Of a stretch of 48,850 nt of DNA, positions 1 to 48,850 are shown one piece after another. How positions within the stretch are numbered: the stretch's first letter is position 1; every line of letters begins with the position of its first letter. The notes under the pieces are model-generated. The model had not been told where the DNA came from. It was given only the letters and a program-made list of their open reading frames with translations, and did not search any database. This DNA is from Candidatus Eiseniibacteriota bacterium (GTDB taxonomy: Bacteria > Eisenbacteria > RBG-16-71-46): contig JBGPFC010000031.1 of the NCBI GenBank assembly GCA_041483195.1, positions 1 to 48,850 of the forward strand. Direction: 5' to 3'. The translations under genes and the position numbers were made by a program.

Positions 1-273
1 ATCCGCAAGGCGATCGGCGCCACGCGGCGCAGCATCCTGATCCAGTTCCTGTGCGAGTCGTCGGCCATCGGCCTGCTCGGCGGCGTGATCGGCATCGTGC
101 TCGCATCGCTGCTGACGGCCGTGATCAACGCCACGCTCATGCCCGCATCCATTTCGTGGCCGATCGTGGCGGTCGCCGTCTTCGTGTCCACCGGCGTCGG
201 GATCGTGGCGGGGGTTGCGCCGGCCTACCGGGGCGCGGGCCTCGATCCCATCGAGGCGCTTCGTTATGAATAG
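1..273 (+). CDS. ABC transporter permease, MacB/FtsX family (5'-truncated by window)
   Basis: Frame 1 is open from base 1: IRKAIGATRRSILIQFLCES...PAYRGAGLDPIEALRYE, the typical FtsX-domain C-terminus. Confidence 0.9.
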   Translation: MRKAIGATRRSILIQFLCESSAIGLLGGVIGIVLASLLTAVINATLMPASISWPIVAVAVFVSTGVGIVAGVAPAYRGAGLDPIEALRYE

Positions 274-296
274 GCCGAGTCGCGGAGAGCCCGAGC

Positions 297-1544
297 ATGT
301 GGTTTTCTGACACGTTCTTCATGTCGTTCGGGGCGCTGCTCGCGAACAAGCTGCGCTCCGTGCTCACGCTGGTCGGCATCATCGCCGGGGTCGCGTCGAT
401 CATCGCGGTGATGACCGGCATCTCCGTCATCCAGGCGGCGCTCGAGAGGGAGATGAGCGTTCTCGGCGCCCAGACGTTCCAGGTGCAGAAGTGGCCGGCC
501 GGCGGGTTCAATTCGGACGCCCAGCGCCGCAAGGCGATGCTCCGGCCGCCCCTGACGCTTGCGAACGCCGAGGCGATCCGCAGCCAGGTGAAGTCGGTGG
601 ACATCGTGGGATCCGAGATCTGGGACTTCGGATTCGTGGTGAAGTACAGGGGCCAGGCGACGAATCCCAATGTGTCGATCTGCGGGGGCACCCCGGAGTA
701 CCCGCAGAACAACACGCACTACGTGGGAACGGGCCGCAACATCTCGGCGCTGGACGTGATGGCCGCCCGCCGCGTTGCCGTGATCGGCCACGCCATCGCG
801 CAGAAGCTGTTCCCATTCATCGACCCTCTCGACAAGTGGATCCTGCTCGACAACCGGAAGTACCAGGTCATCGGCGTGTTCGACGAGAAGAAGTCGGCAT
901 TCGGCGGCAACTTCGACAACTACGTGCTGATCCCGGTTTCCGCGTACGTCAACACCTACGGGCTCGTCGACCGGAACGGATTCGGCCGATCCGTGAACAT
1001 CACGGTGCATGCCAGGACCCCGGAACTCACGGCCGATGCGATCGAGGAGACGCGCCAGGTCCTGCGGCGGGATCGCGGCCTGAGGCGGAACCAGGAGGAC
1101 AACTTCGAGTTCTTCAACAGCCAGAGCCTGATCACCCAGTTCAACAAAATGAGCATGGGCGTCAAGATCGGGGCGTTCATCATCGGCATCATCGCACTGG
1201 TCGTCGCGGGCATCGGCATCATGAACATCATGCTCGTCTCCGTGACCGAGCGGACGCGTGAGATTGGAATCCGCAAGGCCCTCGGCGCGCGCTCGAGGAG
1301 CATCCTGCTGCAGTTCCTGCTCGAGGCCGTGATCCTGTGCAACATCGGCGGCGTCATCGGCGTCATCGCGGGTTTCGGAATGGGGAACCTGGTGGTCGTC
1401 TTCACCCACTTCGACGCGAAGGTTCCGCTGGAGTGGGCCGTGATCGGCCTCCTGTTCTGCTCGGCCATCGGCATCACGTTCGGGATGTTGCCCGCCCTGC
1501 GCGCCGCGCGACTCGATCCGATCGAGGCGCTGCGCTACGAGTAG
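297..1544 (+). CDS. ABC transporter permease, MacB family
   Basis: NKLRSVLTLVGII, GIGIMNIMLVSVTERTREIGIRKALGA and LDPIEALRYE motifs. Confidence 0.95.
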   Translation: MWFSDTFFMSFGALLANKLRSVLTLVGIIAGVASIIAVMTGISVIQAALEREMSVLGAQTFQVQKWPAGGFNSDAQRRKAMLRPPLTLANAEAIRSQVKSVDIVGSEIWDFGFVVKYRGQATNPNVSICGGTPEYPQNNTHYVGTGRNISALDVMAARRVAVIGHAIAQKLFPFIDPLDKWILLDNRKYQVIGVFDEKKSAFGGNFDNYVLIPVSAYVNTYGLVDRNGFGRSVNITVHARTPELTADAIEETRQVLRRDRGLRRNQEDNFEFFNSQSLITQFNKMSMGVKIGAFIIGIIALVVAGIGIMNIMLVSVTERTREIGIRKALGARSRSILLQFLLEAVILCNIGGVIGVIAGFGMGNLVVVFTHFDAKVPLEWAVIGLLFCSAIGITFGMLPALRAARLDPIEALRYE

Positions 1545-1579
1545 CGCTCGAGCGGACTCAGCCCGGGCGGGCGCGCGCG

Positions 1580-2062
1580 TCAGGGCTGAGGAGGCTGCGC
1601 CACGACGAGCGTCCGCAGATACTCCACCACGTTTTGAATCTGCCGCTCGTTGAGGGTGCGCCCCCAAGGGGGCATGCCCGTCGAGAGCCCCACCGCGCCG
1701 CCACCGGAGCGGATCGCGGCCAGCAGATCGGCGTCGGTGTGTCGCGCCTGGAATGTCGAATCGGCCAGCGATTGCGGCCGCGGGTCGAGGTTGTATGCGT
1801 TGAAGCCGTCGCCATTCCCCGCCTCGCCGTGGCAATTCAAACAGTAGTGGCGATAGAGCGCCCGGCCCTCGCGGGCGTTGTAGCCGAGTTCGGGGATCGG
1901 CAGCGTCGCCGCGGAGTAGATCGCGCCGGCCGAGTCGGCCGCCGCCGAACTGGCCGCCGCAGTCGGCTGCGCGTGCGGCGCGCCCGTGCCCCGGCAGCCG
2001 CCGCCGGCCCACGCCAGGACCGCGACCATCGCGATAACCGGCGCACGCAGTCCTCGCCTCAT
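1580..2062 (-). CDS. Monoheme cytochrome c, probable lipoprotein
   Basis: Signal peptide ending near Cys (AGGGC); CLNCH heme motif; distal MPPWG Met ligand. Confidence 0.88.
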   Translation of the reverse strand: MRRGLRAPVIAMVAVLAWAGGGCRGTGAPHAQPTAAASSAAADSAGAIYSAATLPIPELGYNAREGRALYRHYCLNCHGEAGNGDGFNAYNLDPRPQSLADSTFQARHTDADLLAAIRSGGGAVGLSTGMPPWGRTLNERQIQNVVEYLRTLVVAQPPQP

Positions 2063-4104
2063 GGCCGCTGGCCTCTCGAGTTCGCGGCCCCGGTCGCGCC
2101 GTGCGCGGCCGTCAGGGGCGGGATCGACGCCACGTACGCGGTCAGCGCACGGGCATCGGCGTCATCGAGTCCATAGTCGGGCTCGCGCGCATCCGCCCTC
2201 CAGCGTTGCGGGCCCTTCAACCAGAAGTAGATCCAGCCGGTCTTCAGACGACCGCCGGCTCCGTCGAGCACCGGGCCGTAGAAGCCGCCCTTCCCTCCGA
2301 TCATGTGGCAGGCCTGGCAGCCGTAACGCTCGAAGTAGAGCTTGCGGCCGCGTTCGATTTCGTCGGGCGCCGGCGCCGCGCCGGAGACTGATTCCGGGAT
2401 CCGGTCGTCGCGCAGCACGTTCTCCGCGAAGTTCGCGATGAACGCACGCTGCTCATCGGGCATCTGGAGCTGGATCATTCGCTCCTCGAGGATCGGTCTC
2501 ACCGTGGTCGGGAGCTTGAGATAGTCCGCGAGCCATCTCTCGCGCACCTTGCTGCCCTCGGCGGTGAGCGGCGCGGTGGAAATGTCTCCGCCCACGCCGC
2601 CGATCTGATGACACGACATGCACCGGTACTGGCGTACCAGCTCTCCGAAGTGACCGGGGGGCACGTACGCCGCCTCGCGCACGGGCACCTGATATTCCGA
2701 AGGCACCGGTGCATGCCCCATCGAGAGGAGTGCGGTCGTGAGCGCCTCGGCCTCGTGCTCGGTGAAGCCGAAGCGCGGCATCTTGAGCGCATCGCGGAAC
2801 GAGCGCGGATTCGTGACCTTGGCGGCGAGCCAATCGGGAAGCGCGCGCGGCAGATCGCTCCTGCGTCCGAAATCGAGCCGGCCGACCGGTTTGTCGGCGA
2901 TGCCGGTCAGCTCCGGCCCGATCGCGGCGCCCTGGCTTTGGCCTCCGATCTGGTGGCAACCGTTGCATCCCGTGCGCCGGAAGATGGTCTCGCCCGCCTC
3001 CACCACGCGGTCGGAGGAGCGAAGGCCGGGCGTCGGCGCCGGCGCCGAGGCGTCCGTCATCTCCTGCATCAGGTACTCGGCCAGATCCGCGACGTCTCGC
3101 GCGTTGAAACGGTAACGCGGCATCTTCGTGTCGGGATAGAAGCGGTGCGGGTCGGCGAGGAACGCGACGAGCCAGCGCCGGGTCACCTTGGATCCGATTC
3201 CGGAAAGCTCCGGCGCGCTCCCGTTCCCCCGCCCTTCGACGGTGTGGCACGAGATGCAGCGCGAGAGCGAGAAGAGGACCTTGCCGCGATCCGAATCGCC
3301 CGGCGGAATCACCGCGACCGATTCGGAGTCGAGGCCGACACGCGCGGGCCGGCTCCAGAGGAACGCGACCACCGAGTCGATCTCGGCCGCGGTGAGTTGG
3401 AAATCAGGCATCCACGTGGCAGGACGCAGCGAACGGGGCGACTTGATCCATGCCGCGAGCCACGCCGGGTTCGTCTTCTGCGACAGCCCGGCCAGATCGG
3501 GCGCCTCGCTCTTCCAGCCCTCGTGGCCCGCGACCTTGTGGCAGCCGAAGCAGCCGACTCGCGTCATCAGCGCGCGGCCCTCGGAGAGCAGCGAGGCTTC
3601 GGGAACCGTGTCGCCGAGATGGCAGCGGCCGCACGCGGCCTCGGTATATCGCACCGGCAGGAGCGGCGAGCTCCAATCACGCACCCGGCCGTGCGCCTCG
3701 GCCGCGGTCGTGGCGCGTCCCTGCCCCTGATGGCACGCCACGCATCCGAAGCGATCGAAGTCCGCGGGCGTGTGCGGAGTGCGCGGGTGCTGGCGGAACG
3801 GCTCCGGCGCCGCGGCCATGAGCGGCTCATCGACCCCGAGGTGGCAACTCACGCAACGGTCCACGTGATTGTCGAGCGCGGGCACCCAGATCTGTCGCAC
3901 GCCGACTTCGCGCGCGCGCGCCTGGTTCAATTCCTTGAGCGAAGCCGCGGAGTGGAGCAGGCGCCGGCTATACTCGTTCTGATAGTGCCGGTACTCGCGG
4001 AAGTAATCCTTGATGGGCGACACCGCCAGCACCGCGAGCAACGCGACGCTGGAGACCGCGAACCAGAACCAGAGCCGGTCCGACGAGGGCCCGGGCGCGC
4101 TCAC
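2059..4104 (-). CDS. Membrane-anchored octaheme cytochrome c of the Rieske/cytochrome b complex
   Basis: Eight CxxCH motifs (CVSCH, CVACH, CGRCH, CFGCH, CISCH, CNGCH, CMSCH, CQACH) and an N-terminal TM segment; GTG start at 4104 overlaps the upstream TGA. Confidence 0.9.
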   Translation of the reverse strand: MSAPGPSSDRLWFWFAVSSVALLAVLAVSPIKDYFREYRHYQNEYSRRLLHSAASLKELNQARAREVGVRQIWVPALDNHVDRCVSCHLGVDEPLMAAAPEPFRQHPRTPHTPADFDRFGCVACHQGQGRATTAAEAHGRVRDWSSPLLPVRYTEAACGRCHLGDTVPEASLLSEGRALMTRVGCFGCHKVAGHEGWKSEAPDLAGLSQKTNPAWLAAWIKSPRSLRPATWMPDFQLTAAEIDSVVAFLWSRPARVGLDSESVAVIPPGDSDRGKVLFSLSRCISCHTVEGRGNGSAPELSGIGSKVTRRWLVAFLADPHRFYPDTKMPRYRFNARDVADLAEYLMQEMTDASAPAPTPGLRSSDRVVEAGETIFRRTGCNGCHQIGGQSQGAAIGPELTGIADKPVGRLDFGRRSDLPRALPDWLAAKVTNPRSFRDALKMPRFGFTEHEAEALTTALLSMGHAPVPSEYQVPVREAAYVPPGHFGELVRQYRCMSCHQIGGVGGDISTAPLTAEGSKVRERWLADYLKLPTTVRPILEERMIQLQMPDEQRAFIANFAENVLRDDRIPESVSGAAPAPDEIERGRKLYFERYGCQACHMIGGKGGFYGPVLDGAGGRLKTGWIYFWLKGPQRWRADAREPDYGLDDADARALTAYVASIPPLTAAHGATGAANSRGQRP

Positions 4105-4794
4105 AGCTGGACCCCGCCCTGCCACGGCCAGATCCATTTCCATCCGGGGCCGCGGAAGAAGGTGCCGATCAGCGTGAGGATCACCGCGACGGCCACGAAC
4201 CACGTCATGATCCAGTCACTCAGCGTCACGCTCGTGAGTCGCCTCCGCCAGGCGGGCGGGCACCACGGGAGAGACGGAAGCACCATCGCCGCATAGAGCG
4301 TGAGCGTGGGCACCAGCACCGCCCACACCCGCCACCAGATGAGAAAGGCGGCGAGCGCCGCGGTCAGCGTGGTCAGCACCGACATCTGTCGTCGCGAGGG
4401 AGCCTCGAGGAATCCGCGGTCCTCGAGATTCGCCCGGAAGTACGGGATCACCACCATCGCGACCACCACAAGTCCGGGAATCAGCACGCCCGCGACGACC
4501 GGCGGAAAGTAGTGGAGCAGCTCCTGCAAGCCGAGGAAGTACCACGGCGCCTTGGCGGGATTCGGCGTGTTGGTGGGGTCCGCGATGCCCTCGAGCGGGG
4601 CGTCGAAGAACAGCGAGAGCAGCGCCATCACGATCACGCAGATCTGGACCAGGATGACTTCGCGCAGCAGCAGGTGAGGCGCCGTCATCACCGTTTCTTC
4701 CCGATCGACCAGGACGCGGGCCGCGGTCTCCGGGCGGAGGATCGCGAGACGCTTGGGCGTCACCGTGGCGTCGCTGTCCGGCTCGAGCCGATAG

Positions 4795-4802
<8 letters not shown>
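4101..4802 (-). CDS. petD: Cytochrome b C-terminal half / subunit IV-like protein
   Basis: [29 protein letters not shown] corresponds to the PEWY-loop region; hydrophobic helices; FRGPGW motif. Confidence 0.88.
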
Positions 4803-5541
<739 letters not shown>

Positions 5542-5551
5542 CGTGTCCTCG

Positions 5552-6031
5552 TCAGAACCGATAGGTGGTGCCCGCCGGGACTTCCACCGCCGTATCCACG
5601 ATCAGCTCTCCCTTTTGCGAGAGGCTCATCTGGAGCCAGCGCAGCGGACGCGGCGCGGGCCCCGCCACGACGTCGCCGGCGAGCGTGAACTGGCTGCCGT
5701 GGCAGGGACAGGCGATGATGTTGCGGTCGGGCTGAAACCGGGTGATGCACCCCAGGTGCGTGCACACGGCCGAGAGCGCGCGGAACCCCTCCGCGAACCG
5801 GATCACGTAGACGCGCTGCTCGACGTTGGTCACGACCGATCCGACCGCGATCGCGTCGGGCAGCCCCGCGGAGAATGCCGTCGGCGGCTCGAACAGCACG
5901 CGCGGCTGGAGAAAGTCGACGAACACCACGCCCGCGCCGCCGGTCGCCGCCGCGCAAGCTGCGAGCCCGGCCACGGTGCAGAAGTCGCGACGCGAGAGTG
6001 TCGGCGGCTTCGCTTCGTCGGGATCAGGCAC
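5552..6031 (-). CDS. petC: Rieske [2Fe-2S] subunit
   Basis: Tat motif SRRDF; CTHLGC and CPCHGS boxes; GPAPRPL. Confidence 0.95.
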
Positions 6032-7898
6032 GGGCCGTCTCCACGGTCAGGAACTGCTCCATCGTGATGGTCCCCGCCGGGCAGCGTTCGGCGCAGAGGC
6101 CGCATCGGATGCAGATCGTCTCGTCCTTGATCAGCGCCGTGCCCGAAGCGCCCTCCCTGCCGAGCAGGTCCGCGGCGGCGTCCCCGAGCTCCGCGCGCAC
6201 CGTTTCCCGCAGCGCGGGATCGGCGTGGATGTCGGCGAGCGGCACGAACGTGATGCAATCCTCCGGGCACACGTCGGCGCAGCCGCCGCACAGAATGCAT
6301 TCGGTGCCCTCCTCCGGGTCCTCGTGGAAGACGGTATTGACCCAGCAATGGAGGCAACGCGAGGCCTCGAGCCGGGCGGACGCCTCGGTGAAGCACTGCT
6401 CGATCTCGGCGATGCCGACGCGCCGCTCGATGGGCAGGACCGGCGGCCGCTGGCGCGGCACGCCCTCGTAGTCCAGCGCCCGGCGGTATCCCGGCAGGGG
6501 CTCGATCAGCACCTCCACCGTCGCGCGCGTCGACGCGACGCCGCGCAGCTGCGCGTGAATGGATGCGGCCGCCTTCTTGCCGTCGGCCACGGCTTCGATC
6601 GCGATGCGCGGACCGAACGCCGCGTCACCTCCGGCGTAGATACCGGGCGCGGTGGTGGCGAGCGTCGCCGGATCCACCTGCAGCGTGCCGCGCGCCGTCA
6701 CGGCCACGTGGTCATCGGGCCGCAGGAACGACAGGTCGCAGGCCTGGCCGATCGCGAGCACGATGGTGTCGGCCGCGATCGCCAGCTCGGTGCCGGGCAC
6801 GAACGCCGGGTTGAAGCGGCGCTGGGCGTCGAAGACCGCGGAGCACTCGATGGTCTCGAGGCCCGTCACGCGGCCCGCCTCCCCGAGGATGCGCTGCGGT
6901 CCCCGGCCGGAGTGGATCACGATGCCTTCGCGACGCGCCTCGGCGATCTCTTCGCGATCGGCCGGCATGGCCTCGAGCGACTCGAGGCACACGATGTGGA
7001 CCTCCTTCGCGCCGAAGCGGATCGCGGAGCGTGCGACGTCGAACGCCGTCACGATGTTGAGGCCCGGATTGATCGCCTCGTCACGCACCGGCGTCCGCAG
7101 CGCGGAGCGCGCCACGTCCACCGCGACGTTCCCGCCTCCCACCACCACCACGCGCCGGCCCAGCTCGATTCGGTATCCCATGTTGACGTTGAGCAGGAAG
7201 TCGACGCCCTTCAGGACGCCGTCCAGATCGGCGCCGTCGATCTCGAGGTCGCGGCTCCGCTGGGCTCCGGGGGCAAGGAACACCGCGCGGAAACCCTGGG
7301 CGCGCAGATCCGACAGCAGGAAATCGCGGCCCAGACGCGCGCCGACCCGGAGCTCGACGCCGAGGTTCAAGATGGCGTTGATCTCGAGCTTGATGAGTTC
7401 GCGCGGCAGCCGGTACTCGGGAATTCCGAGGCGCAACATTCCCCCCGGCACCGCCTGAGCCTCGAAGATGGTGACCGGATAGCCCAGCAGCGCCAGATCG
7501 TGCGCGGCGGCGAGCCCGGCGGGACCCGCTCCGATGATCGCCACGCGATCCTCGGGGTAACGTCGCAGGCGGTCGCCATAGATCTCCTTGAGCAGATCCA
7601 CGTCCATCATGCTCTCCACCCCGAAGCGCTCGGTGACGAAGCGCTTCAGCGCCCGGATGGCGATCGGTTGATCGAGCGCCCCGCGGCGGCAGGCCGGCTC
7701 GCAGGGCGCGGCGCAGATGCGTCCGCAGATGGACGCGAGCGGATTCGGCCGCCGCGCCACCGCATACGCCTCGCGGTACCTGCCCTCCGCGATGAGCGCC
7801 ACGTAGCGCCCCGCTTCGGTGCCGACCGGGCACGCCTTGTAACAGGGAAAGTTGCTCTCCAGCCAGTCCCGGTCCACGCGGCGTTCGGAATCGAGCAC
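6024..7898 (-). CDS. FAD/NAD(P)-dependent Fe-S oxidoreductase (GltD/NfnB/SudA-like) with C-terminal 2[4Fe-4S] ferredoxin domain
   Basis: PCYKACP and CGRICAAPCEPAC clusters; GAGPAG; GGGNVAVD; EASRCLHC; two CxxCxxCxxxCP motifs. Confidence 0.92.
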   Translation of the reverse strand: MLDSERRVDRDWLESNFPCYKACPVGTEAGRYVALIAEGRYREAYAVARRPNPLASICGRICAAPCEPACRRGALDQPIAIRALKRFVTERFGVESMMDVDLLKEIYGDRLRRYPEDRVAIIGAGPAGLAAAHDLALLGYPVTIFEAQAVPGGMLRLGIPEYRLPRELIKLEINAILNLGVELRVGARLGRDFLLSDLRAQGFRAVFLAPGAQRSRDLEIDGADLDGVLKGVDFLLNVNMGYRIELGRRVVVVGGGNVAVDVARSALRTPVRDEAINPGLNIVTAFDVARSAIRFGAKEVHIVCLESLEAMPADREEIAEARREGIVIHSGRGPQRILGEAGRVTGLETIECSAVFDAQRRFNPAFVPGTELAIAADTIVLAIGQACDLSFLRPDDHVAVTARGTLQVDPATLATTAPGIYAGGDAAFGPRIAIEAVADGKKAAASIHAQLRGVASTRATVEVLIEPLPGYRRALDYEGVPRQRPPVLPIERRVGIAEIEQCFTEASARLEASRCLHCWVNTVFHEDPEEGTECILCGGCADVCPEDCITFVPLADIHADPALRETVRAELGDAAADLLGREGASGTALIKDETICIRCGLCAERCPAGTITMEQFLTVETARA

Positions 7899-7905
7899 CG
7901 AGCGC

Positions 7906-8496
7906 CTACTTCTTCAGCTCGAAGTCGGCCGACGTGACTCCGGCGACGGTGATGGGCCTGCTGAGCTCGGTCTTGAACTTCGGATGCCAGACCTTCACGA
8001 TGTAGGCGCCGTCTGGCACGTTCGGGATCGAATAGGCGCCGGCCTTGTCGGTGAGGGCGAACCACGGAGTGGGGAGCGAGACGACGAAGCCCTCCATCTC
8101 GGCGTGCACGTGGCACAGCAGCGTCGCCGTGCACCGGGTCTTGAAGGTGTAGCTCCGGATCTGCCCTTGCGGCCAGCTCCCCAGGTTGAACTGCTCGCAA
8201 CACTTGTCCGGCGAGAAGACGTTGTGGAGCACCGCGTCCCCGTTGAGGAAGTCGACGGTCGTGCCCTGCAGGACGGGAAGCACGTGCGGCGCGAACACCA
8301 GATCCTTCTGGTCCATCTTCGCGTGCGCGGTCGGCGCCGGAAACGTCTTGCCCGCGATCGCGTCGATGTAGACCACCGCGTCCGCGTTGTTCTTCTTGCC
8401 GGTCGCCTTCACGACGCCCTTGATCTCGCCCGCCGTCGCGGCCGAGGCCGCCGCCAGCAGGAGCACGGCGCATGTCACCACGAACTGGAATCGCAT
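7906..8496 (-). CDS. Exported cupredoxin-domain protein with carboxypeptidase-regulatory-like flanks
   Basis: AAAGGAAG RBS before ATG 8496; signal peptide; HNVFS...CHVHAEM type-1 Cu ligand pattern. Confidence 0.8.
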   Translation of the reverse strand: MRFQFVVTCAVLLLAAASAATAGEIKGVVKATGKKNNADAVVYIDAIAGKTFPAPTAHAKMDQKDLVFAPHVLPVLQGTTVDFLNGDAVLHNVFSPDKCCEQFNLGSWPQGQIRSYTFKTRCTATLLCHVHAEMEGFVVSLPTPWFALTDKAGAYSIPNVPDGAYIVKVWHPKFKTELSRPITVAGVTSADFELKK

Positions 8497-8531
8497 GTGG
8501 CTTCCTTTCATGAACGGGCCTGCGGCCGAGA

Positions 8532-9854
8532 TCAGAATCCGATGATGACGCCGAGCGTGCCTCCCTCGTTCGTGAACTTGCCGCCCCCCTCCTTCACCCA
8601 GTTCGCGGCGAGGAACGTCTTGACGTTCGCGCGGGCCAGTCCATTCAGCGTCAAGGACAGCTGCTCGGTCTTCTCGGCGCCGACCTTGAACGACTCCCAC
8701 CGCCCGCCCGGAATCAGCCACGGATAGGCCACCCATGAGAGTTCGCCGAACTGGTTCTTGGTCGAGACGTCCGTGATCGTCGGGTCGGCCACGAACAGGC
8801 GATCGTCTTTCCGGTCCGCGTACCCGCCGTGCGCCTCGAGGTCGAGGAGATGGATGGCGACATCGCCGCCCACGACCTGGAATGGATCGCGGGTGTTGGG
8901 ATCCGTGGGATCCCCTCCCTCGAGCATGCCCTTGCCCTTGTAAATGAAGCCGGAGAGCGCCACCGAGGTCTCGCTCCAGGGCTGAGGGTTGGCGGGCATC
9001 GCCGCTTCGGCGCCGCCATTCGAGACCCCGTCGAACGGCAGCCCGCCGAGCTTGTAGGCCAGCCGGGCGTACGCATCCTTCGAGATGTCGCCGATGCTTC
9101 CCGATCCCTCCACGAGGCCCGCGTTGTAGAGGACGCGATGCTGAAGCATTCCGTACGCCTCGACTCCCTGCTGGAAGCCTTCCGGAGCCCAGAGATTGTC
9201 GCCGGCGGGTCGCGTCAGCACCATCAGCTCCTGGTTCATGATCGAGCGATGGGTGGACACCAGCATGAGTCCCGGCTCGAACGAGCCGACCTTGAACTGC
9301 AACGCCGGTGAATCGAGCGGGCGCACGAGCAGGTTCACCCGCTCCATCTCGGTGACGATTTCGCCGGCGTCCCTGGCGAACACGATCGATCCCCAGAAGG
9401 AGAAGTGCTCGTCGAGCGTCCCGGCCGCGAGGATTTCCAGCTCGCCTCCCATCCCGCCGAACGTGACGATGTCGGTCGCGTGGTCGTAATCGACGCTGCT
9501 CGTGTAGAGGACGGCGACCGGAGGCATCCCCGGGATCTCTCCCGGCCAGACCGACTGCGGCCAGAGCTTCTTGTAGCCCTCGGCGCCCAGCGGAACGGGC
9601 GGGATCTTGGTCATGTCGGGATCGTTGCCGCCCGGGAACCGGTAGCCGTTCTGCCGGAATGCTTCGCCGAACGGCGTCAGCGCGGGGATCGCGACGTGGC
9701 AGGTCTGACAGCTCGTCTGGTACTTCCGTGCGAACGCCGGAATCGTGTGGCCCTCGCGCGGCGAGAGGAGCGCCGCCGAGAACAGCACGATGAGCATCAG
9801 GGCAAACACCCAGCGAACATCCATTGCGGTCTGCTTGGAATTTCCCCGCGACAT
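8532..9854 (-). CDS. Cyc2-like fused monoheme cytochrome-porin (outer membrane)
   Basis: GGAGG RBS; signal peptide; IPAFARKYQTSCQTCHVAIPALTPFGEAF matches the Cyc2 PxFAR..CxxCH..PxL pattern; beta-strand-like body with terminal Phe; 440 aa. Confidence 0.8.
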   Translation of the reverse strand: MSRGNSKQTAMDVRWVFALMLIVLFSAALLSPREGHTIPAFARKYQTSCQTCHVAIPALTPFGEAFRQNGYRFPGGNDPDMTKIPPVPLGAEGYKKLWPQSVWPGEIPGMPPVAVLYTSSVDYDHATDIVTFGGMGGELEILAAGTLDEHFSFWGSIVFARDAGEIVTEMERVNLLVRPLDSPALQFKVGSFEPGLMLVSTHRSIMNQELMVLTRPAGDNLWAPEGFQQGVEAYGMLQHRVLYNAGLVEGSGSIGDISKDAYARLAYKLGGLPFDGVSNGGAEAAMPANPQPWSETSVALSGFIYKGKGMLEGGDPTDPNTRDPFQVVGGDVAIHLLDLEAHGGYADRKDDRLFVADPTITDVSTKNQFGELSWVAYPWLIPGGRWESFKVGAEKTEQLSLTLNGLARANVKTFLAANWVKEGGGKFTNEGGTLGVIIGF

Positions 9855-9893
9855 GGCCACCTCCACGAATCGGCGAGATTGCCGAACGGAGGC

Positions 9894-9922
9894 AGCGTAT
9901 GGGGCGGGAGAGCGGCCCACAA
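9894..9922 (-). promoter_or_regulatory. Putative sigma70 promoter of the redox operon
   Basis: Minus strand TTGTGG-17 bp-TACGCT about 40 bp upstream of ATG 9854. Confidence 0.45.
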
Positions 9923-9943
9923 TCCGCAGAACGAATCATTCTT

Positions 9944-9961
9944 CTGATGCAAATGCATCAG
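9944..9961. promoter_or_regulatory. 18-bp palindromic operator candidate
   Basis: CTGATGCA-AA-TGCATCAG, perfect 8-2-8 inverted repeat in an AT-richer intergenic stretch. Confidence 0.65.
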
Positions 9962-9987
9962 GTGGGCGCCCGGCCGGGGCGGCGAGC

Positions 9988-10644
9988 TCAGAGCAGGTGC
10001 GTGCGGAGCGCCAGCGAGACTGCTTCGAGCTTGCTGTGGACGTCGAACTTGCGGAGGATGTTCTGGATGTGATTGCGCGTCGTCGTCACGCTGATGAACA
10101 ACGAGTCGGCGATGCCCTGGGTGCTCTTGCCCTCGGCCAGCATGCGCAGGATCTGGAGCTCGCGCGCCGTCAGCGCCGGCGAGGCTGCCGGCGCCGCGTC
10201 TCCGATCGCGGGACCGGACACCGACGGTGCGTGCTGCTCGGTCAGGATCCGCCGGATCAGCGCGCTGGCCTCACGCTGGCGATCGACCGTCTCGAGGAAG
10301 TGGATCAGCGTGTACTGCCGTCCGCGCGGGCCCGGAAGCACCACGATGGAGAAGCTCGCCGGGATCATCTCGCCCGAATCGGCGCGGACGTCGAGCTCGA
10401 AGTGGCGCACCTGCTCGTGGCGATCGACCATGCAGGTCAGGGGACACTGGCGGTCGCAATAACGATTTCCAAAGACGTCCGTGCCACAGAGGATCTCGTG
10501 GCAGGGCTTGCCGAGCACATGGGAGGAGGGATAACCGAGCAGTTCCTCGGCTTCCTTGTTCCAAATGGTGATGCGTCCCTTCTCATCGGTCGCGAAGGCG
10601 GCCGCGCCCGAGCGGGCGATCACGTCCAGCGGGTCCACGATCAA
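9988..10644 (-). CDS. PAS-domain LuxR/NarL-family transcriptional regulator
   Basis: PAS segment (IWNKEAEELLGY) plus LTARELQIL...TTRNHIQNILRKFDVHSKLEAV HTH; start TTG 10644 or GTG 10638. Confidence 0.9.
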   Translation of the reverse strand: MIVDPLDVIARSGAAAFATDEKGRITIWNKEAEELLGYPSSHVLGKPCHEILCGTDVFGNRYCDRQCPLTCMVDRHEQVRHFELDVRADSGEMIPASFSIVVLPGPRGRQYTLIHFLETVDRQREASALIRRILTEQHAPSVSGPAIGDAAPAASPALTARELQILRMLAEGKSTQGIADSLFISVTTTRNHIQNILRKFDVHSKLEAVSLALRTHLL

Positions 10645-10918
10645 CCCAGATTCCCCTTGTGAGCGGAGACCCCGCTCGGTGCGGCGAATCGCCGAGCGGA
10701 CGACCCGGTCCGCGCCGATAATCCCACCTCTCTTCACCAAACGACAGCATGATTGTGAGGCGCCAGACGACCGGCCCCCGAGCCGTCGAGTGGCGAGTTC
10801 GATGCCATGAGACTTGCGCGCGCTCCCACGGGTCGCGGACTTGTCGGCCAGGACGTCATCATCGCGCGCAGCGGACACGATGAACCCCGTCATCAATTTT
10901 CTTCTGCTCGGAGGCGCG

Positions 10919-11413
10919 ATGCAGGAAATCACGATCCGGCCCGCCACGAAGTCCGACGAGGCGGCGCTCGGTCGATACGGGGGCGCGCTGATGCGCCAGC
11001 ACCACGAACTCGATCCGCGGCGCTTCATCCTCACGGATCGTCCCGAGGCCGGCTACGGGCGCTTCCTGGTGTCCTGTCTCGACGACCCCGACAGCGTCGT
11101 GCTGGTGGCGGAGCGGGCCGGCGAGATCGTCGGCTACGTGTACGCGGGGCTCGAGCCGCTGAGCTGGAAGGAATTGCGTGCGCCGTGCGGCTTCGTGCAC
11201 GACGTCTACGTGGACGCGAGCGTTCGCCACCAGGGCATCGGAGAGCGGCTCGTCCGCTCGGCCATCGCGTGGGCCGGGGCCAAAGAGATGCCGCGCGTCG
11301 TGCTCTCGAGCGCGACGGGGAACGCTGCCGCGCAGCGGCTGTTCGTCCGCCTGGGCTTTCGCCCCACGATGGTCGAGATGACGCTCCATCTCGAAGACTC
11401 CGCGGCGGAGTGA
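10919..11413 (+). CDS. GNAT family N-acetyltransferase
   Basis: GGAGG RBS; ITIRPAT; DVYVDASVRHQGIG; NAAAQRLFVRLGF. Confidence 0.9.
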   Translation: MQEITIRPATKSDEAALGRYGGALMRQHHELDPRRFILTDRPEAGYGRFLVSCLDDPDSVVLVAERAGEIVGYVYAGLEPLSWKELRAPCGFVHDVYVDASVRHQGIGERLVRSAIAWAGAKEMPRVVLSSATGNAAAQRLFVRLGFRPTMVEMTLHLEDSAAE

Positions 11414-11443
11414 GCGGCCGACCCGCCTCGCTTCCGCTGGTTC

Positions 11444-13606
11444 CTATTTCGTGATGGCCTTCTTCACCCGTTCGGGCGTCATGGGCATCTGGAACAATCG
11501 CGCGCCGGTCGCGTCGCAGATGGCGTTCGCGATGGCGGCGCCCACGGGGACGATGGCGGGCTCACCCCCGCCCTGCGGCGAGAGCTCGTCGTTCTTCACC
11601 AGGATGGTCTCGATCTCGGGGAGCCCGGAGAACCGCGGCAGCTCGTAGGTGTCGAAATTCCGGTCCAGGACCTCTCCACCTTTGAAGCGCAGCGTCTCCG
11701 ACAGCGCGTAGCCGAGCCCCATCGTGATACAGCCTTCCATCTGCATCTTCGCGCCGTCGGGATTGATGACCTGGCCCATGTCCTGCGCGCAGACGATGCG
11801 CTTCACCCTGACGCTTCCGCTGGCCTTGTCCACCTCGACCTCTGCGCACAACGCCACGTAGCTTCCCGCATCGATTCCGCAGGCGACGCCGTAGCCGCGA
11901 TGGCCGGGGCCCGCGGCGTGCTTCCAGCCGAATCGATCGGCCGCCGCCTGGAGCACGCCGCGCATTCGCGGGTCGGACGTGTTGTTCATGCGGAACTCCA
12001 GCGGATCGGCCTGCGCCTTCGCGGCCATGATGTCGATCTGTGACTCGCGCGCGAAGACGTTGATGTTCGCGCCCGGGGCACGCCAGGGACCGGTGGCGAA
12101 CGGATGCGCCTGGGTGGAGTCCCGCCCCCACTGGCCGCGCGCGCGAATCAGGCTGTTCGGCACGTCGTAGAATTGCTCGGCGCTCCGCGAGCCGGCGAAG
12201 TAGACGTCGTAGTCCCACAGGACGATCTTGCCGGCGTGGTCGATGCCCGATTTGATCTTGACGACGGCCGCCGGACGGAACGTGTCGTAGAAGAACTCTT
12301 CGGCGCGGGTCCACGTGACCTGCACGGGCCTGCCGACGATTCGCGAGAGCCGCGCCGCCTCGACCGACTGAAGGCTGGCGCTGCTCTTGCCGCCGAATCC
12401 CCCGCCGACGAACGGCACGATGACGCGGACGTCTTCGGGCGCGAGGCCCAACGCTTCCGCGATCTGCTGCTGGTTCGGGAACGGGGTCTGCGTCGCGGCC
12501 CAGACGGTCGCCTTGCCGCCCTCGACGCTGGCGAGTGCGGTGTGGGTCTCCATGGGCGCATGCGCGCCGTACCCGTTCTCGTACCGGTGCTCGAAGAGCG
12601 CGGCCGAAATCTTCTCCCCCTCGGCCAGGTCCCCCTTGCGCTCGCGCTCCTGCGGCGGCGGAGCCACCTGCAGCAGATGATCGAAGATCGTGTCGGTGTC
12701 GACGGTGGACGGAGGCACATCGAACGTGGCCTTGACGGCGGCGATGGCCTTCGCGGCCCCATCGGGATCCGCGTGGAGCACGGCGACCAGGCCGTCCCGA
12801 TTGACCACGGTGACTCCGGGGAGTGCCTCGGCCGCGGAGGTATCCACGCTCTTCAGGGTCGCGCCGTGCGCCGGCGGGCGCAGGATTCTGGCGTAGAGCA
12901 TGCCGGGAACTCGAATGTCGCCGGCGTACTTCGCCTGGCCGGTCACCTTGGCGAGTCCGTCCACGCGCGCGACCGACTTGCCGCTCACGGTGAATTCGGC
13001 GATGGAGCGCAGGTCCGGCTTCCCGGTCAGGTGGCGTGCGATCGCCTTGCCCCTGGCCAGCTGACCGAAGGTCACGCGCTGGTTCTTGTCCCGGGTGAGA
13101 AAGACGACGCCATCTTCCACGGTCAGCGCCTCCTTTGGAGCGTGGAGCTGATCCGACGCCAGCTCGAGCAGAACGGCCCTCGCTTCGGCCGCCGCGCCGC
13201 GGAGCGCTGGCCCGAAGAAGCGCGTGCTCATCGAGCCGAACGTGCCCATGTCCCACGGACAACGCTGGGTATCGCCCATCACCATTTCGATCGATGCCAG
13301 GGCGACGCCAAGTTCCTCGGCGGCCATCTGAGCCAGAGACGTGATCACGCCCTGCCCCATCTCGATCTTCCCGGAGAACACGGTGACGCGGCCGTCCTCG
13401 CCGATGAGCAGATAGGCGTTGAAATCGGCGGGGTAATCCCGCCGCTGCCCCTGAGCCTCCAACAGACCCCACTCACCGATCGAGAAGAAGATGGCGATGC
13501 CGGCGCCGAGCAGCTTCATGAAATCCCGGCGATCGAGCGACAACCGTGGGTTCGAACGATCCGGTGCGTAGAGCTCGTATTCGGCGGCGTTCATGGTCTG
13601 GCTCAT
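11444..13606 (-). CDS. Xanthine-dehydrogenase-family molybdopterin-binding subunit (IorB-like)
   Basis: RRDF Tat-like motif; KIEMGQG; GGGFGGK; WRAPG; GGGEP; ATGA overlap with the upstream gene. Confidence 0.93.
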   Translation of the reverse strand: MSQTMNAAEYELYAPDRSNPRLSLDRRDFMKLLGAGIAIFFSIGEWGLLEAQGQRRDYPADFNAYLLIGEDGRVTVFSGKIEMGQGVITSLAQMAAEELGVALASIEMVMGDTQRCPWDMGTFGSMSTRFFGPALRGAAAEARAVLLELASDQLHAPKEALTVEDGVVFLTRDKNQRVTFGQLARGKAIARHLTGKPDLRSIAEFTVSGKSVARVDGLAKVTGQAKYAGDIRVPGMLYARILRPPAHGATLKSVDTSAAEALPGVTVVNRDGLVAVLHADPDGAAKAIAAVKATFDVPPSTVDTDTIFDHLLQVAPPPQERERKGDLAEGEKISAALFEHRYENGYGAHAPMETHTALASVEGGKATVWAATQTPFPNQQQIAEALGLAPEDVRVIVPFVGGGFGGKSSASLQSVEAARLSRIVGRPVQVTWTRAEEFFYDTFRPAAVVKIKSGIDHAGKIVLWDYDVYFAGSRSAEQFYDVPNSLIRARGQWGRDSTQAHPFATGPWRAPGANINVFARESQIDIMAAKAQADPLEFRMNNTSDPRMRGVLQAAADRFGWKHAAGPGHRGYGVACGIDAGSYVALCAEVEVDKASGSVRVKRIVCAQDMGQVINPDGAKMQMEGCITMGLGYALSETLRFKGGEVLDRNFDTYELPRFSGLPEIETILVKNDELSPQGGGEPAIVPVGAAIANAICDATGARLFQMPMTPERVKKAITK

Positions 13607-14067
13607 TTTGTTCCTGCCACTTCTTCGATGGCCTGGAGAATTCGCTTGTGGGCGGCGCACCGGCACAGGTTGTTGTCCATGCGCGACACGATCTGATCGC
13701 GAGTGGGCTTCGGATTCTGGAGCAGCATCCCGTAGGCGTTCATGATCATGCCGGAGGTGCAGAATCCGCACTGCATTCCCCCGTGCTCGATGAACTTCTC
13801 CTGGAGCGGATGGAGCTTGCCGTCTTGCGCCAGCCCTTCGATCGTCGTGACCTCTTTGCCGCGCACATCCGCCATCGCCAGCCGGCACGAGCGCAGCGGC
13901 TCATCGTTCACGACGACGGTGCACGCGCCGCACAGGCTCTCCCCGCAGCCGAACTTCGTGCCGGTGAGTCCCAGTTCTCCGCGAAGGACCCACAGGAGCT
14001 TCCGCTCGCCATCAACGTTCAGGCTCGTGGGCTTGCCGTTCAGCTTGAATCCGATGGTCTCCATCAT
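13603..14067 (-). CDS. (2Fe-2S)-binding small subunit (IorA/CoxS-like)
   Basis: GTKFGCGESLCGACTV; QCGFC; NLCRC. Confidence 0.95.
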   Translation of the reverse strand: MMETIGFKLNGKPTSLNVDGERKLLWVLRGELGLTGTKFGCGESLCGACTVVVNDEPLRSCRLAMADVRGKEVTTIEGLAQDGKLHPLQEKFIEHGGMQCGFCTSGMIMNAYGMLLQNPKPTRDQIVSRMDNNLCRCAAHKRILQAIEEVAGTK

Positions 14068-14455
14068 GGCTTTCTCACCCGGCGGAGGACTACCTCGGCC
14101 GCGATCGAGAGAAATGGGACGTTCGAGAGGGTTGAAGGAGTCTACGCGCGTGCGGACGCCCCGCTCCAGCGATTTCACCGGCTCGGGCCGCGGCCGCCAC
14201 GGAGCGGGGTGGTCCCGGCCCGGATGATGGCGGGCGGACCGTTCTCCTCAGCACTCGCAGAGACTGGCATCGTGAGCAGAGTCGGCGTTGGGGGGAGGGT
14301 CACGAGCGAGAGCCGCAAAGCTCGCGCCTCGACCCTAGCCGAGCCGCACAGATTTCCCGGCAGCCGGATGATTCCGAATCCGACCGTGGCCACTCCCACG
14401 AGAACGAGCGCGTGGCCGTTTCCGCGCCGGCGGGCGTGCATGTAATCTGCCCCGC

Positions 14456-16285
14456 GTGACGAGCACCGAGTCGCCAGCGCCCCCCACCAGTCCCCCGGGC
14501 TCGAACGTGCCATCGCTCGCGTTGTGGCGCGCGACACTGACCACCCGCACCGCCCGGGTGCTGGCCGTGAGCGGCGGTCTCGCGCTGCTGCTCGTGGTCG
14601 CATCCTTCCTGCCGCGCTCCGCGCCCGCTTACGTGTGGATCGTCGTCGGCCTCTACGGGCTCGGGCTCTCCGGCATGTGGATCACACGGCGCTCGCCGCG
14701 GCTGCGCGCGGTCGTCATGCTGGCGCCGTTCGTGCTCATCGCCCCCTTCCTTTTCGCGGGGATCGGCATCTCGGCTTCCGCGTTCCTCGGACTCACGATG
14801 GCCTCTGTGCTCGCGGGGGTGCTGGTGGGACCGCGCGCAGCTGTGGCGTTCATCGTGGCATCGCTGCTCGCGATCACGATCACGGCCGCCCTCCTGGTCG
14901 GCGGCATCCGTCCGCTCGGCCCGCCGATCCCGGCCGATCCGCTGCAGCCGCAGACCTGGATCCGAATGGCGTTGCTGTGGCTGGCCCTGACTTCGTGGAT
15001 CGTGTTCACGGTCACGTGGCTCACGTCGCGCTTCGAGGCGAGCCTGCGCGCCAAGGACGAGGCGCTCGAACGCCTGCGGGCCGAAGAAGCCCAGCGGCTC
15101 GAGGCCGAGCGGCGCCACCACCAGGCCGAGATGGCGCTGATCGAGTCTCAGAAGCGCGAGTCGATTGGGCGCCTCGCGGGCGGAATCGCGCACGATTTCA
15201 ACAACTCGCTGCTCGTGATCATGGGCTGGAACGAGATGCTGAGAGACGGCGCGCTCGACGAGGAAGAGCGCCGCAAGGGCCATGCGGCGATCGCCACCGC
15301 GAGCGACGGTGCGGCGCAGCTTGCGCGCCACCTGCTCACGATCGGCCGGCGACAGGTGGCGATCCCGGCGCCGACACCGCTCGGCCCGCTGGTGCAGGAA
15401 GCCGTGCGCCAACTGGAGCGCCTGCTGCCCGAGGACATCGCGGTGCGGGTCGAGCTCGAGGAGGTGTCGCCGGTGGTGGTGGATCGGGCGCAGATGCACC
15501 AGGTGCTGCTGAACCTGGCGCTCAACGCTCGCGACGCGATGCCGCGCGGCGGCACGCTCGCGATGTCGCTGCGGCCCGCGCCAGCGCCGGCGGTGGCGGA
15601 CCTCGCTTCGGGGGCGCGGTGGGTCGAATTGGTCGTGAGCGATGACGGCGTCGGGATGGACGAGGCAACGCTCGCCCACGCGCTCGAGCCCTACTACACG
15701 ACCAAGGCCGAGGGGCGCGGCACCGGCCTGGGACTCGCGACCTCGCATGCGATCGTGGTCGCGGCGAAAGGCCGCATCGGCATCACGAGCAAGCCGGGGC
15801 ACGGCACCCGCGTGACGATCCACCTGCCGGTGGGCGCCGCGACCCCGGCGTCGGAGACGGCGGTCCGCGTGAGCCCGGTGGCCAGCGCGGTGCCCGGGGC
15901 ACGGGTGGCGGTGGTCGAGGACGACGATGCCGCGCGCGCGCTGATGGTGATGGAGCTGCGCTCGGGCGGGTACGAGGTGCTCGAGGCGCGCGACGGCAAT
16001 GCGGCGTTGGAGCTACTGGATCGGCATCCGGATTCGATCGACCTGCTCTGCATTGACGGAGTCCTGCCGGGTGCCCCCGTCGAGCGCGTGGTTGATGCGT
16101 TCCGGCGCGCCCTCCCGGACCGCCCGGTGCTGGTGTGCTCGGGCCACGTGGGCTCCGAGCGCCTGAGGCACCTGATCGAGCACGGGCAGCTGCCGCTGCT
16201 CGCCAAGCCGTTCACCGGGCGCGAGCTGCTCTCGCGGGTCGGCGAGCTGTTGCGTGCCGGCGCTCCGGTGGCATCAGGCGGCTGA
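14456..16285 (+). CDS. Membrane hybrid sensor histidine kinase / receiver
   Basis: N-terminal TM helices; AHDFNN H-box; NARDAM; DDGVGM; GTGLGL; C-terminal receiver ending LAKPF. Confidence 0.93.
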   Translation: MTSTESPAPPTSPPGSNVPSLALWRATLTTRTARVLAVSGGLALLLVVASFLPRSAPAYVWIVVGLYGLGLSGMWITRRSPRLRAVVMLAPFVLIAPFLFAGIGISASAFLGLTMASVLAGVLVGPRAAVAFIVASLLAITITAALLVGGIRPLGPPIPADPLQPQTWIRMALLWLALTSWIVFTVTWLTSRFEASLRAKDEALERLRAEEAQRLEAERRHHQAEMALIESQKRESIGRLAGGIAHDFNNSLLVIMGWNEMLRDGALDEEERRKGHAAIATASDGAAQLARHLLTIGRRQVAIPAPTPLGPLVQEAVRQLERLLPEDIAVRVELEEVSPVVVDRAQMHQVLLNLALNARDAMPRGGTLAMSLRPAPAPAVADLASGARWVELVVSDDGVGMDEATLAHALEPYYTTKAEGRGTGLGLATSHAIVVAAKGRIGITSKPGHGTRVTIHLPVGAATPASETAVRVSPVASAVPGARVAVVEDDDAARALMVMELRSGGYEVLEARDGNAALELLDRHPDSIDLLCIDGVLPGAPVERVVDAFRRALPDRPVLVCSGHVGSERLRHLIEHGQLPLLAKPFTGRELLSRVGELLRAGAPVASGG

Positions 16286-16341
16286 GCGATTGCCCGGCAG
16301 CTCGCCCGGCCCGCGACGCCATAGACCCTCCGATCGCGCTA

Positions 16342-19017
16342 TCACTTCTTCTCGAGCAACTGCGTCCAGCCCAGCACCACCTCGAGCCGCGTCAGCGAAG
16401 ACAGGTCCTTCGGTGTCGCCGTGAGGAAACGCTGCTCCCCTCGTTCAGTGTCCACGAAGTATTCGCCGGGAGGAAGTTGGAACAATCGGGTGGTGGCGCC
16501 CTGCCGAAAGCCGTCGGTGGTCGAGACCTGCACCGACAGGACCGCGCCCCGATTGTCGCCGATCAACAGCGCGTCGCCACGTTCGGTCCAGCCACCGCCC
16601 GCGGCGCTCGGTAGCGCGACCTGGTACTTCGCACCCGGATTCGGGAAGGACTGCACGTAGAACCCGGGTTTACCGTCGTCGTCGGCCGCGTACGCCACCC
16701 ATCGGCCGTCAGGCGAGAGCGACGCGTTTCGCTCCTGTGCCCGCGTCCGCTGATAAATCTCCGCGACTCCCGGGCCGCTCATCGGAATTCGCCACAGGTC
16801 GAAGTTGCCGGACGAATCCGCCGATGTCGCGACCAGCCACCGGCCGTCTCGCGACCAACTCTGCGGGAAATTGAACAATCCCGCTCCATGGAACACGAGC
16901 GAATCCGGGCCGGTGCCGTCCGCCGCCTTCACGTGAATCTCCCACCCACGCGCGCCGAACAGTCTCGAGAAGGCAATGCTTCGCCCGTCGAAGGACCACA
17001 CGGTGTTGCTCACCCGCTGGTTCTCGAAGGTGAGCCGGGTCGAGACGCCGCTCGCCAGGTCCAGCACGTAGAGGTCGTGCGGGTTCGAGCCGTCGTACGC
17101 GAGTCGGCGCCCGTCCGGGCTCAGGGCCGCGGCGTCGCCGTCGAAATCATCCACCGCGACGGATGCTGCCGCGCCACGCCGGTCCCGCCACTCCAGGCGG
17201 GCGTGCGCATCGCTCCAGTGCTGAACCACCAGCGTGCCGCGATCGTTCGCCGCGACGTTCGCATAGCCGAAGTTGTTCGCGTTCACGTCATCAATCACCA
17301 GCTCTGGATCCCCATTGGCGCGCAGCTTCGCCGCGTCGAACCGCCGCGCCAGCAGGCGCCGCTGCGGCGAGTTCACCCCGGTGTCGAGATAGAGCAGGTA
17401 TCCGGGCGGCACGAAGCGTGCGCCAGAGCCCGCCCTGCACACTTCGACCGCCGCGCCGCCGTCCAACGAGGCCGCGAAGGTGGACTGCTCTTCACCCGAG
17501 CCGATCCCCACGTACAGAAAGTGACGGCCATCGGGCAGGAACTGTGGATAGCGGTGGCCCAGCTCGTGACGCGCCGCATCGAGCTTCGTCACGGGGGTGG
17601 GCACGCCTCCGTTCGCCGACACGCGCACGATCGAGCCCTGATTGTTCGGAGCGAACAGGATCGCGCCCGCCGGCGACCATGCCCCACCGCGCGGATCGGG
17701 GGCGTCGCAGAGCACGAGCGGCGGGCTGCCGTCGAGCGGCACCTTCCTGAGCTTCCCTCCCGCGAAGAACCCGATCATCCGGCTGTCGGGAGACCAGAAC
17801 GGCAGCGAACAGTGCTCGGTGCCCGGCAACACGCGGGCCTCGGGGCTCGCGAGCGGGCGCACGTAGATGTGGCTGGTGCCGCTGCTGTCAGACGCGCCGA
17901 ATGCGAGGACATTCCCGTCGGGCGACAGCTCCGCCTCTGCGGGCTGATCCAGCGTGGTGCCCTGCGGAGCCGCGAGCATGAAGCGAACGAGCGGGGTCGG
18001 CGGGCGGTGCGCGCTCCACGGCCCGAATGCATAAACGAGCGATGCAAACGCGATCGCCGCGCCCGCGAACAACCCGAGCCCGCCGCGTGGCGCCGCGGGC
18101 CGCCGCGCGCCCACTGCTTGCGCGCCGCTCTGAGAGGAGCCGCCTGTGATCCACTCGAGCTCGCGCCGCACGTCGCCCGCCGACTGCCATCGCTCGTCCG
18201 GATCCTTCGCGAGGCACTGCTTCACGAGCCGGTCGAGCGCGGGCGGCGACATCGGCGCCAGCTCGCTCAGCGCCCGCGGCTCGTCCTTCATGATCGAGGA
18301 GATCAACGAGGCCTGGCTCTTGCCCTCGAACGCACGCTTCGAGGTCACCATTTCGTACAGCACGCAGCCCAACCCCCAGAGGTCGCTGCGCGCGTCGGCC
18401 TCCTTGCCCTCCAGCTGCTCGGGCGACATGTACTGGAACGTGCCGACGATCGTGCCCTCTGCGGTCAGCGGCTGCGCGATCGTCGGCGACTGGGTCATCG
18501 CGGCCTGCGTGATGCCGCTCCCGCCCGCCGGCCCGGCCAGGCCGGTTGCGCGCGCGAGGCCAAAGTCCATCAGCTTCGCGCCCGACTTGGTCAGCATCAC
18601 GTTGCCGGGTTTCAGATCGCGATGCACCACCCCCGCGCGGTGCGCGCGGTCCAGCGCATCAGCGACCTGCGCCCCGAGCTTCAGCGCCTCGGCGGCGGGC
18701 AGCGCGCCACGCGTGAGCCGCTGCGCGAGCGTCTCGCCCTCGACCAGCTCCATCACGAGGTAGTCGGTCTCGGCCTCGCGCCCCACGTCGAACAGCGTGC
18801 AGATGTGCGGATGGTTCAGCGACGAGACGGTCTTCGCCTCCCGCTCGAACCGGGCGCGCACTTCGGGGCTCTGCGACAGGTGCTGGGGCAGCACCTTGAC
18901 CGCGACCTCGCGCCCGAGCCGCGAGTCGCGAGCGCGATACACCTCGCCCATACCGCCCGCGCCGAGCGGCGAGACGATCTCGTATGGGCCGAGGCGGGTG
19001 CCGGATGAGAGGGGCAT
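16342..19017 (-). CDS. Hanks-type Ser/Thr kinase with TM segment and TolB/PD40-like beta-propeller
   Basis: GAGGMGEVY, HRDLKPGN, DFGLA, YMSPEQ; repeated SPDG motifs in the C-terminal half. Confidence 0.95.
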   Translation of the reverse strand: MPLSSGTRLGPYEIVSPLGAGGMGEVYRARDSRLGREVAVKVLPQHLSQSPEVRARFEREAKTVSSLNHPHICTLFDVGREAETDYLVMELVEGETLAQRLTRGALPAAEALKLGAQVADALDRAHRAGVVHRDLKPGNVMLTKSGAKLMDFGLARATGLAGPAGGSGITQAAMTQSPTIAQPLTAEGTIVGTFQYMSPEQLEGKEADARSDLWGLGCVLYEMVTSKRAFEGKSQASLISSIMKDEPRALSELAPMSPPALDRLVKQCLAKDPDERWQSAGDVRRELEWITGGSSQSGAQAVGARRPAAPRGGLGLFAGAAIAFASLVYAFGPWSAHRPPTPLVRFMLAAPQGTTLDQPAEAELSPDGNVLAFGASDSSGTSHIYVRPLASPEARVLPGTEHCSLPFWSPDSRMIGFFAGGKLRKVPLDGSPPLVLCDAPDPRGGAWSPAGAILFAPNNQGSIVRVSANGGVPTPVTKLDAARHELGHRYPQFLPDGRHFLYVGIGSGEEQSTFAASLDGGAAVEVCRAGSGARFVPPGYLLYLDTGVNSPQRRLLARRFDAAKLRANGDPELVIDDVNANNFGYANVAANDRGTLVVQHWSDAHARLEWRDRRGAAASVAVDDFDGDAAALSPDGRRLAYDGSNPHDLYVLDLASGVSTRLTFENQRVSNTVWSFDGRSIAFSRLFGARGWEIHVKAADGTGPDSLVFHGAGLFNFPQSWSRDGRWLVATSADSSGNFDLWRIPMSGPGVAEIYQRTRAQERNASLSPDGRWVAYAADDDGKPGFYVQSFPNPGAKYQVALPSAAGGGWTERGDALLIGDNRGAVLSVQVSTTDGFRQGATTRLFQLPPGEYFVDTERGEQRFLTATPKDLSSLTRLEVVLGWTQLLEKK

Positions 19018-19100
19018 CCGCGCAATCTAGCTCAGGAGCACTCCATGCCGCACCTCTCCCGTCTTCGGGAGTCGGTGCGGCATGGGACGGCTCGGGCTGA

Positions 19101-21158
19101 CTACCTGAGGAGCATCATCTTCATGGCCTGCCGGAATCCGCCCGATTCGATCCGGCAGTAGTACACACCCGGCGCAGCACCCTGGCCGCGATCGTCGCGA
19201 CCGTCCCAGCTCACCCGATGCACGCCCGGCTCGAACAGACGATCCGCGAGCGATCGCACCTGCTTTCCGGCCACGTCGTAGATGCTGACCCGAACCTCCG
19301 CCCCGCTCCGGGGCACATCGAAGGCGATCGTGGTCGTCGGCTTGAACGGGTTGGGGAAATTCTGGTGGAGCGCCAGCCGTGCGGGAATCGGAGCGTCGCC
19401 GATGCCCGTGACGCTGACCGCTCCGATCACGAAGGGCGACAGGCTCGTGGTCACGCCGCAGACCTTGTTCAGGCCCGTGTCCAGCGAGGTCGTGATGTCG
19501 GCCCAGCTGTGCAGCGTCGTGTCGTAGTGGAGCAGCCGCACCGCGGACTCCGCCACGGCCAGGCCCGACTCGTCGTAGGTGATGCACACTTCGACGCCCC
19601 CGCTGAACGTCGCGGTCGTCGAAATGTCGTAGTACTTGCCATCGCCCGGGGTGAACGTCCCCGGCAGGACCGGTCCACTCGGGCCGGTCACGAGCGACGT
19701 GCTTCCGTTGCCCACGCCGTCGAAGGTGACCGTGACGGGAGTGCCGCCGGTCGTGGCGTCGGTGGGGGACACGACGACGTTCGCGCCGGCGGGCGTGTTG
19801 CCGTTAGCGATCGAGGCGTAGATTCCCGCTTCGCTGTTTCGGTAGTCCTGCCATGCGGCGAGCGCTCCCTGCGAACCGTCCGCGACCATCTGCAGCTGGC
19901 TCGGGCCGGCCGCGATGGTGCAGACCGGGAGTCCGGCCGGCGCCCACTGGAGCGAGCCGTCGGCAGCGAGACGCTGGGCACGGAGATAATTGCCGTCCTC
20001 CACCCACCCGACGACCGCGCCCCCCACGCCGTCCGGGACGATCGCCAGACGATCCACGGCGCCGGTGGAGACGGCGATGCCGTTCGCCATCCACTGCGCG
20101 CTCCCGGCCGCGTTCACGCGCTGGCCGTAGAGGATGGGGGTGACGCCGTCCCGGTAGTCGGCCCACACGACGATCGCGCCCCCCGCGCCGTCCGAGGCGA
20201 TTGTCGGATCCAACTGGAGGCCCGGGTCGGAACAGATCGCGACGCCGTTGGACGTCCACACGGCACCGGTGAAATGCACCCGCTGGGCGTAGATGTCGGG
20301 GTAGCCGCTGCCGCTTCGATTGTCGTCCCACGTGACGATCGCGTCCCCGGCGCCGTCCGTTGCGACCTTCGGAGCGTACTGCCAGTCCGCTGCGTTGCAG
20401 ACCGCGATGCCGTCGGGCGTCCACGTCAGCAAGCCGGTGGCGCTCACCCGCTGGAGGTAGATGTCGGCGTCATCGCCTCGATAGTCCTCCCACGTGACGA
20501 ATGCGCCCCCCGCGCCGTCCGGGATCATCGTGAAATTCGTCTGGTCGTTCGCCGAGGCGGTGAGGGGGACTCCGTCGGCAGTCCATTGCGGAACCCCGGA
20601 GGCGTTCACCCGTCGGGCATAGATGTCGGAGGTGGGGGCGCTCCGGTGGTCCTCCCACGCGACGATCGCTCCCCCGGCACCATCCGGGACGATCTTGGGA
20701 ACGTACTGGTTATCCGCGTCGGTGCAGATCGCGACCCCGTCGGCCGTCCATTGCGGAACTCCCGAGGCGTTCACCCGCCGGGCGTAGATGTCGGAGCTGC
20801 CGTTTCGATAGTCGGACCACGTGATGATCGCTCCGCCCGAGCCGTCCGATGCGATGGCCGGATCGAACTGGTGGGCCGATTCAGTGCAGAGGGCGACCCC
20901 GTTGGCCGCCCACATTGGAACTCCCGCGGCGCTGATCCGCTGGGCGAAGATGTCGCCGCTCCCGTTTCGATAGTCGAACCACGTGATGATCGCCCCGCCC
21001 GCGCCGTCCGAGACCATCCTGGGATTACGGTCCCCTCCGTCCCCCCCGTCCGCGTTGGTGCAGACGTCCACCCCGTCGGGCTGCCATTCGGCCATCGCGC
21101 TGGAAGCAAGACCGGAAGCGAAGACGACGAGGAGCACGAAGCCAAGCCGGTGCCACAT
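19101..21158 (-). CDS. Secreted repeat (beta-propeller-like) protein with C-terminal FlgD-Ig/T9SS-type domain
   Basis: AGGAG RBS before ATG 21158; signal peptide; eight DGAGGAIxxW repeats; QNFPNPF...WDGRDDRG...GVYY C-terminus. Confidence 0.88.
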   Translation of the reverse strand: MWHRLGFVLLVVFASGLASSAMAEWQPDGVDVCTNADGGDGGDRNPRMVSDGAGGAIITWFDYRNGSGDIFAQRISAAGVPMWAANGVALCTESAHQFDPAIASDGSGGAIITWSDYRNGSSDIYARRVNASGVPQWTADGVAICTDADNQYVPKIVPDGAGGAIVAWEDHRSAPTSDIYARRVNASGVPQWTADGVPLTASANDQTNFTMIPDGAGGAFVTWEDYRGDDADIYLQRVSATGLLTWTPDGIAVCNAADWQYAPKVATDGAGDAIVTWDDNRSGSGYPDIYAQRVHFTGAVWTSNGVAICSDPGLQLDPTIASDGAGGAIVVWADYRDGVTPILYGQRVNAAGSAQWMANGIAVSTGAVDRLAIVPDGVGGAVVGWVEDGNYLRAQRLAADGSLQWAPAGLPVCTIAAGPSQLQMVADGSQGALAAWQDYRNSEAGIYASIANGNTPAGANVVVSPTDATTGGTPVTVTFDGVGNGSTSLVTGPSGPVLPGTFTPGDGKYYDISTTATFSGGVEVCITYDESGLAVAESAVRLLHYDTTLHSWADITTSLDTGLNKVCGVTTSLSPFVIGAVSVTGIGDAPIPARLALHQNFPNPFKPTTTIAFDVPRSGAEVRVSIYDVAGKQVRSLADRLFEPGVHRVSWDGRDDRGQGAAPGVYYCRIESGGFRQAMKMMLLR
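19815..21085 (-). repeat. Eight ~60-aa intragenic repeats
   Basis: Unit approximately WxxDGVxxC...DGAGGAIxxWxDYR..DIYAxRV, recurring about every 180-186 nt; boundaries approximate. Confidence 0.85.
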
Positions 21159-21250
21159 GACCGATCTCCTGGGTGTTGGTCCGGATGCGAAGCTCATCGA
21201 GAGAGTCGCGACCAGGGCCGGGGCGGACTCGAATTCCAGTCCGCTCCTTC

Positions 21251-21997
21251 CTACGTCCGGGGAATTCGAAGCGAACATCGGTCCTCGCCGCGGACTTGTG
21301 CCTGGTGGAGCACCGCGAGGTTCGCGAGCGCCAACGCGGTCTCGGGGTGGGCCGGGCCGAGCAGGCGCACTTCGGTGGCCAGTGCCCGCTCGGCGATCGG
21401 CACCGCTTCGATGGTGCGTCCCTGGACGTGGAGGCAGGCCGCCAGGTTGCCCAGCGCAGCTGCGGTCTCGCGATGCTCGGAGCCGAGTTGTCGCTCGAGG
21501 ATCGGGAGGGCGCGCCTCAGGAGCTGCTCCGACTCCGCGTGCCGCCCGCGACCGTCCACGATCGCGGCCAGCGCCACCAGGTCGAGGGCGACATCTACGT
21601 GTTCGGGTCCGAGCGCACGCTGGCGCAGAGCGACCGCCGCGCGCGCCAAGGGCTCGCCGCGCGCGAATCGGCCTCGCGCGTGTTCGAGCCCGCCCAGGTT
21701 GTGGTAGATCGCCGCGAACGAAGGATGCCCCGCCGCGAACTCGGATCGGGCGATCGCCAGCGCGCGACGGTAGGCGCGGCGCCCGTCGGCGAACCGGCCC
21801 TGGAATTTGTGGATCATCCCGAGCCGATTGAGAAGCGAGAGCGTGAGCCGCGGGTCCGGCGGGTCCACCCGGCCGGCGATCGCGATCGCATCGCGCATCG
21901 ACTGTTCGGCGCGCTCGTAGCAGCCGGCATCGCACTCGCGCCCGGCCCGGCCACCGAGCCACCGAGCTCGGACGATCCTCAGCCAGCGCCGCATCAT
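21251..21997 (-). CDS. Tetratricopeptide-repeat protein
   Basis: Kinesin-light-chain-type TPRs (LGPEHVDVA, LGSEHRETAAALGNLA, LGPAHPETALALANLA). Confidence 0.8.
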   Translation of the reverse strand: MMRRWLRIVRARWLGGRAGRECDAGCYERAEQSMRDAIAIAGRVDPPDPRLTLSLLNRLGMIHKFQGRFADGRRAYRRALAIARSEFAAGHPSFAAIYHNLGGLEHARGRFARGEPLARAAVALRQRALGPEHVDVALDLVALAAIVDGRGRHAESEQLLRRALPILERQLGSEHRETAAALGNLAACLHVQGRTIEAVPIAERALATEVRLLGPAHPETALALANLAVLHQAQVRGEDRCSLRIPRT

Positions 21998-22075
21998 CGA
22001 GCTCCCGTTCGCTCGTCTACCGGGCGAGGCCAGCCCGGGCCGAAGGGCCTGAATCGGCCCCCGGCCCGCGACCGA

Positions 22076-22192
22076 CTAGGCCTGGAGTCGCGTCCGGTTG
22101 TGATTCGAGGCCAGCCTCGCCGCGCTGATCCCGGGCAGCAGCGCCACCAGTGCCGCGACCGCCACGATCACCATCACCTGCAGCTTCTTCAT
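22076..22192 (-). CDS. Small secreted peptide, 38 aa, with NHN motif (absent from the ORF track)
   Basis: AGGAGG RBS; MKKLQVMVIVAVAALVALLPGISAARLASNHNRTRLQA*; signal-peptide-like N-terminus; GC3-rich codons. Confidence 0.7.
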   Translation of the reverse strand: MKKLQVMVIVAVAALVALLPGISAARLASNHNRTRLQA

Positions 22193-22387
22193 GTCCCGGC
22201 CCTCCTGTGGATTGCGCGCCGCCCCCTCGCGGCCCCGGACGGGGACGCAAGTGGCGGCTGATCCTCAAACGTCTGGGGATCGCGGGGCGAACACACTGGC
22301 GGACTCCCGTCGCGCCCGCCCGCGCCCCCTCGGCGGCACGAGTTTGCGAGTGACACCCGCCTTCGTGGCGGAGTAGCCTTCCGTTCC

Positions 22388-25300
22388 GTGATCGCCCCCA
22401 CCGATCCCCCGCTCCGCATCGCCCTTAGGCGAAGGCTCGCGCGCGCCATCGGTCTGATCTCGACCTTCATCCTGGTGGTCGCGTCGTCCCGTGGATCGAG
22501 TGGTGATTCGACCGGCAAGGCGGGCCGCGCCGGCGAACTCGAAGTGATCCGCGGCATGCAGGCGCTGGGACATTGGGCCGAGTCCGATACGCTCGCCTCG
22601 GCCGCGCTCGAGCGGCTGGAGCGCGACCCGCTGGCCGACTCGCTCGAGATCGCGACGGCCCTCTACCTCCGATCCCGCGCGCGATGGAATACCGTCGGCT
22701 ACGCGGACGGCACGGCGCTGCTCGCCGCCACGCGCTGTCTCGACATCCGCCGGCGCCGGCTCGGCCCCGATCGCCTCGAGGTTGCGGAGGTCCACGATCT
22801 GGTGGCGGGCCTGCTGCGCGGATCGGATCGGGCCGACAGCGCGCTGGTTCATCTCCGGCGCGCGATCGAGATCCGCACCGCGCGGCTGGCGCCCGATGAC
22901 ACCCTGCTGGCCGTCACGTGGGACGCGATCGCCCTCACCCACCGCGACCGTCATGATTTTCACGCGGCGCTCGACGCCTGGACCCGGGCGATCGAAATCC
23001 GCAAACGCTCGGATGGGCCGGAGAGTCCAGCCGTGGCCGCCCTGATCGGCCAGACCGGGCTTTGCTATTCGGAGTTCGGCGATTTCGAGCGAGCGCGCCA
23101 GGCATTTCACCAATCCCTCGACATGTTTGCCAGAACCCGACCCGAGGACCCGCAGCGATGGATCCCGCTCAACCTGCTGGCAGACCTCGAGGGCCGGACC
23201 GGAAACCTGGCCCTCAACGTGGACCTGTCGCGGGAGGCGCTCCGGGTGGTGCGGCTCAATTACGGAGCGGACTCGCGCCGGGCGCTGACGATCCGCTTCA
23301 ACCTCGGAATTGGATTGCTCCAATTCGGCGACTACGAGGGCGCGCGGGAGATGTTCTCGGAGCTGATTCCGCTCATGCGGGCGCAGTATGGGCCAGCCCA
23401 TCCGAGGGTGGTGTATTCCCAGTTCGGCCTCGCAAGTGCGTGCGCGGGCACCGGAGACACGGCGGCGGCGATGCGCGACTTCCGGGAGGTGGAGACGGCG
23501 CTCGCGGCCCGACCCGGACCGCCCGATCCGAATCTCTCGAGCGCTCAGTTCTCGCAGGGCGACCTGCTCCGCCAGCAAGGGCGATTCGCGGAGGCGCGGG
23601 CAATGATCGAACGGGCGATTCGCACCGATCATTCGCGGCCGGGGTCGATGGGCCGTGGGAAGACCACACCGGATGCCTACTTCAACTTGATGATGACGCT
23701 GGAAGCGATGGGTGACACGGCGGCGCTGGACAGCACTCGACGCGAGCTGTCCAGCGTCTACGAGACCTCGGTCGTCCGCTCGACGAGGGAGGCCGCCGCG
23801 CTCCAGTACTACCTGGCGCGCGCAGCCCGGGCGCTGGGCCTCGGCGAGGAGGCCTGGACGCGGGCGCTCGAAGGCGAACGGCTGTCGCGCGAGCGGCTGC
23901 GCCTCAATCTCCAGGCGCTGCCCGATCGGCGCGCGCTCGAGTTCACCCGGCAGCAGGCGGGATACCTGGAGCAGATCCTCGAGCTTTCCCGCGGCCACGA
24001 TCCCGCGCGGCAGGAGGCGGCCTGGGATCGGCTGGTCCGCTCGCGCGGCCTGGTGAGAGCAGACCTGGCCCGCCGCCGAACGCCGCGGGGGTACGATTCC
24101 GATTCAGCAGTGGTCGGCGCCCACGAACACTGGATCGAGGCCCAGCGCGTGCTGGCGCAACGGCTGGTGAATTCTTCTCGATCGAATCTGGATTCGCTCG
24201 CGCGCGCCGCACTCGAGCGGCTGCGCGCGTCCGCCGACGAAGCCGAGGCGGCCTATGCAGGAGTCCTGAAGCGCCGCGGCATCGAGATCGAGCCGCCCGA
24301 CGTCGGGCTCTCCGCGGTCCGCGCGCACTTGCGTCCCGGCCAGGCGCTGGTGTCGTTCTTCGAATCGCACGGGGACCTTCCGAATCTTTTCCCGTGCGGT
24401 TCATGCCACGATTCCTCGATCGTCATCGCCTTCATCGCCCGCGGCGGGGACGAAGCCATCGACCGCATCGAGCTGGGACGCTCGGCCGACCTGCGCGCCG
24501 CGATCGACCCGTGGCGCGAGCGGCTCGGAGTATCGCCAGGGCCCGGTGCACGCGCCGGCGGCCGGGCCGAGCGCGAGTGTCGCCGCGCGGGAAGCGCGGC
24601 GCGGGCTCGCACCTGGGATCGCATCGCGGGGCGGATCGCAGGCGCCGGCGACGTGTTCATCGTCGGTGATGGTCCGCTGCTCGATCTGGCGTGGCAGGCG
24701 CTCCCGGATGGCGCGCACTCCTATCTGGTGGAGCACGGGCCGCAGTTCCACTTCCTCAACGCGGAGCGCGACCTGCTGGAGCCAGCATCGCCCGCCGGCA
24801 CCGGCTCGATGCTCGCGCTCGGCGCACCCGACTTCGATCATGGCGCTTCCGAAACTCGCGACTCGGCGATCCTCGTCACGGCGCTGGTTCGCTCGACCCC
24901 GGATCCGTGTGCGGACGGAGCCTCTGCCCTGCTCGCGCCGCTGCCGGGCTCCGGCAATGAGGCCCGGGATGTAGCGCGCGAATGGCGTGCGAAACCCGGC
25001 CAGGCGGCCGAGTTGCTGTTGGGCCCCGACGCGACCGAGCAGGCATTCAAGCGCGAGGCCCATGACCGCGCGGTGCTCCATCTCGCAACGCACGGCGTGG
25101 TGGCGCGCGACACCTGCGCCGGCGCCGAGCGGGGGGCCCGCGGGCTCGGAGGCATCGCGTCGCTGGAGCCAGCTCCGAAAGGCAGGCCTCCGTTCCGTGC
25201 GATCGCTCCGAAGGACGCGGCGCTGCCGGTGCCGACCCCGTGGATGGGCCGCCGCGTGTGGCTCGCGCTCGCCGGAGCCAATCGCGCGGGCGAGCACGCC

Positions 25301-25669
25301 GATGACGAAAACGAAGGCCTGCTCACCTCCGAGGAAGTCGTGACGCTCGACCTCGCGGGAACCGACTGGGTGGTGCTCTCGGCTTGTCACTCGGGGCTCG
25401 CGGAGCGCTGGTCGCGAGAGGGCACGCTCGGCATGGGACGCGCGTTCCAGATCGCGGGCGCGCGCAGCGTGATCGCCAGCCAGTGGGCGATCGCGGACGA
25501 TGCGACCGGGGAGTGGATGACGTCGCTCTACGCCGCGCGGTCGTCCGGCCAGATCGGAGCGGCAGCGGCCGCAACCTCGGCGAGCCGTGCGGTGCTCGCG
25601 GCGCGGCGGCGCTCGGGCCGCTCGACTCACCCCTTCTACTGGGCGGCGTTCACCACCATCGGGGACTGA
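22388..25669 (+). CDS. TPR-CHAT (caspase-like) protease
   Basis: N-terminal hydrophobic segment; TPRs; HLATHG and VLSACHSG His/Cys dyad; HPFYWAAF. Confidence 0.92.
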   Translation: MIAPTDPPLRIALRRRLARAIGLISTFILVVASSRGSSGDSTGKAGRAGELEVIRGMQALGHWAESDTLASAALERLERDPLADSLEIATALYLRSRARWNTVGYADGTALLAATRCLDIRRRRLGPDRLEVAEVHDLVAGLLRGSDRADSALVHLRRAIEIRTARLAPDDTLLAVTWDAIALTHRDRHDFHAALDAWTRAIEIRKRSDGPESPAVAALIGQTGLCYSEFGDFERARQAFHQSLDMFARTRPEDPQRWIPLNLLADLEGRTGNLALNVDLSREALRVVRLNYGADSRRALTIRFNLGIGLLQFGDYEGAREMFSELIPLMRAQYGPAHPRVVYSQFGLASACAGTGDTAAAMRDFREVETALAARPGPPDPNLSSAQFSQGDLLRQQGRFAEARAMIERAIRTDHSRPGSMGRGKTTPDAYFNLMMTLEAMGDTAALDSTRRELSSVYETSVVRSTREAAALQYYLARAARALGLGEEAWTRALEGERLSRERLRLNLQALPDRRALEFTRQQAGYLEQILELSRGHDPARQEAAWDRLVRSRGLVRADLARRRTPRGYDSDSAVVGAHEHWIEAQRVLAQRLVNSSRSNLDSLARAALERLRASADEAEAAYAGVLKRRGIEIEPPDVGLSAVRAHLRPGQALVSFFESHGDLPNLFPCGSCHDSSIVIAFIARGGDEAIDRIELGRSADLRAAIDPWRERLGVSPGPGARAGGRAERECRRAGSAARARTWDRIAGRIAGAGDVFIVGDGPLLDLAWQALPDGAHSYLVEHGPQFHFLNAERDLLEPASPAGTGSMLALGAPDFDHGASETRDSAILVTALVRSTPDPCADGASALLAPLPGSGNEARDVAREWRAKPGQAAELLLGPDATEQAFKREAHDRAVLHLATHGVVARDTCAGAERGARGLGGIASLEPAPKGRPPFRAIAPKDAALPVPTPWMGRRVWLALAGANRAGEHADDENEGLLTSEEVVTLDLAGTDWVVLSACHSGLAERWSREGTLGMGRAFQIAGARSVIASQWAIADDATGEWMTSLYAARSSGQIGAAAAATSASRAVLAARRRSGRSTHPFYWAAFTTIGD

Positions 25670-25728
25670 AGGTGAGGGCGAGCGCGCGTGAGGCGTGACC
25701 CCTCGCGGTGGGTCTTTCGCTGCGCGAC

Positions 25729-27456
25729 TCAGCGAAGCGGGTTTTCGAGAACGACCTGCCGCACCCAGGTGCCGCGCACCGCCTGTTCGCCTCCCGCCAG
25801 GGCTCGGATGCGATCGAAGAGCGGCGAGGGACGCTGCGGCGATCCGCTCGATGGGATCTCGCTCACGCCCCCGATTCCGCGCAGCCGTTCCACCGCCCTC
25901 GTCTCGATCCGCGCGTACTGCACCGGGCGGCCGGGTGCGGGGGCCGGCAGCTGTGCCAGCTCCGCCTCGAGTTCGGCCACCGGCCCCGGGCTCGCCACCA
26001 CCAGCAGGTGTTCGCGTCCGCCGCGGCTCGTGACGGTCCACGCGGTTTCGTGACCCTCGCGCCTGCCAGGCAGCACGATGATCGAATCGCGCGGCAGCGG
26101 ATTGCGGCGGTCGAACATCGGCTGCGGAAAGAGCACGTAGGTCGCGCCACGCTCGTCGGCGTCGAGGACGTAGACCCAGACCGGGCGCGTCGAGTGGAAC
26201 TCGAGCCTGACGCGGTCGCCCGGCCCGATCCGGTCTCCCGTTTCGAGATGCGTGTCGCCGCCGGGGCCGCGGCGAATGAAGCTGGCGGACACGTCGTAGA
26301 AATTCGTGGGCGGAGTCGGCGCGACGACCGCGGTCTCGGCCGGTTGCCGGTGGTCGAGGCGGACGACCGCGAGCCACGCCAGCGTGGCGGCCACCGCGAA
26401 GGTCGCGGCGAGCAGCAGACCCGAACGCGGCCGGTGCGATGATCCGGTGGCCGCCCGCGGCGAGTCGCCGGCGGCCTCGAATGCCGCGATCAGCCCCGCG
26501 GCACTTTCGAAGCGAGCCTCCGGCTCGGGCGCCATCGCCCGCTCGATCGCGGCGATCAGCGCGGGCGGCGAGCCGGCCCGTGCCGTTCTCAACGGGCGAT
26601 CGGGTCCGGCGGCCACCGCCTTTCGCAGGCCTTCGAGCGTATCGGCGCGGAATGGAGGCGTACCGGCGAGCGCGCAATGCAGCGTGACGCCGAGGGCGTA
26701 CAGGTCGTCCGTCGGTTTCGCGGCGGCGCCCGCGAGCCGCTGGGGGGACATGAACATGGGCGTGCCCGAGAACGGGCCGGGATCGCGCTCCGCCGCGCTC
26801 CGCTGACCGAGACCGAAATCCGTCAGCACCGCCCGGCCCGCGTGCTCGAGCACGACATTCGCCGGCTTCACGTCGCGATGGAGCGTGCCCGAGGCGTGGG
26901 CGGCGCGCAGGGCCAGTCCGAGCTGGGCGCCGAGCCGCGCGACCTCGCCGGCGGCAAGCGGCCCGCGGCGGGCGATCTCGGCCTCGAGCGTTGGCCCGTG
27001 CAGGAACTCCATCCACAATCCAGCTCGCCCGTCGTGCTCGGCCGCGCCGAACACCGTGACCACGTGGGGGTCGCGCACGCGGGCCAGCGTCCGCGCCTCC
27101 TCGAGCCAGTCCGAAGCTTCGCGAGCGCCGTCCTCGCGGGTGCGCGCCAGCTTGAGCGCCACCTCGCGCTGCAACGCAGGGTCCCACGCGCGATACACCT
27201 CGCCGCCGGCGCCCGCTCCCACCCGCTCGAGGAGCAGCAGGTCACCCCAGCGGCCGATCTCGGAGCCGGCGGCGGCCGGCGCGACATCGTGCTGCAGCGT
27301 GTGATTGAACTCGGCCAGGCGCGCGACGTCGCGGAGCGCGCGCAACCGCGCGCGCTGCTCGGGACCCGCCGCGCGCCCCTCTGCGATCTCCCAATCCACA
27401 CGCTCGCCGCTCGCGACGGAATCGAGCAGGGCATCGAGTTCCGAGTCGTCAGACAT
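25729..27456 (-). CDS. Membrane Ser/Thr kinase with C-terminal DUF4384-like domain
   Basis: HRDVKPAN, DFGLG, FMSPQ; TM helix; GDRVRL...WVYVL...VLFP...GREHLLVVAS. Confidence 0.88.
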   Translation of the reverse strand: MSDDSELDALLDSVASGERVDWEIAEGRAAGPEQRARLRALRDVARLAEFNHTLQHDVAPAAAGSEIGRWGDLLLLERVGAGAGGEVYRAWDPALQREVALKLARTREDGAREASDWLEEARTLARVRDPHVVTVFGAAEHDGRAGLWMEFLHGPTLEAEIARRGPLAAGEVARLGAQLGLALRAAHASGTLHRDVKPANVVLEHAGRAVLTDFGLGQRSAAERDPGPFSGTPMFMSPQRLAGAAAKPTDDLYALGVTLHCALAGTPPFRADTLEGLRKAVAAGPDRPLRTARAGSPPALIAAIERAMAPEPEARFESAAGLIAAFEAAGDSPRAATGSSHRPRSGLLLAATFAVAATLAWLAVVRLDHRQPAETAVVAPTPPTNFYDVSASFIRRGPGGDTHLETGDRIGPGDRVRLEFHSTRPVWVYVLDADERGATYVLFPQPMFDRRNPLPRDSIIVLPGRREGHETAWTVTSRGGREHLLVVASPGPVAELEAELAQLPAPAPGRPVQYARIETRAVERLRGIGGVSEIPSSGSPQRPSPLFDRIRALAGGEQAVRGTWVRQVVLENPLR

Positions 27457-28051
27457 GATCGCCCATCGCGTCGGCGAGCCGGCGCAGGGCGCGCGTCACC
27501 GCCACCCGGGCCGCATCGCGGCTCGGGCGATCGGCGATCGCCGCGATCTCGTGGTAGTCGTAGTCGAGTTCGATCCGCAGGTGCAGCAATTGTTGGTCAT
27601 CCTCCGTGAGGGTCGCCAGCGCGCGTTCGTAACGCGTCACCAGGTCGGCCCCGATCGCCAGCTCGAGCGGAGACGGGTCGGGGCTCTCGAGAGTTTCGGG
27701 AACGCCGTCCGGTCCCGGCCGGCGGGCAGCCCACCGGACCGCATCTCGAATACGGTTGAGCACCGCAGAGCGAACATAGGCCTGGAATCCGCCCGGACCG
27801 CGCACCTCGATCTGGTCGAGCCGCTCGAAGGTGCGCAGCAGCGTTTCCTGCACCAGGTCCGCGGTGTCGAGCAGGCTTCGCGCGCGCATCGGCAGCCGGC
27901 CGCTGGCCCACGCGCGGAGCCGCGGCAGGTATCGCGCCATCAGCGCATCGAGCGCGGCCTGGTCGCCCTGCTTCGCTCGCAGCAGGAGCTGAGTCGTGGC
28001 GACGAGCGGTGGCCCCGGTGCCGGCGGCTCCAGGGCTCGAGACGATCGCAT
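27449..28051 (-). CDS. ECF sigma-70 factor
   Basis: AKQGDQAALDALMARY; DTADLVQET; region 4 YHEIAA...RALRRL; stop overlaps the kinase start. Confidence 0.9.
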   Translation of the reverse strand: MRSSRALEPPAPGPPLVATTQLLLRAKQGDQAALDALMARYLPRLRAWASGRLPMRARSLLDTADLVQETLLRTFERLDQIEVRGPGGFQAYVRSAVLNRIRDAVRWAARRPGPDGVPETLESPDPSPLELAIGADLVTRYERALATLTEDDQQLLHLRIELDYDYHEIAAIADRPSRDAARVAVTRALRRLADAMGDHV

Positions 28052-28131
28052 GACTCCCTCGCGCTGGTGGAAGGAAGCGGACGCGCCGCCTGCCGGGTAC
28101 GGCCCCGCGGCGCTCCGCTCCCCGATCGCGC

Positions 28132-31100
28132 CTACCTCAGCAACAGCATCTTCCGCTGCTGCGTGAGGCGTCCCAACTCGAGACGGTAGAAGTAGACGCC
28201 GCTTGCCATGCCCCTCACGGTGAGGTCCACCCCGTAACGTCCCGGGGTCTGGCGCTGATTCACCAGCGTCTGCACCACGCGGCCCTGCACGTCGAACAGC
28301 CTGAGCACCACCTGCTGCGTGGACGGGATCGAGTACACGATGCGCGTGTACCCGCGGACCGGGTTCGGGAAGTTCTGCGAGAGCGACAACACGCGTGGCA
28401 CGCTCGTGTCGATCTGCTCGACGCCGACCAGCAGCGAGTCGCTGCCGCCGAACTGATAGTAGCGCGCCGCGAATTCCTGCAGGTACTGGTTGGTGACGTC
28501 GGGATCGTGAATGATGAGCGTGTTCTCGTTGTTCGAGTTTTCCGCGGCGCTCGACCAGTTGTGCGAGCCGGTGAGGGTCACGGCATCCCAGGTCGGATTC
28601 TCCGCGTCGAACAGGCAGTACTTGTGGTGGAGCAGGCCGGAGGCCCCGGTCTTCAGGCGAATGTCCACCCCGTTCCCGAGCAGATACGAGTACTGCGATC
28701 CGGCGTCGGAGCTGGCGTCGAGATCGCCGCGCACCTTGATGCTCGCCAGGTGCCTGGCCACCAGCGCCGCCGAGATGTCGGTGCGCGTCAGCGTCAGCAG
28801 CTGGAACCCGATCGAGTGCTGCGCTGCGTTGATCCTCGAGATGATCTGAGAGGTCGGGGCGTCGGACGGGCTGAAGTAGCTCTCCACGTCGTGCCCACCG
28901 ATCACGAACTTGTGCGGCGTGTCGTCGAGCTTGCGGGCGCCGAACCGCGACGCGGCTGCATTCGGCGTGTCGGTGCCGCTCCCCCACATCTCGTTGAACT
29001 CGAGGGTGTACGCGTTCGCCAGCGCCAGGTCCTGGACTTCGATCGAGTTCTGGAAGTCGCTGTTGGTGCCGGGGTCGGTCGGGTTCCATGAGCCGGTCCA
29101 CACCCACGCGCTCTCGGCCGCGCCACCGCGCCCGTCGATGACGAAGAACTTGTTGTGCATCAGCCCGAGCCCGTTGTTGGTGGCGTCGAAGCGGTCGGTG
29201 ATCAGCGGAATGCCGCCGCCGCTGATCGCGGTGAAGCCGGAGCCGGTCTTGTTGTCCTCCTCGCAGATGACCCGCACCTTCACGCCCCGGTTCTTCGCGT
29301 TGATCAGCGCGGTGGCGAGCGTGCCGCCCGGAGTGCCGCTCAGGCTGTAGATCGCGGCATCGATCGAACGCTGCGCGTTGTCGAGGCGCGGCACCAGCCT
29401 CGCCGGGAGGTCCTGGTTGCCGTTCGCGGCATGAAGCCACGCGACGCTCGTGTTCACGCTCTTGTTGAAGTACACGTTCATCTGCCCGCTCGACTGCGCG
29501 GGCGATGCGGTGCTGAACAACCGCGCCGGGGCGAAGTTGACGCCGTTCACGTCCTCCGAGCCCACGCTGTAGTCGTACACCGTGGCGGGCGTGAGGCCGG
29601 TCACCGTCACCGCGTGGACCGTCACCGGCGTGGAATCGACGGCGCTGTCGCCGAGCGCGAGCGTGAGTCCGTAGCGGACGATGCTCGAGGACGCGACGTC
29701 GGTGGTCCAATGCAGCTGCACCGAGGTCGGCAGGATGTGGTCCTCGTATGGGGTCGTGAGAATGATCGGACCCGGGTGGGCGATGATGTCGGTCGAATCC
29801 CGCGGCGCGATCTCGTAGTCCGCGGTGTAGGGCGGGCCCGGCGCGGGCGTGCCGGGCTTGAACTGCTTCAGGATCCCGATCACGTCGAAGACGCTCGGCA
29901 CCGGCGGGAACGACGTCGGAATGAAGATGTTGGTGGTGCCGGATGGGTCGGTAATGGTCGACGTGGTCGAGTTGTAGGTCGCCCCGTCGATGCGGATCAG
30001 CCGCCCCTCGTTGGGCTCGGTGTAGTCGGGGTGGAAGGTGGCGGTGACTTCCGCGCAGGTGAGCACCAGGGGTTCGGGGATCGGGCGCCCGGTCGCGTGC
30101 CTCACGAGCAGCGAGAAGTCGGGCTGAAGCTCCGTGATGCCGCGGAACTGAGCAATCGAGCCGGTCACGGTGAGACTGTCGCCCGGCTGGATCGAGAACG
30201 GCGGCAGGTCAAAGCTGAAGATGTCGATCCCGGCGGTGCCATCCTGCAGGTAGAGATCGGTTCGGACGCTGCTCAGGTTGGCGGTGACGACGCCGGTCAC
30301 GGTGGCCTCGGCGCCCGGCGCGTAAGGAGAGGCGGCAACGCCGGAGGCGTCGTTCACGTGCACGACGACGATCGGCACCAGCTCGAGCACGCGCACGTGC
30401 GGATACACGAGAATCTGCGTGAGCGTTCCCGAGGCGACCGCGGTCTTCACCGCGAAGGTGGAGTTCCCGCTCGTGGGCGGCGAGGTGAGGTTCGCGATGG
30501 TGACGCTGCCGCTGTCGGCTGTGCTCAGCGTCGCCGAGGCGATGAACAGCGTGTCGCCGGCGATGGTCGGCGTCGCGCTCGCGAAGCCCGGCCCGCTCAG
30601 CACCACCGACCCCACGTCGTGCGACCACGTCCAGTCGGACGGCACGATGATCGAGAGGTTGGTGAGCGTGTACGTCGAGTCCTGCCCGAAGGCGATCTTC
30701 AGCGAATCGAGCGAGCGGCTGGTATACACGCTCACCGGCGCGATGCTCGCGCGCCCGGTTCCGTTTCCTCCCACCACGAAAGTCGGCTCCGGCGGATTGG
30801 AGCTGTTCTGCGGATTGCGGCCGTGGGTCTGGGTGACATAGTCGGCGGAATTGTTGTTCGTGTCCTGCCCGTTCCCGAGCAACTGGTGCGCTCCCCCGGC
30901 CGCAAGCGAATCGGCGGTGGACGTGGATATCGCCTTGCGCTCGACGCTGTTTCCGTTCGCGCTGATGCCGTGGTTCGGCGCGGCCGAGCCCTCGGGATTG
31001 ACCGCCGTACCCCAGCCCACCTTGTCCACCTCGACGGCGGACGTGTCGATCATGCGCTCGTGGCCGTTGTCGGCCATACCCTGTCCCGATCCCCACAACC

Positions 31101-31452
31101 CCGAGGTGTAGTCCGGGGTAGCCGAACTCGAGTACGTGCCAGCACTGTTGACGAGCAGGAAGAACCCGTGCGCCGCGATGGACGAATTCGCCGGCAGAAT
31201 CGCGCGGTCGCTCCAGGTGGTGCCATTGGTCGCCGCCGAGTACTGGAGCTTCCAGCCGGAGATGTCGATCGCGTTGTCGGTGGGGTTGTAAAGCTCGACG
31301 AATTCATCCGTGGCGGACGACGGGCCGCGCGTGGCGAACTCGCTGATCACGACGTGATTCGCGACGGCTCCCGCGGGGGGAACCACGGCCAGCATCAGGG
31401 CTGGGATCGCGAGCATGGCGAGAGCGCTGGAAAGGCGTGGCAGGAAGCGCAT
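28132..31452 (-). CDS. Secreted multidomain PLD-superfamily protein (lamin-tail domain, OB-like, Fn3-like, two HKD motifs, T9SS-type C-terminal domain); probable nuclease or phospholipase
   Basis: VVISEF..DEFVELYNPT; HNKFFVID and HHKYCLFD; QNFPNP...ASGVYFYRL. Confidence 0.88.
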   Translation of the reverse strand: MRFLPRLSSALAMLAIPALMLAVVPPAGAVANHVVISEFATRGPSSATDEFVELYNPTDNAIDISGWKLQYSAATNGTTWSDRAILPANSSIAAHGFFLLVNSAGTYSSSATPDYTSGLWGSGQGMADNGHERMIDTSAVEVDKVGWGTAVNPEGSAAPNHGISANGNSVERKAISTSTADSLAAGGAHQLLGNGQDTNNNSADYVTQTHGRNPQNSSNPPEPTFVVGGNGTGRASIAPVSVYTSRSLDSLKIAFGQDSTYTLTNLSIIVPSDWTWSHDVGSVVLSGPGFASATPTIAGDTLFIASATLSTADSGSVTIANLTSPPTSGNSTFAVKTAVASGTLTQILVYPHVRVLELVPIVVVHVNDASGVAASPYAPGAEATVTGVVTANLSSVRTDLYLQDGTAGIDIFSFDLPPFSIQPGDSLTVTGSIAQFRGITELQPDFSLLVRHATGRPIPEPLVLTCAEVTATFHPDYTEPNEGRLIRIDGATYNSTTSTITDPSGTTNIFIPTSFPPVPSVFDVIGILKQFKPGTPAPGPPYTADYEIAPRDSTDIIAHPGPIILTTPYEDHILPTSVQLHWTTDVASSSIVRYGLTLALGDSAVDSTPVTVHAVTVTGLTPATVYDYSVGSEDVNGVNFAPARLFSTASPAQSSGQMNVYFNKSVNTSVAWLHAANGNQDLPARLVPRLDNAQRSIDAAIYSLSGTPGGTLATALINAKNRGVKVRVICEEDNKTGSGFTAISGGGIPLITDRFDATNNGLGLMHNKFFVIDGRGGAAESAWVWTGSWNPTDPGTNSDFQNSIEVQDLALANAYTLEFNEMWGSGTDTPNAAASRFGARKLDDTPHKFVIGGHDVESYFSPSDAPTSQIISRINAAQHSIGFQLLTLTRTDISAALVARHLASIKVRGDLDASSDAGSQYSYLLGNGVDIRLKTGASGLLHHKYCLFDAENPTWDAVTLTGSHNWSSAAENSNNENTLIIHDPDVTNQYLQEFAARYYQFGGSDSLLVGVEQIDTSVPRVLSLSQNFPNPVRGYTRIVYSIPSTQQVVLRLFDVQGRVVQTLVNQRQTPGRYGVDLTVRGMASGVYFYRLELGRLTQQRKMLLLR

Positions 31453-31543
31453 GGAAGCTCCGCTCGAGGGATGGGAAATGCATCCGGGTTGTTGATCGAG
31501 CGTATCACGCGAACCGGAGCCCGGACTAGCGCAGCCTCGCATG

Positions 31544-31804
31544 TTACCCGCGCGGGCCCCTGAACCTCAGCTTCCCGATCAACACCGCACACGCCAGCCC
31601 CAGGCTGACGGCGTTGGCGGCCACCAGCGGCGCCGAGTGGATGCGCATGCCGTAGACGATCCACAGGATCACGCCCGCCACCATGGTCAGGTACATCGCC
31701 AGCGAGATGTCTTCGGCCGAGCGCCTCCGCCAGATGCGGACCACCTGCGGCACGAGCGCGAAGGTGGTGCACCCCGCCGCGGCGAACCCGAGCGTCTCGG
31801 TCAT
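31544..31804 (-). CDS. SemiSWEET (PQ-loop) sugar transporter
   Basis: 86 aa; TTFALVPQV; SAEDIS; LWIVYG; PLVAAN. Confidence 0.9.
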   Translation of the reverse strand: MTETLGFAAAGCTTFALVPQVVRIWRRRSAEDISLAMYLTMVAGVILWIVYGMRIHSAPLVAANAVSLGLACAVLIGKLRFRGPRG

Positions 31805-31812
31805 CGCGGGCG

Positions 31813-31926
31813 TCACGCGCGCTCCCGCCCGGGCGCGCCCGCCGCCCGCGTGCGCAACATCTCGCACACGCCGCCTTCGCCGAGGCGCTCCTCGAGCCGG
31901 AAATGAGAGAGCCGTTCGCCGATCAT
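31813..31926 (-). pseudogene. Remnant of a Ser/Thr kinase N-terminus
   Basis: MIGERLSHFRLEERLGEGG resembles kinase subdomain I, then similarity ends and a stop follows. Confidence 0.5.
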
Positions 31927-32011
31927 GTCCATCCATTGGGTGCCATCGCAGACGCGGCACCGCTCCAATTCGCTGTGGCCGAGCGCCTTCGGGGGATGTG
32001 CGAAGCGGCGC

Positions 32012-32040
32012 TTGCGCGAATCGCCCGTTCCGCCGATACT
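32012..32040 (+). promoter_or_regulatory. Sigma70 promoter of csp copy 1
   Basis: TTGCGC-17 bp-GATACT, conserved in all three copies. Confidence 0.75.
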
Positions 32041-32046
32041 GCTCCC

Positions 32047-32234
32047 GTCTACCGGTTGCCGTCGATGTGCCGCGAAGCGCCTTCTGATGCCGCCAGGTTG
32101 ATCCGGCGGCATTTTTGTTGGCCGCGCGGCTCTCGCGAATCGGAGACATCGGTCAGAGTGACCGAATCGTGGCCGCCACGTTCAGGCGGAGTTACTGCAA
32201 CCCTCGGGTCGCAGGTTACGCAAGGAGCAGTTCA
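32047..32234 (+). ncRNA. Conserved structured 5' leader of csp copy 1 (5' end approximate)
   Basis: Four hairpins shared with copies 2 and 3, the first followed by a U-tract. Confidence 0.65.
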
Positions 32235-32435
32235 GTGGCTATCGGAACCGTGAAGTGGTTCAACGAGGCGAAGGGTTTCGGCTTCATCTCCCAGGAAGGT
32301 GGCGAGGACGTGTTCGTCCATTTCTCCACGATCCAGGGCGACGGCTTCAAGACTCTGGCCGAAGGCGAGAAGGTGGAATTCGACGTGACGCGTGGGCCGA
32401 AGGGTCTGCAGGCGGCGAACGTCCGCAAGGCCTAG
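32235..32435 (+). CDS. cspA: Cold-shock protein, copy 1
   Basis: AAGGAG RBS; GTG start; KWFN, KGFGFI (RNP1), DVFVHF (RNP2); 66 aa. Confidence 0.97.
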
Positions 32436-32462
32436 GTCGTCTCGAGGAATCACCTCGCATCT

Positions 32463-32501
32463 AGAGGGCGGCGAGCTTCTGCTCCCGCCCTCTGTTGTTT
32501 T
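32463..32501 (+). terminator. Intrinsic terminator
   Basis: AGAGGGCGG...CCGCCCTCT stem followed by GTTGTTTT. Confidence 0.8.
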
Positions 32502-32550
32502 GGGGCCGCGCGACGGTCCGGACACCCGTCGCGCGGCCGCCTCACGTCCC

Positions 32551-33711
32551 CTACGGCTTGACCGTGAACGCCGCCGAGGCGCGCGTCGTGTCCCAGTCGA
32601 GGTTCAGCGTCCCGCCCTGCGCGTTCGGATCGATGCCGATCGTGAAACGCTCGACCGGGGTCGGCAGCGCGCTCACCGTCATGTCGATCGTGAAGAGATC
32701 CTTCGCCGCCTTGTGCTCGGTGCCCCACTGGCCGGTCTCGCCGTTGATGATGAGCTTCCAGTGGTTCGGCCCCGGGATGGTCCACAGCGTGTAGAAGCCC
32801 GCGGGCACCACCGTGCCGCCGAAGTCGAGCGTCTTGTCGGTCTTGAACTGCGTCGCCGCGTTCGCGCCGGTGCGCCACACCTCGCCGAACGGCTCGAGAC
32901 CGCCTAAGACCACGCGGCCGCGCTTGGCGGGCCGGCCGTAATCCACCCACAACGATGCGCCGCCGGCGTTGCCCGCGCGCACCGTATCGCGCGGCGAGAG
33001 CACGCCCAGGCCCGCGCCCGCCTGCTCGCGCGCCGCGAACAGGGCCGTCATCGCGTTCAGGTCGAGCGTCGCGACCCGCTCCGGACTGAACTTCGCGGTG
33101 CCCGAGATCGGGAGCACGCCGAGGATGTGGCCCGCCTTGTCCACCCGCGCGTGGAACACGTCCAGATGGCCGTTCGCAACCCCGATCGAATCGCGTCCCA
33201 GCTTGTGCAGGCTGAGCCAGTCGGCGTTCGGGAAGCCCACCATGTACATCGTCGTGCGCAGGCTGTCGCTCTTGCCCGCGATCAGCTTCATGAACAGCCC
33301 CTCGTAGCCCGCCCACGGGCTCGAGCCGGCCACCACCAGCGCGCCGGCCGGCATCGCGACATTCAGGTTCGTCGCCGGCGCGCTGCCGCTGTGGATCTGG
33401 AAGCGCATCGAGTCGCCGCCGAACGTTCCGTCGATGGTCTGCGTCGGGGTGGTGGCGCCCGGGGGCGTGACCACCATCGCGAAGTGGGAGATCGCGCCGT
33501 TCACGTAGTCGTACGTGAAGTGGCGCTGCAACACCCGGGGCGATCGGCCGACCTGGTCCACCTCGAGGCGCGAGGCCGTACGAACGTAGTGCTCGACACT
33601 GGTCGTGTCCGAGCCGAGCCGGACCACGAAGTTTCCGGAATCTTCGGCCGCCGCGGGGGCGGCGAGCGCGAGCGTGACGAGCGAAGCGAGGGCGAGGCGA
33701 TTGCACTTCAT
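32551..33711 (-). CDS. Exported DUF2911-domain protein
   Basis: Signal peptide; SPRDT..YGRPAKRGR..VWRTGANAAT..GQWG. Confidence 0.85.
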   Translation of the reverse strand: MKCNRLALASLVTLALAAPAAAEDSGNFVVRLGSDTTSVEHYVRTASRLEVDQVGRSPRVLQRHFTYDYVNGAISHFAMVVTPPGATTPTQTIDGTFGGDSMRFQIHSGSAPATNLNVAMPAGALVVAGSSPWAGYEGLFMKLIAGKSDSLRTTMYMVGFPNADWLSLHKLGRDSIGVANGHLDVFHARVDKAGHILGVLPISGTAKFSPERVATLDLNAMTALFAAREQAGAGLGVLSPRDTVRAGNAGGASLWVDYGRPAKRGRVVLGGLEPFGEVWRTGANAATQFKTDKTLDFGGTVVPAGFYTLWTIPGPNHWKLIINGETGQWGTEHKAAKDLFTIDMTVSALPTPVERFTIGIDPNAQGGTLNLDWDTTRASAAFTVKP

Positions 33712-33886
33712 GCGTGGCTCCTGGGTGGAGGACGGTTCGAGTCGGCCGCCGCGGATATTACTCCCACGGGTGCCCCCCCACGCCAGCCCCGCCCGAGTTT
33801 CGCGTTCTGAAATTTACAGGCGCCGATTCGATGCGGTAGTCTGAGGGCGTGCGCCCGGTCCGTCATGGACCACAGAGAATGGGGAG

Positions 33887-35047
33887 GTGCTCCTGGGTTC
33901 GAACACCTTCGGCATGCGGCTCGACGGAATCGCCGCCTATGCTCCCGACCAGGTCTGGAGCAACGGGCGCGTGGCTGCCCGCCTCCGCCTCGAGCGCATG
34001 CGCCTGCGCGAACGCAGGAGCCATGACGGTGCCGAACCGCTGACCGCGGAAGAGGCCAAGCTCTTCCAGAGCAGCGATCGCTGGGTGCGCCGATTCATCG
34101 GGTTCAACGAGCGACGCTTCGCCTGCGACGGAACGGGAACCATCGATCTCGCCACCCGCGCGGCGCGACAGCTGTTCGAGGGTTCCGGCCACTCCCCCGC
34201 CGACATCGACGGCATCATCGTGGGCAGCGTGACGCCCTCCTACCTCTACAGCCCACCGGACGCGGCGTTGCTCCAGGACGCGCTGGGCGTTCCGGTCTGG
34301 CAGGGAACGACGCCGCGCGAGATCAAGGGCGCAGACGTGTCGCTCGCGTGCAGCACCTGGGTCACCTCGCTGATGCTCTGCTACGCCCTGATCCGCTCCG
34401 GGATGGCGCGACGCATCCTCCTGATCGGCGCCGACCGGATGAGCGCCACCATCAACTGGCGGGACCGAAGCTTCGCGACCGTGCTGGGTGACGCCGGCAC
34501 CGCCACGCTGTGCACGGCGGTCGCGGAGGACGAAGACTGGTTCGCGCCATCGCGATTCTGGAGCTGGCTCGACGGCGGCCAGGCGGAGATGATCCGCACC
34601 CCGGTCGGAGGCTCGAGATTTCCCTCGCCGTCTCCCGAGGAGCTCGATGCCGGCAAGCACCGGCTCGCGATGGACGGCGCGGCGGTGCGCCAGGTGCTGG
34701 TTCCCTTCGTCGGCGGGCCTGCGATGGAAGCGGCGCTCGCCAAGGCGGCCTGGAATTTCGGCGACCTCGATGCCGCGGTGCTGCACGAGGCCAACCCGAT
34801 GCTCAACGAGTCCATCGTCCGCACCTGGCGCGAGCACGGATTCCGCGGCCGGGTGGTGACCGCCGGCGGCCGGTTCGGCAACACGACCAGCGCTTCCATT
34901 CCGCTCGCGCTGGCGTTGCATGCGTCGGAGCTGGCGATCGGCACGCGTCTCGGGATGGTCGGATTCGGCGGCGGGCTCTCCGCGAGCTTCGCGTTCGCCA
35001 CCGTTCGCCACGCGCTCAGGTCGTGGACGAACCTGGCCGAAGGCTGA
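33887..35047 (+). CDS. 3-oxoacyl-ACP synthase III (FabH-like) family protein
   Basis: Cys-His-Asn triad (LACS, LHEAN, FGNTTSASIP); GFGGGL; start uncertain. Confidence 0.88.
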   Translation: MLLGSNTFGMRLDGIAAYAPDQVWSNGRVAARLRLERMRLRERRSHDGAEPLTAEEAKLFQSSDRWVRRFIGFNERRFACDGTGTIDLATRAARQLFEGSGHSPADIDGIIVGSVTPSYLYSPPDAALLQDALGVPVWQGTTPREIKGADVSLACSTWVTSLMLCYALIRSGMARRILLIGADRMSATINWRDRSFATVLGDAGTATLCTAVAEDEDWFAPSRFWSWLDGGQAEMIRTPVGGSRFPSPSPEELDAGKHRLAMDGAAVRQVLVPFVGGPAMEAALAKAAWNFGDLDAAVLHEANPMLNESIVRTWREHGFRGRVVTAGGRFGNTTSASIPLALALHASELAIGTRLGMVGFGGGLSASFAFATVRHALRSWTNLAEG

Positions 35048-35128
35048 GGTCGAGCCGCCGCGCCGCGGCTCCAAGCCGCTGGCACCACGCGTTCTCGCTC
35101 GGAAACCGAGAAAATCTTCAGAATCCGC

Positions 35129-35157
35129 TTGCGCCAAACGCCGGTCCCGCCGATACT
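35129..35157 (+). promoter_or_regulatory. Sigma70 promoter of csp copy 2
   Basis: TTGCGC-17 bp-GATACT. Confidence 0.75.
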
Positions 35158-35163
35158 GCGTAT

Positions 35164-35350
35164 GTCTTCCGGTTGCCGTGGATGTGCTGCCAAGCGCCTT
35201 CAGATGCCGCCAGGTTGATCTGGCGGCTTTTTCGTTGGCCGGGCCACCTTCCCGATCGGAGACACCGGTCAGAGTGACCGAATCGTAGCCGCCACGTTGG
35301 GCGGAGAAACTGCGATCGCAAGGTCGCATGTCAATCGAAGGAGCAGCACA
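35164..35350 (+). ncRNA. Conserved structured 5' leader of csp copy 2 (5' end approximate)
   Basis: Same four hairpins; GCCGCCAG/CTGGCGGC stem plus TTTTT. Confidence 0.65.
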
Positions 35351-35551
35351 GTGGCTAGTGGAACCGTGAAGTGGTTCAACGAGGCGAAGGGTTTCGGCTT
35401 CATCTCTCAGGAAGGTGGCGAGGACGTGTTCGTCCATTTCTCCACCATCCAGGGTGACGGCTTCAAGACCCTGGCCGAAGGCGAGCGCGTCGAGTTCGAA
35501 GTGACCCGTGGGCCCAAGGGCCTGCAGACGTCGAGCGTCCGCAAGGCTTAG
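35351..35551 (+). CDS. cspA: Cold-shock protein, copy 2
   Basis: RNP1 and RNP2 motifs; 60/66 aa identical to copy 1 by manual count. Confidence 0.97.
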
Positions 35552-35578
35552 TTCGTCTCGGGGAAGCACTCGCATCGT

Positions 35579-35619
35579 GAGGGCGGCGAGCTTCGGCTCG
35601 CCGCCCTCTGTTGTTTTTT
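35579..35619 (+). terminator. Intrinsic terminator
   Basis: Perfect 13-bp stem, cUUCGg loop, then TGTTGTTTTTT. Confidence 0.9.
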
Positions 35620-35672
35620 CTCGAGCGATTGCTACGCTCGCCGGGTCCCTGGGTGGAACGGCGGAGCGAGCG

Positions 35673-36434
35673 ATGAAATTCCCGAGCACGAGAATTCCGG
35701 TGGCGGCGGGCCTGATGATCCTGCTGTGCGGGGCATCGAGCGCCCCGGCCCCGACGCTCGCCGCGCCTCCGATTCCGGCGAGCGCCGGTTCGACGCCCGA
35801 AGCCGGCGCCGCTCACGCGCCCGATCGGTTCTTCTACATGTTCATGGTCGGCTCGACGCGGTGGCCGGCCGTGCACGAGCTGGTCCCCGCCCCGGCGGCG
35901 TTCAGCCCGCGCTTCGGCGGCCGCTTCCAGCCATGGGGCTGGACCATCGAGCTGGCCTGGCAGCGCAGGGTGCGCGAGGCGCGCGGCACCGGCGTGTTCG
36001 TCGGAGGCGACTTCGGGAGCTTCGCGCACGGATCCGGATGGAGAAACGTCGGGGTCGACGCGTTCACCGGCAGGCCGGTTCGAGGCGAGATGTTCGCGAC
36101 CGCGGGTCACCTCACGCTGAGCGGGCGCATGGTGTGGCGCGAAGGGAAGGCCCTCACCCTCCATTGCGCATCCGGCGCCGGGCTCTACCTGGTTCGGATC
36201 AAGGACAACATCGAGGGGACTGGGATGACGGAGACCGGCAACCACGCCGCCTCCCCCGGCGGCTACGTCGGAGCCGGACTCGACCGGCTCGTGTGGCGCA
36301 GGGCCGGGATCGGCCTGCACATCGAGGGCCGCGTTCACGTCTTCGAGTTCGACGATCTGGGTCCGGGCTTCCCGGGCCAGCGGGCATCGGGTCCGCTCTA
36401 TCAGCTGGCGGGAGCGCTCTCGTTCTGGAGCTGA
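35673..36434 (+). CDS. Hypothetical exported protein, probable outer-membrane beta-barrel
   Basis: Signal-like N-terminus; alternating Gly/aromatic strands; aromatic C-terminus (ALSFWS). Confidence 0.6.
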   Translation: MKFPSTRIPVAAGLMILLCGASSAPAPTLAAPPIPASAGSTPEAGAAHAPDRFFYMFMVGSTRWPAVHELVPAPAAFSPRFGGRFQPWGWTIELAWQRRVREARGTGVFVGGDFGSFAHGSGWRNVGVDAFTGRPVRGEMFATAGHLTLSGRMVWREGKALTLHCASGAGLYLVRIKDNIEGTGMTETGNHAASPGGYVGAGLDRLVWRRAGIGLHIEGRVHVFEFDDLGPGFPGQRASGPLYQLAGALSFWS

Positions 36435-38053
36435 GGCGCGGCCCCGGCCTCGAGCACGCACACCAGCCCGCGAATGAGCTGGTCGCGCTCGCGGCGCAGG
36501 TCCGCTTCGGCCGCCGACACGCAGCGGAAGCCGTGGCCCTCGCAGAGCGCTGCGAGGTACGCACGCGCATGCCGGTAGCGTCCGGATGACGCCAGCACGA
36601 AGCGATCGACGGCGTCATCGCCGCTTTCGACCGTGAACGCGAAGAGCCCCCCCGTGCGCAATGCGCGGCGAACGGAGGCGAACAGCGGCGCCAGCTCGCC
36701 GAAGTAGCTCAGCACGTCGGCGGCCACCGCGATGTCGTAGCGGCCGGCCTCGGCGGCCGCCAGGAACTCGACGAGATCGCGCGCCTCGAGCGCGTCGTAG
36801 ACGCCAAGCGCCCGCGCCTTCTGCAGCATCTTCGGGGAGAGATCGACCCCCGTGAGCCGGCGCGAGAGCGGCTTGAGCCTCGCCCCCATCAGTCCGGTTC
36901 CGCAGCCCAGGTCCAGCACCTCGCAGGGCGCGCGGTCCCGCGGCCGGGCGCTCGCGAGCGCCGCCTCGAGCAGGTCCGGCGCCCGATACTCGAGCTGCTC
37001 GGTCAGGTGCCGGTCGAACTTGTCGGCGTACGCGTCGAACAGATCGCGAACGTAGCGGGCGGGCGGGCGTTCCGACTGGACGCCCCGGATCACGTTGACG
37101 AAGTGGCCGGCCGCGCCGTGGTCGGGATCGAGCACGAGCGCGCGCTCGAGGCACCGCAGGGCCTCCTCGTTCAGCCCCTGCCTGCTCAGCGCGATCCCCA
37201 GATTCGCGAGTACGTCCGCCGAATCCGGCCGCAGCTCGGCCGCGCGCCGCATGGCCCGCAGCGCGTCCTCCATCCGGCCGTCCTCCTGCAGCGTGAGGCC
37301 GAGATTGTTGAAGGCGTCGGCGCTCCGCGATCCGAGCGCGATCGCCCGCTCGAAGCAGGCCGCGGCCTCGGCGAGGCGTCCCACGCGATAGTGCACGTTC
37401 CCCATGTTGTAGTGCGCCTCGTGAAATTCCGGCGCGATCCCGGCGGCACCCTGAAATTCGGCCAGCGCGGCATCGAGCTCGCCCCGGTCGAAGTGCACGC
37501 TGCCGAGATTGAGGCGCGCCTCGGCGGAATCCGGGTCGAGCGACCGCGCCTGCCGCAACGCGTCTTCGGCTTCATCGAGTCGTCCGCACAACCTCAGGGC
37601 ATTGCCGAGACCGCTCCATGCGGGGGCCAGCGCGGGTTCGAGCCTCACGGCCTCGCGATAGGCATCCGCAGCTTCGGCACTCCTGCCCTGCCGCGTGAGC
37701 GCATCGCCGAGATTGCCGAAAGCTGTCGCGTAGTCCGGTTTCAGCGCCAGCGCGGCCCGGTAGCTCGCTTCCGCCTCCGCGCACCGGCCGAGCGATTCGA
37801 GCGCCAGGCCCAGGTTGCAATGCATCTGCGGATGCGATCTCAACGACAGCGCGCGCCCGATCAGCCGGAGCGCGCCCTCGAAGTCGCCGCTCTGGTACGC
37901 GACGGTGCCCAGCAGGTGGAGCGCATCGACGTTGTCGGCGTCCGCTTCGATCACCTTCTGATAGAGCTCGCGCGCGAGATCGAGCTGCCCCGCCTGCTGG
38001 TAGCGCATGGCGAGGTCCACCGCCTGCGGAAGCGTGAGGCTCGAGGAGTTCAT
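36401..38053 (-). CDS. TPR-repeat protein with class I SAM-dependent methyltransferase
   Basis: Multiple TPRs; LFDAYADKFD; VLDLGCGTG; GVDLSPKML; SGRYRH. Confidence 0.9.
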   Translation of the reverse strand: MNSSSLTLPQAVDLAMRYQQAGQLDLARELYQKVIEADADNVDALHLLGTVAYQSGDFEGALRLIGRALSLRSHPQMHCNLGLALESLGRCAEAEASYRAALALKPDYATAFGNLGDALTRQGRSAEAADAYREAVRLEPALAPAWSGLGNALRLCGRLDEAEDALRQARSLDPDSAEARLNLGSVHFDRGELDAALAEFQGAAGIAPEFHEAHYNMGNVHYRVGRLAEAAACFERAIALGSRSADAFNNLGLTLQEDGRMEDALRAMRRAAELRPDSADVLANLGIALSRQGLNEEALRCLERALVLDPDHGAAGHFVNVIRGVQSERPPARYVRDLFDAYADKFDRHLTEQLEYRAPDLLEAALASARPRDRAPCEVLDLGCGTGLMGARLKPLSRRLTGVDLSPKMLQKARALGVYDALEARDLVEFLAAAEAGRYDIAVAADVLSYFGELAPLFASVRRALRTGGLFAFTVESGDDAVDRFVLASSGRYRHARAYLAALCEGHGFRCVSAAEADLRRERDQLIRGLVCVLEAGAAPQLQNESAPAS

Positions 38054-38080
38054 GGGCGCCGGCGGGCCGCTTCGATCGGG

Positions 38081-38545
38081 CTACGCCCGTCCCTCGCGCA
38101 CCATGCCTTCGAGGATGCGCTCGATCTTGGTGGCCTGCGCCTCGAGGTGCAGCAGGATGGCTTCGATCTCCCGTTCGGCCTTGACGTTCACCTGGTAGTC
38201 CGATTCGGCGCGCGCCTCGGAGTGCCGGCTCTGGAGATTCTGGCCGACCATGATCAGCGGCATCAGGCAGATCTGGATCATGTTCGAGATGAACAGCCAC
38301 AGCACGAACGCCGGATAGGGATCGAAGCGCGACTGCCTGGGGCCGAGGGCGTTCCAGCCCAGCCACAACAGCGTCCAGGTGACGATGATGAGGAAGAAGC
38401 CCATCGATCCCACGTGATCGGTGATCCAGATCGCGACCCGTTCGAGGGGCCTGAGACGCTGCGCGTGGATCTCGTTCACGTTCCGCAACGGAGCGCGGAG
38501 CGCCTTGAGCTTCTCGAGTGAAGGCGGGTGCGGGATCTCGTCCAT
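38081..38545 (-). CDS. DUF1003 membrane protein
   Basis: VGSMGFF; FDPYP; PLIMVGQN; DYQVNVKAE. Confidence 0.88.
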   Translation of the reverse strand: MDEIPHPPSLEKLKALRAPLRNVNEIHAQRLRPLERVAIWITDHVGSMGFFLIIVTWTLLWLGWNALGPRQSRFDPYPAFVLWLFISNMIQICLMPLIMVGQNLQSRHSEARAESDYQVNVKAEREIEAILLHLEAQATKIERILEGMVREGRA

Positions 38546-38593
38546 GGCATCTTCCTTTCGGGGGGCGTGGCGAGGGCGTCCGGCGAACGACAG

Positions 38594-38953
38594 TTATTCG
38601 TTCGGCTCGGCGTTGCGCCTCGGCGCCTGCGGGATTCCGTAGAGGAGGATGGGCCGGAAGCCGTGCTCGCGCGCGTGGAGCTCGCCGATCCGCTGGACTC
38701 CGAACCGTCCCAGCTGCAGGGCGAGGTCGAAGCGCCCACAGCGTAGCGCGCGGCGCACCTGCCAGGCCACCGCATACTCGACGAACGTGATGCGATCCTC
38801 GGTGGTGACCTCCGCGAACTCGATGTCGCGGAGCCCCTCCTCCACCTCCGCCATCAGCCGATCGGGATCGAGCGCCTCCGCGTCCGACGGCTGGGCGTCC
38901 GAGCGCGGCCACGAGCGCCGAATGTGTCTGTCCCACAATGATGGAAGTCGCAT
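38594..38953 (-). CDS. Hypothetical protein
   Basis: Fills the gap between two same-strand genes with host-like codons; no motif recognised. Confidence 0.45.
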   Translation of the reverse strand: MRLPSLWDRHIRRSWPRSDAQPSDAEALDPDRLMAEVEEGLRDIEFAEVTTEDRITFVEYAVAWQVRRALRCGRFDLALQLGRFGVQRIGELHAREHGFRPILLYGIPQAPRRNAEPNE

Positions 38954-38978
38954 CGCCGGCGAGCCCCCGGATGGCGCG

Positions 38979-40958
38979 CTACGCGGCGCGCGCCCGCTCC
39001 CACACGCGGATGGGAAGGATGATGGCCTGCATGCCCAGAAACTGGAGCCGGCGCTGGATCGAGAACGCCGTCTCGTGGTGGAGCATGCGCGTGAACAGAT
39101 TCTCGCGCTGGAACACCAGCTGTCCCGTGAACACCACCGGGCGCCGGAATTCCCGCATCAGGTCCACGCACAGCGCCTCGAGCTCGTGCACCAGATCGGT
39201 CCCCAGCGCGTAGCGGTACTCGGCGTACACGCCCATGCGCTGGGCGAGTTGGGCGTATTGCTCGAGGTCGCCGCGCACCTTCCGCTCCAGCGCGCTCAGC
39301 TCGTCCACCCCCTTGAACTGCGCGGAATCCACGAAGCCCACCGAGACGAACACGAAGTTCTTGAAGTGGCGCGGGAAGAGGCGCAGCACCGAGAGCAACG
39401 TGTGCACGCCGAGGCCGCTGTAGCTCTCGACCAGCACGATCGCGGTGGATCCGTCGACCGCGAGCTGAGGCGGGGTCTTGGGCTCGGGTAGCGGCAGGTT
39501 GAGCAGCGCGTCGTCGAGCGATGCGAGATTGCGGCGCACGCGCTGATAGTGGTGCCGGATGGCGAAGCACACGCCGATCAGCGCCGAGGTGGCCAGCAGC
39601 GTGATCCAGCCTCCCTCCCGGAACTTGAGGGTCGCCGTGATCGCGAGGATGGTCGCGGTCACCAGCGCTCCCACCGTGTTCACGATCAGGCGCCGCCGCC
39701 AGTGCGCCTCGGTCCTGCGCACCGCGAGCCAGTGGCGGGCCATGCCCATCTGGCTGAGCGTGAAGGTCATGAACACGTTGATCGAGTACATGACCACCAG
39801 CAGCCCGACCGCGCCCCGGGTGTAGGCGAGCACCGCCCCCGCCGCGAGCCCCATGGTGACCACGCCGTTCTGCGTGACGAAGCGCTCGGAGAGGTTCTTG
39901 TAGCGCTTCGGCACCCATTCGTCGGCCGCCATCGCGGCCAGCGTGCGCGGGCCATCGAGGAAACCGGTCTGCGCCGCGACGAACAGCAGCGCGCCCTCCG
40001 AGATCAGCGTGAAGCCGACCACCGCCGGGCCGATCGCGAATCCTCCCAGGTTCCAGCCGTGGGTGAGCAGGTCCCAGAGCGAGGCGTTGAGCGTCTTGCC
40101 GCTCTCGAACTGCACGTTGTTGAGGAGGTAGCACAGCAGGATGCCGCCGGCCGTGAAGGCGAGCGAGCACGACATGTAGAGCATGGTGCGCTTGCCGTTT
40201 TCGACGCGCGGCTGACGCAGGATGCCGACGCCGTTGCTCACCGCTTCGATCCCGGTGAACGTGCCGCCTCCGAGCGAGAACGCGCGGAGGATGATCACCC
40301 CCACGCCGATCAGGCCCAGCTGGGAGACCGCCTGGTGGCTCTCCTCGACCGTGCTCGGGATCAGGTGCCCGAGGTCGCGGCTGTGGCGCAGCACCCCGAA
40401 GGCGATCAGCCCGATGTGGCTCACGATGAAGGCGAGGAAGATCGGCGTGAGCACGTAGACCGACTCCTTGACCCCGCGCAGGTTGAGCAGGATGAGCGCG
40501 CCCACCACCGCGTACTCGGAGGGCAGCTTGAGCCCCTGCAGGGGAACCGGGATGAACGAGAAGATCGCGTCGCAGCCGGCCGCCACCGAGATCGAGATCG
40601 TGAGGATGTAGTCGACGACCAGCGCGCCCCCCGAGATCACGCCCGGCGTCGGCCCGAGCAGCTTGCTCGCGACCAGGTAACCACCGCCGCCGGTGGGGAA
40701 CTGCTCGATGATCTGGCTGTAGGAGGCCGAGATCAGGAAGACGGTCGCGACGATCGCGCCCACCAGGTAGAGCGCGAGGTGACGGTGCGCGCCGAGCTGG
40801 CGAAAGATTTCTTCGGGGCCATAGCACGACGACGAGAGGCCGTCCGAGCCCAGGCCCACCCACGCGAAGAACGCGATCAACGCCAGGTGCTGGTGGATCC
40901 GCGGGTCGAAGAGGTTCTTGGGCCCGCCGAGGAGCAGGGCGCGCAGCCTCTCGATCAT
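38979..40958 (-). CDS. APC family permease, KimA-like probable K+ transporter
   Basis: DGLSSSCYGPEE; GGGGY; DYILT; NLRGVKES; TGIEAVSNGV; cytoplasmic C-terminal domain. Confidence 0.9.
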   Translation of the reverse strand: MIERLRALLLGGPKNLFDPRIHQHLALIAFFAWVGLGSDGLSSSCYGPEEIFRQLGAHRHLALYLVGAIVATVFLISASYSQIIEQFPTGGGGYLVASKLLGPTPGVISGGALVVDYILTISISVAAGCDAIFSFIPVPLQGLKLPSEYAVVGALILLNLRGVKESVYVLTPIFLAFIVSHIGLIAFGVLRHSRDLGHLIPSTVEESHQAVSQLGLIGVGVIILRAFSLGGGTFTGIEAVSNGVGILRQPRVENGKRTMLYMSCSLAFTAGGILLCYLLNNVQFESGKTLNASLWDLLTHGWNLGGFAIGPAVVGFTLISEGALLFVAAQTGFLDGPRTLAAMAADEWVPKRYKNLSERFVTQNGVVTMGLAAGAVLAYTRGAVGLLVVMYSINVFMTFTLSQMGMARHWLAVRRTEAHWRRRLIVNTVGALVTATILAITATLKFREGGWITLLATSALIGVCFAIRHHYQRVRRNLASLDDALLNLPLPEPKTPPQLAVDGSTAIVLVESYSGLGVHTLLSVLRLFPRHFKNFVFVSVGFVDSAQFKGVDELSALERKVRGDLEQYAQLAQRMGVYAEYRYALGTDLVHELEALCVDLMREFRRPVVFTGQLVFQRENLFTRMLHHETAFSIQRRLQFLGMQAIILPIRVWERARAA

Positions 40959-41046
40959 CGGCGTTGGCCCTCGCGCGGCATCTCACGCGCGGGGAATGGG
41001 CGGCGGCAGCTCGCGTGCATATTCGAGCGTTCATTGAACCCCGCGC

Positions 41047-41067
41047 GGGTGTAAAAATGGCGTAAGG
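41047..41067 (-). promoter_or_regulatory. KdpE-box-like direct repeat
   Basis: Minus strand CCTTACGCCATTTTTACACCC; half-sites 11 bp apart, upstream of the permease. Confidence 0.45.
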
Positions 41068-41159
41068 AATTACTCGCGGCGGATTCGGGGCGCATCGAGG
41101 CCGACGCGGCTGGGCTCTCGGCCGGCCGGCCGGCGCGGGCAGGCACCCGCAAAACGCCC

Positions 41160-41188
41160 TTGCGTAAACCCCCGGTTCCGCCGACACT
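41160..41188 (+). promoter_or_regulatory. Sigma70 promoter of csp copy 3
   Basis: TTGCGT-17 bp-GACACT. Confidence 0.7.
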
Positions 41189-41194
41189 AGGGGT

Positions 41195-41382
41195 GTTCGC
41201 TGGTTGCCGTGGATGTGCCGCAAAGCGCGTTCTGATGCCGCCAGGATGATCTGGCGGTTTTTTTGTTGGGCGCGCGGCTCATGGCAATCGGGGACACCGG
41301 TCAGAGTGACCGAATCGTCGCCGCCACGTTCAGGCGGAGTTGCCGCGACTCTCGGGTCGCGGGTTACGCAAGGAGCAGCACA
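41195..41382 (+). ncRNA. Conserved structured 5' leader of csp copy 3 (5' end approximate)
   Basis: Same four hairpins; GCCGCCAG/CTGGCGGT stem plus T-tract. Confidence 0.65.
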
Positions 41383-41583
41383 GTGGCTACTGGAACCGTG
41401 AAGTGGTTCAACGAGGCGAAGGGTTTCGGATTTATCACCCAGGAAGGTGGCGAGGACGTGTTCGTCCACTTCTCCGCGATTCAGGGTGAGGGGTTCAAGA
41501 CCCTGGCCGAAGGCGAGAAGCTGGAGTTCGATGTCACCAAGGGCCCGAAGGGCCTGCAGGCGGCAAACGTCCGCAAGGCCTAG
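41383..41583 (+). CDS. cspA: Cold-shock protein, copy 3
   Basis: RNP1 and RNP2 motifs; 60/66 aa identical to copy 1 by manual count. Confidence 0.97.
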
Positions 41584-41609
41584 GTCGCCTCGAGGAATCA
41601 CCACGCAGT

Positions 41610-41649
41610 GCGAAGGGCGGGGAGCGAAAGCGACCCGCCCTTCGCGTTT
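41610..41649 (+). terminator. Intrinsic terminator
   Basis: GCGAAGGGCGGG...CCCGCCCTTCGC 12-bp stem followed by a short GTTT. Confidence 0.7.
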
Positions 41650-41700
41650 GGCGCGGGGGCCCCGCAGCACTCTCCGCCGTCCGGCTCCCGTAGATCCCCC

Positions 41701-41732
41701 TTGACCCTGAACCTCGCTTCAGGGCCTATGCT
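41701..41732 (+). promoter_or_regulatory. MerR-type promoter/operator
   Basis: TTGACC-20 bp-TATGCT with dyad CCCTGAA-N6-TTCAGGG (41705-41724). Confidence 0.8.
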
Positions 41733-41753
41733 CCGAGACGAAGGGAGGATCTC

Positions 41754-42164
41754 ATGCGAATCGGATCGGTCGCGGCACAGTCGGGAGTAAGCGCACAGAC
41801 TCTACGGTTCTACGAAAAGCGCGGCATTCTCGCCCCGCCCGCTCGCCTCACGTCGGGCTACCGCGATTACCCGGATGACACGGTGCGCATCGTGCGCTTC
41901 ATCCGCCGGGCTCAGCGGCTCGGATTCAGCCTCGTCGAGCTGCGGAGCCTGGTGCGTAGCGGAGCTGGAATCGGAGGGAACTGGCGAAGGCTGCGCCCGG
42001 CCTTCGAGCGAAAGACCGCGCAGTTGGAGCGCGACGCCCAGCTCCTTCAAGCTTCGATCGCTGAACTTCGAAGTTGTCTCGAGAGCTGCGGCTGCTGCAA
42101 TCCGGGAAAACCCTGCCGCAGCCCTCGGAGCGCCGTGCCGCAAACTCGCGGTCGCAGCACCTAG
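41754..42164 (+). CDS. MerR-family metal-responsive regulator
   Basis: MRIG...TLRFYEKRG...GYRDY...AQRLGFSL; Cys-rich C-terminus. Confidence 0.92.
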   Translation: MRIGSVAAQSGVSAQTLRFYEKRGILAPPARLTSGYRDYPDDTVRIVRFIRRAQRLGFSLVELRSLVRSGAGIGGNWRRLRPAFERKTAQLERDAQLLQASIAELRSCLESCGCCNPGKPCRSPRSAVPQTRGRST

Positions 42165-42229
42165 CACACCCGGTTGCAGCCCGACCCATCGGCCACAGCC
42201 CCACCGTCTTCAGAAAGGGAGGCGAAGCA

Positions 42230-42673
42230 ATGAAATTGCCTGTCGTCATCGGAGCGGTCTTCGCGTTGATCGGCGCGCTCGCGCTCGCCCGGACCGCATT
42301 CGCCGGAACACGGGCCGTGGGGTCTCCCGCGACATCTGCGCGGTCGGCGCAGGAGACTCCTTTCGCCTGCAACGTTTCGGTCTTCACGCCTGCGATGAGG
42401 AAGCGTCACTTCGAAGAGCTGGGCCCCAGGCTGCGTTTGGCGAGGACCGCCGTGCGCGAATTGCCAGACGGATATGAGTTCGCGTTTGGCGCCGACTCGT
42501 CCACGTATCAAATGCTCTCGGAGTGGATCTTCCAGGAGCGCTCGTGTTGCCCATTCTTCGATCTCAGCCTCCGGCTGGACCGCGAGAGCGGCCCCCTCTG
42601 GCTGCGGCTGGGAGGACGGCCGGGAGTGAAGGAGTTCATCCGAGCGGAATTTCCTCCGGGGTGGTTCAAGTAG
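42230..42673 (+). CDS. Exported hypothetical protein with ACN...ERSCCPFF motif (putative metal binding)
   Basis: GGAGG RBS; signal peptide; vicinal Cys pair; directly after merR-family gene. Confidence 0.7.
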   Translation: MKLPVVIGAVFALIGALALARTAFAGTRAVGSPATSARSAQETPFACNVSVFTPAMRKRHFEELGPRLRLARTAVRELPDGYEFAFGADSSTYQMLSEWIFQERSCCPFFDLSLRLDRESGPLWLRLGGRPGVKEFIRAEFPPGWFK

Positions 42674-42785
42674 TCGGGCGCGCCGGCCGCGGGGCGGGAC
42701 TCGAGCTCGCCATGCCGGCTGGTATCACCCTGCTCGCGGCGTTACACTCCCGCTCGTTCGCTCCTCGCAGTTACCCGAGGCACGC

Positions 42786-43511
42786 ATGCGATTCGCCGCG
42801 CTCACCGCGTTGCTGCTCCTGGTGGCCACCCGCGCCCCCGCGGGGGAAGCCCGCATCAGCTGGGACGCATGCGGCGCCGATGGCCCGCGCGACAAGACCT
42901 TCGCGTGCGATACCGAGACCGGCGACGACCTGCTGCACGTGTCGTTCACCGCGCCCGACGCCAGCCCGATCCAGAGCATCGCGGTGCAGCTCGACTTCAT
43001 CGTGTACAGCCCGGTCTGCGACTATCCGAGCTGGTGGTCGCTGTTGTACCCCGGCGCCTGCCGCGGCAGCGCCGTTTCGCTGTCCGCGGATTTCAGCGGC
43101 GATCCGGGGTGCGCCGACTGGAGCGGCGGCACCGCGGCGGCGTCATTCACGTCGGTCGGGGGCGACTGCGCGCACACCGGATACACGTACACGCGCTATC
43201 GCTTCGCGAGCGCCAGCGCGACGCCCCTCGCGCTCGAGGCCGGCCGCACCTACGGCGCGCTTCGACTCGATCTCTCGCACCGCGGCACGGTGGGACCCGG
43301 CTCCTGCGCGGGATGCTCCGCGGGGTTCGTGATCCGATTGCTCTCCCTCACGCTGAACGGACCCGCCGGTCCCCGCGCGCTGGTGACGCCGGGACCCGGA
43401 CCCGAGGACCCGCTCCTCTACGTGTACTGGCAGGGCGGCACGTCCGGCCTCGGCCCGCCCACAGCGGCGCGGCGCAGCACCTGGGGCGCGATCAAGAGCC
43501 TCTACCGATGA
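42786..43511 (+). CDS. Secreted Cys-rich protein with C-terminal STWGAIKSLYR tail
   Basis: Signal peptide; SWDAC; CAGC; terminal TWGxIKxLYR. Confidence 0.8.
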   Translation: MRFAALTALLLLVATRAPAGEARISWDACGADGPRDKTFACDTETGDDLLHVSFTAPDASPIQSIAVQLDFIVYSPVCDYPSWWSLLYPGACRGSAVSLSADFSGDPGCADWSGGTAAASFTSVGGDCAHTGYTYTRYRFASASATPLALEAGRTYGALRLDLSHRGTVGPGSCAGCSAGFVIRLLSLTLNGPAGPRALVTPGPGPEDPLLYVYWQGGTSGLGPPTAARRSTWGAIKSLYR

Positions 43512-43754
43512 TCGCGATGCCGCGCGTGCGCTACCCGCTGGTGGTGTGACCGTACTACCTGGGCGTCAAGCTCGGTTAGAAGATCGCGGACGAACCCACC
43601 ATCGTCCGCCTACCGCCTCGCGCTTGCATCGCGGCCCCTGAGCACGCACGATGGGCCGCTCGCCCAGGCCCGCTCGGGGTTTCGAGGTGCCGGGGCGCGA
43701 TCCCGCCTCGAAGGTTCACACCCGACTCATTGGCCCGCACCGAAAGTCGGCCGC

Positions 43755-46157
43755 ATGAAGCCGCTGTTCCCGACCCGCTACGGGCACTTCGCTCCGGATG
43801 GACGCGAGTACGTCATCACGCGACCGGATACGCCGAGGCCGTGGGTGAACGTGATCTGCCCCGGGCGCTACGGGACCGTGATCTCGCAGGGCGGATCCGG
43901 CTATTCGTGGCTCGACCACGCGACGCTCAATCGGGTGACGCGCTGGGAACAGGACCTGATCCGCGATCCGTGGGGGAAGTACCTCTACGCGCGCGATCGT
44001 GACTCGGGGCACGCATGGTCGCTCGCGTGGCAGCCGATGCAGGCCCGCTCCGCCCGCTACGAGTGTCGCCACGGCATCGGGTACACCACGATCCGCTGCA
44101 CCTGCGGCGGCATCGAGACGAATTACACGGTGTTCGTCCCGCCCGATGCTCCGCTCGAGATCTGGCGGATCGAGATCGTCAATCGGGGCGCACGCACGCG
44201 GCGCATCGATCTCTTCTCCTTCCTCGAATGGAACCTGGGCCCCGCGCCGGACACGCATCGCGAGTTCCACCGGCTGTTCATCGAGACCGAATACGTCCCC
44301 GCCGCGCGGGCGCTGCTCGCCACCAAACGGCTCAACACCATCGCCGAGCACGGCGTCGGCCGGCCCTGGAACGTGGAGTGGCCGCACGTGGCCTTCCATG
44401 CGGTGAGTGTGAAGCCGCGCGGGTTCGAGAGCGACAAGGAACGGTTCCTCGGCCGCTACGGCTCGCCGGCGAGGCCGGCGGCGGTCGCGGCCGGCCGCCT
44501 CTCGCGTACGACCGGCAAGTGGCAGGACGCGATCGGATCGCTGCACGTGCCGCTGACGCTCGCACCCGGCGCGCGGCGCGCGGTCGCGTTCACGCTCGGA
44601 GTGGCGGAGACTCGCGGCGAGGCGCTGCGACTCGCCCGCCGCTACCATGCGCTCCCGGCCGTCGAGCGGGCGTGGAAGCGGACCCGCGCCCACTGGGACC
44701 GCCTGCTCGCGCCGCTCGAAGTCGAGACGCCGGACCGCGCGTTCGACACGCTCACCAACGTGTGGCTCAAGTATCAGGCGATCTCGAGCCGGCTGTGGGG
44801 ACGCACCGGCTACTCCCAGCCGGGGGGCGCGTACGGTTTTCGCGATCAACTTCAGGACAGTTTGATATGGCTTCCGCTCGCGCCCGACCTCACCCGGAAA
44901 CAGATCCTGCTCCACGCCGCGCACCAGTTCAGGGACGGAACCGCGTGGCACTGGTGGCATCCGCTCACCGAGGAGGGCATGCGCAAGCCGCTCAACGACG
45001 ATCTGCTGTGGCTGCCCTTCGTGACGTGCCAGTACCTGCGCGAGACCGGAGACTTCTCGATCCTGGAGGCGCGCGCGCCCTATCTCGACGACAACGGGCA
45101 TCGCTCGCGCGAGACCGGGACGCTGTACGAACATTGCCGGCGCGCGATCGATTCGTTCTGGACCCGGCTCTCGCCGCGCGGCGTGCCCCGCATGGGGGCC
45201 GGCGACTGGAACGACGGGCTCTCCGCGATCGGGCTCGAACTCAAGTCGGAGAGCGTCTGGCTCGCCCACTTCCTGATCGGGTTGCTCGATGAATGGGTGG
45301 AGCTCGAGCGCCGCCGTGCGAAACCGCATCTCGCGGCGATCCGGCGCTACGCGAACGAAGCGCGGAAGATGCGTCGCGCGGTCAACCGCCACTTCTGGGA
45401 CGGCGACTGGTACGCCCGCGCCACCAAGGACTCCGGCGAGAAGATCGGCTCGCGCCGCAATCGCGAGGGTCGCATCTTCCTGAACGCGCAGACCTGGGCG
45501 ATTCTCTCGCGGGTGGTCACGCCCCGGCGACTACCCCGCCTGCTGCGCTCGATGGATCGCCTGCTCTACCGCAAGTACGGCCCGCTCCTGCTCGCGCCCG
45601 CCTATCGGACGCCGGACCCCAAGATCGGCTACCTCACGCGTTACGCTCCGGGCGCGCGGGAGAACGGAGGTCTCTACGCGCACGCCGCGGTCTGGGCGGT
45701 GCAGGCCGAATGCGCGCTCGGCCGCCCGCAACAGGCGTGGAAGTTGTACCGCAGCTTCTGCCCCGTCTATCGCGGGCTCGATCCCGATCGGTACGCGGTC
45801 GAACCCTACGTGATGGCCGGCAACGTGGATGGCCCCGACTCTCCGCATTTCGGGCGGGGAGGATGGACGTGGTACACGGGCTCCGCCGCCTGGATGTTCC
45901 GCGTGGGAACGGAGTGGATCCTGGGCGTGAGACCGGACTGGGACGGATTGCTGATCCGGCCATGCCTGCCGCGCCACTGGCCCCGGGTCCGCATGCGCCG
46001 CTCGTTTCGTGGCGCGACCTACGAGATCGAAATCGAGCGCGGCCGGAGAGACGAGATCCGGGTGGACGGCAAGCTCCAGCGCTCCGACCTGATCCCGGCC
46101 TTCGGAGACGGCCGCGTCCATCGCGTGGTGGTGCAAACGCGCTCGCGCGAGGCGTGA
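43755..46157 (+). CDS. GH94 glycoside phosphorylase (cellobiose/chitobiose phosphorylase-like)
   Basis: TPRPWVN; GFRDQLQD; DDLLWL; DWNDG; ENGG; EPYV; WYTGSAAW. Confidence 0.93.
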   Translation: MKPLFPTRYGHFAPDGREYVITRPDTPRPWVNVICPGRYGTVISQGGSGYSWLDHATLNRVTRWEQDLIRDPWGKYLYARDRDSGHAWSLAWQPMQARSARYECRHGIGYTTIRCTCGGIETNYTVFVPPDAPLEIWRIEIVNRGARTRRIDLFSFLEWNLGPAPDTHREFHRLFIETEYVPAARALLATKRLNTIAEHGVGRPWNVEWPHVAFHAVSVKPRGFESDKERFLGRYGSPARPAAVAAGRLSRTTGKWQDAIGSLHVPLTLAPGARRAVAFTLGVAETRGEALRLARRYHALPAVERAWKRTRAHWDRLLAPLEVETPDRAFDTLTNVWLKYQAISSRLWGRTGYSQPGGAYGFRDQLQDSLIWLPLAPDLTRKQILLHAAHQFRDGTAWHWWHPLTEEGMRKPLNDDLLWLPFVTCQYLRETGDFSILEARAPYLDDNGHRSRETGTLYEHCRRAIDSFWTRLSPRGVPRMGAGDWNDGLSAIGLELKSESVWLAHFLIGLLDEWVELERRRAKPHLAAIRRYANEARKMRRAVNRHFWDGDWYARATKDSGEKIGSRRNREGRIFLNAQTWAILSRVVTPRRLPRLLRSMDRLLYRKYGPLLLAPAYRTPDPKIGYLTRYAPGARENGGLYAHAAVWAVQAECALGRPQQAWKLYRSFCPVYRGLDPDRYAVEPYVMAGNVDGPDSPHFGRGGWTWYTGSAAWMFRVGTEWILGVRPDWDGLLIRPCLPRHWPRVRMRRSFRGATYEIEIERGRRDEIRVDGKLQRSDLIPAFGDGRVHRVVVQTRSREA

Positions 46158-46179
46158 TCGCCGCGCGGGGCGCCCGCGA

Positions 46180-47172
46180 TCAGCGCTGGACCGAGCGCAT
46201 CGCGGCGGCCGGGTAGCGCTCGCCCGCGGCCACCCCCTGCGGCGCGATCTCGTCGAGTCTGCGCAGATCGCCAGAGTCGAGCGTCACCCTCAGCGCCGCG
46301 AGATTCTCCAGGAGATAGGTGCGGCGCTTGGTGCCGAAGATCGGCACGATGTCGTCGCCCCGCGCGAGCAGCCACGCGAGCGCGAGCTGCGAGGGCGTGC
46401 AGTCCTTCCTCGCGGCCAGCTGCTCGATCCGGCGCACCAGCTCCAGGTTCTTCGTGAAATTGTCGCCCTGGAAGCGCGGCGAATTTCGGCGAAAATCGTC
46501 GGGGGCGAGATCGTCGATGCGCGTGATGCGCGAGGTCAGGAAGCCGCGCCCGAGCGGAGCGTATGCGACGAACCCGATGCCCAGCGCGCGGCAGGTCGGA
46601 AGCACCTCAGCCTCGACGTCGCGCGTCCACAGCGAATACTCGCTCTGGAGCGCCGCGATCGGATGAACGGAAACCGCCCGCCGCAGCGTCTCCGCGCCCG
46701 CCTCCGACAGGCCCAGATGTCGCACCTTGCCGGCACGCACCAGCTCCGCCATCGCGCCGACCGTCTCTTCGATGGGCGTGTTCGGATCCACGCGGTGCTG
46801 GTAGTAGAGATCGATCGCATCGACGCCGAGCCGCTTGAGGCTCGCGTCGCACGCCGAGCGCACGTACTCGGGGCGACCGCTCACGCCGCGCGTGGCCGGG
46901 TCGGGACCGCGCACGATGCCGAACTTGGTGGCGAGCACCACCTCGTCGCGCCGTTCGCGGATCGCGCGCCCGACCAGCTCCTCGTTGAGGAACGGACCGT
47001 ACACGTCGGCGGTGTCGAGCAGGTTGACGCCGGCGTCGAGCGCCGCATGGATGGTGGCGATCGACTCGGCCTCGTCGCGCGGGCCGTAGAATTCCGACAT
47101 GCCCATGCAGCCCAGGCCGAGGGCCGACACCTCGACTCCGCTGCGCCCCAGGCTGCGACGGCTCGGCCTCAT
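46180..47172 (-). CDS. Aldo/keto reductase
   Basis: [38 protein letters not shown]. Confidence 0.95.
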
Positions 47173-47182
47173 GACGATCGCC

Positions 47183-48001
47183 TCAGCGGGAAACCGGCGC
47201 CGCGCCGCGCGCGCGCCGGCGCGCCGGGCGCTCCTCGGAAGCCGCGCCCGTCACGACATATGTCCCGCTGCGCTCGTCCTTGCGGAGCGTGACGACGCCC
47301 GACGCCTGCGCGTCCTCCAGCAGCTCGCTGAAGCTGCCATACCCGATCGCGGCCTCGCTGAACGCGGGACGCTTGCGCTTCATGGTGTCCTTCACCAGCG
47401 ACGCCTGAATCACGTCGAAGTTCTCGCGCTGCAGCGCGCGCACGGTGTCGGAGAGCAGCCGGAACGCCTCCTCCTTTTCGCGGGCGGGCTTGGCCCCAGG
47501 GGCCGGGCGTTCGTGGCCGCGCTCGAGGTCCTCGTAGTAGATGAACTCGTCGCAGGAGTTGGCGAGCAGCGGCGAGGTGGAGGCCTTCATGCCGAGGCCG
47601 ATCACGTGCTTGCCGTTCTCCTTGAGCTTGGACACGAGCGGCGAGAAATCGCTGTCACCCGAGACGATCACGAAGGTGTCGATGTGCTCCTTGCTCCAGC
47701 TCAGATCCATCGCGTCGACCACGAGGCGGATGTCCGCGGAGTTCTTGCCGGTGGTGACGCGTCGCGGGATCTCGATCAGCTCGATCCCGCTCTCGTGGAG
47801 CGCCTGGGTGTAATCGCGGAAGCGGTGCCAGTCGGCGTAGGCCACCTTGACGATGACCTTGCCCTTCTCGAGCAGCCGGTCGAGGAGGCGCCGCACGTCG
47901 AACGGGGCCTTCGCGTCGCGCAGACCGAGGGCGATGTTTTCGAAGTCGATGAAGACGGCGAGGCGTAGCTGCGGACCGGCACTGCCGTGCGGAGCGGACA
48001 T
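47183..48001 (-). CDS. NYN (LabA-like) domain protein with OST-HTH/LOTUS C-terminus
   Basis: [46 protein letters not shown]. Confidence 0.92.
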
Positions 48002-48095
48002 GGAACCTCCGCGCGCGACTATGACGAGGCGACGGGGGTCTGTCCAGCGCGCGCGGCGCGACGCAGCTTCGGCGAATGAGTGGCGGCGGGGTGGG

Positions 48096-48614
48096 TCAGG
48101 CCGCTTCGCGGCGGCCGAAGCGTTCGCAGATGTCGCCGGCCAGGATCATGATGCTCGCGAGCAATCCATCGACGTCGAGGTGAAGTCTCACCTCTTCGCC
48201 TTCGATGGTCTCGTCCGGCACGAACCGGAACGTGCCCTCACGCCACAGCATGCTCCCGATGACGATGTGCCGCTGCACCGCGAGCACGGCCTCCCGGATC
48301 TGCTCCTCCGTGAGCGCGCCGCTGTCGACCAGCATGCGCCCGATCCGCTCGCCGGGACGGTCCTGCTGCATGGCCAGCACGAACTCGATCGCCTCGGGTC
48401 GCACTTCGCCGCGGCCCACCAGCACGTCGCCCACGCGCAACGAAGCGCCGGTGCTGCGCGCGAACAGCGTCTTTCCGGTCTCCACGAACAGGTCGATCCG
48501 CTCGTCGCTGCGCTTCAGCTCGAGACGGCCGGTGACGCGGGACGACTGGATCAGGCGCAGCAGCTGCGGGACGGTGAAGTGAGTGAGCGCGCCTGCGAGG
48601 AATGGAGGTTCCAT
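48096..48614 (-). CDS. DUF4388 (PatA_N-like) domain protein
   Basis: LAGALTHFTVPQLLRLI...TGRL...RIGRMLV...WREGTFRF. Confidence 0.85.
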   Translation of the reverse strand: MEPPFLAGALTHFTVPQLLRLIQSSRVTGRLELKRSDERIDLFVETGKTLFARSTGASLRVGDVLVGRGEVRPEAIEFVLAMQQDRPGERIGRMLVDSGALTEEQIREAVLAVQRHIVIGSMLWREGTFRFVPDETIEGEEVRLHLDVDGLLASIMILAGDICERFGRREAA

Positions 48615-48711
48615 GTGAGGGCTCCAGGGAGAGGCTCGACGGTCTACTTCCCCATGTGTCGGCAGGTGTCGGCGCGAACCTGAGGAGTTTCCGGTGGGCG
48701 CTCGCCGCAGC

Positions 48712-48850
48712 TGTCGCAAGTCAGTGATTCTGTCCCCCTAACGCGTCAGTGATTCTGTCACCCCCCGGCTCCGGCCACGGGGGTCGGAGGTTGAGGTTTG
48801 TTGCCGCGTTTGTAGGGGTGGTTGGCCGCGGGTCGACGGATGTTGGTATA
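48712..48850 (-). mobile_element. Probable right end of an IS1202/ISNCY-like insertion sequence, with transposase C-terminus at 48758-48850
   Basis: Terminal TGT; GTCAGTGATTCTGTC repeated at 48720-48734 and 48745-48759; minus-strand frame RRPAANHPYKR...* resembles the PxxxHPW tail of these transposases. Confidence 0.6.

What the first reader, a model, noticed from the sequence alone, without database searches (positions are those of the whole stretch)
1580..9854. Cyc2-like cytochrome-porin and cupredoxin in one operon with an NAD(P)H-oxidoreductase-linked Rieske/cytochrome b complex
Seen: eight co-oriented genes, with overlaps or gaps of 35 bp or less, covering outer membrane (cytochrome-porin), periplasm (Cu protein, 8-heme and 1-heme cytochromes c), inner membrane (Rieske, split cyt b) and cytoplasm (GltD/NfnB-type flavoprotein). 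Established: Cyc2 with the cupredoxin rusticyanin mediates Fe(II) oxidation in Acidithiobacillus; anammox bacteria encode Rieske/cyt b complexes with an NAD(P)H-oxidoreductase subunit. Inference: a single-operon electron path between an extracellular donor or acceptor and NAD(P)(H), possibly by bifurcation or reverse electron flow without complex I. I do not know this combination as a described unit.
Basis: partly seen in the sequence, partly recalled or inferred. Interest (0 to 1): 0.85.

Follow-up and report, generated by a model that had tools for sequence, protein, structure and literature searches.

The report
Cyc2 porin wired to NAD-linked complex
A conserved eight-gene operon joins an outer-membrane haem porin of the iron-oxidase family and a blue copper protein to an anammox-type respiratory complex carrying its own NAD enzyme; because sister operons put oxygen- or nitrous-oxide-reducing enzymes in the porin's place, the porin here may send electrons out of the cell rather than take them from iron.

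Summary
Eight co-oriented genes (gaps of 35 bp or less) encode a Cyc2-family cytochrome-porin (family motif met, 16-strand barrel modelled), an amicyanin-loop cupredoxin (not rusticyanin), an NAD(H)-type Fe-S flavoprotein, a Rieske protein whose closest solved relative is an anammox one, split cytochrome b6/subunit IV (Qo motif APWY, no haem ci), an octahaem and a monohaem cytochrome. A PAS-LuxR regulator and a conserved palindrome lie upstream. All eight genes co-occur in 47 of 47 informative non-Chloroflexota loci, cultured Geothrix included, and the porin has been swapped in place for a distant Cyc2 subtype. In 39 Acidobacteriota loci of this flavoprotein, the partner was Cyc2 (17), cbb3 oxidase (12), NosZ (5), a Nar/NXR-like enzyme (2) or unclear (3). 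Best reading (0.35): forward Qo bifurcation, one electron leaving through Cyc2, the other reducing NAD+. A straight Fe(II)-to-NAD(P)H wire does not fit Q-cycle topology, and the host has complete complex I. Fe(II) oxidation remains a strong rival. No expression or complex-model evidence was obtained. Ten literature searches showed no description of the unit; this scan noted it at least 11 times on other DNA.

The parts
9988..10662 (-). PAS-LuxR regulator, co-oriented, start approximate; PAS domain with invariant Cys54, Cys69, Cys73 and His121 (possible metal or Fe-S sensor)
   Evidence: Pfam PAS_9 and GerE; found upstream in 47 of 55 loci with 3.2 kb upstream; four residues invariant in 47 of 47 orthologues
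9944..9961 (.). Perfect 18-bp palindrome between regulator and porin; candidate operator of the PAS-LuxR
   Evidence: Only match in the window with up to 2 mismatches, 0.11 expected; up to 2 mismatches upstream of Cyc2 in 16 of 56 loci against 0 of 56 control stretches; the remaining loci show related half-sites by eye
8532..9854 (-). Cyc2-family fused cytochrome-porin, 440 aa: signal peptide, one CxxCH, 16-strand beta-barrel
   Evidence: Family motif of PMC8406198 present; AlphaFold2 pLDDT 84.4, pTM 0.81, 16 strands; Foldseek top hits 16-strand porins, OprP TMq 0.53
7906..8496 (-). Secreted two-domain cupredoxin, type 1 copper site His91/Cys128/His131/Met134, conserved Cys99/Cys122 pair, CarboxypepD_reg-like domain
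   Evidence: Ligands invariant in 61 of 61 aligned rows; PDB sequence and fold hits amicyanin, plastocyanin, pseudoazurin
6024..7898 (-). Cytoplasmic DsrL/NfnB/GltD-family flavoprotein, 624 aa, 16 cluster cysteines (four [4Fe-4S]), FAD site, NAD(H)-type CLE motif, C-terminal ferredoxin
   Evidence: best PRK12771 433 bits, cut-off 516; Glu306 in 74 of 80; Arg598 in 74 of 80
5552..6031 (-). Tat-exported Rieske [2Fe-2S] protein with Ser/Phe second-sphere pair
   Evidence: Ser113 in 70 of 73, Phe115 in 67 of 73; best PDB hit 9rk4, a Kuenenia Rieske, 108 bits against 66 for the next
4795..5541 (-). Cytochrome b6-type subunit: four axial His (108, 122, 209, 224), extra invariant His39, C-terminal Arg229/Lys230, no haem ci cysteine (Tyr57)
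   Evidence: His39 in 74 of 74; Cys at position 57 in 1 of 74
4101..4802 (-). Subunit IV with Qo motif APWY and five hydrophobic segments
   Evidence: A 71, P 67, W 71, Y 71 of 71
2059..4104 (-). Membrane-anchored octahaem cytochrome c, 681 aa: three haems with conserved distal His, then five class-I domains, four with a conserved Met
1580..2062 (-). Monohaem class I cytochrome c, probable lipoprotein (Cys23), Met130 ligand
   Evidence: Cys23 in 49 of 58, Met130 in 56 of 58 orthologues; Pfam

Best explanation
The operon encodes a menaquinol-oxidising Rieske/cyt b complex of the anammox type with a plug-in high-potential exit. Shown: the parts, their motifs, their conserved linkage. Inferred: menaquinol is split at the Qo site; one electron goes Rieske -> octahaem -> lipoprotein cytochrome c / cupredoxin -> Cyc2 haem -> a small soluble oxidant that enters the pore; the other goes haem bL -> bH -> (an extra haem at His39?) -> four [4Fe-4S] -> FAD -> NAD+. 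The NADH is reoxidised by complex I or Rnf, so the cell captures more of the gap between menaquinone and a strong oxidant. Cyc2 would then be a reductase conduit in a heterotroph, not an iron oxidase.
For: Slot test: in 39 of 46 flavoprotein matches fetched from 301 Acidobacteriota genomes, the neighbouring redox partner is Cyc2 in 17, cbb3 oxidase in 12, Sec-type NosZ in 5, a type II DMSO-reductase-family (Nar/NXR-like) enzyme in 2, unclear in 3 (CcoN/O identified). cbb3 and NosZ can only consume electrons from the Rieske arm, and anammox puts a proposed nitrite reductase there (PMC12954380). These sisters share APWY and mostly CLE, so APWY does not mark reverse running. Rieske closest to Kuenenia proteins measured at +303 and +335 mV, the latter with the same Ser/Phe pair, in a host with the futalosine menaquinone pathway. 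No haem ci cysteine, which fits a disabled N-side quinone site. Five-helix subunit IV, four Fe-S clusters and an extra His with nearby Arg/Lys recall the modelled anammox path to FAD. Host has complex I and Rnf; no RuBisCO, acetyl-CoA synthase or NarG found. Cultured carriers are Geothrix, listed as relatives of Fe(III) and humic reducers. In Chloroflexota the porin and cupredoxin are absent (0 of 10) and 5 of 12 loci have an 11-12-haem cytochrome instead.
Against: All three biochemically tested Cyc2 proteins oxidise Fe(II), and the haem is modelled at the periplasmic end of a narrow pore, which excludes minerals and perhaps chelates (PMC8406198). My rough balance puts the forward reaction near equilibrium: +122 meV per quinol with an acceptor at +200 mV, +22 at +300, -78 at +400, at 150 mV membrane potential (assumed potentials, pH gradient ignored), so it needs a strong oxidant. 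PMC4122944 associates APWY with reverse running. His39 is kept in three loci with no flavoprotein nearby (L101, L106, L150), so it does not prove a flavoprotein path, and its equivalence to the anammox His could not be checked (His-to-Arg spacing 190 here, 204 there). NAD+ reduction is itself unproven in anammox. The Nar/NXR-like partners are reversible enzymes. The slot sample was drawn with a cbb3-type query and only 4 candidates per genome were scored.
Confidence: 0.35

Rival explanations
1. Fe(II) oxidation with loose coupling: Cyc2 and the cupredoxin feed Fe(II) electrons into the periplasmic cytochrome pool and on to oxidases or NosZ encoded elsewhere, while the co-regulated Rieske/cyt b complex runs forward into the same pool.
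For: Known Cyc2 chemistry; host has caa3, cbb3 and NosZ; Cyc2 plus cupredoxin also occur without the complex (48 of 51 metagenome Cyc2 loci with 700 bp downstream have the cupredoxin, only 14 of 17 with 6.5 kb have Rieske and cyt b); literature reads such MAGs as heterotrophic iron oxidisers (PMC9769843).
Against: Does not explain 47 of 47 linkage, in-place replacement of the porin by a distant Cyc2 subtype, or the absence of an oxidase from the operon; two donors would compete for the same carriers.
Confidence: 0.2
2. Reverse (confurcating) mode: one electron from Fe(II) via Cyc2 and Rieske and one from NADH via the flavoprotein and b haems meet at Qo to make menaquinol; Fe(II) oxidation would need an organic co-substrate.
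For: APWY linked to reverse running; balance favours reverse when the donor sits at or below +260 mV, and a Cluster 1 Cyc2 measures +208 mV; Qo chemistry is reversible (PMC6037941).
Against: Spends NADH and proton-motive force in a cell that has complex I and cytochrome c oxidases, so it yields less than using both donors separately (my charge count); host has no NarG match; sisters with APWY feed oxidases.
Confidence: 0.18
3. Outward chain fed by NADH: the flavoprotein injects NADH electrons at the N side to reduce quinone (as FNR may do on b6f), Qo runs forward and Cyc2 is the exit; a self-contained NADH-to-external-acceptor chain that bypasses complex I.
For: Strongly downhill for any acceptor, so it also works with weak oxidants; natural for heterotrophs; same slot evidence as the best explanation.
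Against: Needs a working N-side quinone site, yet haem ci is absent in 73 of 74; judged wasteful for the anammox complexes; a characterised NAD-type relative, DsrL-1A, is biased to NAD+ reduction.
Confidence: 0.17
4. The porin's substrate is not iron: the OprP-like barrel admits an oxyanion or another metal that is reduced or sensed at the haem, as proposed for the porin of the Geobacter ext operon.
For: OprP/OprO-like fold; b6 and subunit IV resemble ExtP and ExtQ; extI deletion impairs selenite and tellurite reduction, not Fe(III) citrate reduction (PMC5877670); Cluster 3 function called most uncertain.
Against: No catalytic subunit in the operon; all Cyc2 share the OprP-like fold; no substrate clue in the variable flanks.
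Confidence: 0.1

Closest known systems
Kuenenia stuttgartiensis Rieske/cyt b complexes Kuste4569-4574 and Kustd1480-1485 (PMC12954380: read parts 1, 4, 5, 6 of 7 and the supplement text)
   Same: Split b6 plus five-helix subunit IV, multihaem cytochrome in place of c1/f, cytoplasmic NAD(P) oxidoreductase with four Fe-S clusters; Rieske is the closest solved relative.
   Different: No haem ci cysteine here (modelled there); partner is Cyc2 plus cupredoxin, not a HAO-like octahaem; host is a probable heterotroph with an ordinary diderm envelope.
Cyc2 fused cytochrome-porins (A. ferrooxidans Cyc2, Mariprofundus Cyc2PV-1, Leptospirillum Cyt572; PMC8406198: passages and section 13)
   Same: Signal peptide, single CxxCH, family motif, PxL, 16-strand OprP-like barrel, over 365 aa.
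   Different: Operon partners are a Rieske/cyt b complex and an NAD flavoprotein, not an oxidase; cluster placement untested; function untested.
Acidithiobacillus rus and petI operons (PMC10654088: passages)
   Same: Cyc2, a blue copper protein, cytochromes c and a bc complex serve one pathway.
   Different: There Cyc2 and bc1 are in separate operons, rusticyanin is a different cupredoxin type, the oxidase is in the cyc2 operon and NADH is made by complex I.
Geobacter extHIJKLMNOPQS cluster (PMC5877670: passages)
   Same: One cluster with an OprP-like porin, Rieske, split cyt b and multihaem cytochromes; b6 scores 262 bits on the ExtP model. So porin plus Rieske/cyt b in one operon is already known.
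   Different: As described there, ExtI is a plain porin and no cupredoxin or NAD flavoprotein is listed; scores here are below the ExtP and ExtQ cut-offs.
DsrL / NfnB / GltD flavoproteins (PMC7596348: passages)
   Same: Two N-terminal-type clusters, FAD and nucleotide domains, C-terminal ferredoxin as in DsrL.
   Different: Below every NCBIfam cut-off; no dsr genes, GltB or NfnA partner beside it; lacks YRR.

Membership tests
Cyc2 | AXPXFAR[Q/K][T/Y] motif just upstream of a single CXXCH, PXL four residues downstream | tested here: met
   PXFAR[Q/K][T/Y], CXXCH and PXL present; the leading Ala is Thr here and Ala in the family consensus
Cyc2 | Signal peptide, length over 365 aa, 16-strand OprO/P-like barrel | tested here: met
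   440 aa, hydrophobic segment 9-34, 16 strands, Foldseek hits
Cyc2 | FeGenie HMM score and cluster placement | not testable with these tools
   HMMs and reference alignment are on figshare, not held; no Pfam or NCBIfam hit
Cyc2 | Fe(II) oxidase activity | not testable with these tools
   Needs biochemistry
Type 1 cupredoxin | His...Cys-His-Met ligands on a cupredoxin fold | tested here: met
Rusticyanin | Closest sequence or fold match to rusticyanin; long ligand loop (loop length recalled) | tested here: not met
   No rusticyanin among 28 sequence hits or the listed top-50 fold ranks; short C-x2-H-x2-M loop
Anammox-type Rieske/cyt b complex | Split four-helix b6, five-helix subunit IV, multihaem cytochrome, co-encoded NAD(P) oxidoreductase with four Fe-S clusters | tested here: met
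Anammox-type Rieske/cyt b complex | Haem ci (cN) attachment cysteine | tested here: not met
   Position aligned to b6 Cys35 is Tyr57; Cys in 1 of 74 orthologues
Anammox-type Rieske/cyt b complex | Extra haem b at the dimer interface (His plus Arg/Lys) docking the flavoprotein | tested here: inconclusive
   His39 74 of 74, Arg229 71, Lys230 70, flavoprotein Arg598 74 of 80; absent from ordinary cyt b of the same genome but kept in three flavoprotein-less loci; anammox b6 sequences not available; no complex model obtained
Anammox-type Rieske/cyt b complex | High-potential Rieske with menaquinone | tested here: inconclusive
   Ser/Phe pair and MqnA/D family genes present; potential not measured
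APWY clade of cytochrome b (Kao and Hunte) | Qo motif APWY with Mid+ to high Rieske | tested here: met
NADP-specific GltD/NfnB/DsrL-2 | YRR phosphate-binding motif | tested here: not met
   CLE aligned to YRR; Glu in 74 of 80
NfnAB flavin-based bifurcating enzyme | NfnA partner providing the second branch | tested here: not met
   No such gene among conserved neighbours in 80 loci
Geobacter Ext/Cbc6 system | ExtP and ExtQ model cut-offs; ExtH, ExtKL, ExtM, ExtN partners | tested here: not met
   262 of 290 and 54 of 150 bits; partners absent

The most novel reading that the evidence does not exclude
The anammox-type flavoprotein-Rieske/cyt b complex is a widespread, modular respiratory engine with interchangeable terminal partners (cbb3, NosZ, Nar/NXR-like, surface multihaem, Cyc2), and in its Cyc2 form it couples reduction of an extracellular oxidant to NAD+ reduction by quinol bifurcation. 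Many Cyc2 genes counted as iron-oxidation markers in heterotrophic Acidobacteriota, Eisenbacteria and Bacteroidota would then be reductase conduits.
Probability: 0.3. Interest if true: 0.88.

Novelty: new variant of a known kind. Interest (0 to 1): 0.66.

Why it matters
Two open questions meet in one operon that cultured Geothrix strains carry. First, quinol-driven NAD+ reduction by a Rieske/cyt b complex has been proposed for anammox bacteria and not shown; a growable host makes it testable. Second, cyc2 is widely used as a genomic marker for Fe(II) oxidation although the function of most divergent homologues is unverified; if this abundant operon-bound subset exports electrons, iron-cycle inferences for soils, peat and groundwater would change. 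If instead it takes electrons in, it gives a concrete mechanism for co-substrate-dependent Fe(II) oxidation. Either way the parts are known; the wiring is the new element.

Tried and rejected
Complex model of a cyt b dimer with the flavoprotein's ferredoxin part: no result obtained, no verdict. Dibrova et al. 2013 (PMC3839093) not held; it, ten Brink 2013 and Kartal 2013 may list such gene clusters and were not seen. Keffer's motif logos and alignments (figshare) and the figures of the Hauser supplement could not be seen; they bear on cluster placement and on the His39 equivalence. The sulfur-reductase paper PMC13510729 had no passage on Rieske or ExtP; PMC7399161 none on Cyc2. Haem ci: scripts scored column 65, which is the wrong cysteine; the PDB alignment shows column 57 is the ligand position, and counts come. 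His39 as a marker of flavoprotein coupling: rejected as diagnostic. APWY as a marker of reverse running: rejected as diagnostic because oxidase- and NosZ-linked sisters have it. Flavin-based bifurcation as in NfnAB: no partner found. Rusticyanin analogy, NADP specificity and 'no complex I': rejected (see above). Sigma-70 scan found no promoter; a relaxed operator pattern did no better than the palindrome (15 of 56 against 0 of 56), and other genome matches to the palindrome showed no redox regulon. A homologue search with the second Cyc2 subtype gave no named, characterised protein in its top 120. The cyt b tree is a quick tree without bootstrap. The script stopped at L204, a non-Acidobacteriota region with no flavoprotein that is not in the count.


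Full report
Observation. The block ends head-on against an ABC permease at 1544. Upstream lies a co-oriented PAS-LuxR gene and, between it and the porin, a perfect 18-bp palindrome (9944-9961) that recurs with up to 2 mismatches in 16 of 56 related loci and 0 of 56 control stretches. The nearest relatives are Ca. Eisenbacteria (flavoprotein 88-89% identical); the genome is 96.8% complete.

The parts. The first gene has no Pfam or NCBIfam hit but meets the published Cyc2 criteria: PXFAR[Q/K][T/Y], one CXXCH, PXL, over 365 aa (PMC8406198, passages), and its model has 16 barrel strands matching OprP, OprO and general porins. The copper protein has four invariant type 1 ligands (61 of 61) on a short loop and resembles amicyanin and plastocyanin, not rusticyanin. 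The flavoprotein is a DsrL/NfnB/GltD relative below all family cut-offs with 16 cluster cysteines; CLE replaces the YRR that marks NADP use (PMC7596348, passages), Glu in 74 of 80 orthologues. The Rieske protein has the Ser/Phe pair and its best solved relative by far is a Kuenenia Rieske (9rk4, 108 bits against 66); the two Kuenenia proteins measure +303 and +335 mV (PMC12954380). Cytochrome b is split; the Qo motif is APWY (clade described in PMC4122944, passages); the haem ci cysteine is missing in 73 of 74 orthologues; subunit IV has five hydrophobic segments, as in the anammox models. An extra His39 (74 of 74), Arg229/Lys230 and flavoprotein Arg598 recall the extra haem modelled in the anammox complexes, but I could not align to those sequences, the spacing differs, and His39 survives in three loci with no flavoprotein nearby.

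Conservation. Of 80 loci fetched with the flavoprotein, 67 are from non-Chloroflexota lineages, 12 from Chloroflexota, 1 is unrelated. All eight genes are present in 47 of 47 of the first group with enough DNA on both sides; a Cyc2 motif is upstream in 56 of 58, a 57th has a one-letter variant. Phyla include Eisenbacteria, Krumholzibacteria, Acidobacteriota (with cultured Geothrix) and Bacteroidota/Ignavibacteria; flanks vary. These loci are kin, not independent draws. Five loci carry a different Cyc2 subtype in the same operon: L026's flavoprotein is 95-96% identical to those of L029 and L079, yet its porin aligns to theirs at 29-30% over only 133 residues, so selection keeps a Cyc2 in this place. 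Chloroflexota lack porin and cupredoxin (0 of 10) and 5 of 12 have an 11-12-haem cytochrome with a TPR protein. Starting from the porin instead (best 80 of 496 metagenome matches), the cupredoxin is nearby in 48 of 51 loci, Rieske and cyt b in 14 of 17 and the flavoprotein in 12 of 17 long enough: linkage is strong but not obligatory. Distribution is patchy: 4 of 151 genomes of the host's phylum, none of 3 in its genus; 11 of 61 in the Geothrix genus.

The slot test. A 50%-identical paralogue in Geothrix sits in Rieske-b-heptahaem-CcoN-CcoO-flavoprotein-CcoG (3 of 23 matches inspected). I therefore searched 301 Acidobacteriota genomes: 41 hold this flavoprotein clade, 46 matches. Of 39 fetched (seven not fetched, four of them already seen as L008, L050, L161, L164), the partner is Cyc2 in 17, cbb3 oxidase in 12, Sec-type NosZ in 5, a Tat-type type II DMSO-reductase-family enzyme in 2, unclear in 3. 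Oxidase and NosZ are electron sinks, so in these sisters the core runs forward, with the same APWY motif. Cyc2 occupies the sink's place.

Host context. Complete complex I, Rnf, caa3 and cbb3 oxidases, NosZ and the futalosine pathway are present; RuBisCO, acetyl-CoA synthase and NarG were not found; other fixation routes were not searched. The host looks like a menaquinone-using respiring heterotroph with many other porin-cytochrome systems.

Mechanism. In a Rieske/cyt b complex the Rieske arm and the b-haem arm are opposite branches of Qo (PMC12954380; PMC6037941, passages). Cyc2, cupredoxin and cytochromes c lie on the first, the flavoprotein on the second (inferred from location and from the anammox models). 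So Fe(II) cannot be wired straight to NAD+. Forward, quinol gives one electron to the outside and one to NAD+ (best reading, 0.35) or, if NADH is instead injected at the N side, the operon is an NADH-to-outside chain (0.17). Backward, Fe(II) and NADH together reduce quinone (0.18). Or Cyc2 oxidises Fe(II) for oxidases encoded elsewhere (0.2), or handles another ion (0.1). A rough balance with assumed potentials puts the forward reaction near equilibrium around +300 to +335 mV and uphill by about 120 meV at +200 mV. That, the narrow pore, and the fact that all tested Cyc2 oxidise Fe(II) are the main points against export. Direction is not shown.

Comparison and novelty. Cyc2, the anammox-type complex and a porin-plus-Rieske/cyt b operon (Geobacter ext cluster, PMC5877670, passages) are each known. 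Ten searches of the held library showed no description of this combination; I saw listings for most hits and passages for those cited. PMC13741234, PMC10654088, PMC9769843, PMC6344600 and 10.1101/2020.09.22.307553 (passages) report Cyc2 in such taxa or review the pathways without this operon in the passages seen. Subscription papers, notably Dibrova 2013 and ten Brink 2013, were not seen. Earlier notes of this scan record the same operon at least 11 times and the cbb3 and NosZ sisters separately; they are not independent support, and one is marked as partly fallen without detail. I rate it a new variant of known kinds, interest 0.66: real, widespread, testable in a cultured genus, with an unresolved direction that matters for how cyc2 is read as a marker.

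Noticed in passing
G000:C11:2367-11463: A 1049-aa protein with 42 CxxCH motifs beside 9- and 6-haem cytochromes, a probable barrel protein and a cytochrome c biogenesis gene.
   Followed up: no
G000:C19:11119-18892: A second porin-plus-complex operon: decahaem cytochrome, large barrel (MtrAB-like by my reading), Rieske, cyt b, 9- and 18-haem cytochromes.
   Followed up: partly
G000:C19:22514-53475: 19-, 13-, 8- and 5-haem cytochromes, an ordinary Rieske/cyt b pair, a nosZ cluster and a cbb3 oxidase in one stretch; the 5-haem protein starts with a Cyc2-like haem motif but has no barrel.
   Followed up: partly
G000:C1:188157-189344 and C12:28747-29868: A second stand-alone Cyc2-type gene, and a Cyc2-like match after a phosphate transport operon whose called ORF lacks the haem motif.
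   Followed up: no
G000:C12:92307-97047: Two 19-haem cytochromes followed by a probable porin.
   Followed up: no
G000:C22 and C3:8691-17712: Two similar copies of the aa3 oxidase-enolase region on different contigs; duplication or a second strain in the bin.
   Followed up: no
L060:1144-11828: Ca. Wallbacteria variant with two cyt b6 genes and a NuoE/NuoF/NuoG-like module inside the operon besides the flavoprotein; one b6 keeps the haem ci cysteine.
   Followed up: partly
L064, L065, L068, L071, L073: Chloroflexota version: 11-12-haem cytochrome of about 850 aa and a TPR protein precede the flavoprotein-cyt b-Rieske core.
   Followed up: partly
L200:577-10879 and L202:9016-19725: Flavoprotein-Rieske/cyt b-heptahaem core followed directly by a Tat-type Nar/NXR-like molybdoenzyme.
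   Followed up: partly
L101, L106, L140, L150: Cyc2, cupredoxin and Rieske (with cyt b where the contig reaches) but no flavoprotein nearby; cyt b on long branches.
   Followed up: partly
L038:5611-8382 and L041:5461-8400: Two tandem Cyc2 genes at the head of the operon.
   Followed up: no
window 32250-32435, 35366-35551, 41398-41583: Three near-identical cold-shock protein genes within 10 kb.
   Followed up: no
window 11444-14067: Two-gene molybdopterin oxidoreductase (large subunit with [2Fe-2S] small subunit), same strand as the operon, not among conserved neighbours.
   Followed up: no

Follow-up and report, generated by a model that had tools for sequence, protein, structure and literature searches.

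Three csp genes behind a common leader

The window, i.e., the whole stretch of 48,850 nucleotides of Candidatus Eiseniibacteriota DNA analyzed in this study, contains three csp genes on the forward strand, starting at positions 32235, 35351, and 41383, each of them located behind a leader of approximately 188 nt. Identity across the three leaders amounts to 88% per alignment column. For the first gene, csp1, and for the leaders of its two paralogues, the following features were recorded, R1 being a covariance model with 193 positions and 34 pairs that was built from 14 leaders, and P2 being a hairpin described below:

32012-32040, + strand: csp1 promoter-like element (TTGCGC at 32012-32017, 17-nt spacer, GATACT at 32035-32040), read from the sequence
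32047-32234, + strand: csp1 leader RNA, extending from the predicted 5' end (GUCUAC...) up to the last base ahead of the GUG codon; R1 match at 32040-32237, 141.6 bits
32222-32237, + strand: csp1 ribosome-binding site AAGGAG (32222-32227) and GUG start codon (32235-32237), read from the sequence
32235-32435, + strand: csp1 coding sequence, 66 amino acids; Pfam CSD (PF00313), 103 bits
32463-32503, + strand: csp1 3' end, hairpin resembling a terminator and followed by GUUGUUUUGG as its tail, read from the sequence
35164-35350, + strand: second leader copy; R1 140.7 bits; P2 at 35206-35227, flagged by a terminator scan
41195-41382, + strand: third leader copy; R1 146 bits; P2 at 41237-41258, flagged by a terminator scan

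The hairpin at the 3' end of csp1 has an equivalent in the 35-kb copy (35579-35608), which was flagged by the terminator scan. A fourth leader copy of the genome was detected by R1 on another contig (C7, 19276-19466). In total, the genome encodes six cold-shock-domain genes, four of them carrying the leader. Of the remaining two, one is a divergent csp preceded by a short leader, and in the other one, the domain is fused to a Cys-rich N-terminal extension. The GUG start codon of csp1 is typical for genes behind this leader: among 83 matches with an in-frame csp open reading frame (50 of set A3 and 33 of set A4), GUG was found in 80, UUG in two, and AUG in one case (L199), the two UUG starts (L169 and L206) representing the same locus retrieved twice.

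A previous sequence-only reading of the window had described four elements as being common to the three leaders, and these were recovered in the present analysis. The first one is a stem followed by a U-tract, formed in csp1 by GCCGCCAGG and CCGGCGGC (32089-32110) with AUUUUUGUU behind it, and in the other copies by the stems at 35206-35227 and 41237-41258, followed by TTTTTCGTTG and TTTTTTTGTTG, respectively. The second element, CGGTCAGAGTGACCG at 32150-32164, is the same in all three copies, while the third one, a CCGCC/GGCGG stem at 32173-32189, has a loop that is one base shorter in the 35-kb copy. The fourth element is a stem close to the ribosome-binding site (32195-32214), featuring CTGC/GCAG versus CCGC/GCGG and a loop exchange from CTCG to GCAA.

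Transcription of csp1 had been proposed to start at position 32047, which fits the conserved arrangement TTGCGC-N17-GATACT. A start at approximately this position is supported because in 54 out of 81 homologous leaders, a GATACT-like -10 hexamer has its end 6 nt ahead of the G of GUCUUC. The best -10 hexamers among these 81 leaders were GATACT (25), GATAGT (13), and GATATT (6), and the promoter spacer comprised 17 nt in 57 of them. A simple sigma-70 scan applying a stricter rule returned no site for the csp1 promoter-like element.

Fold and covariation of the leader

Covariation supports six helices in the leader. According to the model, its 5' half is one long 5'-terminal hairpin, hereafter referred to as the rod, which is composed of P1, P1a/b, and P2, with P2 at its tip. 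The rod is followed in the 3' direction by P3, P4, and P5, and then by AAGGAG and the GUG start codon. P1, the long-range helix by which the 5' half becomes a single rod, had been missed by the earlier reading. In csp1, the helices are located as follows:

32047-32057, + strand: 5' strand of P1, GUCU-A-CCGGUU (in general GUCU-N-CCGGUU), pairing with 32138-32147 in the minimum-free-energy fold
32058-32088, + strand: 5' strand of P1a/P1b, with GCCGCG at 32069-32074 and a (G)GAUGUGC box that is conserved, pairing with the segment 3' of the U-tract
32089-32110, + strand: P2, terminator-like tip hairpin (GCCGCCAGG, loop UUGAU, CCGGCGGC), read from the sequence
32111-32121, + strand: U-tract and tail AUUUUUGUUGG
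32122-32137, + strand: 3' strand of P1b/P1a, including CGCGGC (32125-32130), from the minimum-free-energy fold and complementarity
32138-32147, + strand: 3' strand of P1, AAUCGGAGAC, from the minimum-free-energy fold and covariation
32150-32164, + strand: P3 hairpin (CGGUCA, loop GAG, UGACCG), from covariation
32173-32189, + strand: P4 hairpin (CCGCC, loop ACGUUCA, GGCGG); in the divergent set, 6/6 pairs carry changes in both strands
32195-32214, + strand: P5 hairpin ahead of the ribosome-binding site, variable in stem sequence, with 6/6 pairs changed on both sides

As anticipated by the sequence-only reading, the hairpins covary, compensatory changes being present both on alignments fitted to the covariance model and on a sequence-only alignment. 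In the alignment of the 50 top matches, 92.9% of the cells pair and 12 out of 34 pairs changed on both sides, with P2 being invariant. For 40 divergent matches, pairing was observed in 91.1% of the cells, compared to at most 46.0% when the strands were slid, and none of 500 shuffles reached the observed value; here, 26 out of 34 pairs changed on both sides, including four of seven in P2 and three of six in P3. Since both of these alignments were fitted to the model, the pair count was redone on a MAFFT alignment of 66 diverse 5' domains that was not fitted to structure. In this case, 87.6% of the cells pair, versus at most 47.5% when slid, 15 out of 22 pairs changed on both sides, and again 0/500 shuffles reached the observed value.

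Regarding the individual helices, seven of nine P1 pairs changed on both sides, and one extra C in the 5' strand of P1 is matched by one extra G in the 3' strand within the group of leaders to which the window belongs. Divergent copies of P2 are built from CCGUCC/GGACGG, CCGCAGG/CCUGCGG, or CCGCCGG/CCGGCGG, and in P3, U-A is replaced by C-G in 10-11 sequences and G-C by A-U in one.

P1a/P1b joins a variable stretch 3' of the P1 5' strand to a variable stretch 3' of the U-tract, with pairings such as GCCGCCC/GGGCGGC, CGCGUGC/GCACGCG, and GCUGCCCAC/GUGGGUGGC, and with GCCGCG/CGCGGC in csp1. The complementarity is specific for the partners of each leader: native duplexes reached a mean of -16.0 kcal/mol, compared to -12.5 kcal/mol when partners were swapped between leaders (native lower in 59 out of 76) and -11.5 kcal/mol for shuffled partners (native lower in 67 out of 76). 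The earlier proposal of an antiterminator, in which upstream TGCCGT or TGCYGC segments pair with the 3' arm of the P2 hairpin, was not supported, the upstream segment being variable and complementary to the segment behind the U-tract.

Further candidate structures were considered and discarded. A small hairpin GUGC...GCGU within P1a/b received weak and mixed support and was dropped in favor of the pairing with the post-U-tract segment, and a 5' hairpin GUCU...AGAU, which many of the nascent RNAs are predicted to form, lacks conservation among the leaders of the window's group. A leader peptide starting from the AUG in GGAUGUG was judged by eye to be unlikely, since it would have no ribosome-binding site and since the loop lengths of P2 vary by non-multiples of three. 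When all alignment columns were screened against each other for covariation that might indicate additional helices or pseudoknots, only noise was obtained beyond the known helices.

Distribution and downstream genes

To describe the occurrence of the leader, R1 was run on the genomes of the window's family and on a phylum sample. Matches were obtained in 85 out of 89 genomes of the family, with one to five copies each, and, within the phylum sample, in 89 out of 151 genomes, which belong without exception to four families (f1 with 56/59, f2 with 2/3, f3 with 6/6, and f11 with 24/32 genomes, the count for f3 taking in the unpublished genome G038). In the other 13 families of the phylum sample, none of the 50 genomes was matched. 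A BLAST-type search recovered three copies in the window's own genome and weak matches in 9 out of 60 relatives, located upstream of csp wherever the csp motif was readable. The leader was also found ahead of csp in two named public records of Candidatus Eisenbacteria. A loose pattern scan, returning at least 120 stretches, was too loose for G+C-rich genomes and was set aside; csp followed the match at only three loci among those listed.

The proposal that the csp leader is a cis-regulatory RNA is borne out insofar as it represents a conserved, structured, cis-acting RNA, common to the three paralogues and to 85 out of 89 family genomes, with covarying helices. Because the motif recurs in so many genomes of the family and its pairs covary, the likeness of the leaders exceeds mere similarity between paralogues. 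Furthermore, the leader had been presumed to lie outside the existing Rfam families, and on both strands of the 48,850 bases, Rfam 15 yielded no match at gathering score. A literature search, covering few subscription journals, retrieved neither an RNA motif in Eisenbacteria, among the papers listed for this group, nor a csp leader that contains an intrinsic terminator. Structured csp leaders in which premature termination governs csp and a DEAD-box helicase are already known; new with respect to Rfam and the searchable literature are the leader family, its fold, and its use of a candidate intrinsic terminator.

The gene directly downstream of the leader is csp in all of the 50 top matches and in 35 out of 40 divergent R1 matches (85/90). 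A second model, R2, representing the 5' domain, contributed 18 further matches. Five of the 40 divergent R1 matches and eight of the 18 R2 matches, i.e., 13 loci in 12 genomes, precede genes other than csp, namely a DEAD-box helicase gene alone or a gene for a 205-aa membrane protein followed by the helicase gene. Pfam searches were performed on one example per class, yielding DEAD (PF00270, 166 bits) and Helicase_C (117.8 bits) for the helicase and FA_hydroxylase (PF04116) with 33 bits, just over the cut-off of 31, for the membrane protein; the other loci, one of them cut short, were assigned by near-identical N-termini. The helicase and hydroxylase leaders have the promoter, the rod, and P3 in common with the csp leaders, and are devoid of P4 and P5. 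In the window's own genome, the 5' domain occurs only on the four csp copies. Its occurrence ahead of DEAD-box helicase and FA-hydroxylase-family genes had escaped the earlier reading.

On sequence evidence, the rod together with P3 thus constitutes a module that is portable within a cold-shock-type gene set, since it also heads the 13 helicase loci with or without the hydroxylase gene. The same 5' element is located ahead of several classes of cold-shock genes, the cold induction of which is assumed from other bacteria. In all 108 matches for which the downstream gene was checked, the element is followed by a cold-shock-type gene on the same strand, and in no case did it stand alone.

This constant association bears on a reading in which the main product would be a short terminated RNA of approximately 70 nt, consisting of the 5' hairpin region, P2, and the U-tail, and acting in trans, e.g., as a Csp decoy or a base-pairing small RNA, with the csp mRNA being a read-through by-product. 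Speaking against this reading, the element lies directly upstream of such a gene in every case checked (0/108 alone), and the segment behind the U-tract covaries with the segment before P2, which is relevant only in read-through RNA. The architecture of a hairpin with a U-tail is that of small RNAs, and the part up to the U-tract is the most conserved one and portable between gene classes, both of which would suit a trans-acting product; an Hfq gene, on the other hand, was not found in the 96.8%-complete genome. Taken together, a trans-acting main product appears improbable.

The P2 hairpin as a candidate terminator and its known counterparts

P2 was described by the sequence-only reading as terminator-like, a property that extends to nearly all homologues: in 69 out of 77 leaders, the stem is followed by at least five U within 8 nt (at least four in 74 out of 77), at an overall U content of the leaders of 21.5%, and the mean hairpin energy is -13.7 kcal/mol. 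The hairpin is G+C-rich with a short loop, and its stem of 7-9 bp lies above the minimum of 5 bp applied. Within the window, the terminator scan flagged P2 in two of the three copies (35-kb and 41-kb); P2 of csp1, which contains an A bulge or A.C mismatch, was not flagged. The same design, a hairpin plus GUUGUUUU, is found at the csp genes' own 3' ends.

In predicted nascent transcripts, P2 forms with P>0.9 in 55 out of 77 leaders. No conserved competitor or antiterminator helix against P2 was detected in the predicted nascent RNAs of these 77 leaders, and therefore, regulation would have to come from terminator physics or from a protein. Among close relatives, P2 is nearly invariant in sequence. 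Simple terminators are rarely invariant in sequence, and the invariance of P2 hence hints at a further constraint, e.g., protein binding. The P2 module is dispensable, since it is absent from 5 out of 81 leaders, with P1 and P3 to P5 being kept, and since two others feature P2 without a U-tract. In the leaders without the module (L181, L182, L183, L200, and L202), P1 closes as a simple hairpin.

RNA data were represented by 24 runs kept as assembled contigs, with a query share of 0.15-0.18, covering mostly the conserved csp coding sequence from many organisms. One contig of 199 nt (run X3) spans 32064-32258 with 28 differences and represents the leader of a relative joined to its coding sequence; it shows only that such leaders occur in RNA libraries. 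Over P2, the contig depths sum to higher values than over the remaining leader, which says nothing on termination, because conservation is strongest in P2 and the sum includes contigs of different organisms.

Our main reading of these results, to which we assign a probability of roughly 0.5, is composed of two parts. First, the element is taken as a lineage-specific cold-shock leader RNA that acts in cis on csp and, in the genomes of relatives, also on genes of the DEAD-box helicase and FA-hydroxylase families, its motif, helices, distribution, and gene set being shown by the present analysis. Second, P2 and the U-tract would form a conditional intrinsic terminator, and we infer that termination takes place at P2 and is relieved by cold and/or Csp. 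Under this reading, transcription would start at or beside the G of GUCUUC, and after approximately 45-65 nt, the nascent RNA would fold the GC-rich P2, with the U-tract directly behind it, so that many polymerases would stop by default and leave an RNA of approximately 70 nt. Cold would raise read-through, as release at intrinsic terminators may be less efficient at lower temperature, and Csp bound to the nascent single strand may additionally hinder formation of the hairpin. The read-through RNA would fold the 5'-terminal rod (P1, P1a/b, and P2) and then P3 to P5, leaving the ribosome-binding site free, and mRNA stability and translation would probably be set by this fold.

Three published strands make a conditional terminator plausible. 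Csp proteins were described to reduce intrinsic termination in E. coli (PMC9765468), and PMC12360218, citing Delaleau et al. 2024, presents the E. coli cspA/B/G and deaD leaders as conditional premature terminators under the control of temperature and CspA, acting via Rho. For the Thermus aquaticus RNA polymerase, intrinsic termination was reported to rise linearly with temperature between 40 and 80 °C (bioRxiv 10.64898/2025.12.25.696493), and with a temperature dependence of this type, the leader terminator could open in the cold by itself. Speaking against this reading, the temperature effect comes from the polymerase of a thermophile, and the ribosome-binding site is not predicted to become more accessible at low temperature (values given below). 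Moreover, known Csp autoregulation is negative, and relief of termination by Csp would constitute positive feedback, i.e., the opposite.

In an extended and rather speculative version, which we consider unlikely as a whole, the intrinsic terminator itself would be the cold sensor of the entire regulon, opening csp, DEAD-box helicase, and lipid-modifying genes together, with no dedicated sensor being involved. Csp made from read-through RNA would then reinforce read-through, and the abundant RNA of approximately 70 nt would buffer free Csp and thereby set a threshold.

The rod and the invariance of P2 also accommodate the main alternative, namely a post-transcriptional thermoswitch or stabilizer, which we regard as possible at well below even odds. 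The rod would act as a shield against 5'-end-dependent decay of the mRNA and keep the leader in a translatable fold, with a stronger effect in the cold, and the U-rich UUUUUGUU beside P2 together with the 5' GUCUUC would be Csp sites at which accumulated Csp opens the rod and shuts expression off. Since the position of the -10 element sets the first transcribed base inside P1, the 5' end would be base-paired. The rod is backed by covariation and partner-specific complementarity, an invariant P2 sequence is what would be expected of a protein site, and leaders without P2 keep the rest of the structure. Precedents have been described for S. aureus cspB/C, where a long hairpin with a UUUGUUU motif is bound by CspA (PMC8034633), and, following the same logic, for the Listeria cspA thermosensor (PMC8079631). 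However, a GC-rich hairpin followed by 5-7 U would be hard to keep without termination in a leader of approximately 60% G+C, no conserved fold sequestering the ribosome-binding site was found, and the leaders of the helicase and hydroxylase genes have the rod and P3 in common while differing in the region of the ribosome-binding site. In 37 sampled out of 70 csp leaders, the ribosome-binding site has a slightly smaller predicted equilibrium probability of being unpaired at 10 °C (0.44) than at 37 °C (0.51), with this site being more open in the cold in 5 out of 37 leaders; as a kinetic switch lies outside the reach of an equilibrium prediction, we count this as neither supporting nor excluding the stabilizer. 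The terminator and the stabilizer can both hold, as two layers of one leader.

With regard to the mode of termination, the leader might instead employ Rho-dependent premature termination, as in E. coli cspA/B/G and deaD, with P2 and the U-tract being only a structural part of a temperature-sensitive fold. The genome encodes Rho (PF07497, 123.8 bits), and the E. coli precedent, as presented in PMC12360218, covers the same gene set, csp and deaD. Yet the leader is G+C-rich and almost wholly paired in the model, which would leave little unstructured C-rich RNA for the loading of Rho, and a hairpin with a U-tract is a complete intrinsic signal on its own. Rho dependence is therefore considered very improbable, and, like the trans-acting RNA of approximately 70 nt, less likely than the terminator or the stabilizer.

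To our knowledge, only a few cultured bacteria, i.e., E. coli, S. aureus, and Listeria, offer a detailed picture of how structured csp leaders control cold shock, and in E. coli, premature Rho termination was added to it only recently. If P2 acts as a conditional intrinsic terminator, the leader would extend the principle of premature termination to a candidate phylum without a cultured member, and to another termination mechanism, the intrinsic terminator, as a counterpart of the Rho-dependent E. coli switches. Being a compact, strongly covarying RNA family of approximately 120-190 nt, it can be added to RNA catalogues, where it would make the cold-shock regulon of csp, DEAD-box helicase, and FA-hydroxylase-family genes easier to annotate in metagenome-assembled genomes. 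Its small size and self-contained nature render the element amenable to direct in vitro work with any bacterial RNA polymerase.

Among known systems, the E. coli cspA 5' UTR (RF01766, cspA thermoregulator) is likewise long and structured and belongs to a gene for a major cold-shock protein, and it shares the feature of a 5' box common to cold-shock genes, known as the cold box in E. coli. Nevertheless, with loose thresholds applied to 31950-32520, RF01766 reached only 68.7 bits versus a gathering score of 78, and its alignment (32165-32496) covers mainly coding sequence, with P1, P2, and the U-tract lying outside; the remaining matches of other Rfam families to this region all had E values of at least 1. 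Classical attenuators and transcriptional riboswitches also place an intrinsic terminator between promoter and coding sequence, whereas no conserved antiterminator helix, leader peptide, or ligand-pocket-like junction was identified here.

The S. aureus cspB/cspC thermoswitches (Catalan-Moreno et al. 2021, PMC8034633) resemble the leader in having a long leader hairpin, a U-rich motif of the UUUGUU type, and an element common to csp paralogues. The U-rich motif, the proposed CspA contact in S. aureus, is located there in the hairpin loop, whereas it follows a GC-rich hairpin here; in addition, no mutually exclusive fold sequestering the ribosome-binding site was found for the present leader, and the two are unrelated in sequence.

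A close functional parallel is provided by the E. coli cspA, cspB, cspG, and deaD switches (PMC12360218), which share with the mechanism proposed here a leader-borne conditional premature stop on Csp and DEAD-box helicase genes, with leader refolding and Csp feedback as proposed inputs. They differ in relying on a Rut site, in contrast to the canonical intrinsic-type signal of hairpin and U-tract found here, for which regulation is proposed, and they belong to a different host phylum and are homologous to the present leader neither in sequence nor in structure. The trans activity needed for such regulation is supplied by Csp antitermination, reported for CspD at sRNA terminators and for CspA/C/E at metY-rpsO (Morita et al. 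2022, PMC9765468), in which Csp on nascent RNA lowers hairpin-dependent termination. In the accessible text of that study, the terminators concerned reside in other genes, whereas the candidate terminator described here is located in the leader of the csp gene itself.

Leaders lacking the terminator-like module

The whole insert consisting of P1a/P1b, the GC-rich, terminator-like tip hairpin P2 and the U-tract was absent from five csp leaders, namely L181, L182 and L183 (relatives' genomes G063 and G064), L200 (G004) and L202 (G022). In these leaders, P1 was closed by a loop of 4–6 nt, except for L200, which carried a longer, unrelated insert instead. Since P3 to P5 were retained in all five, while the insert was missing as a whole, it appears that gain or loss affected the terminator module as a single unit.

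In the assembled contigs of a soil RNA library (run X3), a single 199-nt contig was found over window positions 32064–32258. This contig represents the leader of a relative, starting before P2 and reaching the coding sequence. The summed contig depth was 25.5 for P2 vs. 2.8 for the rest of the leader, a contrast that is not interpretable because depth was summed over organisms.

Helicase-type leaders and the conserved box in the rod

The promoter, rod and P3 of the csp genes also head DEAD-box helicase loci in relatives (L212–L216, L229–L233, L235, L243 and L244). Two arrangements were encountered behind these helicase-type leaders: either a 205-aa membrane protein of the FA_hydroxylase family encoded in one operon with the DEAD-box helicase, or the helicase alone. 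Common to csp, helicase and hydroxylase leaders is the following box:

32058–32068 (and homologues), (G)GAUGUGC box, located between P1 and P1b on the rod's 5' side

In family f11, one of the leader-bearing families, the box reads GGAAGUGC. The strand facing it in the rod is variable, and the box may represent a protein or tertiary contact.

Other cold-shock-domain genes and window neighbours

Two further cold-shock-domain genes are encoded in the window's own genome (G000):

contig C20, 58814–59002, minus strand, cold-shock domain fusion (L221)
contig C5, 110432–110617, minus strand, divergent csp gene (L223)

The N-terminal extension fused to the cold-shock domain of L221 holds a CxxC...CxxC zinc-ribbon-like stretch, and the leader motif is absent from this locus. 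Likewise, the motif is absent from the short leader of L223, a csp gene that has AUG as its start codon and may be a constitutive paralogue. Within the window, the following neighbours were recorded:

28132–31542, minus strand, large predicted secreted protein (PLD-like, lamin-tail and fibronectin-type domains; Por-secretion C-terminal sorting tail)
33887–35047, plus strand, FabH-like 3-oxoacyl-ACP synthase III (PF08545, PF08541)

The FabH-like gene adjoins the second csp gene on its upstream side, being flanked by two leader-bearing csp genes.

The csp start codon and P4

The csp start codons in the window are located as follows:

32235–32237, csp start codon
35351–35353, csp start codon
41383–41385, csp start codon

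In nearly every homologue, the start codon is GUG, with GC as the next two bases. Besides the 3' arm of the same hairpin, GUGGC at the csp start codon is complementary to GCCGC, the 5' arm of P4, and it is therefore conceivable that an alternative pairing of this 5' arm could hide the start codon.

Follow-up and report, generated by a model that had tools for sequence, protein, structure and literature searches.

The window analysed here, 48,850 nt of contig JBGPFC010000031.1 from a Candidatus Eiseniibacteriota bacterium, contains three cold-shock protein genes (csp1, csp2, and csp3) of 66 codons each, all on the plus strand and all with a GTG start codon (32235–32435, 35351–35551, and 41383–41583). 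The stretch of about 240 nt upstream of each gene is 87% identical among the three copies (266 columns), and a structured leader of the same kind, about 190 nt long, precedes each coding region (Table 1). The three paralogues with this leader lie inside 9.5 kb (window 32047–41585), and the genes between them are unrelated (DUF2911, a KAS III-like enzyme, a TPR-methyltransferase, DUF1003, and a permease). Past csp3 lies a gene for a MerR-family regulator (41754–42164), and just upstream of csp1 there is a gene on the minus strand (28132–31542) whose 1136-aa product combines a lamin-tail domain and two PLD-like domains with a secretion sorting tail (Por_Secre_tail) at the C-terminus. The genome has six csp genes in total, of which four carry the leader, including a fourth copy on another contig. 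Of the other two genes, one is a fusion with a zinc-ribbon-like N-terminus and the other has a short unrelated leader; the zinc-ribbon-like paralogue is located on contig C20 (approximately 58820–59250, minus strand), with two CxxC pairs in its N-terminal stretch.

Table 1. Coordinates of the csp promoters, leaders, and associated elements in the window
Feature	Position	Strand	Remarks
csp1 promoter	32012–32040	+	-35 TTGCGC 32012–32017, 17-nt spacer, -10 GATACT 32035–32040
csp1 leader RNA	32047–32237	+	putative +1 G32047 through GTG 32235–32237; R1 133.3 bits, model positions 1–185
P1 clamp helix, 5ʹ strand	32047–32057	+	GTCT 32047–32050, CCGGTT 32052–32057; partner 32138–32147
Conserved single-stranded 5ʹ segment	32058–32088	+	includes TCGATGTGC, consensus TGGATGTGC; nearly invariant in leader alignments
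Hairpin T (terminator-like)	32089–32110	+	stem 32089–32097/32102–32110, loop TTGA 32098–32101, A32095/C32104 mismatch; -13.6 kcal/mol
U-tract	32111–32119	+	A-TTTTT-G-TT
P2 variable segment	32120–32137	+	pairs with 5ʹ segment; moderate support
P1 clamp helix, 3ʹ strand	32138–32147	+	AATCGGAGAC; covariation, single-sequence folds
Hairpin H_S	32149–32165	+	T-CGGTC / loop AGAGT / GACCG-A
Hairpin H_3	32173–32189	+	CCGCC / loop ACGTTCA / GGCGG; stem 32173–32177/32185–32189; seen in folds
Hairpin H_4	32195–32214	+	CTGCAACC / loop CTCG / GGTCGCAG; one A/C mismatch
RBS and start codon	32223–32237	+	AGGAG 32223–32227, GTG 32235–32237; predicted unpaired in consensus fold
csp1 CDS	32235–32435	+	66 aa, cold-shock domain; Pfam PF00313 (CSD), 103 bits
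csp1 3ʹ terminator	32464–32499	+	hairpin then CTGTTGTTTTGG; -21.6 kcal/mol
csp2 promoter	35129–35134, 35152–35157	+	TTGCGC, GATACT; read from sequence
csp2 leader	35164–35353	+	T 35206–35227; U-tract 35228–35236; P1 35164–35174 with 35254–35263
csp2 leader 3ʹ hairpins	35265–35281, 35289–35304, 35311–35328	+	H_S, H_3, and H_4, respectively
csp3 promoter	41160–41165, 41183–41188	+	TTGCGT, GACACT; read from sequence
csp3 leader	41195–41385	+	T 41237–41258; U-tract 41259–41267; P1 41195–41205 with 41286–41295
csp3 leader 3ʹ hairpins	41297–41313, 41321–41337, 41343–41362	+	H_S, H_3, and H_4, respectively

Upstream of each csp gene there is a pair of -35 and -10 elements spaced 17 nt apart, and a G lies 7 nt past each -10 element (32047, 35164, and 41195). 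The consensus of 61 homologous upstream regions shows CTtgc at -36 to -32 and GATAcT at -12 to -7, a variable discriminator between the -10 element and the start, and a sharp return of conservation exactly at the +1 G. Based on the conserved -35/-10 elements and this abrupt onset of conservation, we infer that the csp1 transcript starts at G32047, in agreement with the start site that had been proposed in the original prediction. Hairpin T and its U-tract are positioned between this presumed start and the start codon, with the conserved promoter upstream.

The elements that the original prediction had described in the three leaders were all found. The GC-rich hairpin followed by a U-tract (hairpin T) is present in each of them; a terminator scanner called the csp2 and csp3 copies (nine pairs each) and missed the csp1 copy owing to the mismatch in its stem. 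The hairpin CGGTC-AGAGT-GACCG (32150–32164 in csp1) is identical across the three copies, and the CCGCC/GGCGG stem further downstream has a loop of 7, 6, and 7 nt in csp1, csp2, and csp3, respectively. The stem proximal to the RBS (32195–32214) shows the described compensatory change, CTGC/GCAG versus CCGC/GCGG, together with a loop of CTCG versus GCAA.

A blastn search with the leader found it in 21 of the 89 genomes of the family, with the window's genome counted. A covariance model (R1), built from 22 leaders (alignment A2) with the structure set by hand, matched 86 of the 89 family genomes and 27 of the 28 genera, with 1–5 copies per genome. Across a phylum sample of 151 genomes, R1 had matches in 57/59 genomes of family f1, 6/6 of f2 (a count that takes in the unpublished genome G095), and 2/3 of f3, which belong to one order, and in 21/32 of f7, which belongs to the same class; there were no matches in the 50 genomes of 13 other families in this sample. 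When named genome records were scanned with a pattern, R1 fitted 8 of 80 among the matches listed, and most of the others were chance matches in GC-rich genomes. Seven of the eight fitting records, again among the matches listed, are named Candidatus Eisenbacteria bacterium and one is an uncultured bacterium.

All 68 aligned R1 hits are located directly upstream of a csp open reading frame. The start codons behind the leader are GTG in 64 cases, TTG in two, and ATG in one, with one of the 68 hits out of register; this near-strict use of GTG (64 of the 67 readable cases) suggests that the start codon may have a role in translational control. In the window's genome, nhmmer detected no stand-alone 5ʹ or 3ʹ leader domain beyond the four csp leaders. 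At one locus (L005), two leaders lie 550 nt apart, and some relatives have tandem csp genes with a full leader on each.

The leader had been predicted to be new, and no family in Rfam 15 reached its threshold on it. The only match was RF01766 (cspA), which scored 68.7 bits in the window against a gathering cut-off of 78 and 22.4–44.4 bits in four relatives. The RF01766 alignment begins at 32165, with most UTR positions of the model missing and numerous non-standard pairs; it is the coding region and the 3ʹ terminator that account for the score, not the leader. Judged from sequence comparison, it is well supported that the leader represents an uncatalogued structured RNA family that is restricted to this lineage and tied to one csp subfamily.

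RNAalifold on a plain MAFFT alignment recovered the terminator and one hairpin only, and a hand-set structure with realignment to the model was used instead. The resulting alignment (A3) holds 69 hits, 68 of them distinct, realigned to R1, and fitting sequences to a model in this way itself favours the structure. In A3, 91.2% of cells were paired, compared to 82.6% in shuffles, and 27 of the 36 pairs were altered on both sides by compensatory changes, with five helices supported. None of 500 shuffles matched the observed values on any of five measures, and when the partner columns were slid by 1–3 positions, the paired cells fell to 24–44%. The original prediction of a conserved, covarying, cis-acting csp RNA is borne out by these compensatory changes and by the presence of the leader in 86 of the 89 family genomes.

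The helix with the strongest record of change is the P1 clamp, in which all 10 pairs show compensatory change across the 68 leaders. P1 is a long-range helix, absent from the original prediction, that joins the 5ʹ end of the leader with a stretch downstream of the U-tract. Single-sequence folds provided checks independent of the A3 alignment, and they agreed with the clamp structure. When the first ~100 nt were folded at minimum energy, 64 of 66 leaders had six or more of their first 12 nt paired with the last 18 nt, and the number of clamp pairs per fold averaged 9.2, compared to 3.3 with the downstream part shuffled. All 22 leaders of the first round folded as one long stem. Inside the clamp, the P2 duplex was more stable than its shuffles (median z -1.65; 62/66 below 0 and 28/66 below -2), and the 5ʹ segment alone showed no extra structure (median z +0.26; 0/66 below -2). 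Since the clamp joins nucleotides that flank hairpin T on both sides, selection acts on transcripts that read through the hairpin.

Downstream of the clamp, H_S is paired in 95.6% of cells with compensatory changes at four of six pairs and an almost invariant inner stem, H_3 has compensatory changes at four of six pairs, and H_4 has them at six of six pairs with 95.6% of cells paired. Two features of conservation are not explained by the structure. The segment TGGATGTGC (window 32060–32075 and its homologues) is almost invariant, although its partner past the U-tract is highly variable; and in the hairpin at 32150–32164, the arms are invariant among homologues and the loop is variable. In addition, two leaders of one family genus (L085:418–530 and L084:395–534) lack the terminator module and keep the three 3ʹ hairpins, for which reason the leader looks modular. 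In L085, the 5ʹ domain is shrunk to a short terminal hairpin.

Several properties of hairpin T are those of an intrinsic terminator. Hairpin and U-tract are present in 66 of the 68 distinct leaders. The 9 nt after the stem contain at least five U in 64 of these 66 (median 7), with a run of at least five in 54/66, and the U-run starts 0–2 nt past the GC-rich stem. The T-run is strand-specific, and the genome has a G+C content of 70%. A strict terminator scan of both strands of the 4.17-Mb genome returned 59 sites, including three csp leaders but not the csp1 copy, which does not satisfy the rule. The leader hairpins have energies of -13.6 to -16.1 kcal/mol. Their U-tract weights, calculated with a scheme reportedly due to d'Aubenton-Carafa and recoded for this comparison, are 2.6–4.8, versus 1.6–3.0 for the genes' own 3ʹ terminators. 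The csp1 gene's own end carries the same type of signal as the leader hairpin, and the hairpin part of R1 also matches csp 3ʹ terminators in other families. The loop of hairpin T varies from 3 to 14 nt among leaders, and its outer five pairs (CCGCC/GGCGG) hardly vary in 62–66 of the 66 hairpin-bearing leaders. This near-invariance of the outer pairs is more than a plain terminator would need and counts against an attenuator, as do the two leaders that have no hairpin T. Likewise, the covariation of the clamp, which shows that the full-length leader is under selection, would fit a structural hairpin that does not terminate equally well.

Public RNA data were also consulted. Four public RNA runs covered the csp coding region, which is conserved in many organisms, with the promoter and most of the leader uncovered. 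Each of 24 matching public RNA runs shared only 0.15–0.18 of the words. The stretch 32050–32129 was covered by contigs from one run only (X3), and two of these link 32109 or 32126, across an unaligned part, with the beginning of the coding sequence. That the contigs reaching the hairpin region continue into the coding sequence counts against an attenuator, but the contigs are informative on neither RNA ends nor levels and may be of DNA origin.

The same module also turned up in csp leaders elsewhere in the class. The 16 csp genes considered for this came from 11 of 15 genomes belonging to families that lack the leader. With all filters off, R1 gave only weak local hairpin matches at these 16 loci (7–19 bits), and the leaders are not homologous. 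Within 300 nt upstream, a GC-rich hairpin followed by a T-tract (TTTTTTGTG-like) was called by the scanner in 8 of the 16, and one more was recognized by eye. A conserved TTGACC-17-TAnnnT promoter precedes the hairpin in four of four leaders of one family; outside those four, a hairpin may simply mark the end of a preceding gene. Should the pattern hold, the combination of hairpin and U-tract would be the sole feature common to the csp leaders of the class.

The original prediction had also held that upstream TGCCGT and TGCYGC segments could pair with the 3ʹ arm of hairpin T. Such pairing is possible in csp1 (eight pairs by inspection), but it is not conserved and does not compete with the hairpin, which forms in the nascent RNA with a median probability of 0.998 at 37, 20, and 5°C and is thus the default fold; the partner of these segments lies past the U-tract instead. 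Folding of the nascent RNA at the three temperatures revealed no mutually exclusive antiterminator in the leader, and the 39 nt upstream of the hairpin are unstructured. Because no fold rivals hairpin T, the regulation cannot be read from the RNA alone; and with no antiterminator encoded, the extent of read-through would have to depend on kinetics or on a factor acting in trans.

Two other routes of control were considered and rejected. For a leader peptide with ribosome-mediated attenuation, inspection showed that the ATG in TGGATGTG has no RBS, that family f7 has TGGAAGT instead, and that insertions and deletions separating this ATG from the hairpin have lengths not divisible by three. For pairing of the invariant TGGATG with CGTCCA in the stretch encoding VFVHF, the codons for Val and His differ freely among homologues and no corresponding change accompanies them.

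We put the chances at about even that the leader is an attenuator with an intrinsic terminator that some factor relieves in trans. Csp itself is the most plausible candidate for this factor, by analogy with Csp proteins elsewhere. Transcription would begin at G32047, and the first ~39 nt would stay unstructured. The GC-rich hairpin with its 5–8 U would then form about 40–70 nt into the transcript and would most likely stop RNA polymerase by default, leaving an RNA of 70–75 nt. By melting or blocking the hairpin, Csp could set the level of read-through, by analogy with Csp proteins that weaken intrinsic terminators and bind U/T runs elsewhere. In the read-through RNA, the 5ʹ end pairs behind the U-tract and encloses the hairpin in a long irregular stem, a structure that the covariation supports; the clamp may thereby bury the 5ʹ end and stabilize the full mRNA. 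The part downstream of the clamp consists of three small hairpins, likewise supported by covariation, and an RBS predicted to be open. The leader would in this way mark the inducible csp copies, that is, four of the six in the window's genome. If Csp does relieve termination, a positive feedback would result.

A more tentative account is that the hairpin causes no useful termination, and that the 100-nt 5ʹ-terminal stem stabilizes the mRNA or is removed from it by processing, with the exposed U-tract serving as a Csp site in the manner of Staphylococcus aureus cspA. Csp bound at the U-tract would melt the stem and feed back on its own mRNA. We regard this as possible, at rather less than even chances. 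Folds and covariation support a long irregular stem in which the 5ʹ end is paired, the outer stem is nearly invariant in sequence, and the strand opposite the U-tract is not A-rich, which leaves most U unpaired in the stem. The natural variant L085, in which the whole 5ʹ domain is cut to a short terminal hairpin, is also consistent with such a function, and there are S. aureus precedents in the accessible text of two papers, namely RNase III cleavage with a U-rich CspA site (PMC5815144) and UUUGUUU in the cspB/C hairpin (PMC8034633). On the other hand, the U-tract is always 0–2 nt from a GC-rich stem, which termination needs and a binding site does not, and the hairpin-plus-U module also occurs in leaders that are otherwise unalignable.

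A further elaboration of the attenuator, which we consider doubtful, is a device with two outputs. Here the 70–75-nt RNA made by the default terminator would titrate Csp, free Csp would open the terminator and yield more csp mRNA, and the clamp would lock and stabilize the read-through form. The invariant, unstructured 39-nt 5ʹ segment of the short RNA and its U-tail might bind Csp or pair with other RNAs. If true, this would be a protein-titration switch made from one RNA and common to all inducible csp copies, and it would have arisen anew in csp leaders of the class that are unrelated to these.

An RNA thermoswitch of the Escherichia coli, Listeria, or S. aureus cspB type, in which two exclusive folds hide or expose the RBS according to temperature, is unlikely, and we assign it a small probability. 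A long csp leader with a long imperfect 5ʹ hairpin is common to those systems, as far as the accessible text of PMC8034633 describes them, but the AGGAG and the start codon are predicted to be unpaired in the consensus fold. The predicted probability that the RBS is unpaired is flat in 67 leaders (0.49, 0.49, and 0.51 at 5, 20, and 37°C, respectively), and neither the consensus fold nor the temperature folds revealed a conserved anti-RBS segment in the leaders.

It is highly improbable that the first 70 nt constitute a separate small-RNA gene ending in a terminator of its own, followed by a second csp promoter past the hairpin. The promoter, conserved single-stranded segment, hairpin, and U-tail together do resemble such a gene, but the covarying clamp spans the hairpin, which implies one RNA across it, and no promoter-like conservation follows the U-tract. 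Moreover, every copy of the 5ʹ domain in the window's genome is found with a csp gene, and Hfq (PF17209) was not found in this genome, which is 96.8% complete. The least probable reading of all, that CCGCCAG...CTGGCGG is a DNA operator for a dimeric roadblock repressor and not an RNA hairpin, would accommodate the almost invariant outer half-sites. Against it stand the loop length of 3 to 14 nt, the strand-specific T-run, and the restriction of G-U pairs to the sense strand (the innermost modelled pair, for instance, is GU in five leaders).

Structured csp leaders are a textbook case of stress control at the RNA level, and those known come, to our knowledge, from a few cultured Proteobacteria and Firmicutes. 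The leader described here adds a new RNA family from an uncultured candidate phylum, with five covarying helices and more than 200 instances, and the R1 model and its alignment are fit for Rfam submission as they stand. In a literature search that covered mainly open-access papers, nothing was found that joins Eisenbacteria with cold shock, and no description of an intrinsic terminator inside a csp leader was found. An intrinsic-terminator attenuator, if confirmed, would be a compact, protein-responsive terminator.

The S. aureus and Listeria systems resemble the leader in its architecture. According to the available part of PMC8034633, the S. aureus cspB/C leaders contain a UUUGUUU motif and can switch from a long, open hairpin to a locked fold or back. 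The S. aureus cspB/cspC and Listeria cspA thermoswitches share with our leaders a long imperfect 5ʹ hairpin and csp paralogues with a common leader, and the U/G-rich motif UUUGUUU of S. aureus cspB/cspC is paralleled by UUUUUGUU here. Those thermoswitches are defined by an anti-RBS segment together with a locked fold in which the RBS is hidden; neither was found in the predicted structures here. In S. aureus cspA, CspA binds a U-rich motif in the 5ʹUTR hairpin of its own mRNA, and RNase III cuts this hairpin, as stated in the portion of PMC5815144 that was available. The long 5ʹ-end hairpin with a U-rich stretch is similar to ours, in which the U-tract lies inside the clamp-enclosed stem. There, Csp binds the hairpin and feeds back on its own mRNA. 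The U-rich motif of S. aureus, as far as that text describes it, is at the cleavage site with no terminator, whereas the U-run here comes directly after a GC stem.

The closest functional parallel is in E. coli. As summarized in the accessible text of a 2025 review (PMC12360218, citing Delaleau et al. 2024), the cspA/B/G leaders undergo Rho-dependent premature termination at 37°C, which cold masks and CspA restores. The idea of conditional premature termination in csp leaders is thus already described for E. coli (PMC12360218). In E. coli cspA/cspB/cspG as here, a long csp leader is present and transcription cut short before the coding sequence is proposed to gate expression, termination in our case being a prediction. 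On the account given in that review, E. coli uses a Rut site and Rho, in contrast to the GC hairpin and U-tract here; the RBS is masked in E. coli and predicted to be open here, and there is no homology in sequence or structure. The leader points to an intrinsic-terminator counterpart of this Rho-dependent logic, and if both termination and its control by Csp hold true, csp gating inside the leader would have evolved at least twice with different machinery. The affinity of Csp proteins for such U/T runs is illustrated by Bs-CspB, which binds dT7 with a KD of 1.8 nM (PMC1636342, in the text available). In E. coli, CspD acts co-transcriptionally at sgrS to lower intrinsic termination, and CspA/C/E are cited in the same source as having this effect at metY-rpsO, as far as its accessible part shows (PMC9765468). 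By analogy, this action supplies the trans-acting mechanism proposed here; the E. coli targets described there are terminators of other genes, whereas in the present case the terminator-like hairpin lies inside the csp leader itself.

Follow-up and report, generated by a model that had tools for sequence, protein, structure and literature searches.

A 48,850-nt stretch of DNA from a member of Candidatus Eiseniibacteriota (contig JBGPFC010000031.1, the whole stretch being referred to hereafter as the window) carries three monocistronic csp genes on its + strand, with GTG starts at 32235, 35351 and 41383, and each follows a leader of ~190 nt, raising the question of what so long a leader does ahead of a cold-shock gene. 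To our knowledge, nearly all that is understood of cold-shock control comes from E. coli and Bacillus, where it operates through mRNA stability, through translation and, according to work since 2024, through Rho-dependent attenuation; we know of no cultured members of the source phylum. A sequence-only reading of the window had proposed the leaders as a new cis-regulatory RNA, built of a GC-rich hairpin with a U-tract (hairpin a) and three further hairpins (b, c and d), and acting as a temperature- or Csp-controlled attenuator. Here, we ask whether this leader belongs to a known RNA family, how widely it occurs, which of its parts are conserved as structure and how it might act.

A conserved leader precedes each csp gene of the window

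Each csp gene encodes a 66-aa cold-shock domain (CSD) protein (csp1 matches Pfam PF00313 CSD with E 8e-30), and the mean identity among the three leaders is 87%. A covariance-model search of the window's own genome (G000; 4.17 Mb in 93 contigs) revealed a fourth csp leader copy outside the window (G000:C7:19279-19469); the genome thus holds four leader copies and six CSD-encoding loci, the two loci lacking a leader being a more distant paralogue on contig C5 and a locus on contig C20. The latter (G000:C20:58820-58999, - strand) has an upstream open frame with Cys-X2-Cys pairs (identified by eye) and, judging from this arrangement, may encode a fusion protein whose N-terminal part is zinc-ribbon-like.

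The sequence-only reading had placed transcription start near 32047, upstream of hairpin a. The promoter-like elements of leader 1 (TTGCGC, 17 nt, GATACT; Table 1) agree with both points, the GATACT box ending 6 nt ahead of GTCTACCGG and so putting the inferred start at ~32047; equivalent sites lie upstream of leaders 2 and 3. A generic sigma-70 scan left the leader 1 site unflagged. By eye, and uncounted, most main-type leaders of the family display a -35/-10 arrangement ending ~6-7 nt before GTCTTCGG, with other spacings in a few (e.g. L006).

A hairpin and U-rich terminator closes each of the three window csp genes. These elements (32464-32503, 35579-35618 and 41611-41651) are mutually alike, sharing GAGGGCGGCGAGC...GCTC.CCGCCCTC, plus TGTTGTTTT in two of them; because of this likeness, we consider that the csp gene duplications took leader, coding sequence and terminator as one unit. 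The neighbours of the csp genes are unrelated to them (a PLD-like protein with a Por secretion tail, a FabH-like enzyme, a TPR-methyltransferase, a permease and a MerR regulator). A 1136-aa protein encoded at 28132-31542 (- strand) combines PLD-like, lamin-tail and fibronectin-like domains with a Por secretion (T9SS) C-terminal sorting tail.

Table 1. Positions of the csp leaders and their elements in the window.
Feature	Position	Strand	Remarks
Leader 1 promoter-like site	32012..32040	+	TTGCGC (32012-32017), 17-nt spacer, GATACT (32035-32040); read from sequence
csp1 leader (5' UTR)	32047..32234	+	model R1 match 32043-32240, 178.8 bits
G/U-rich 5' box	32047..32073	+	GTCTACCGGTTGCCGTCGATGTGCCGC; first ~11 nt are the 5' strand of closing helix P1
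Hairpin a + U-tract	32089..32121	+	intrinsic-terminator-like, tip of 5' domain; GCCGCCAGG/CCGGCGGC at 32089-32110, T-tract ATTTTTGTTGG at 32111-32121; stem and U-tract kept in 60/60 homologues
P1 3' strand	32137..32147	+	GAATCGGAGAC; closes the ~100-nt 5' domain (MFE folding)
Hairpin b	32150..32164	+	CGGTCAGAGTGACCG (CGGTCA GAG TGACCG); identical in the three window copies
Hairpin c	32173..32189	+	CCGCC...GGCGG; helix 4, both-side changes in 3/5 pairs
Hairpin d	32195..32214	+	upstream of the ribosome binding site; helix 5, both-side changes in 5/5 pairs
csp1 Shine-Dalgarno and start codon	32222..32237	+	AAGGAG + GTG; read from sequence
csp1 CDS	32235..32435	+	66 aa, CSD by Pfam
csp1 3' terminator-like hairpin	32464..32503	+	followed by TGTTGTTTTGG; read from sequence; csp2 equivalent flagged by consensus scan
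csp2 leader	35164..35350	+	hairpin a 35206-35227, then T-tract TTTTTCGTTG; CDS 35351-35551
csp3 leader	41195..41382	+	hairpin a 41237-41258, then T-tract TTTTTTGTTG; CDS 41383-41583

The leader matches no catalogued RNA family

At gathering thresholds, Rfam 15 returned zero matches over the whole window. Under permissive settings, one notable match appeared, that of csp1 to RF01766 (cspA), at 68.7 bits against a gathering score of 78; the alignment (32165-32496) is good mainly over the CSD coding sequence and 3' terminator, and leaves 32047-32164 uncovered. With its score below threshold and the 5' UTR part lacking homology, the leader falls outside RF01766, to which leaders of relatives scored 44.5, 44.4 and 22.4 bits. 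The prediction that this is not an existing Rfam family is thus borne out for both the window and the relatives' leaders, which gave no gathering-score match. In the literature, we found no described leader of such kind and no cold-shock study of Eisenbacteria; the phrase "cold shock protein" occurs 0 times in the accessible main text of RNA-discovery surveys, whose supplements may list motifs. The csp leader is a new RNA family, matching no catalogued one.

The 5' domain of one relative (L140 382-483, - strand) shows sub-threshold similarity to ncS54 (RF02871; 24.5 bits vs 43) and to Betaproteobacteria_toxic_sRNA (RF02278; 20.1 bits vs 50), belonging to neither family; the similarity rests mainly on the terminator hairpin. 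The likeness of this domain to the Burkholderia ncS54 and toxic sRNA (a UGUCU-like 5' end followed by a terminator hairpin) is probably convergence.

Distribution in the family and the phylum

Covariance model R1, built from 10 leaders, located the leader in 86/89 genomes and 27/28 genera of the family (1-5 copies each), and a csp ORF lies downstream of 60/60 distinct full-length matches. A wider sample of the phylum (151 genomes from 17 families, strict filters, the unpublished genome G026 included in the tally) placed the leader in four families, namely f1 (57/59 genomes), f3 (5/6), f2 (2/3) and f10 (31/32), and in none of the 13 others. Three Candidatus Eisenbacteria records carry leaders identical to matches in G001 (of the window's genus), G096 and G098. 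This survey depended on the covariance model, given that a BLAST-type DNA search of 41 relatives detected the leader in 4 genomes only; a 17-base motif scan of genome contigs returned, among the matches listed, mostly chance hits, with three fetched loci being true leaders.

The prevailing leader of f10 (L167-L178) is a variant type (AUUCGGUAGCAGGUGGAAGUAC...) whose upstream region differs, and which co-occurs with the main type within f1 genomes (L205, L212). Upstream of the variant leaders, the motif CTGAATC ... GCATCCAA takes the place of the TTGCNN/GATACT promoter, and on the strength of this motif a different sigma factor may act there. At one further locus (L005 1500-2800; G015:C8), a DEAD-box helicase gene comes directly after a tandem pair of csp genes, both of which have a leader and a terminator of their own.

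Hairpin a and its U-tract have the anatomy of an intrinsic terminator

All four hairpins described in the sequence-only reading lie at the positions it had given for the three leaders, and the GC-rich stem and U-tract that it had picked out in each of them extend to all 60 distinct homologues. The stem of hairpin a is predicted at -10.9 to -19.6 kcal/mol (median -15.8; 60/60), and the U-tract directly abuts its GC-rich base, with 5 or more U among the 8 nt past the stem in 60/60 and 6 or more in 47/60; by sequence anatomy, the element belongs to the class of intrinsic (Rho-independent) terminators in 60/60 distinct homologues. It sits about 40-75 nt past the inferred start. Some U-tracts in the window's own genus are interrupted (CUUUCUGUU, UUCGUGUU). 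The stem covaries, GCCGCC/GGCGGC being replaced by GCCACC/GGUGGC or CCGCA/UGCGG (G-C to A-U compensation). Columns of the U-tract carry 1.7, 2.0 and 1.6 bits, whereas the strand facing it in the long hairpin described below has a mean of 0.54 bits; because the U-tract letters are conserved and the facing strand is not, the U's are not kept merely for pairing.

A similar hairpin and U-rich signal is used at the 3' ends of the window's csp genes. A terminator consensus scan flagged hairpin a of leaders 2 and 3, and over 31000-42500 gave one further site (the csp2 3' terminator), a count without significance since 3 sites compare with a mean of 5.6 in shuffles. By all sequence criteria, then, hairpin a and its U-tract qualify as an intrinsic terminator, at which transcription would be expected to end; in a read-through RNA, the same hairpin is predicted to form the tip of a long helix, where a purely structural role is possible.

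Hairpins a to d covary

The CGGTCA-GAG-TGACCG element, claimed to be invariant across the three window leaders, is indeed identical in all copies. Among relatives, the loop of hairpin b varies and its stem covaries via U-A to C-G changes and G-U pairs (helix 3); this hairpin also occurs in the helicase- and hydroxylase-type leaders presented below. Hairpins c and d are csp-specific, and the stem of hairpin d reads CTGC/GCAG in some window leaders vs CCGC/GCGG in others. Over the 60 distinct homologues, hairpins a-d have standard pairs in 93.4% of cells and both-side changes in 14/25 pairs, with a covariation score of 0.302 vs 0.131 in shuffles (reached by 0/500 shuffles, with no slid register near), it being noted that the alignment was fitted to these hairpins and so favours them. 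The covariation proposed earlier is upheld on this alignment, and a conserved, structured leader RNA is well supported by the comparison of homologues.

The first ~100 nt close into one long imperfect hairpin

MFE folding reveals a feature absent from the sequence-only reading, namely a single long, imperfect hairpin that takes in the first ~100 nt and has hairpin a as its tip. The 5' end (GUCUUCGGUUG) is predicted to pair with a stretch just ahead of hairpin b (GAAUCGGAGAC in csp1), giving the closing helix P1. This 5' domain is closed in 57/59 homologues vs 475/1770 dinucleotide shuffles, has a mean z-score of -4.3 relative to such shuffles (59 homologues) and includes 15% G-U among its predicted pairs; the sense strand folds at -46.8 kcal/mol vs -36.9 kcal/mol for the antisense, and is the better of the two in 55/59.

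The two strands of the domain differ in conservation, with the 5' box averaging 1.34 bits/column vs 0.37-0.80 for its pairing strand. Because of register shifts and this nearly invariant 5' strand, P1 shows no column-wise covariation (on an unfitted alignment, 72.3% of its cells pair, equal to shuffles), and RNAalifold on the model alignment did not recover it; we instead used energy tests, in which each 5' strand was paired with its own (cognate) or another homologue's 3' strand. The whole 5' and 3' strands yield -29.1 kcal/mol for cognate vs -24.4 kcal/mol for non-cognate combinations, and the same preference holds for the P1 duplex (-12.2 vs -9.7 kcal/mol) and the P2 duplex (-10.8 vs -9.2 kcal/mol), with 0/5000 permutations reaching the cognate value in each case. 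Pairing of the central box (GUGGAUGUG) with the 3' strand is marginal (216/5000 permutations). A local hairpin of the box (UGGAUGU with GCGUUCA) pairs in 73.6% and 79.8% of cells, equal to shuffles, and its 3 double-change pairs are reached by 36/500 shuffles.

Folding predictions place the terminator as the default state

The sequence-only reading had suggested that upstream TGCCGT and TGCYGC segments could pair with the 3' arm of hairpin a; these segments are not conserved across the family, and the suggestion is unsupported. An alternative antiterminator, in which the 5' end pairs with the loop and 5' arm of hairpin a, is present in the MFE structure of 58/59 truncated RNAs. Its energy (-11.6 kcal/mol) compares with -11.5 for non-cognate combinations and -10.0 (sd 2.9) for shuffles, and its columns pair in 89.6% of cells vs 89.0% in the shuffle control; in the folding model, this pairing appears physically possible in most homologues, without statistical support.

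A switch by temperature, as had also been proposed, is not predicted from equilibrium folding, since the terminator stem in nascent RNA has a predicted probability of ~0.94 from 5 to 45 C; at 37 C, the best fold lacking the terminator trails by a mean of 7.5 kcal/mol. Predicted folding thus makes the terminator the default, such that regulation would need a factor or kinetics.

The leader also differs from an SD-masking RNA thermometer, in that the SD core is predicted to be mostly open (mean P(unpaired) 0.59 at 37 C and 0.55 at 10 C, 59 homologues) and the shared module is far from the SD in helicase leaders. Most family members lack a CCUUC/SD pairing that RNAalifold had returned for 10 sequences. 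The predicted openness of the SD, the distance of the shared part from the ribosome binding site and the restriction of hairpins c and d to csp leaders together speak against translational masking, which leaves attenuation of transcription and stability governed by the 5' end as candidates that may coexist.

In relatives, helicase and hydroxylase-like genes carry the 5' module too

Model R2 comprises the 5' part alone, up to the U-tract. Searched in five genomes, its matches all fall in csp leaders except for a weak one (L203) ahead of a hydroxylase-like ORF. Across 40 relatives, 18 matches were fetched that were absent among the R1 matches listed, of which 8 have csp downstream (L205, L208, L212, L213, L216, L219, L220, L221), 4 a DEAD-box helicase ORF (L206, L209, L211 and L210, the last cut by the contig end), 2 a fatty-acid-hydroxylase-like ORF (L207, L214) and 1 no csp gene (L222), the other 3 being chance-like (L215, L217, L218). 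Assignment of the helicases is by Pfam DEAD (1e-30 for L206, 6e-38 for L211); the L207 ORF scores 32.2 bits against Pfam FA_hydroxylase (cut-off 31), and that of L214 has no Pfam match and is 64% identical to L207.

In the helicase leaders and in L207, the promoter, box, hairpin a, U-tract, P1 closing strand and hairpin b are all retained, and beyond them an unrelated sequence (about 140 nt at its most extended) runs to the start codon. L214 has the box and hairpin alone, directly ahead of the start codon, with no room for a P1 closing strand. The window's own genome has three helicase genes, none of which carries the 5' module; a homologue of the hydroxylase was not found there.

At L222 (G021:C156), a copy of the 5' domain comprising the box, hairpin a, U-tract, P1 strand and a hairpin-b-like stem runs directly into a convergent gene; it may be a remnant, or else a small RNA in its own right.

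Csp proteins, a DEAD-box helicase and a membrane-lipid enzyme make up the classic cold-shock set in E. coli and Bacillus. Because the genes downstream of the 5' module correspond to this set, the module is very likely a cold-related signal, and the pattern suggests that csp, helicase and hydroxylase-like genes share a cold-shock regulon signal. The presence of the module ahead of helicase and hydroxylase-like genes, in some of them at a distance of 140 nt or more from the start codon, favours control at transcription or RNA stability, and its placement ahead of non-csp genes favours a regulon over a purely csp-specific feedback loop.

Proposed mechanism and alternative explanations

We propose that the element is the leader of an Eisenbacteria-like cold-shock regulon, with termination at the U-tract by default and read-through needing a factor or cold kinetics, Csp being the likeliest factor; we would put the chances of this reading at about even. 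It builds on the conservation, structure, terminator-like anatomy and gene association observed above, from which we infer termination itself and a response, of either direction, to Csp or temperature. Transcription would start ~7 nt past the conserved -10 box, at GUCUUCGG, and the first ~125 nt would constitute the module, comprising the G/U-rich conserved 5' box, the GC-rich hairpin with its immediate U-tract, the P1 3' strand and the 7-bp hairpin b. RNA polymerase would by default terminate at the U-tract, such that expression of csp (and, in relatives, of the DEAD-box helicase and hydroxylase-like gene) would need read-through, provided by a factor or by cold kinetics; in the RNA that is read through, the less conserved 3' strand would pair back to the 5' end to give one long imperfect hairpin. 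The likeliest factor would be Csp itself, which may load on the pyrimidine/G-rich 5' box. From there it could act by antitermination, interfering with or melting the terminator hairpin, or by feedback termination, occupying the 5' end so that a competing fold is prevented, and the scheme allows either direction.

Precedents exist for the components of this scheme. Csp proteins reduce intrinsic termination (accessible text of PMC9765468, citing Bae et al. 2000), and the E. coli cspA/B/G leaders are described as Rho-dependent attenuators under the control of temperature and CspA (accessible text of PMC12360218). The leader start GUCUUCG is one letter off the published Bacillus CspB consensus GUCUUUG/U (given as GTCTTTG/T in the accessible part of PMC1904285), a resemblance only, which we treat as a lead. 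Antitermination by Csp of its own gene would constitute positive feedback, and so a further brake would be needed.

The main competitor to attenuation is that the module acts as a 5' stability element, whereby a 5'-terminal hairpin shields the mRNA from 5'-end-dependent decay and tightens in the cold, hairpin a and the U-tract being a helix tip or protein site; E. coli cspA mRNA is known to be stabilised in the cold. P1 starting within a few nt of the 5' end, a domain that is closed in 57/59 with an average z-score of -4.3 and 15% G-U pairs, the co-variation of P1 strands in energy tests and the distance of the module from the SD in helicase leaders would all suit such a role. It leaves unexplained, however, both the conservation of a U-tract against an unconserved opposite strand and the GC-rich stem base abutting U's in 60/60, and the hydroxylase-type L214 retains box and hairpin with no room for the closing strand. 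We judge shielding of the 5' end unlikely, and favour attenuation over it because the terminator anatomy is invariant, although the two are compatible and not exclusive. A smaller chance still attaches to the terminated RNA of ~75-80 nt (5' box plus terminator hairpin) being the functional product, a trans-acting small RNA for which csp mRNA is the read-through species: the sRNA-like anatomy (a conserved 5' region capable of being single-stranded, then a terminator) and the L222 copy of the 5' domain without a csp gene behind it agree with this, but the five-genome R2 search placed all matches in csp leaders save the weak one ahead of a hydroxylase-like ORF, and the sub-threshold similarity to ncS54 and Betaproteobacteria_toxic_sRNA, which might otherwise be counted in its favour, is far below threshold and mainly due to the terminator.

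It is also conceivable that the box and the palindromic hairpin b work as operators in the DNA, bound by a transcription factor, rather than as RNA structure, the box lying at +1 to +27 and hairpin b being, as DNA, an inverted repeat (CCGGTCA NNN TGACCGG). Against this, hairpins a and b contain G-U pairs (for instance, at two base pairs of hairpin b, G-U in 6/60 and U-G in 11/60), the sense strand folds ~10 kcal/mol better than the antisense (55/59), hairpin b is >100 nt downstream of the start and the box lacks dyad symmetry by eye, making operators highly improbable. Attenuation could, in its most elaborate form, amount to a regulon-wide Csp-sensing riboregulator, wherein the 5' box would be a dedicated Csp sensor deciding whether the terminator fires, coordinating csp paralogues, the DEAD-box helicase and a membrane-lipid enzyme, freeing a conserved ~75-nt RNA as by-product or second output, and having evolved independently of the Rho-dependent enterobacterial switches; we advance this fuller version tentatively, as possible but rather doubtful.

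Relation to known cold-shock leaders and significance

The E. coli cold box is a short conserved element at the extreme 5' end of several cold-shock mRNAs, and is thought to be a site of Csp-dependent attenuation. The Eisenbacteria 5' box is alike in being short, conserved and placed at the 5' terminus, but differs in sequence and is coupled to a canonical terminator and a closing helix. The leader bears no sequence or structure homology to cspA/RF01766, and in contrast to the cspA thermoregulator, no SD-masking alternative fold is predicted.

As far as the accessible text of PMC12360218 describes them, the Rho-dependent attenuators of E. coli/Salmonella cspA/B/G resemble the present leader in several respects: a long csp leader (~160-190 nt) with a conserved 5'-proximal element, premature termination within the leader as the control point (here proposed), Csp as likely feedback factor, and a control common to other cold-shock genes. 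The termination signal differs, looking intrinsic here (hairpin and U-tract) rather than Rho-dependent. A GC hairpin and U-tract ahead of cold-induced genes is also the arrangement in Csp antitermination at metY-rpsO and sRNA terminators (accessible text of PMC9765468); those terminators, however, are not a dedicated conserved leader family and do not lie in csp genes' own leaders; an action of Csp on hairpin a is a proposal.

The Eisenbacteria leader is thus compact and conserved, with a canonical terminator common to csp, helicase and hydroxylase-like genes, and is a ready candidate for a new Rfam family; its ~125-nt module offers a simple system for Csp antitermination and the effects of temperature. 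Were the leader an attenuator, Csp-sensed premature termination in csp leaders would have arisen at least twice, using different termination machinery, and if the riboregulator reading were true, the family would hold an intrinsic-terminator counterpart of the enterobacterial Rho-dependent csp switches.
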